NCBI GenBank assembly: GCA_052390515.1 | Contig: JBQTGV010000210.1 | Location: 1 to 23,658 of the forward strand | Length of the DNA: 23,658 bases | From: Candidatus Eiseniibacteriota bacterium | Lineage (GTDB): Bacteria > ARS69 | Direction: 5' to 3' | Shown here: one piece after another, positions 1 through 23,658 of the stretch | Layout of the letters: the number at the start of each line of letters is the position of its first letter | Numbering within the stretch: position 1 is the stretch's first letter | Translations under genes and position numbers: made by a program | The notes under the pieces: generated by a model | What the model was told of the DNA's origin: nothing | Databases searched by the model: none | Seen by the model: only the letters and a program-made list of their open reading frames with translations

Positions 1-1674
1 TACGTGACGGCGGTGGACGGATCGGGGAACGAGAGCGTGGCGAGCGCGGAGATCCAGGGATGGACGACTCAAGTGCAGGTTCCCGGATGGCCGCAGGCCA
101 CGGGCAGCTTCAACTACCCCGGGATCACCATGGCCGACGCGAACCACGACGACACGCAGGAGATCTACATCGGCTCCCACGACTTCGACTTCCACGGCTG
201 GAACTTCGATGCGGCGCCGCTGCCCGGCTTCCCGCTCAGCACGGCCTTCGAGATCTGGAGCACCGCGGGGGTGGCCGATCTGAACCACGACGGGAACGAC
301 GAGCTGCTGTTCGGCGGTCGCGATAGCAGGTTCTACGTCATCGAAAACGACGGATCCCCGTTCTTCGGCGCGACCCACTGGATCGTGGACCTTCCCGGCT
401 CCGGTGAGGAGATCCGCACCGCGGCGACGGTGGCGGACGTCGACAGCGACGGGCAGCTGGAGTTCCTCTTCGGATCGGATCTCGGCAACGTCTACGCCTT
501 CAACCATGACGGAACCGGGCTGACCGGTCCCACTGGGCTGCTCTACAGCGCCCTGCCTGCGGACCTCGGTTCCAGGATCTGGGGTACGGTCGCCGTCGCG
601 GACCTGGAGGGGGACGGTCCGCAGGACATCGTCTTCGCCTCGTGGAACAACAGCCTGTATGCCATCACCGCCGCGGGCGCGCTCAAGCCGGGGTTCCCTC
701 GGACGGAGCTCGACGACTTCCGCTCCGGCGCGGCCCTCGGCGACCTCGACGACGACGGCACGCTGGAGATCATCGCCGGGAACTTCGACGGCAACCTTTA
801 CGCGTACAACCACGACGGCTCGGATTACGTGTCCGGAGCTATTCTGGCCTCGATCGGGTTCCGCATCGGAGCGACGCCGAGCCTCGCCAACGTCGACGCG
901 GACCCGGAGCTGGAGATCTTCGTCGGGGGCCTGAACGGCAAGCTCTACGCGTACAACCACGACGGATCGAGCTTCCTGGCCGGACAGGGCGGACTGTTCG
1001 CGGACCTGCCGCTCGGCGCCGGTCCGAACGAGGGGATCTCCGCGTCGGCGATCATCGTGGACGTGGACGGCGACTCCGACTTCGAGATCTTCGTCGGCCA
1101 CCGCAACACGAACTTCTACGGGTTCCACCACGACGGTTCCACCGTCATCGGCCTTCCGATTCCGACCGGAGACTTCATCTTCTCGACGGCGGCCGCCGGC
1201 GATCTGGACGGCGACGGCTCCGTGGACGTCGCCTTTGCGTCCTACGACGCCAGCGTCAACGTGCTGGACTTCACCGGCCCGTCGACCCCCGCCGCCTACG
1301 AGTGGGCCACGTACGGCGGGAACAACGGGCGAACCGCAGCCTACGGCGATCCTGGCCCGCAAGCAGTCACCGCGCCGTCGAACGCGGCGACGACCTTCGA
1401 GCTGGCGCTGTTGCCCAACGCTCCGAACCCCTTCGCCGGTGCGACGACGATCCAGTACATGATGCCGTCGGCGCGCGCGGCGAAACTGCAGGTGTTCGAC
1501 ATTTCCGGCCGGCTGGTGCGCACCCTGGTCGACGGATCGGCCGCGGCAGGGGCGAACGTCGTCCGCTGGGACGGACGCGACGCCGGCGGCGAGATCCTGT
1601 CTTCCGGCGTGTACTTCTTCCGTCTGCACGACGGCGATCGGACGGTGACACGCAAGGCGGTGCTGCTCCGCTGA
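1..1674 (+). CDS. Secreted FG-GAP/VCBS-repeat (beta-propeller) protein with C-terminal FlgD-Ig / T9SS type A sorting-like domain; 5'-partial
   Basis: The frame is open from base 1 (YVTAVDGSGNES resembles the last strands of an FN3 domain). Repeated Ca-binding-type motifs: ADLNHDGNDE, ADVDSDGQLE, GDLDDDGTLE, VDVDGDSDFE, GDLDGDGSVD. The tail reads NAPNPF...TTIQY...LQVFDISGRLVRTLVDG...VRWDGRD...LSSGVYFFRL...TRKAVLLR. Confidence 0.85.
   Translation, partial: YVTAVDGSGNESVASAEIQGWTTQVQVPGWPQATGSFNYPGITMADANHDDTQEIYIGSHDFDFHGWNFDAAPLPGFPLSTAFEIWSTAGVADLNHDGNDELLFGGRDSRFYVIENDGSPFFGATHWIVDLPGSGEEIRTAATVADVDSDGQLEFLFGSDLGNVYAFNHDGTGLTGPTGLLYSALPADLGSRIWGTVAVADLEGDGPQDIVFASWNNSLYAITAAGALKPGFPRTELDDFRSGAALGDLDDDGTLEIIAGNFDGNLYAYNHDGSDYVSGAILASIGFRIGATPSLANVDADPELEIFVGGLNGKLYAYNHDGSSFLAGQGGLFADLPLGAGPNEGISASAIIVDVDGDSDFEIFVGHRNTNFYGFHHDGSTVIGLPIPTGDFIFSTAAAGDLDGDGSVDVAFASYDASVNVLDFTGPSTPAAYEWATYGGNNGRTAAYGDPGPQAVTAPSNAATTFELALLPNAPNPFAGATTIQYMMPSARAAKLQVFDISGRLVRTLVDGSAAAGANVVRWDGRDAGGEILSSGVYFFRLHDGDRTVTRKAVLLR
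799..965 (+). repeat. Intragenic 20-nt exact direct repeat TACGCGTACAACCACGACGG (799-818 and 946-965)
   Basis: Both copies encode YAYNHDG and lie 147 nt (49 codons) apart. Degenerate copies encode YAFNHDG and YGFHHDG. This reflects duplicated propeller blades. Confidence 0.8.
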
Positions 1675-1690
1675 GCGGCGAAGGTCTGCA

Positions 1691-1719
1691 TTGACAGGGC
1701 GGCCGGTGCAACGGATCTT
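1691..1719 (+). promoter_or_regulatory. Putative sigma70 promoter of pyk
   Basis: TTGACA at 1691-1696, a 17-nt spacer, then GATCTT at 1714-1719. The ATG at 1726 follows 6 nt later. Confidence 0.5.
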
Positions 1720-1725
1720 CGCCGC

Positions 1726-3147
1726 ATGCGCCGAACGAAAATCGTCGCGACGCTCGGACCGGCGTCGTCGGACGAGGATGTCCTCGTCGAGCTGATCCGC
1801 GCGGGCGTCGACGTCGTGCGCCTCAACTACTCGCACGGCAGCCACGCCTCCCAGGGCGAAACGCTTTCGCGCGTGCGCCGGGCGGCGGAGCGGGCCGGCC
1901 GCGAGATCGGGGTCCTTCAGGATCTCGCCGGCCCGAAGATCCGCACCGGGGACGTGGAGGGCGGCGGCAGCATCTCGCTGCGCGCGGGCGACGACCTCCT
2001 CCTCGTGCGCGAGCCCGGGCCGGTGACGCCGGGACGGCTCACGACGACGCTGCCGGCGCTGGCGGACGAGCTGCGCCCCGACCACGCGGTGCTGCTCAGC
2101 GACGGACGCATGGAGCTCCGCGTCACGTCGCGCACGGAAGAGGGCGTGAAGCTCCGAGTCGTCCGCGGCGGCGAGCTCACGGGCCGCGCCGGGATCAACC
2201 TTCCGATGACCCGCGTTCCGGTCAGCTCGCTGACCCCGAAGGACCTCGCCGACATGGAGCACGGCGTGCGCGCCGGGGCGGACATGACCGCGCTGTCCTT
2301 CGTGCGGCACCCCAACGACCTGGTGGAGACGCGGGACCAGGCGCGCGACCGGCGCCTGGACGTCTTCCTGATCGCCAAGATCGAGAAGCCGGAGGCGGTC
2401 GACAATCTCGACGCGATCCTGGACGTGGCCGACGGCGTGATGGTGGCCCGCGGCGATCTCGGCGTGGAGCTGCCCGCGGAGGACGTGCCGCTCCTGCAGA
2501 AGCGGATCATCCGCGCGGCAAACGAACGACGCATCCCGGTGATCACCGCGACGCAGATGCTCGAGTCCATGGTCGCGAGCCCGGTGGCGACGAGGGCCGA
2601 GGCGTCCGACGTGGCCAACGCGATCTTCGACGGGACCGACGCGGTGATGCTCTCCGGGGAGACCGCGGTCGGCCGCTATCCGCTGGAGGCGGTGAAGACG
2701 ATGGCCCGCATCGCCACGAAGGCCGACCAGCCGGAGCCGGTGAAGCACCGCCTGCGCTCGCCGGCGAGGGAGCTGCGGCCCCCCGAAGCGGTGGCGCGGG
2801 CCGCCAGCCGCGCGGCGGACGACGTGGGAGCCCGCGCGATCGTCGTGTACACGGAATCCGGGACGACGGCCCGCCTGCTGGCCTCCCATCGCCCCGGCGT
2901 GCCCATCCTCGCGCTGTCGCCGGATGCCCGCACCATACGCCGACTGCGCCTGTCCTGGGGCGTCTATCCGCGGGTCATGCCGCGCGTCGAGCGGCTGGCC
3001 GAGATGCTCGATCTCGGCGAACGGCTCTTGATCGAGGCCGAGCAGGTCCGGCCGGGCGATCGGGTCGTCGTCGTGTCCGGCACCAAGGCGGCGAATCGCG
3101 GCGGCACCAACATGCTGAAGATCCTGACCGTGGGAGAGATGGACTGA
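1726..3147 (+). CDS. pyk: Pyruvate kinase (473 aa)
   Basis: Signature motifs RRTKIVATLGPAS, RLNYSHG, DLAGPKIRTG, IAKIEKPEAV, DGVMVARGDLGVE, ATQMLESM, DVANAIFDGTDAVMLSGETA. Confidence 0.98.
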   Translation: MRRTKIVATLGPASSDEDVLVELIRAGVDVVRLNYSHGSHASQGETLSRVRRAAERAGREIGVLQDLAGPKIRTGDVEGGGSISLRAGDDLLLVREPGPVTPGRLTTTLPALADELRPDHAVLLSDGRMELRVTSRTEEGVKLRVVRGGELTGRAGINLPMTRVPVSSLTPKDLADMEHGVRAGADMTALSFVRHPNDLVETRDQARDRRLDVFLIAKIEKPEAVDNLDAILDVADGVMVARGDLGVELPAEDVPLLQKRIIRAANERRIPVITATQMLESMVASPVATRAEASDVANAIFDGTDAVMLSGETAVGRYPLEAVKTMARIATKADQPEPVKHRLRSPARELRPPEAVARAASRAADDVGARAIVVYTESGTTARLLASHRPGVPILALSPDARTIRRLRLSWGVYPRVMPRVERLAEMLDLGERLLIEAEQVRPGDRVVVVSGTKAANRGGTNMLKILTVGEMD

Positions 3148-3189
3148 CCGGCTCCGTGTAACAGAACGGTCAGAAAGCGGGGGCCTCGC

Positions 3190-3239
3190 TTCCGCGCCCT
3201 CCACCCCCATGCTAGACTTCGCGGGTCTATCAACGGGAG
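3190..3239 (+). promoter_or_regulatory. Putative extended -10 promoter and RBS for the selenoprotein gene
   Basis: TG-C-TAGACT at 3210-3218, with a weak -35 (TTCCGC 3190-3195, 17-nt spacer). GGGAG at 3235-3239 lies 6 nt before ATG 3246. Confidence 0.5.
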
Positions 3240-3245
3240 TCCTCG

Positions 3246-4628
3246 ATGCGAAAGACCCTGGGAACCGCCTTCGCCCTGGCCGGCGTGATGTTCGGGATCG
3301 GCAGCTCTCCCGACCCCGGCGTGGGGGACAAGCTCTTCCTCGTCTACTCGACCGACGAGCGGGGCGAGCTCCACCCCTGCGGCTGAAAGGCCAAGGACAA
3401 GGGTGGGCTGGCCCGGCGGGCCGGCGAGATCATAGAGCTGAGGAAGAGTCACCCGAGGCTTTTCACCTGTACGGCCGGAGACATCTTCGAGCTGAGGAAG
3501 TCGTCGTCCCAGCCGTCGGCGGAGACCAAGGTGAACGCGGACTACGTGAGCCGCGCGTTCCAGCTCCTGCAGTACGACGCCATCGGGCTGGGAGAGAAGG
3601 ACCTGTCCTATGGTCCCGACTACCTCAGGTCGCAGGCCGCCGCGCTGTCCTTGCCTTTCGTGTGTACGAACGCCATCGACAAGAAGAGCGGCAAGCCCCT
3701 GTTCGACCGGTGGATCGTCCGCGAACGGGAAGGTCTGCGCGTCGGATTCCTGGCGGTGATCTCGCCCGAGCGGCACCTCGTGGCGCAGGTGGAATCGGAC
3801 CTGCTCGAGCACGGGATCGAGATCACAGACCCCACCCAGGCTGTCCAGGAGGTTCTCCCCGAGATCCGCAAGCAGGCCGACGTCGTCGTGCTCCTCTCGC
3901 ACGCGGGGATCGAGACGTCCAAGTTCCTGGCCGAGGATCTCGACGTGGACGTGGTCGTCGTCGGTCACTTCCCCGCCGTCCAGAACGATCCGGAGAAGAT
4001 CGGCGGCGCCGTCTACGCCATGGCCGGCGGACAGACGGATCGGTACGGCACGCTCGAGCTGACGCTCTCCGCGGATCGCTCGGAGATCGTCGCGTTCGAC
4101 GGGGACGCGATCCGCGTACTGAAGGACGGCCCGACGCACGGCGAGCTCGCCGCGCTGGAGCTGGAGTGGGACCAGGCGGTAGCGGCGATCCGCCGGGAGA
4201 CGCAGCTCGCGGCGCAACGCGCCCGTGAGTCGGAGGTGCGTGAGAAGGTAGCTTCCGACGTCCATTCGCGCGGGGGCATCTTCGGGGCGGAGTCCTGCAA
4301 GACCTGTCATCAGGACACGTACGACTCGTGGATGGCCACGCCGCACGCCACCGCCTTCGCCCGCCTGGCGGAGGCCGACGCCTGGGACAATCCCGATTGC
4401 ATCGGCTGCCACGTGACCGGCGTCGCCGAGAAGCACTATGTCGCCGACGTGAACGTGAACCCGGAGATCTGGAATGTGCAGTGCGAGGAGTGCCACGGAA
4501 GTGGCCTGCAGCACGCGCGCGACGGCACCTACGTGACCCAGGGCGAAGCGACCTGCCGCAAGTGCCACGATCCGGAGAACAGCCCGGAATTCGACTTCGA
4601 GATCTACTCGAGCTACGGGGTCCATTGA
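3246..4628 (+). CDS. Predicted selenocysteine-containing secreted UshA/5'-nucleotidase-like domain + tetraheme cytochrome c (c554-like) fusion, 460 aa, Sec at codon 47 (TGA 3384-3386)
   Basis: ATG 3246 is in frame with track ORF 3531-4628. It reads MRKTLGTAFALAGVMFGIGSSPDPGVGDKLFLVYSTDERGELHPCG(TGA)KAKDKGGLARRAGEIIELRKSHPRLFTCTAGDIF..., and metallophosphoesterase-fold motifs run across the TGA. Four CxxCH motifs: CKTCH 4296-4310, CIGCH 4398-4412, CEECH 4482-4496, CRKCH 4554-4568. Confidence 0.85.
3407..3425 (+). promoter_or_regulatory. Candidate bacterial SECIS stem-loop
   Basis: GCUGGCCC-[GGC]-GGGCCGGC forms an 8-bp stem with one G-U pair. The apical loop starts with G at 3415, 28 nt after the UGA. 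Confidence 0.65.
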
Positions 4629-5590
4629 TCCGGCGGCTCGCGGCCACCGGAATCGTGCTGGTCCTCTCCGCTTCGCCCACGCCGTGCGGCGCGTGGGGCG
4701 GGCGCATGCACGAGATCATCAACCGCAAGGCCGCCGAGCTGTGTCCGGGTGACGCCCGCGCGGCGTGGAGCCCGCTCGCCGTGGCGCTCGGAGCGCACGC
4801 GTCCGACGCGGATCACCGCAAGTCGTCCGTTGCGGGGGAGAGCGTCCGCCACTTCCTCGACATCGACGCGTGGGACGATCCCCCCTTCGACGACGTACCC
4901 CGCTCCTTCGAGGCGCTCGCCCGCAAGCACGGTACGGAGGAAGCGAAGCGGTTCGGCGTCGTCCCCTGGGCGATCGACGAGTGCTACCGCATGCTGGTGC
5001 TATCGCTCCGGCGCGGCGACTGGTCCTCGGCGGGAGCCTGGGCCGCCGACCTGGGCCACTACGTGGCCGATTCGCACCAGCCGCTGCACTGTACGGTCAA
5101 CTACGACGGCCAGGTGACCGGCAACAAGGGGATCCACATCCGCTTCGAAGTCACCATGATGGACCGCTTCTTCCGCGAGGAGTCGATCCCACAACCGGAG
5201 GCGACGGAAGTGGAGGGCGGGCCGATCGAGTTCTGCTTCGATTGGATCGCCGCCACGCATCCCGACGTGACCGGGATCCTGGCGGCGGACGACGCGGCGA
5301 AGAGGGTCGATCCCGACTACGGTGATCTCTACTACGAGACGCTCTGGGAGGGTACGCGCGAGCTCGCCGTCCGGCACATGAGCCGCGCGGTGCAGGACCT
5401 CTCCGCTCTGTATGTGGCCGCCTGGGTCGAAGCAGGTGCACCGGCTCCGCCTCCCGAGGTCCCGGCGTTTCGCGCCCTATCTGTCTCGGAGCTAGAGCCG
5501 CCGCCGCCCGGGCCCTCCGTCGCGCCTCGCGGGGCGATAGCGGCTGCGCTGGCAGCTATCATCGCGGCCATGGCCTTCGGTAGCCGCTGA
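4625..5590 (+). CDS. Secreted zinc-dependent phospholipase C / S1-P1 nuclease family protein with a C-terminal hydrophobic anchor (about 321 aa)
   Basis: The TTG start overlaps the upstream TGA (TTGA 4625-4628). A signal peptide is followed by a mature WGGRMH start (Trp1/His6 pattern). Other motifs: HFLDID, DLGHYVADSHQPLH, GIHIRFE. It ends in a Pro-rich linker and GAIAAALAAIIAAMAFGSR. Confidence 0.8.
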   Translation: MIRRLAATGIVLVLSASPTPCGAWGGRMHEIINRKAAELCPGDARAAWSPLAVALGAHASDADHRKSSVAGESVRHFLDIDAWDDPPFDDVPRSFEALARKHGTEEAKRFGVVPWAIDECYRMLVLSLRRGDWSSAGAWAADLGHYVADSHQPLHCTVNYDGQVTGNKGIHIRFEVTMMDRFFREESIPQPEATEVEGGPIEFCFDWIAATHPDVTGILAADDAAKRVDPDYGDLYYETLWEGTRELAVRHMSRAVQDLSALYVAAWVEAGAPAPPPEVPAFRALSVSELEPPPPGPSVAPRGAIAAALAAIIAAMAFGSR

Positions 5591-5665
5591 GGCCCCTCAA
5601 GGCAATACGGAGCCCTGCCGACCCATGAACAGGGCGACTTCGATTCCCTCCGGAGGCATCGTCCC

Positions 5666-6031
5666 GTGGCCAAGCGGATCCTCGTGGTGGACGATCAGGA
5701 GAGCATGCGCCACATGCTGGCCGACCTCCTGGAGATGATGGGCCACGAGTCGCGGACCGTGGAGAGCGGGCTCGAGGCGCTCGAGCAGCTCGGCGACGAC
5801 GTCGACTTGGTCATCACCGACCTCAACATGCCCGAGATGGACGGCCTGGAGCTCATGAAGCGCATCAAGGCGCGCATCCCCGGTCTGCCCGTCATCGTGA
5901 TCACCGGCTACGGCACGTTCAACACCGAGCGCCAGGTCCTCTCCGACGGCGCCGACGGCTACATCCCCAAGCCATGCACGATCCACCGCGTCCAGGAGAC
6001 GGTGAACAGCGCGCTCGGCATCGAGCCCTGA
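5666..6031 (+). CDS. Single-domain response regulator (CheY-like receiver), 121 aa
   Basis: Motifs ILVVDD, VITDLNMPEMDG (phospho-Asp), VIVITG, GADGYIPKP. GGAGG RBS at 5652-5656. Confidence 0.93.
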   Translation: MAKRILVVDDQESMRHMLADLLEMMGHESRTVESGLEALEQLGDDVDLVITDLNMPEMDGLELMKRIKARIPGLPVIVITGYGTFNTERQVLSDGADGYIPKPCTIHRVQETVNSALGIEP

Positions 6032-6044
6032 TCGCGCGGCGGCG

Positions 6045-6053
6045 TGCTATCCT
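6045..6053 (+). promoter_or_regulatory. Putative extended -10 promoter of the methyltransferase-bsh operon
   Basis: TG-C-TATCCT in the short intergenic gap. AAGGGG RBS at 6081-6086 precedes GTG 6093. Confidence 0.45.
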
Positions 6054-6092
6054 CCCGCACCGCGTCACCCACGCGGGGCGAAGGGGTGGTCC

Positions 6093-6839
6093 GTGTCCTG
6101 GGTCGCCGACGCGTTCGGCAGCTGGTACGCCGAGGTCTACCCGCACCGCGACGCGGCGGAGGCGGACCGCGTGGTGCGGACCCTGGAGCGCTCGCGACGC
6201 CTCGCCGGCCTTCGCCTCCTGGATCTGGGGTGCGGCACGGGACGCCACCTGCCGCCGCTCGCCGCCGCCGGCGCGCGACCTACGGGGCTCGATCTCTCGG
6301 CCGCCCTGCTCGCCGAGGCGTCCCGGCTCCGCGCCGATACCGGGGGCCGCTGGCCGCTCCTGCGCGCCGACTTCCGGCACCTGCCCTTCCGGGACCGCTC
6401 GTTCGAGGGCCTGACCTCGTTCTTCACGAGCTTCGGATACTTCGGGGACGAGGAGGACCGCCGGGGGCTGCGCGAAGCGGCGCGCCTGCTCGTGCCGGGA
6501 GGGTTCCACCTGCTGGACTTCCTGAACCCCGACACGGTGCCGGCGCATCCCACGCCCGAGACGGAACGGGTCCAGGGCGAATGGCGCATCCGCGAACACC
6601 GTCGCGTCGAGTCCGGGCGCAGGGTCGTGAAGCGGATCACGATCCTGCCGCGTTCGGGAGGAAGCCCGGTGGCGGACTACGAGGAGCGGGTGACGCTCTA
6701 CGGTGCGGCGGAGATCCGGGCGTTGCTCGCCGAAGCGCGGCTGCGCGTGGTGGAGGAGTGGGGCGACTACGACGGCTCGCCGTTCGACGCCGCCCGCAGC
6801 GCGCGGCACGTCTTCCTCTCGACGCGGGAGACCGAATGA
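6093..6839 (+). CDS. Class I SAM-dependent methyltransferase (candidate bacillithiol N-methyltransferase, NmbA-like)
   Basis: Motif I LLDLGCGTGRH, plus ADFRHLPF, FTSFGYF and LVPGG. The stop overlaps the bshC start (ATGA). The specific function is inferred from gene context only. Confidence 0.85.
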   Translation: MSWVADAFGSWYAEVYPHRDAAEADRVVRTLERSRRLAGLRLLDLGCGTGRHLPPLAAAGARPTGLDLSAALLAEASRLRADTGGRWPLLRADFRHLPFRDRSFEGLTSFFTSFGYFGDEEDRRGLREAARLLVPGGFHLLDFLNPDTVPAHPTPETERVQGEWRIREHRRVESGRRVVKRITILPRSGGSPVADYEERVTLYGAAEIRALLAEARLRVVEEWGDYDGSPFDAARSARHVFLSTRETE

Positions 6840-8461
6840 GCGCGACGACGCGCGCGCCGGCCTCGCTGTCCGTCGAGACCTCGGGGTTCGTCGCGGCGTG
6901 GCTCCGCGGCGAAGCAGGCGAGTGGCTTCCCCGCATCCCGTCGAGCCCGGACGCCTGGGCGTCCCGCATCGCGGAGGCGGCCGAGCGCCCCCCGGCGCGG
7001 GATCTCTGGACGCGCGCGGCCCGAGACGGCCGTCGCCTAGGCGCCGACGCGCTCTCCGTGCGGAACGCCGAAACCCTCGCCCAGGGCGAAGCGGTCTGCG
7101 TCACCAGCGGACAGCAGCCGGGTCTCCTGCTCGGGCCGCTGTACACCGCCTACAAGGCCATGACCGCGATCGTCCTCGCAGAGGAGCTCTCTCCCCGCGC
7201 CGGCCGCCCGGTCGTACCAGTCTTCTGGAATGCCGCCGATGACAGCGACTTCGCCGAGATCGGGAGCACCTGTCTCGCGCTCGATGGATTCGCGCTCACC
7301 GCCTGGTCGCTGGACGGCGGCGATCTTCCCGCCGGCGCCCCCGTCGGCGACCTGGCCCTCGAGGGAACGCGGCGCGTGGTGGATGCGCTGCGGGACGATC
7401 TCTCCCGGTCGCCGAGCGGAGCCGCCCTCCTTCAGAGCCTCGACGGCGCCCTGGAGCGCGCGTCGGATCACGGCGAGTTGAGCAGCGCACTCCTGCTCGA
7501 CCTCTTCCGCGGCACGGGCCTCGTGGTCGTGGACGCGCGCTGGCCGGAGCTGCGCCGTGCCGCGGCACCGCTCTGGCGCCGCTGGGCAGGCGTGCGCGAG
7601 GAGGCCGCGCGAAGCATCGTGGAGACCGGGGCCGCCCTGGAGCGCTGCGGATTCCGAGCGCCGATCCAGGAAGGCTCGACGCGGAACGGCCTCTTCGACG
7701 TGCGCTCCGGGCGCCGTCTGCCCTTCGCCGGCTCGACCGAGGAGCTCCTCGCCCGCATCGACTCCGCCCCCGAGTCGCTCGCGCCCAACGTGACGCTTCG
7801 CCCGCTCGTGCAGGATTCGCTCTTTCCCGGAGTGGCGACGGTCGGGGGACCGAGCGAGATCGCCTACCACGCCCAGCTCTCCGCGGAGTACCGCATGCTC
7901 GGCGTCCCGCTCCCCGTGCTGTTCCCGCGCCTCGCCGCGACGCTCGTTCCCCGCGGCGTGCTGGAGCTTTCCGCGCGGCGGAGCGAACCCTTGGCGAGCT
8001 TCGTCGACGACTTCGACCGGGCCATGCGCCTCACCGGCGACCGCATCGTGCCGGAGCCGCTGCGCCGGGCGATGGACGCGCTGGAGCGGAGTATGAACGA
8101 CGGGCTGGATCGCGTCGGCCGGGAAGCGGAGCCGTTCGACACGAAGCTCGCCGCCCTGCTCCCCGACGTGCGGCGCCGCATCGGCGACACGCTCGGACGC
8201 CTGCGCGAGAAGACGGCGGCGGCGGCACGCGCGGCCGAGGCTCGCCGCGATCCGCACGTGAACCTGTACCGCGAGTTCGTGAAGCCGCGTGGGATCGCGC
8301 AGGAGCGCGTCCTCTCCGCGCTGGCGCTGTTCCTGGACTCGGCAGCGCATCCGCTGGAGTCCCGCCGCGAGGCCCTCGCCCTGCACTTCGAGAGCCTGCG
8401 GCGGGGCGAGCTGCGGCACTGGCTGCTCGACCTCGGTGAGTCCCCGGGAGCGCGCTCATGA
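6836..8461 (+). CDS. bshC: Bacillithiol biosynthesis cysteine-adding enzyme BshC (541 aa)
   Basis: Motifs VTSGQQPGLLLGPLYTAYKA, VPVFWNAADDSDFAEI, PNVTLRPLVQD, GGPSEIAYHAQL, a coiled-coil region and PRGIAQERV. The real start is ATG 6836; the track ORF from 6044 is over-extended. Confidence 0.92.
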   Translation: MSATTRAPASLSVETSGFVAAWLRGEAGEWLPRIPSSPDAWASRIAEAAERPPARDLWTRAARDGRRLGADALSVRNAETLAQGEAVCVTSGQQPGLLLGPLYTAYKAMTAIVLAEELSPRAGRPVVPVFWNAADDSDFAEIGSTCLALDGFALTAWSLDGGDLPAGAPVGDLALEGTRRVVDALRDDLSRSPSGAALLQSLDGALERASDHGELSSALLLDLFRGTGLVVVDARWPELRRAAAPLWRRWAGVREEAARSIVETGAALERCGFRAPIQEGSTRNGLFDVRSGRRLPFAGSTEELLARIDSAPESLAPNVTLRPLVQDSLFPGVATVGGPSEIAYHAQLSAEYRMLGVPLPVLFPRLAATLVPRGVLELSARRSEPLASFVDDFDRAMRLTGDRIVPEPLRRAMDALERSMNDGLDRVGREAEPFDTKLAALLPDVRRRIGDTLGRLREKTAAAARAAEARRDPHVNLYREFVKPRGIAQERVLSALALFLDSAAHPLESRREALALHFESLRRGELRHWLLDLGESPGARS

Positions 8462-9171
8462 CCGTCGTCGCCGTCGGCGCCCACCCGGACGACGTGGATC
8501 TGTACGCCGGCGGCCTCGTGGCCGCGCTGGCCCGAGCGGGGGAGCGCGTCGCGCTGGTGGATCTCAGTGCCGGGGAGATGGCCACGCGGGGGACCCCGGA
8601 GCTGCGCGCGCGCGAGGCGGCGGAAGCCGCGCGACACCTCGGCGCCGCCTCGCGTGAATGTCTGCGGCTCCCGGACGGCGGCATCGCGCGCACCGACGCC
8701 GCGCAGACGCGCTCGGTGGTCGAGGTGCTTCGCCGGCACCGGCCCTCGCTGATCCTCGCCCCGTGGGAGGAGGACTTGCATCCCGACCACCGCGAGACCG
8801 CGCACCTGGTGCGGCGCGCGCGCTTCTTCGCCCGGCTCGCGGGGTACGCGGCGGCGGGGGAGCCGTGCCGGCCCGGGCCGGTGCTCTTCTACGAGCAGAA
8901 GCTCCCGTTCGTGCCCGATCTGATTGTGGACATCGGCGTGGTGCGGGAGGCGAAGCTCGCGGCGGTGCGCGCCTTCGCCTCGCAGTTCTTCCGCGAGCCG
9001 GACGATCCCGTGCGCACGGAGATCTCCGATCCCGGGTTCCACGAGATGCTGGAGGCGCGCTCCCGCGAGCGCGGCGCGCGCATCGGTGTGACCTGGGGCG
9101 AAGGGTACCGCCGCGACGGGCCGCAGGCCGTCGTCGATCCCCGACAGCTGATTCCCGGAGCGCCGGCGTGA
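8458..9171 (+). CDS. bshB1: Bacillithiol biosynthesis GlcNAc-malate deacetylase (PIG-L family), 237 aa
   Basis: Motifs GAHPDD, DLSAGEMATRGTPELR, LRLPDG, DLHPDH, AFASQF. It lies between bshC and bshA. Confidence 0.92.
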   Translation: MTVVAVGAHPDDVDLYAGGLVAALARAGERVALVDLSAGEMATRGTPELRAREAAEAARHLGAASRECLRLPDGGIARTDAAQTRSVVEVLRRHRPSLILAPWEEDLHPDHRETAHLVRRARFFARLAGYAAAGEPCRPGPVLFYEQKLPFVPDLIVDIGVVREAKLAAVRAFASQFFREPDDPVRTEISDPGFHEMLEARSRERGARIGVTWGEGYRRDGPQAVVDPRQLIPGAPA

Positions 9172-10289
9172 AGATCGCCATGGTCTGCTACGCGAGCCAC
9201 GGAGGCAGCGGCATCGTCGCCACCGAGCTCGGGGCGGCGCTCGCGGCGCGCGGCCACGAGGTGCACTTCGTCACCAACGACGTGCCCGTACGGCTGAACC
9301 GCTTCTCCGAGAACCTCTACTTCCACCGCGTGGACGTGGACAACTATCCGGTGTTCCCGCACCCGCCGTACCTCCTCAACCTGGCGGTGAAGATCCTGGA
9401 CGTGATCCGCGCGCACGACATCGACGTGGTGCACGCGCACTACGCGGTGCCGCACGCCACCTGCACGTATCTCGCGCGGGAGATGCGCAAGCCCCGCCGC
9501 GTGGCCACGGTGACGACCCTGCACGGTACCGACATCACCCTGGTGGGGATCAAGCCATCATTCTACGAGATCACCCGCTTCTCCATCCGCCAGAGCGACC
9601 GGGTCACCGCGGTCTCCGAATGGCTCCGCTGCAAGACGTGCGAGAGCTTCGACCTCGATCAGGACATCGTGGTGATTCCCAACTGGGTGAACTCGGAGGC
9701 GTTCCGCCCGTTCCCGGCCGGACGCAAGCGCCGCGCATTCGTGCGCGAAGGGGAGTTCGTGCTGATGCACGCCTCCAACTTCCGGCCGGTGAAGAACATC
9801 CCCACGGTGGTGGAGGTGTTCCGGCGCCTGCGTGAGCGTTACCCGGTGCGGCTGCTCCTCGTCGGTGACGGCCCGGAGGTGGCCCGCGCCGAGGAGACGG
9901 TGCGGCGCAACGGACTCGCCGACGTCGTGCACTTCCTGGGTGCGCAGGAGTACCTGGAGGACGTGCTGCCGCTGGCCGACGCCTTCCTCCTGCCCAGCGA
10001 GCACGAGAGCTTCGGCCTGGCGGCGCTGGAGGCGATGAGCGCCGGCGTGGGAGTCATCGCCACGAGCGAGGGGGGCACGCGCGAGATCATCCGCCACGGG
10101 GAGAACGGATTCCTGTTCGATCCGCACGACGTGGACGGAATGGTCGCGACGATCGGCGCGCTCGTGGAGGATCCGGCGAAGCTCGAGCGCGTCGAGCGCG
10201 AGGCCCGCAAAACGGCGGTGGAGCAGTTCCGCCCGGATCACGCCGTGGCGAGCTACCTGCGCGTGTACGAGGAGGCGCTCGGCCGGTGA
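9168..10289 (+). CDS. bshA: N-acetyl-alpha-D-glucosaminyl L-malate synthase (GT4), 373 aa
   Basis: Starts at GTG 9168. Motifs KIAMVCYASHGGSGIVATELG, HAHYAVPHA, TTLHGTDITLVG, HASNFRPVK, ESFGLAALEAM. Confidence 0.95.
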   Translation: MKIAMVCYASHGGSGIVATELGAALAARGHEVHFVTNDVPVRLNRFSENLYFHRVDVDNYPVFPHPPYLLNLAVKILDVIRAHDIDVVHAHYAVPHATCTYLAREMRKPRRVATVTTLHGTDITLVGIKPSFYEITRFSIRQSDRVTAVSEWLRCKTCESFDLDQDIVVIPNWVNSEAFRPFPAGRKRRAFVREGEFVLMHASNFRPVKNIPTVVEVFRRLRERYPVRLLLVGDGPEVARAEETVRRNGLADVVHFLGAQEYLEDVLPLADAFLLPSEHESFGLAALEAMSAGVGVIATSEGGTREIIRHGENGFLFDPHDVDGMVATIGALVEDPAKLERVEREARKTAVEQFRPDHAVASYLRVYEEALGR

Positions 10290-11125
10290 GCCTCTTGGAG
10301 GGGCGTACGTCGCTCTCGAACGACGAGGGACTGCCGGTGCGCTGCGACGTGCGCCGGCGGGAAGGACCGGGTTCCTTCCCGGTCGTGGTGATCCTGCACG
10401 GGTTCAAGGGATTCAAGGACTGGGGCATGTTCCCGCCCACGGCGCGGAAGCTCGCCGAGCGGGGTCTCGCCACCGTCGCCATGAACGCCTCGCGGAACGG
10501 CGTGGCCGATCGACTCGAGGAATTCACCGACCTTCCGAGCTTCGCCCGGAACACGCCGCGGCGGGAGGTGGGCGACGTCCATCGCGTGATCGAGGGCATC
10601 CGCTCGGGCGAGCTGGGCGAAGGACTCGACCCGCGGCGGATCGGGCTGCTCGGACACAGCCGCGGCGGCGGTGTGGTGCTGCTGGCGGCCGCGGCGGAGC
10701 CGGCCGTCCGCTCCGTCGTGACCTGGGCCTCGATCTCCACGTTCCTTCGCTACACGGATCGGGCGATGGCCGAGTGGCGCCGCGCCGGTCGCCTCGACGT
10801 TCCCAACGCGCGCACCGGCCAGCTCATGTGGCTGGACCGCTCGGTGCTCGAGGACCTCGAAGCGCGCCGCGCGGAGTACGACCTGGAGGCCGCGGCGGGC
10901 CGGCTCCGCGCTCCGCTGCTGGCCGTGCACGGCGAGCAGGACGAGGCCGTGGAACCGGCCGACTCCGAGCGCCTCGTCCGCTGGGCCGCCTCGCCCGAGA
11001 AGCGGCTCCTCGTCATCCCCAAGACCGGCCACACCTTCGGCGCCGCGCATCCCTGGAACGGCGGATCCCCGGCGTGGGAGCGTGCGGTCCTAGAGACCGG
11101 AGACTGGTTCCTCCGCTCCCTATGA
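10286..11125 (+). CDS. Alpha/beta-fold serine hydrolase, 279 aa
   Basis: HGFKGFKDWG oxyanion region, GHSRGG nucleophile elbow, HGEQDEAV acid and TGHTFG His. GTGA overlap with bshA and a GGAGG RBS. Confidence 0.88.
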   Translation: MSLLEGRTSLSNDEGLPVRCDVRRREGPGSFPVVVILHGFKGFKDWGMFPPTARKLAERGLATVAMNASRNGVADRLEEFTDLPSFARNTPRREVGDVHRVIEGIRSGELGEGLDPRRIGLLGHSRGGGVVLLAAAAEPAVRSVVTWASISTFLRYTDRAMAEWRRAGRLDVPNARTGQLMWLDRSVLEDLEARRAEYDLEAAAGRLRAPLLAVHGEQDEAVEPADSERLVRWAASPEKRLLVIPKTGHTFGAAHPWNGGSPAWERAVLETGDWFLRSL

Positions 11126-11218
11126 GTTCCACACCGACTCGGCCCACGTCCTCGGGGTGACCCACGACCACGGCGCTGGGGCGTGGCCACGGAGCGCGCG
11201 AAGTCGTAGTCTCCGCGA

Positions 11219-12712
11219 ATGCGAAGAGGACTCACCGAGGCCGCGGGGGTCCTGGTGGCGGCCTTCCTCTGGCACGCCGCGTACTCGGGCTACGGGCTCG
11301 CGCCGCAGGACGAAGGGTGGCTGCTGAACGCGGCCTCGCGTGTCGCGGCCGGCGAGACGCCCTACCGCGACTTCACCACCGCGTACGTCCCGGGGACGTA
11401 CTGGCTCGTCGCCGGAGTGCTGGACGGCTTCGGGCCGAGCCTTCCGGCGGTGCGCCTGCTCTTCGCCCTGCTGCGCGCGCTCACCGTGCTGCTCGTGTAC
11501 CTGCTGGCCCGGCGGCTCACCTCCCGCCCGCTCTCCTTCGGCGCGGCGGCGCTCACCGCGCTGATCCCCGGACCGTGGCACAAGACCTTTTTCACGCTGG
11601 TGCCTCTCGCCGCGCTGGTTCCCGCCGCGCGCTGGGAGTCCGCCGGCGGGCTTCGCTGGCTGGCGCTCGCCGGGGCCGCGGCGGGGCTGGGGGCGTGGGT
11701 CCGGCAGGACGCGGCACTGGCGGCGATGGCCGGCGTGTCCTGGGTGGCGTGGGCCGGGCGCCCGCGCGCGGCGGAGTCCCGACCCCGCGCCCTCGCGACG
11801 GCAGCCGGGTCGGCGGCGCTCGCCTTCCTGGGGCCGGCCGCATGGCTCGCCGCGCAGGGCGTGACCGCCGGCGACGTTCTCGCGCAGAGCGGGGCCGGGG
11901 CGGCGTCCATCGGCGCTCCGCAGGCCGCGTCGGCCGCGTCGATGCTTCGCCTCTCCGCTCCCGATCTCGCGGCGCCGCATGCGCAGATCGTGGCGGCGCT
12001 CGTCCTCTCGCTTCCGCTGCTCGCCGCGTTCGCGCTGCGGGCGTCACTCGGGGATCGACGCCGGCGCGACCATCCCGCCGCGGCCACGCTGGGCGCCCTC
12101 GCCCTGGTCTCGCTGCTGCTCTCCAACCAGCTCTTCCGAGATCACATTCTGGTGCGCTTCCTGCAATGCGGCGCGTTCGCGTACATCCTGTTCGCCGCCG
12201 TCGTGGGCGCGGCGCGGCCGCGCGTGCGGCTCGCGCTCCTCGCCGTTCCGGTCGCGTTCGCGGGGTACGTGCTCTTCACCGACGGGGGCCGAGGCGACGT
12301 TCCCGTCGAGTACACGGGGACGGTCGCGGTGCGCGCCGGCGCCAACGCCGCTCTCGACGTGCGCGGGCACGTCCTGCACGTCCGCGACGAGCTGGCCCGC
12401 GACCTCGCGCCGCTGGCCGGGTTCATCCGGGAGCATACCGCGGAGGGCGAACCGATCCTCGTCTTCGGCCAGCCGGCCATCCTGCACTTCCTGGCGAACC
12501 GGCCGAGCGCGGACCGGAGGATCCGCTTCACGCAGGAGCACCTCGCCGCGCTGGACCTCGACTACTGGGCGCGGATCTACGCGGCCGGCTGCCGCCACGT
12601 GGTGATGCCGCGGTCCTGGGGCGAGCTCGGACCGCTGTCGATCTACCCGAAGGGGCGAAGCCCCGAGCTGGTGCGCCGCTTCGGTCCCTGGGCCGTGTGG
12701 GCGCTGCCGTGA
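11219..12712 (+). CDS. Polytopic membrane glycosyltransferase (GT-C, ArnT/PMT-like), 497 aa
   Basis: An N-terminal TM helix is followed by the loop DEGW...GETPYRDF...YVPG. Many hydrophobic helices follow, then a soluble C-terminal domain (FIREHTAEGEPILVFG). Confidence 0.7.
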   Translation: MRRGLTEAAGVLVAAFLWHAAYSGYGLAPQDEGWLLNAASRVAAGETPYRDFTTAYVPGTYWLVAGVLDGFGPSLPAVRLLFALLRALTVLLVYLLARRLTSRPLSFGAAALTALIPGPWHKTFFTLVPLAALVPAARWESAGGLRWLALAGAAAGLGAWVRQDAALAAMAGVSWVAWAGRPRAAESRPRALATAAGSAALAFLGPAAWLAAQGVTAGDVLAQSGAGAASIGAPQAASAASMLRLSAPDLAAPHAQIVAALVLSLPLLAAFALRASLGDRRRRDHPAAATLGALALVSLLLSNQLFRDHILVRFLQCGAFAYILFAAVVGAARPRVRLALLAVPVAFAGYVLFTDGGRGDVPVEYTGTVAVRAGANAALDVRGHVLHVRDELARDLAPLAGFIREHTAEGEPILVFGQPAILHFLANRPSADRRIRFTQEHLAALDLDYWARIYAAGCRHVVMPRSWGELGPLSIYPKGRSPELVRRFGPWAVWALP

Positions 12713-13788
12713 CGCGCCCGCCGCCCGAGATCTCGGTGATTCTCCCCGTGCACGACGCGGCGGCCACGCTCCCCCAGGTTCTCGCGGCGCTCTCGCGCAG
12801 CACGTTCCGCGACTTCGAGATCGTCGCCGTGGACGACGGCTCGACGGACGCGAGCGCACACGTGCTCGAGGCTCACGGTGTCGGCGTCGCTCTTCGCCAC
12901 GATCGCCCTCAGGGACCCTGGGTGAGCCGAAACCGCGCGGCTGCGGCCGCGCGCGGCCGGATCCTCTTCTTCCTGGACGCGGACGTGGAGATCGACCGCG
13001 ACACGCTGGAGCGCGTGCACGCGTTCCTGCCGCCTGGCGACCGGCGCGCTCTCATCGGCGTGTACTCGGCGCGGCATCCGCACCGTGGACTCTGCTCGCG
13101 CTACAAGAACGCGTGGATCCGGCACTCCTATCTTCGCGCATCCGGCGACGTGGACTGGTTCTTCACCGCCGCGGGTGCGGTGCCGCGGACGGTCTTCTTC
13201 GAGGCCGGTGGATTCGACGAGGAGTTCCGCGTCGAAACGGGCGGCGGGGACGTGGAGTTCGGACGCCGTCTCCGCCGGCTCGGCGTGACGATCCGCCTCG
13301 ACGAGCGCCTGGAGGTGGTCCACTGGAAGCGCTTCGACCTGACGCGTCTGCTGCGCAACGACTGTCGTCGTGCGTACGGCTGGAGCCGGCTCGCGCTGGA
13401 CAGCGGCGAGCCCGTCGGAGGGCTTCCTCGCAAGGGCCTGGCGAACGTGTCCGGAGGATTCGTCGGGGGAGTGGCGGCGGCGTGGGCGGCGGTGGCGCTG
13501 GGGGTGATCGGTACGGCGTACGGCGGCGTGGTCTCCGCCGCGCCCTTCGCCGCAGTCGTCCCTCTGACGGCGTGGGCGGCGTGCAGCGCCCGTTTCTGGA
13601 CTTGGCTCGCGGCGGCGGAGTCGCCGTGGCTCGCCGCCGCCGCCCTTCCGCTGACCTTCCTCGATCAGCTGGTCTGCGGCCTCGGCGTGGCTCGAGCCGT
13701 GCTGGAAGCGTCCGCGCGAGTTCTCCGACCGCTGCCCGTACGGCGCCCGGCTGCCCCCGCCCTGCTGAATTCAGCCCGGCCGCGCTGA
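12709..13788 (+). CDS. Family 2 glycosyltransferase with C-terminal TM helices (359 aa)
   Basis: GTG 12709 overlaps the upstream stop. Motifs ISVILPVHD, VAVDDGSTD, SRN, ILFFLDAD, GGFDEEF, DVEFGRRL. Confidence 0.9.
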   Translation: MTRPPPEISVILPVHDAAATLPQVLAALSRSTFRDFEIVAVDDGSTDASAHVLEAHGVGVALRHDRPQGPWVSRNRAAAAARGRILFFLDADVEIDRDTLERVHAFLPPGDRRALIGVYSARHPHRGLCSRYKNAWIRHSYLRASGDVDWFFTAAGAVPRTVFFEAGGFDEEFRVETGGGDVEFGRRLRRLGVTIRLDERLEVVHWKRFDLTRLLRNDCRRAYGWSRLALDSGEPVGGLPRKGLANVSGGFVGGVAAAWAAVALGVIGTAYGGVVSAAPFAAVVPLTAWAACSARFWTWLAAAESPWLAAAALPLTFLDQLVCGLGVARAVLEASARVLRPLPVRRPAAPALLNSARPR

Positions 13789-13807
13789 GGCGAGGGGCCG
13801 CTCCAGC

Positions 13808-13836
13808 TTGCCCTCGCGAGAGACGGTTGCTAAGGT
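13808..13836 (+). promoter_or_regulatory. Putative sigma70 promoter
   Basis: TTGCCC at 13808-13813, a 17-nt spacer ending in TGC, then TAAGGT at 13831-13836. A GGGAGG RBS lies just before ATG 13868. Confidence 0.55.
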
Positions 13837-13867
13837 CGATCCCCCACGAACCGCAACGGGGAGGTCC

Positions 13868-15307
13868 ATGAGGGCAGCTCGCATCCGGCTTCCCGCCAGG
13901 TCGATCTTCGCATGGCTCCTCGTCGCCGCGTCGCCGGTCTCCACGCCGGCCCGGGCGCTCGAGCCCGATGTCGTCGCCGCCGACTTCGCTGAGCGCTTGG
14001 CAGCGGCCATGGAAGCCTCGCCGCTCGAACAGGATCGGCTGTGGGCGCCCGGCATGCGGGACTCCGCGCGCCGCGTGCTCGACCTGCGTACCGCATCGCT
14101 CTTCGAGTGGTCCGGCGTGCGCGTCATCGTCGAGGAAGTGCTGAACGCGCAGGGCGGCGGCGCCGAGAGCGGTATCCCGCCGCACGTCGATGTCCTGCTC
14201 CGCGTGCGCGGCACGGCCGCGTGGACGCCGGAAGCGTACGCCGTCGCCTCCGCATTCTGGCCGCTGCAGGTGGACGAGGAGGAGCCGCGCAACGAAGTCG
14301 TGAGACGGGAAGCCTGGCGGCTCGTTCCGGCCGGCGGCACATGGCTCGCGCGCGAGCGGATCCGGCTGGGAGAGACCGCGGTCGGCTCCGTCGAGGTGTC
14401 CGCGGGCGTCCATCCCGCGCAGGACGCGTTGCTCGTGGACTGCACGTACGAGCTTCGCGCGCTGGCCGACGGCGTCGAATCGTGCCGGTTCCTGTTGGAC
14501 CGGCGCGCCATGGTCTACCACCTCTCCGTCGACGGCGAGCCGGCCAGCAGTGTGCGCGGCGGCGAACTCGGCGCGCTGGGGCTCGAGGGCTTCAGCTCGG
14601 AGAGCGAATCGTCATTCCGCTTCCCGAGGCCGCTCGCCGAGGGCGAAACCGTGAGGGTGCGCTTCCGACTCCGTTCGCCGCTCGTGCACATGCGCGGAGG
14701 CGGGTTCGTCACGACGCTGCCGATCCACGACGGTCCCTTCCGCGAGCGCGTGTGGTATCCGGTGCTGTTCCCGGACCGCCCCGCGGCCGCCGACGGGGGT
14801 GCCCGCGACGGGACGCTCACGCTGCGTTTCCCGAAGAACACGCTCGCGCCGGTGGGGAGCGTCGAGGAAGCGCGGCCGGCACCAGGGGTCGGGGATGCGG
14901 ACCTCCTCGAGGAGGACGTACTGCGCTACGCCTCGCCCATGCACTACCGGGATCTGGACTTCTTCCTGGTGGAGCAGGGCGTCGACCTCGGCGAGCTGGA
15001 CTGGACCTCCTACGAGTTCTCGCCGTTCCGGCTCGCGGGGGGGCTTCCGTTCCTGCCTTCCCTCGGCGGCTGGTCTGGCGACGGCGACCCCCCCGGCACC
15101 GAATCGGCGCTCGCGTCGATCGATCCGCACCCGCGCTCGCGCCGAGCGATCGTCGAGCCGTTGCTCGCGGGCTCGGGGCGCGCCGCAGAGGATCTCACCT
15201 CGGAGATCGAGCAGCTCCTCCCGCTGGACATCGAGCAGATCGAAGAGCTCTTCGACGACTCCTCCACGGACGCTGCCGGGAACACGGGCGAACCGGATCG
15301 GAATTGA
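13868..15307 (+). CDS. Hypothetical exported protein (479 aa), beta-rich, with an acidic C-terminus
   Basis: RBS plus ATG 13868. The N-terminus is signal-peptide-like (MRAARIRLPARSIFAWLLVAASPVSTPARA). Codon usage fits the neighbouring genes. The stop overlaps the next start (TGATG). Confidence 0.75.
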   Translation: MRAARIRLPARSIFAWLLVAASPVSTPARALEPDVVAADFAERLAAAMEASPLEQDRLWAPGMRDSARRVLDLRTASLFEWSGVRVIVEEVLNAQGGGAESGIPPHVDVLLRVRGTAAWTPEAYAVASAFWPLQVDEEEPRNEVVRREAWRLVPAGGTWLARERIRLGETAVGSVEVSAGVHPAQDALLVDCTYELRALADGVESCRFLLDRRAMVYHLSVDGEPASSVRGGELGALGLEGFSSESESSFRFPRPLAEGETVRVRFRLRSPLVHMRGGGFVTTLPIHDGPFRERVWYPVLFPDRPAAADGGARDGTLTLRFPKNTLAPVGSVEEARPAPGVGDADLLEEDVLRYASPMHYRDLDFFLVEQGVDLGELDWTSYEFSPFRLAGGLPFLPSLGGWSGDGDPPGTESALASIDPHPRSRRAIVEPLLAGSGRAAEDLTSEIEQLLPLDIEQIEELFDDSSTDAAGNTGEPDRN

Positions 15308-16050
15308 TGGAGATCTCCGAGTACAGGAGGCTCCGCGAGCACGAGCAGATGTACTGGTGGCACGCCGGCAAGCGCGCGATGCTTTCCTCGCTGCTGCGCT
15401 GGGGCGTCCCACCCGACCCGGCGCGCAAGGGGCTCGACATCGGCTGCGGCGCCGGGGGCAATCTTCCCGACCTCGCGCCGTACGGTCGGTTCGTGGGCAC
15501 CGAGGTCACTGCCGAGCTCTACGGTCCGGGGATGGAGCGCCCGCTGCGGCCGGTGGTCCTGGCCCGCGGCGAAGCGTTGCCGTTCGCGGACGCGAGCCTC
15601 TCCCTGTGCACGTTCTTCGACGTGCTGGAGCACGTCGAGCGCGAGGACGACCTTCTCGGGGAAGTGCATCGCGTGCTGCGTCCGGGGGGCTGGGCGTTCC
15701 TCTCCGTTCCCGCGTACCCCTTCCTCTGGAGCGAGCACGACGAGAGCCTGCACCACTTCCGCCGCTACGTCCGCGGCACGCTCGTCGACGCGCTCACGCG
15801 GAACCGTTTCGCCGTTCTCCGCGCCACGTACGCCTTCGCCTCGACGTTTCCCGGGGTGGCCGCGGTGCGGCTGCTGAACCGCGCGTTCGCGCGGCCGGGG
15901 GCTCCGCCGCGGACGAGCTACGTGACGACCCCGGAGCCGTTCAACTCGCTCCTGGTCCGGATCCTGGAGCTCGAGGCGAAGTGGCTCGCGTGGGGGGACC
16001 TGCCCTTCGGCACGTCGCTGTTCGCCCTGGCGCGGAAGGACGGCGAATGA
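15307..16050 (+). CDS. Class I SAM-dependent methyltransferase (type 11-like), 247 aa
   Basis: Starts at ATG 15307. Motifs YWWHAGKR, GLDIGCGAG, FDVLEHVE, RVLRPGG, WSEHDESLHHFRRY, LPFGTSLF. Confidence 0.88.
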   Translation: MEISEYRRLREHEQMYWWHAGKRAMLSSLLRWGVPPDPARKGLDIGCGAGGNLPDLAPYGRFVGTEVTAELYGPGMERPLRPVVLARGEALPFADASLSLCTFFDVLEHVEREDDLLGEVHRVLRPGGWAFLSVPAYPFLWSEHDESLHHFRRYVRGTLVDALTRNRFAVLRATYAFASTFPGVAAVRLLNRAFARPGAPPRTSYVTTPEPFNSLLVRILELEAKWLAWGDLPFGTSLFALARKDGE

Positions 16051-16673
16051 GCGGCGGCCACCCCGATCCAGGACGGCGCATGAACGACGCTCCGATTCCC
16101 GCGGAAGCGCTTCGCCGCTTCGCCGAGGCGATGGAGCGGGCAAAGCGCACCGACCTGCCCGAGCCGACCGCGGTGGTGCTGGCCACCGCCGACGCGTCGG
16201 GCCGCCCGTCGTCGCGCGCCGTGCTGCTCAAGGGCTTCGACGAGAGCGGCTTCGTCTTCTACACGAATCTGGAGAGCCGCAAGGGGAAGCAGCTCCGCGA
16301 GAACCCGAGCGCCTCGCTCACGTTCTACTGGCCGCCGCTCTCCGAGCAGGTGCACGTCGAGGGGCGCGTCGAACCGGTGACGCCGGAGGAGGCCGATACC
16401 TACTGGGCGACGCGGCCGCGCGGCAGCCAGCTCGGGGCGTGGGCGTCGCGGCAGTCGGAGACGCTGGGCTCGCGGCGGGAGTTGATCCGCCGCTTCGCCG
16501 AGTACCTGGTGCGGAACGCGGGCCGGCCCGTGCCGAGGCCCAACTTCTGGTCGGGCTTCCGCCTGCGTCCGGAGCGCATCGAGTTCTGGAAGGCGAAGCG
16601 GCGCCGCCTGCACGAGCGCGTCCTGTGGGAGCTGGCCGACGGCGCGTGGACGTCGCGGCGGCTCAACCCGTGA
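16047..16673 (+). CDS. pdxH: Pyridoxine/pyridoxamine 5'-phosphate oxidase
   Basis: Motifs LATAD...PSSRAVLLKGFDESGFVFYTNLESRKG, RPRGSQLGAWASRQS, WSGFRLRPERIEFW, RLHER, RLNP. The start is ATG 16047 (ATGA overlap) or ATG 16080. Confidence 0.95.
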   Translation: MSGGHPDPGRRMNDAPIPAEALRRFAEAMERAKRTDLPEPTAVVLATADASGRPSSRAVLLKGFDESGFVFYTNLESRKGKQLRENPSASLTFYWPPLSEQVHVEGRVEPVTPEEADTYWATRPRGSQLGAWASRQSETLGSRRELIRRFAEYLVRNAGRPVPRPNFWSGFRLRPERIEFWKAKRRRLHERVLWELADGAWTSRRLNP

Positions 16674-16704
16674 AACCCCGTCTCGAGCGAAGTGAACCCG
16701 CGGT

Positions 16705-16805
16705 GTGGCGCTCCGACTGGAACGACAAGGAACGCGCGACCGAGCCATGGACGGCGAGCGAGCTTGAGCGAGGCCGCGCGTCTCCTTTCATTCCAGTCGG
16801 GCCAC
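16705..16805. repeat. Long imperfect inverted repeat between convergent pdxH and hemY (REP/MITE-like element or bidirectional terminator)
   Basis: The left arm 16713-16741 is CCGACTGGAACGACAAGGAACGCGCGACC. The reverse complement of 16772-16800 is CCGACTGGAATGAAAGGAGACGCGCGGCC. An outer GTGGC/GCCAC pair extends the stem. Confidence 0.75.
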
Positions 16806-18148
16806 TATACCGCCGTCGCGAGCGCTGCCCCGGCGACGCGCCCCGCGTCGGCCACGAGGTGATTCACGGCGACGCCGCGCCACGCCGCGCCGGCCGGCAC
16901 GAGCCCGGGGAGCGCCGCCGTCTCCCGCTCCAGTGCGGCAAGCCGCGTCGGGTGGCCGAGGTCATACTGCGGGATGGCGCCCGGGTGCACCACGACGCGC
17001 ACCGCGTCCGGCTCGCCGCGTATCCCGAGCGGCTCGCGCACGGCGGCCAGGGCGCGCGCGGCGATCTCGCCGGGCGAACCGGCCGCCGCCGCGGGATTGC
17101 GCGAGCCACCCGCGAGCACGCGCAGCAGCACGCGTCCCTCCGGCGCGCGGCCGGGGAAGACGCTGGACTCGAAGAGGCAGCCGAGCACCGGGTGGCGGCC
17201 TCCCGGCACGAGGTAGCCGTAGCCGTCGAGCGGATGATCCACCGCGTCCCGCGCGAGCAGGAACCCGCACACCGCGACGTCCGCGGCGCCGATCTCCCGC
17301 GCCAGTCCGGCGATTCCCGGCGCCGCCTTCGCCAGCAAGGCCGCGGTGACCGGCGCCGGCGTGGCCAGCACCAATGCGCCGGCCTCGTGCGTGACGCCGT
17401 TCGCGGTGACGCGCCAGCCTGCGCCGTCCCGCGTGATCCCGCTCACCGGGCTGGAGAGGCGCACGCGTTCGCCCAGCTCCCGGCGGAGCGCAGTCACCAG
17501 CACTTCGAACCCGCCGCGGAAGCTGGTGAGGCGCTTGCCGAAGGGAGAAGCGCCTTGGCTTTTGCGCGCGCGCATGGCGCGGAAGAGGCCGCCGTGCTCG
17601 CGCTCCATGGCGGTCATCTTGGGGAAGCACGCGTCCACGGACAGCGCGCGCGGATCGCCGGCGAAGATGCCGGTGACCGCCGCGTCGACCAGCACCTCCG
17701 CGGCCTCGCGTCCGATGCGCCGCGCGGCGAAGGCGTGGATGGACTCCGGCGAAGCGCCGTTCGGACCCTTCGCCCAGGGCTCGGCCAGGAGGCGCAGCTT
17801 GGCCTGGGGTGAGAGCAGCGGCGTCCCGAGCAGCGCGGGCGGCGACATGGGCAGCGCACATAGCCGTCCGCCGTGCAGCAGATAGCGGCGCTTGGCGACG
17901 TCCGAGGCGGGGAGGAGCTCCGCGTCGAGCCCGAGCTCCTCGACGGCGTCGAGCACGCCGGGCCGCTCGGCGAGAAACCCCTGCGGCCCCAGCTCGAGGA
18001 CGGCCCCATTCCACGACTCGGTGCGGACGTAGCCGCCGGCCCGATCGCCGGCCTCCAGCACGAGCGGCTCTCCGCCCCGCCGGAGGATCTCCCGGGCCGC
18101 GGCCAGCCCGGCGATCCCTCCGCCGACGACCAGCACCTCGCGTCCCAC
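16805..18148 (-). CDS. hemY: FAD-dependent protoporphyrinogen/coproporphyrinogen oxidase (HemY family; often annotated hemG), 447 aa
   Basis: Rossmann motif VVGGGIAGLAAA, plus LEAGDRAGG, ELGPQGF, GIFAGDP, GYGYLVP, SSVFPGRAP and AIPQYDLGH. Last gene of the hem operon. Confidence 0.93.
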   Translation of the reverse strand: MGREVLVVGGGIAGLAAAREILRRGGEPLVLEAGDRAGGYVRTESWNGAVLELGPQGFLAERPGVLDAVEELGLDAELLPASDVAKRRYLLHGGRLCALPMSPPALLGTPLLSPQAKLRLLAEPWAKGPNGASPESIHAFAARRIGREAAEVLVDAAVTGIFAGDPRALSVDACFPKMTAMEREHGGLFRAMRARKSQGASPFGKRLTSFRGGFEVLVTALRRELGERVRLSSPVSGITRDGAGWRVTANGVTHEAGALVLATPAPVTAALLAKAAPGIAGLAREIGAADVAVCGFLLARDAVDHPLDGYGYLVPGGRHPVLGCLFESSVFPGRAPEGRVLLRVLAGGSRNPAAAAGSPGEIAARALAAVREPLGIRGEPDAVRVVVHPGAIPQYDLGHPTRLAALERETAALPGLVPAGAAWRGVAVNHLVADAGRVAGAALATAV

Positions 18149-18149
18149 G

Positions 18150-19541
18150 TCACACCGTCCGGGAGAAGACCGGACCTTCGCGCGTCATGCGGCGCAGGTA
18201 CTCGTCGAACACCATGGCCACGTTGCGCACGAAGAGCCGGCCGAGCCCGACGACGCGGATCCCGGCCGCGTCCATCTCCACGAACCCCTCGCGACGCTCG
18301 GCCTCCAGCGCCTCCAGCTCGTCGGCGAAGTGCTCGGCGAAGTCGATCCCGTGGCGCGCCTCGATGGCACGCCGGTCGACCTTCCCGTTGCACATGAGCG
18401 ACTGGATGACGTCGCGACGCAGGCGGTCCTCCGCGGACAGGACGACGCCGCGAAAAACGGGGAGCGTCCCGGCTCGGATGGCCTTCGCCCAGGGTGGGAT
18501 CACCTTGAGGTTCTGGAAGTGGGCGGCGCCCACGTCGCCGATCGCGGAGATGCCGAGTCCGATCATGTCCGGCGCAGGTCGCGTCGTGTAGCCCATGAAG
18601 TTGCGGTGCAGCCGGCCTTCGCGCGCGGCGACGGCCAGCTCGTCGCCCGGCAGCGCGAAGTGGTCCATGCCGATGGCCTCGTAGCCTGCGTCGCCGAACG
18701 CCTGCCGCGCCTCGGCGAAGAGCCGGATCTTCTCCGCCGCAGAGGGGAGGAGCTCCTCCTCGGTCTTCCGCTGGTTGGCCTTCATCCAAGGCACGTGCGC
18801 GTAGCTGTACACCGCGACGCGCTCCGGCCGGAGGCGGACCACCTTGCGCAGGTTCTCGGCGAACGTCGTGGCGGTCTGCCTGGGCAGTCCGTAGATGAGA
18901 TCCACGTTCAGCGACTCGAAGCCGAGCCTGCGGCACTTCTCGACGAGCCGCCGCGTCTCCTCCCACGTCTGGTTGCGCGAGATGGCCGCCTGCACCTCGG
19001 GCGTGAAGTCCTGCACGCCCATGGAAAGCCGGTTGAAGCCGAGGCGCCGCAGCACGAGGAGGTGCTCGTCGGAGGTGACGCGTGGATCCACCTCCAGCGC
19101 GATCTCCGCGCCCGCCTCGATGCGGAACCGCGAGACGATCTTGGCGAAGAGCGCCTCCATCTCCGCCGGCGTCTGGAAGGTCGGCGTGCCGCCGCCCCAG
19201 TGTAGCTGCAGGACGCGGTTGCGGCCTCCGAGCCGGTCGGCCACGAGATCGATCTCGGCGTGCAGCGTCTCGAGGTAACTCTCGGAGACGTCGTGCTTGC
19301 TGGTGATCACCACGTGACAGCCGCAGAACGTGCAGCGCTCCCGGCAGAAGGGCAGGTGGAAGTAGAGCGAGAGCGGATCGCCGCTCTTCGCCGCCTGGGC
19401 GAGATGGCTCTCGTAGCGCTCCGCGCCGACCTCCTCGCGGAACTCGACCGCAGTCGGGTAGGAGGTGTACCTCGGCCCGGGCCTGTCGTACTTCTCGATC
19501 AGCGCGGCGATGCGCGCGGCGTCGAGCCTGGCCTCGCTCAT
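18150..19541 (-). CDS. hemN: Oxygen-independent coproporphyrinogen III oxidase (radical SAM), 463 aa
   Basis: KYDRPGPRYTSYPTA N-terminus typical of true HemN, plus HLPFCRERCTFCGC, HWGGGTPT, RLSMGVQDF and GMDHFA...LHRNFMGY. ATG 19541 overlaps the hemE stop. Confidence 0.96.
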   Translation of the reverse strand: MSEARLDAARIAALIEKYDRPGPRYTSYPTAVEFREEVGAERYESHLAQAAKSGDPLSLYFHLPFCRERCTFCGCHVVITSKHDVSESYLETLHAEIDLVADRLGGRNRVLQLHWGGGTPTFQTPAEMEALFAKIVSRFRIEAGAEIALEVDPRVTSDEHLLVLRRLGFNRLSMGVQDFTPEVQAAISRNQTWEETRRLVEKCRRLGFESLNVDLIYGLPRQTATTFAENLRKVVRLRPERVAVYSYAHVPWMKANQRKTEEELLPSAAEKIRLFAEARQAFGDAGYEAIGMDHFALPGDELAVAAREGRLHRNFMGYTTRPAPDMIGLGISAIGDVGAAHFQNLKVIPPWAKAIRAGTLPVFRGVVLSAEDRLRRDVIQSLMCNGKVDRRAIEARHGIDFAEHFADELEALEAERREGFVEMDAAGIRVVGLGRLFVRNVAMVFDEYLRRMTREGPVFSRTV

Positions 19542-20581
19542 GAGCGCATCTCCCGGCTGAGGTCGTGCACGAGGCGGACGCAGAGCTGCGCCGCCCTCAT
19601 CTCGGTCATCGGCAGGATGCCGTGGCCCAGGTTGAAGACGTGGCCGGCCTCGGCGCCGGCGCCCTCCAGCACCTCGCGCACACGCGCGGCGAGCTGCCGC
19701 TCGGAGCCGAGCAGCGCGCCCGGATCGAGGTTGCCCTGGAGCGGCATGGTCGGGAAGAGAGCACGCGCGTCGGCCATGCGCACCCGCCAGTCGAGCCCCA
19801 GCATGCGCGCGCCGCTCGCCGTCTGCAGCGCGAGCGCGGCGCCGGCGCCCGGCGCGAAGTAGATCGTCGGCAGCTCCGCGCCGGCCGCGAGGCGATCGAA
19901 GACGCGGCGCGCGGCGGGAAGAGCGAAGCTCTCGAGATCCGGCGGCGAGAGCACGCCCGCCCAGGAGTCGAAGAGCTGCACCGCGTGCGCGCCGGCCCGC
20001 ACCTGCACGCCGAGCCAGTCGGCGATGCGGTCGGCGAGAAACGCGAGCAGCTCGGCGAACGACTCCGGATCGGAGTGCATCATGCGGCGCGTGTGCTCGT
20101 GCTCCTTGGAGCTGCCGCCCTCGAGCAGGTACGTCGCCAGGGTGAATGGCGCGCCGGCGAAGCCGATCAGCGGAACCCGGCCCTCGAGTCGGTCCAGGGT
20201 CGCGCGGACGCACTCGTCGAGCCAAGCCCAGTGCCGCCTCGGGTCGGGGACGCAGAGGCTCTCGGTCCCGGCCGACGGATCCCAGCGCTCCAGTACCGGT
20301 CCGGGGCGGAAGTCCACCGGGATGCCCATCGCCTCCAGCGGGAGGAGGATGTCCGAGAACAGGATGGCGGCGTCCACGTCGAGCCGTTCCACCGGCTCGA
20401 TGGTCACCTCCGCACAGAGCTCCGGCCGCCGGGCGAGATCCAGGAACGAGTGCTTCCCGCGGAGCGCGCGGTAGCCGGGGAGCACGCGTCCGGCCTGGCG
20501 CATGATCCAGACCGGGGTGGCGTCGACGCGCTCCCCGCGGGCGGCGCGCAGCATTCGGTCGTTGACACAGGTCACAGTCAC
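19538..20581 (-). CDS. hemE: Uroporphyrinogen decarboxylase (347 aa)
   Basis: Motifs PVWIMRQAGR, DAAILFSDIL, LIGFAGAPFTLATY, QLFDSWAG, LQGNLDP, HVFNLGHGI. GTG 20581 overlaps the hemL stop. Confidence 0.96.
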   Translation of the reverse strand: MTVTCVNDRMLRAARGERVDATPVWIMRQAGRVLPGYRALRGKHSFLDLARRPELCAEVTIEPVERLDVDAAILFSDILLPLEAMGIPVDFRPGPVLERWDPSAGTESLCVPDPRRHWAWLDECVRATLDRLEGRVPLIGFAGAPFTLATYLLEGGSSKEHEHTRRMMHSDPESFAELLAFLADRIADWLGVQVRAGAHAVQLFDSWAGVLSPPDLESFALPAARRVFDRLAAGAELPTIYFAPGAGAALALQTASGARMLGLDWRVRMADARALFPTMPLQGNLDPGALLGSERQLAARVREVLEGAGAEAGHVFNLGHGILPMTEMRAAQLCVRLVHDLSREMRS

Positions 20582-21900
20582 TTCGCCACCTCTTGCGCCT
20601 CGATCAGCGCCTCCCGGGACGCGGCGAGGAAGCGGTCCACGTCCTCCTCGCGGTGCGCGCCGGAGAGGAAGCCCGCCTCGTACTGCGACGGCGCCACGGA
20701 CATGCCGCGTCGGACCAGCCCGTGGAACCACTTGGCGAAGGTCCGCGTGTCGCCCTTGGACGCATCGCTCCAGGTGCGGACCGGGCCGCGCGCGAAGTAC
20801 AGGCAGAAGAGCGACCCGACGCGCTGGAAGCAGTTGCGGCCGGAGAGGCCGAGATCGTCGAGCGCGCTTCGTGCGCCGGCCTCGAGCCGCGCGCCCAGCC
20901 GCTCGAGGCGTGCGTAGAGGCCGGTGTCCGCGTCGATGGCGTCCAGCATGGCGATGCCGGCAGCCATGGCCAACGGGTTTCCGGAGAGCGTGCCCGCCTG
21001 GTACACGTCTCCCTCCGGGGACACGTGACGCATCAGCTCGCGGGGGCCGCCGTACGCGCCCACGGGCAGCCCGCCGCCGATCACCTTGCCCAGCGTGGTG
21101 AGGTCCGGGCGGACGCCGTACAGCTCCTGCGCGCCGCCCCGCGCGACGCGGAAGCCGGTCATCACCTCGTCGAAGATCAGCAGAGCGCCGGACTCGTCGC
21201 AGGCGCGGCGAAGCCCCTGGAGGAATCCCGGCTCGGGCGGGATGCAGCCGGCGTTCCCGGCCACGGGCTCGACGATCACCGCGGCCACGGCGGCGCGGTT
21301 CGCGTCGAGGACCTCCCGGACCGAGTCGAGGTCGTTGAAACGCGCGTTGCGCGTGTCCGCCGCGACGCCCGCCGTGACGCCCGGGCTCGTCGGCGTGCCG
21401 AACGTCGCTGGGCCGGATCCGGCCTGGATGAGGAAGGAGTCGGCGTGTCCGTGGTAGCAGCCCTCGAACTTGACGACGACGGCGCGCCCCGTGACCGCGC
21501 GGGCCAGCCGCACCGCGCTCATCGTCGCCTCGGTGCCGGAGCTCACGAAGCGCACGCTCTCGATCGAGGGCACGCGCGCCACGATGCGCTCGGCGAGCTC
21601 CACCTCGCGCACGCAGGAAGCGCCGAAGCTCGTACCGGAGCCGGCCGCATCCCGCACCGCGGCCACGATGGCGGGATGCGCGTGGCCGAGCAGCATCGGC
21701 CCCCAGGAGCCGACGAAGTCCAGGAGCTCGCGGCCGTCCTCGGTCACCAGCACGGCGCCGTGCGCCTCGCGGACGAAGAAGGGGGTCCCGCCGACGGCCT
21801 TCCAGGCGCGCACCGGCGAGCTCACTCCGCCCGGCATCACCGCGCGGGCGCGCTCCGCCAAGACGTCCTCGACCGATGCGGTCCGCGTCATCCGATCCAC
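20578..21900 (-). CDS. hemL: Glutamate-1-semialdehyde 2,1-aminomutase
   Basis: Motifs MPGGVSSPVRA, SWGPMLLGHA, VSSGTEATMSAVRLARA, FEGCYHGHAD, FDEVMTGFR, LGKVIGGGLPVGAYGG, YQAGTLSGNP. The start is GTG 21900 (AAGGAGG upstream) or ATG 21891 (ATGA overlap with hemB). Confidence 0.96.
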   Translation of the reverse strand: MDRMTRTASVEDVLAERARAVMPGGVSSPVRAWKAVGGTPFFVREAHGAVLVTEDGRELLDFVGSWGPMLLGHAHPAIVAAVRDAAGSGTSFGASCVREVELAERIVARVPSIESVRFVSSGTEATMSAVRLARAVTGRAVVVKFEGCYHGHADSFLIQAGSGPATFGTPTSPGVTAGVAADTRNARFNDLDSVREVLDANRAAVAAVIVEPVAGNAGCIPPEPGFLQGLRRACDESGALLIFDEVMTGFRVARGGAQELYGVRPDLTTLGKVIGGGLPVGAYGGPRELMRHVSPEGDVYQAGTLSGNPLAMAAGIAMLDAIDADTGLYARLERLGARLEAGARSALDDLGLSGRNCFQRVGSLFCLYFARGPVRTWSDASKGDTRTFAKWFHGLVRRGMSVAPSQYEAGFLSGAHREEDVDRFLAASREALIEAQEVAK

Positions 21901-22859
21901 CGGGCGACCTCCTTCGCATGGTAGGTCAGCAGGATCTTCGCCCCGGCGCGGCGGATCGAACCGAGCGTCTCCAGCACGGCCGCGCGCTCGTCGAGCCAGC
22001 CCGCGGCGGCGGCGGCCTTCACCATGGAATACTCGCCGGAGACGTTGTACGCGGCGATCGGCACGGCGCAGCGCGCCGCGGCCTCGTGCACGACGTCCAG
22101 GTAGGCGAGAGCCGGCTTGACCATGACGATGTCCGCTCCCTCGGTGATGTCCAGCTCGATCTCTCGCAGCGCCTCGCGCGCGTTGGCCGAGTCCATCTGG
22201 TAAGCGCGGCGGTCGCCGAAGGCCGGCGTGGAACCCGCGGCGTCGCGGAACGGGCCGTAGAACGCGGAGGCGTACTTCGCCGCGTAGGACACGATCACCG
22301 TGTCGGTGAAGCCGCGCGCATCGAGTGCGCGGCGGATCTCGCCGACCCGACCGTCCATCATGTCGGACGGACAGACCGCGTCCGCTCCGACCTCGGCGTA
22401 CACCACGGCCGCCTTCGCCAGCAGCTCGACCGTCGGGTCGTTGAGCACGCGGCCGTCCTCGACGACGCCGCAGTGGCCGTGGCCCGTGTACTCACACAGG
22501 CAGACGTCCGCCCATACCAGGAGGTCGGGGACGGCGGCCTTCACCGCGCGGACCGCGCGGGGGATGATGCCCTGCGGATCGTAGCCCTGGCTCCCGCGCG
22601 CGTCCTTCGCCGCAGGAATCCCGAAGAGGATGATCCCCGGAATGCCGAGCCGGTGCGCCTCGCCGGCTTCCTCGACGAGCGCGTCGATCGAGAGCCGGCA
22701 GCAACCGGGCATGCTCGGGATGGGCTCGCGCACGCCTTCGCCCTCCCGCACGAAGAGCGGCAGCACGAGATCGTCGACCGAGAGCTGCGTCTCGCGGACG
22801 AGACCTCTCCAGGCGGGCGTGCGGCGAAGGCGCCGCGGGCGGTGCGGGAGCTCCATCAT
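21888..22859 (-). CDS. hemB: Porphobilinogen synthase (ALA dehydratase), Zn-binding type
   Basis: Motifs RPRRLRR, DVCLCEYTGHGHCG (three Zn-binding Cys), PSDMMDGRV, KYASAFYGPFRDAA, EGADIVMVKP, AYNVSGEY. Confidence 0.97.
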   Translation of the reverse strand: MMELPHRPRRLRRTPAWRGLVRETQLSVDDLVLPLFVREGEGVREPIPSMPGCCRLSIDALVEEAGEAHRLGIPGIILFGIPAAKDARGSQGYDPQGIIPRAVRAVKAAVPDLLVWADVCLCEYTGHGHCGVVEDGRVLNDPTVELLAKAAVVYAEVGADAVCPSDMMDGRVGEIRRALDARGFTDTVIVSYAAKYASAFYGPFRDAAGSTPAFGDRRAYQMDSANAREALREIELDITEGADIVMVKPALAYLDVVHEAAARCAVPIAAYNVSGEYSMVKAAAAAGWLDERAAVLETLGSIRRAGAKILLTYHAKEVARWIG

Positions 22860-22863
22860 GGCG

Positions 22864-23658
22864 TCATGCCTCTCCCGGATCGAGCACGTGGGCGACCGCC
22901 TCGGCGAGCGCCTCGAAGTCAGGGCGATCGGCCGTCACGACGTCGGTGAAGCCGAGGCGTCGCGCCGCGTCGGCGGTCGTGGCACCGATGGCCGCGACGG
23001 GGAGAGTGAACCACGCCCCGGCGAGACCCGCAGCGAGAGCTTCGGCCGCCGACGGGCTGGCCAGCGCGACGGCGTCTATGGCCTCGCCGGCTAGCGTGCC
23101 GCGCACCTCGGCGTGCCGGCGCGTCACGGTACGGTACGCGGTCACCACGCGCACGCTCGCCCCGGCCGATTCGAGCGCCCGCACGCCGTCCGACCTGGCC
23201 CGGTCCGCTGCGGCCCAGAGCACGCGCGCGCCGTCCAGCTTCGCCCCTGACTCGGCGAGGGCCACGGCGAGATCCGCGGCTCCGCCCCGGCCTACCACGG
23301 CCGGCTCCCACCCGCGCGCGCGCGCCTCCCGGGCGGTGGCCTCGCCGACGACGGCGAGCCGCGGCTGTCCGCCGTTCCTCGTCGCCTCCGCCAGGGCGCG
23401 GGCTGCGCGGGCGCTGGTGAGCACGACCCAGTCGTACGAGTCGAGGCGGGCGGCCTCGGCGCGGAGCGCGCCCGGATCCTCGGGCGGCAGCGTCTCCAGC
23501 AGCGGCAGGTTCACGACGCGCGCGCCACGGGAGCGGAGCGCGGCGGAGAGCGGACCACCGCCGCCCTCCTCCCGCGTCACCAGCACCGTGATCCCGGCGA
23601 GCGGCCCGGCGAACTGAGCAGCGCCCGTGTGCCGACCGGTCGCGCTGAACGGCGGCTC
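22864..23658 (-). CDS. hemD: Uroporphyrinogen-III synthase, 5'-partial
   Basis: Motifs PLAGITVLVTR, YDWVVLTSA, AVVGEATA, AYRT, LASPSAA, AAIGATTA. The frame stays open upstream of GTG 23586 to the window end with no further start codon, so the start lies outside the window. Confidence 0.88.
   Translation of the reverse strand, partial: EPPFSATGRHTGAAQFAGPLAGITVLVTREEGGGGPLSAALRSRGARVVNLPLLETLPPEDPGALRAEAARLDSYDWVVLTSARAARALAEATRNGGQPRLAVVGEATAREARARGWEPAVVGRGGAADLAVALAESGAKLDGARVLWAAADRARSDGVRALESAGASVRVVTAYRTVTRRHAEVRGTLAGEAIDAVALASPSAAEALAAGLAGAWFTLPVAAIGATTADAARRLGFTDVVTADRPDFEALAEAVAHVLDPGEA

Follow-up and report, generated by a model that had tools for sequence, protein, structure and literature searches.

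A tetraheme UshA-like protein with a Cys-x-Sec motif, probably translated through an in-frame UGA, in a Candidatus Eiseniibacteriota genome

Introduction

UshA-like proteins with a Cys-x-Sec (CxU) motif have been part of the selenoprotein literature since 2008, when the selenoprotein table of the GOS study carried the entry 'COG0737, UshA-like, CxU' with 76 Sec sequences and the same study counted the group among the families previously characterised (PMC2398784). The family also appears in the lists of a 2022 review (PMC9312934) and of a 2026 review, in which the entry cites the curated model NF041198 together with a second family, NF049981 (PMC13188914). In the literature searched, we found no experimental study of this family and no report that unites a nucleotidase, a multiheme cytochrome and selenocysteine (the papers on Gemmatimonadota selenoproteins being off-topic, as judged by titles and the openings of abstracts).

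Three characterised systems are useful for comparison. The amino-terminal domain of the protein described here shares its fold with Escherichia coli UshA, CD73 and SoxB, yet it is without their dimetal ligands (that is, DERG in place of DxHG and GEKD in place of GNHE), and a tetraheme domain replaces the C-terminal nucleotide-binding domain of the UshA/CD73 5'-nucleotidases. The tetraheme module resembles cytochrome c554 of Nitrosomonas europaea (1bvb/1ft5), to which it can be aligned including the W-x-x-T-x-H-A distal-His motif, with the difference that it is fused to an enzyme-like domain. Finally, MccSep/ExtKL of Geobacter sulfurreducens is likewise a multiheme c-type cytochrome of the periplasm, and in it a Cys and a Sec act together; a preprint describes MccSep as a polysulfide reductase carrying five hemes, with a Cys that ligates heme and a Sec that serves in catalysis, both placed within the cytochrome fold, and that description includes no phosphoesterase-like domain (bioRxiv 10.1101/2025.11.18.688581). 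Against the MccSep model (NF040886) our protein scores 24.5 bits, compared with a cut-off of 250, and shows no homology beyond the heme motifs, so that MccSep serves as an analogue only; it was also the only characterised precedent that we found for a Cys and a Sec acting together in such a cytochrome.

A gene of 460 codons with one in-frame TGA

The stretch of DNA analysed (the window; 23,658 nucleotides of one contig of a Candidatus Eiseniibacteriota genome) contains a single frame of 460 codons that runs from ATG 3246 to TGA 4626–4628 and is interrupted only by TGA 3384–3386, which on translation is codon 47 (Table 1). We consider it highly probable that this frame encodes one secreted selenoprotein of 460 residues, belonging to the UshA-like C-x-U/C-x-C family, with its UGA decoded by way of SelB, tRNA-Sec and a hairpin. 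The peptide around the TGA is LVYSTDERGELHPCG-U-KAKDKGGLARRA, in which HPCGU occupies codons 43–47. A preliminary description of the locus, made from its letters, had set out the same uninterrupted-but-for-one-TGA frame and length, a ribosome-binding GGGAG ahead of the ATG and four CxxCH motifs towards the C terminus, and all of these recur in our analysis. The protein begins with a signal-peptide-like sequence, MRKTLGTAFALAGVMFGIGSS, which is similar to the N termini of the orthologs and within which an AlphaFold2 (AF2) model places a helix at residues 2–18; we infer that it is a signal peptide and hence that the protein is secreted.

Given that the G+C content of the window is 72%, an open frame 5' of a stop means little by itself. 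The homology of residues 28–47 (that is, the residues before and at the TGA) to NF041198, with which they align from model position 22 onward, and to the copies in the same taxonomic family indicates that the upstream frame exceeds chance. A promoter and terminator scan over positions 3000–6200 found none.

Read with translation table 11, the largest ORF at the locus starts at GTG 3531 and has no export signal of any kind. The prediction that standard gene callers would mis-annotate such a gene is borne out by every close database entry: in a collection of 5.8 billion proteins, all 60 homologs of at least 54% identity are 278–399 amino acids long and span no more than 86% of the query, being N-terminally truncated, devoid of signal peptide and active-site motif, and annotated as 'hypothetical' or 'multiheme cytochrome'. 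Similar truncation is apparent in about a third of the best 150 representatives of the family. Genes of this kind are therefore overlooked or misread when the selenoproteins or cytochromes of Gemmatimonadota-like environmental bacteria are inventoried.

Table 1. Features of the locus, in window positions
Feature	Position	Strand	Basis
Shine-Dalgarno-like GGGAG, ATG 6 nt further on	3235..3239	+	Read from sequence
Probable selenoprotein gene, 460 codons plus stop, Sec at codon 47	3246..4628	+	TGA read-through translation; NF041198; orthologs
Signal-peptide-like N terminus, MRK + hydrophobic stretch + GIGSS, without lipobox Cys	3246..3308	+	Sequence
UshA/5'-nucleotidase-like metallophosphoesterase-fold domain, residues ~28–290, catalytically degenerate by its motifs	3327..4115	+	NF041198 22–271; PDB profile; Foldseek
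Cys-x-Sec motif C45-G46-U47 (TGC GGC TGA)	3378..3386	+	Sequence; same column in homologs
SECIS-like hairpin, 8-bp stem 3407–3414 with 3418–3425, GGC triloop	3407..3425	+	Fold; comparison
Table-11 ORF, GTG start, 365 aa, without signal peptide and Cys-x-Sec motif	3531..4628	+	Gene-caller reading
Long linker helix between domains, residues 299–341 (43 residues)	4140..4268	+	AF2 secondary structure
Cytochrome c554-like tetraheme domain, four CxxCH	4278..4625	+	PF13435; NF041198 357–519; 1bvb alignment
CxxCH motif, codons 351–355	4296–4310	+	
CxxCH motif, codons 385–389	4398–4412	+	
CxxCH motif, codons 413–417	4482–4496	+	
CxxCH motif, codons 437–441	4554–4568	+	
Secreted Zn-phospholipase C / S1-P1 nuclease-like protein, TTG start	4625..5590	+	Pfam below cut-off; atlas match
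Stand-alone response-regulator receiver gene, single domain	5666..6031	+	PF00072, 100 bits

Relationship to the curated family

The dominant NCBIfam match of the read-through protein is NF041198, 'UshA-like (seleno)protein' (UshA_like_PCGU), with an E value of 1.8e-80 and a score of 271.0 bits, which is 4 bits short of the cut-off of 275. Five orthologs score 282.6, 281.8, 279.6, 270.9 and 262.2 bits (three of the five pass) and the second paralog described below scores 221.7 bits. As the clade straddles the cut-off, we file the protein under the wider family of the literature and do not treat it as an automatic NF041198 equivalog. The likeness to the family nevertheless extends to the same P-C-G-U column and to both domains, the N-terminal one being 5'-nucleotidase-like and the C-terminal one tetraheme: of the 519 model positions, 22–271 match the N-domain and 357–519 the cytochrome domain (window 4116–4601), whereas positions 272–356 are unmatched, the window protein having a shorter helical linker there. 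The clade further differs in that it has two Sec paralogs per genome, and its named close relatives in the databases are proteins from metagenome-assembled genomes (MAGs) of Gemmatimonadota (Gemmatimonadetes).

A Cys-form representative of 519 amino acids with four hemes matches the whole of the NF041198 model with 312.6 bits, and the tetraheme fusion is therefore already part of the curated family. In pointing to a bacterial selenoprotein family of UshA-like proteins with CxU, the preliminary description was correct, as the NF041198 match and the literature since 2008 agree; its characterization of the selenoprotein as hidden is apt for gene callers but not for the literature, given that NF041198 models the family with the tetraheme fusion included. 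The gene is a further member of a catalogued family, fusion and all, from a poorly studied lineage, and specialists in selenoproteins would not be surprised that this family exists. What is added here is that the phosphoesterase metal ligands are missing family-wide and that, because they are, the C-x-U loop and not a dimetal site is likely to be the active centre. The UshA-like CxU family is large and widespread, and it combines a Cys-x-Sec motif and a four-heme wire with a phosphoesterase fold that lacks its metal ligands.

Domain architecture and a proposed redox function

An AF2 model built from a 70-sequence alignment is of high confidence (mean pLDDT 90.3, pTM 0.75); in it the signal helix is followed by an alpha/beta domain (residues 29–290), the linker helix and a helical heme domain. 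Searches with a PDB profile and with Foldseek matched the alpha/beta domain to 5'-nucleotidases (about E 1e-42 for the profile; TM 0.52 over about 300 aligned residues for Foldseek), 2',3'-cyclic phosphodiesterases and SoxB. The heme domain was matched to cytochrome c554 by these searches; no solved structure among these matches spans both domains.

Metallophosphoesterases carry their metal-binding and catalytic residues in the motifs DxH, GDxxDR and GNH[DE]. The window protein has D37-E-R-G for D-x-H-G, G78-D-I-F-E-L for GDxxDR and G116-E-K-D for GNH[DE]. The preliminary description had placed motif I of this fold before the TGA and one UshA-like domain across it; the position of the motif and the fold both stand, but the catalytic His of motif I and the metallophosphoesterase catalytic residues more generally do not. 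The same holds throughout the 70 aligned family sequences, in which the DxH column reads D/N/E-x-(R/N/L) and the GNH column G-(E/D)-(K/R/Q). Invariant in this alignment are G53, G78, the four CxxCH motifs, H367, and C45 and C47 (U), the invariance of the last two being a consequence of selecting motif carriers (alignment A3; an unbiased count is given below). N142 is present in 67 of the 70 sequences and H423 in 68. In nucleotidases, the first metal ligands lie between strand 1 and helix 1, and it is there that the C-x-U loop sits.

On the basis of this arrangement, we lean slightly towards a reading in which the N-domain is non-hydrolytic and its Cys/Sec loop is a redox or chalcogen/metal centre wired to the four hemes. 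The N-domain would no longer hydrolyse phosphoesters, because the metal ligands are gone; the Cys45-x-Sec47 loop would occupy the place of the dimetal site, either as a redox-active selenenylsulfide or as a chalcogen- or metal-binding centre; and this centre would exchange electrons with periplasmic carriers through the four c-type hemes. As a first guess, the substrate may be a sulfur or other chalcogen compound.

The principal alternative keeps the selenoprotein yet makes the N-domain a working phosphoesterase (a nucleotidase or a SoxB-like thiosulfohydrolase), in which Sec47 tunes or ligates the metal and the hemes are only a relay or regulator. It draws on the identity of the best solved relatives, namely 5'-nucleotidases and SoxB (the latter also matched in NCBIfam at E 7.8e-13), on the partial conservation of N142, H219 and H241, and on the N-terminal rhodanese domain of one homolog (P0072). 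We nevertheless regard it as improbable, given that none of the 70 sequences retains either the DxH His or the Asn-His pair of GNH[DE], that D37 is variable and D79 occurs in only 44 of the 70, and that the C-terminal substrate-binding domain of 5'-nucleotidases (PF02872) has no match in the protein.

The second half of the proposed redox protein is a cytochrome c554-like domain, which matches PF13435 at 50.7 bits (cut-off 20.8) and carries four CxxCH motifs. Only three non-motif His residues, H367, H423 and H460, are conserved for the four hemes, and H460 is replaced by Cys in 9 of the 70 sequences, which leaves room for a heme that is open or ligated by Cys or Sec. Heme II of cytochrome c554 is five-coordinate. 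By homology with c554, the heme concerned would be the second, which may be an open heme or have Cys45 or Sec47 as a ligand, in which case the protein would have a Cys/Sec-on-heme site like that of MccSep. This extension is in our view unlikely; if true, the site would represent a second, independently evolved heme–selenium enzyme on a scaffold wholly different from that of MccSep, and the protein would be a periplasmic reductase or oxidase of sulfur, selenium or other chalcogens, common among environmental bacteria (409 clusters; see below).

Probable decoding of the UGA as selenocysteine

The TGA at 3384–3386 is best read as selenocysteine, a reading backed by five independent lines (that is, the machinery, the conservation of the TGA, the Cys homologs, the hairpin and independent assemblies). 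The hairpin at 3407–3425 would direct SelB and tRNA-Sec to insert selenocysteine at this UGA, as residue 47.

The genome of the window (4.27 Mb in 223 contigs, 95% complete) contains the machinery whose presence the preliminary description had proposed to check: selA (541 bits), selB (371 bits) and selD (427 bits) all score over their curated cut-offs, as does a tRNA-Sec at 71.8 bits, for which ARAGORN calls tRNA-SeC with the anticodon TCA.

The read-through protein was searched against 60 related genomes, 11 of which belong to the same taxonomic family. An ortholog with an in-frame TGA was present in all 11, with exactly one TGA in 10; the exception, from a genome that is 73% complete (G005), has three TGA codons and several frames and looks disrupted. 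All 12 same-family copies, the window's included, read (F/L)LVYSxDERxELxPCG-TGA-[KH][AS]KDKGGLARRAGE. The second paralog reads TPCG-TGA, and all but one of the 11 same-family relatives have it with a single in-frame TGA; in the genome of the window it is a stand-alone gene of 467 amino acids (C68:51518-52729, minus strand) that terminates at TGA, followed by a frame that we take, by eye, to be a DNA polymerase IV (dinB-type) gene. Sec forms also occur in three unrelated genomes (G046, G052 and G056), PCG-TGA is read in other phyla as well as in the paralog clade, and the same Sec column was found in 12 forms from the paralog clade or elsewhere.

Full-length distant homologs carry PCGC, ACGC or PCSC at this column. 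For the count free of motif selection, phmmer was run exhaustively over 1.84 billion representatives and gave 409 clusters at E <= 1e-30, of which the best 150 were aligned to the family HMM. Among these best 150 representatives, 98 span column 47 and all 98 have C-x-C there; Trp, Arg or any other residue, which the preliminary description had named as grounds for abandoning the selenocysteine reading, was found in none of the 98, and Cys or a conserved TGA, which it had named as support, accounts for these representatives and for the 12 same-family copies alike. The remaining 52 of the 150 begin at columns 49–125, after column 47, as is expected if gene callers restart after an in-frame TGA.

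These comparisons bear on the possibility that TGA 3384 is a true stop in a decaying or split gene, with a product that starts only at 3531 or with no product at all. Such is the table 11 reading, the 60 close database entries are annotated accordingly, and the disrupted-looking G005 copy could be taken as a sign of decay. We hold this to be very improbable: the 46 codons before the TGA are conserved as protein in each of the 12 copies, all 98 homologs that span the column have Cys opposite the TGA, and the genome contains the Sec machinery. Moreover, as is established for the Ccm/Sec export route, heme could not be attached to a cytochrome c that is truncated and has no signal peptide.

The independent assemblies are contigs from public sequencing runs. 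All four runs mapped on the region gave contigs with the TGA intact; two of these are DNA runs and unlikely to be the source of the assembly. The differences that such contigs show near the TGA lie mostly at third codon positions or are shared with orthologs (for example, A49S). RNA-library contigs of a close relative also span the TGA codon, contigs of this kind being no proof of transcription. That the TGA is a sequencing or assembly error, as the preliminary description had allowed, or that TGA is read genome-wide as Trp, Gly or Cys, is barely credible, as we found no support for either: the identical TGA recurs in independent-run contigs, in the 12 same-family copies and in the paralog clade. 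Both the gene and its paralog end at TGA, which therefore functions as a stop in this genome.

A candidate SECIS hairpin

Bacterial SECIS elements are stem-loops shortly downstream of the UGA with a G in the apical loop. The hairpin found here, which begins 21 nt after the UGA and has GGC as its loop, is of this form. The Sec forms share it and four distant Cys forms lack it, while one closer Cys-form paralog (L062) retains a weaker version. In an alignment of 26 Sec-form sequences, 24 of them distinct, standard pairs fill 95.3% of the 192 pair cells, compared with only 26.6–50.5% in a control in which the 3' arm was slid by 1–3 columns; three of the eight stem pairs show changes on both sides (that is, compensatory changes), and none of 500 shuffles matched the observed pairing or covariation score. 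The two Arg codons in the stem are CGC in 0 of 52 cases, whereas across nine genes of the window CGC accounts for 62% of Arg codons.

The coding sequence by itself could account for part of this structure, given that the folding energy is unremarkable for the G+C content (z = -0.7), that the stem overlaps the coding of the conserved peptide GLARRA and that the Cys-form L062 keeps a weaker hairpin. At gathering thresholds, Rfam gave no family in the whole window, and only chance-level matches around the TGA; to our knowledge, Rfam has no model for this type of bacterial SECIS element.

Gene neighbourhood and domain fusions

Among the homologs, the long ones carry fusions mostly to DUF1573/Ig-like repeats, with one rhodanese domain (the N-terminal one of P0072) and one weak DsbA-like match below the cut-off. 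By their domain content, these fusions seem too little for assigning a substrate. Across 20 diverse homolog loci and the window, no neighbour family beyond the target itself is shared, and the paralog stands alone; the genomic context therefore points to no substrate.

Within the same taxonomic family, and only there, an arrangement with two downstream genes is conserved. The first starts at a TTG that overlaps the stop of the selenoprotein gene as TTGA; its product matches Pfam S1-P1_nuclease at 23.4 bits, below the cut-off, and its first match in a protein atlas (0.96) is a cluster of the Zn-phospholipase C / S1-P1 nuclease superfamily. This S1/P1-like gene lies directly downstream in 9 of the 11 ortholog loci, the two exceptions being one contig end and the disrupted G005 copy, and it is a possible operon partner. 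The response-regulator gene is found downstream in 10 of the 11 loci. On the upstream side, the neighbours encode an FG-GAP secreted protein and a pyruvate kinase.

Selenocysteine and cysteine forms of the family

The predicted selenoprotein of the window has a second Sec-containing paralog in the same genome (see table), in which the motif reads TPCG-TGA-HRSPRGGLARRA and which carries a hairpin of its own (that is, a SECIS-like stem-loop 3' of the in-frame TGA) with compensatory A-U pairs. Ten of the 11 genomes of the same family likewise have a paralog with a single in-frame TGA. The frame that follows the paralog resembles, as judged by eye, a DNA polymerase IV (dinB-type) gene. A third paralog type has Cys at this position (PCECE or PCDCE) in two related genomes, and the nearest Cys forms to the window's protein are the family representatives P0077 and P0078 (PCTCE and PCDCE; 41–44% identity); Sec and Cys versions therefore occur side by side in one lineage.

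Features in the window and in related loci
Feature	Location	Strand	Remarks
Second Sec-containing paralog of the window's selenoprotein	G000:C68:51518-52729 (locus L065:6501-7901)	minus	36% identity
Third paralog type, Cys form	G007:C12:62505-63773 (locus L062)
Third paralog type, Cys form	G010:C23:41077-42348 (locus L063)
Aberrant ortholog (73%-complete genome)	G005:C18:11021-12361 (locus L032)		Three TGAs; alignment spread over several frames
Neighbouring ORFs	window 6044-10289		Matches: BshC Rossmann-like domain, PIG-L deacetylase (BshB-like), GT4 glycosyltransferase (BshA-like)
Heme biosynthesis cluster	window 16805-23658	minus

Domain architecture and C terminus

Many family representatives are long (700–1,200 aa; P0081–P0084, P0120, P0133, P0152 and others), with DUF1573/Ig-like repeats ahead of a C-terminal UshA-like/tetraheme module, and one representative, P0072, has an N-terminal rhodanese domain. 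The final codon of the window's protein (4623-4625) encodes His460, a C-terminal residue kept in 58 of 70 family members in the alignment and replaced by Cys (...I-x-C-P-G) in nine. Such a swap would fit an axial heme ligand of either kind.

Genomic neighbourhood

The gene downstream, at 4625-5590, is syntenic with the selenoprotein gene in nine of the 11 ortholog loci. The predicted mature N terminus of its product starts W-G-G-R-M-H, a pattern like that of S1/P1 nucleases and phospholipase C, in which Trp1 and His6 are zinc ligands; its Pfam score lies under the cut-off and NCBIfam gave no match. This S1/P1-like gene is absent downstream of the aberrant G005 ortholog, a copy that is either in decay or misassembled.

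Elsewhere in the window, the domain matches of the ORFs at 6044-10289 look like a bacillithiol biosynthesis cluster, in which the 5' ends of two ORFs (805 and 543 aa) were probably called too long. The heme cluster comprises an amine-oxidase-type protoporphyrinogen oxidase-like gene, a HemN-like radical SAM gene, and genes for uroporphyrinogen decarboxylase, ALA dehydratase and uroporphyrinogen-III synthase.
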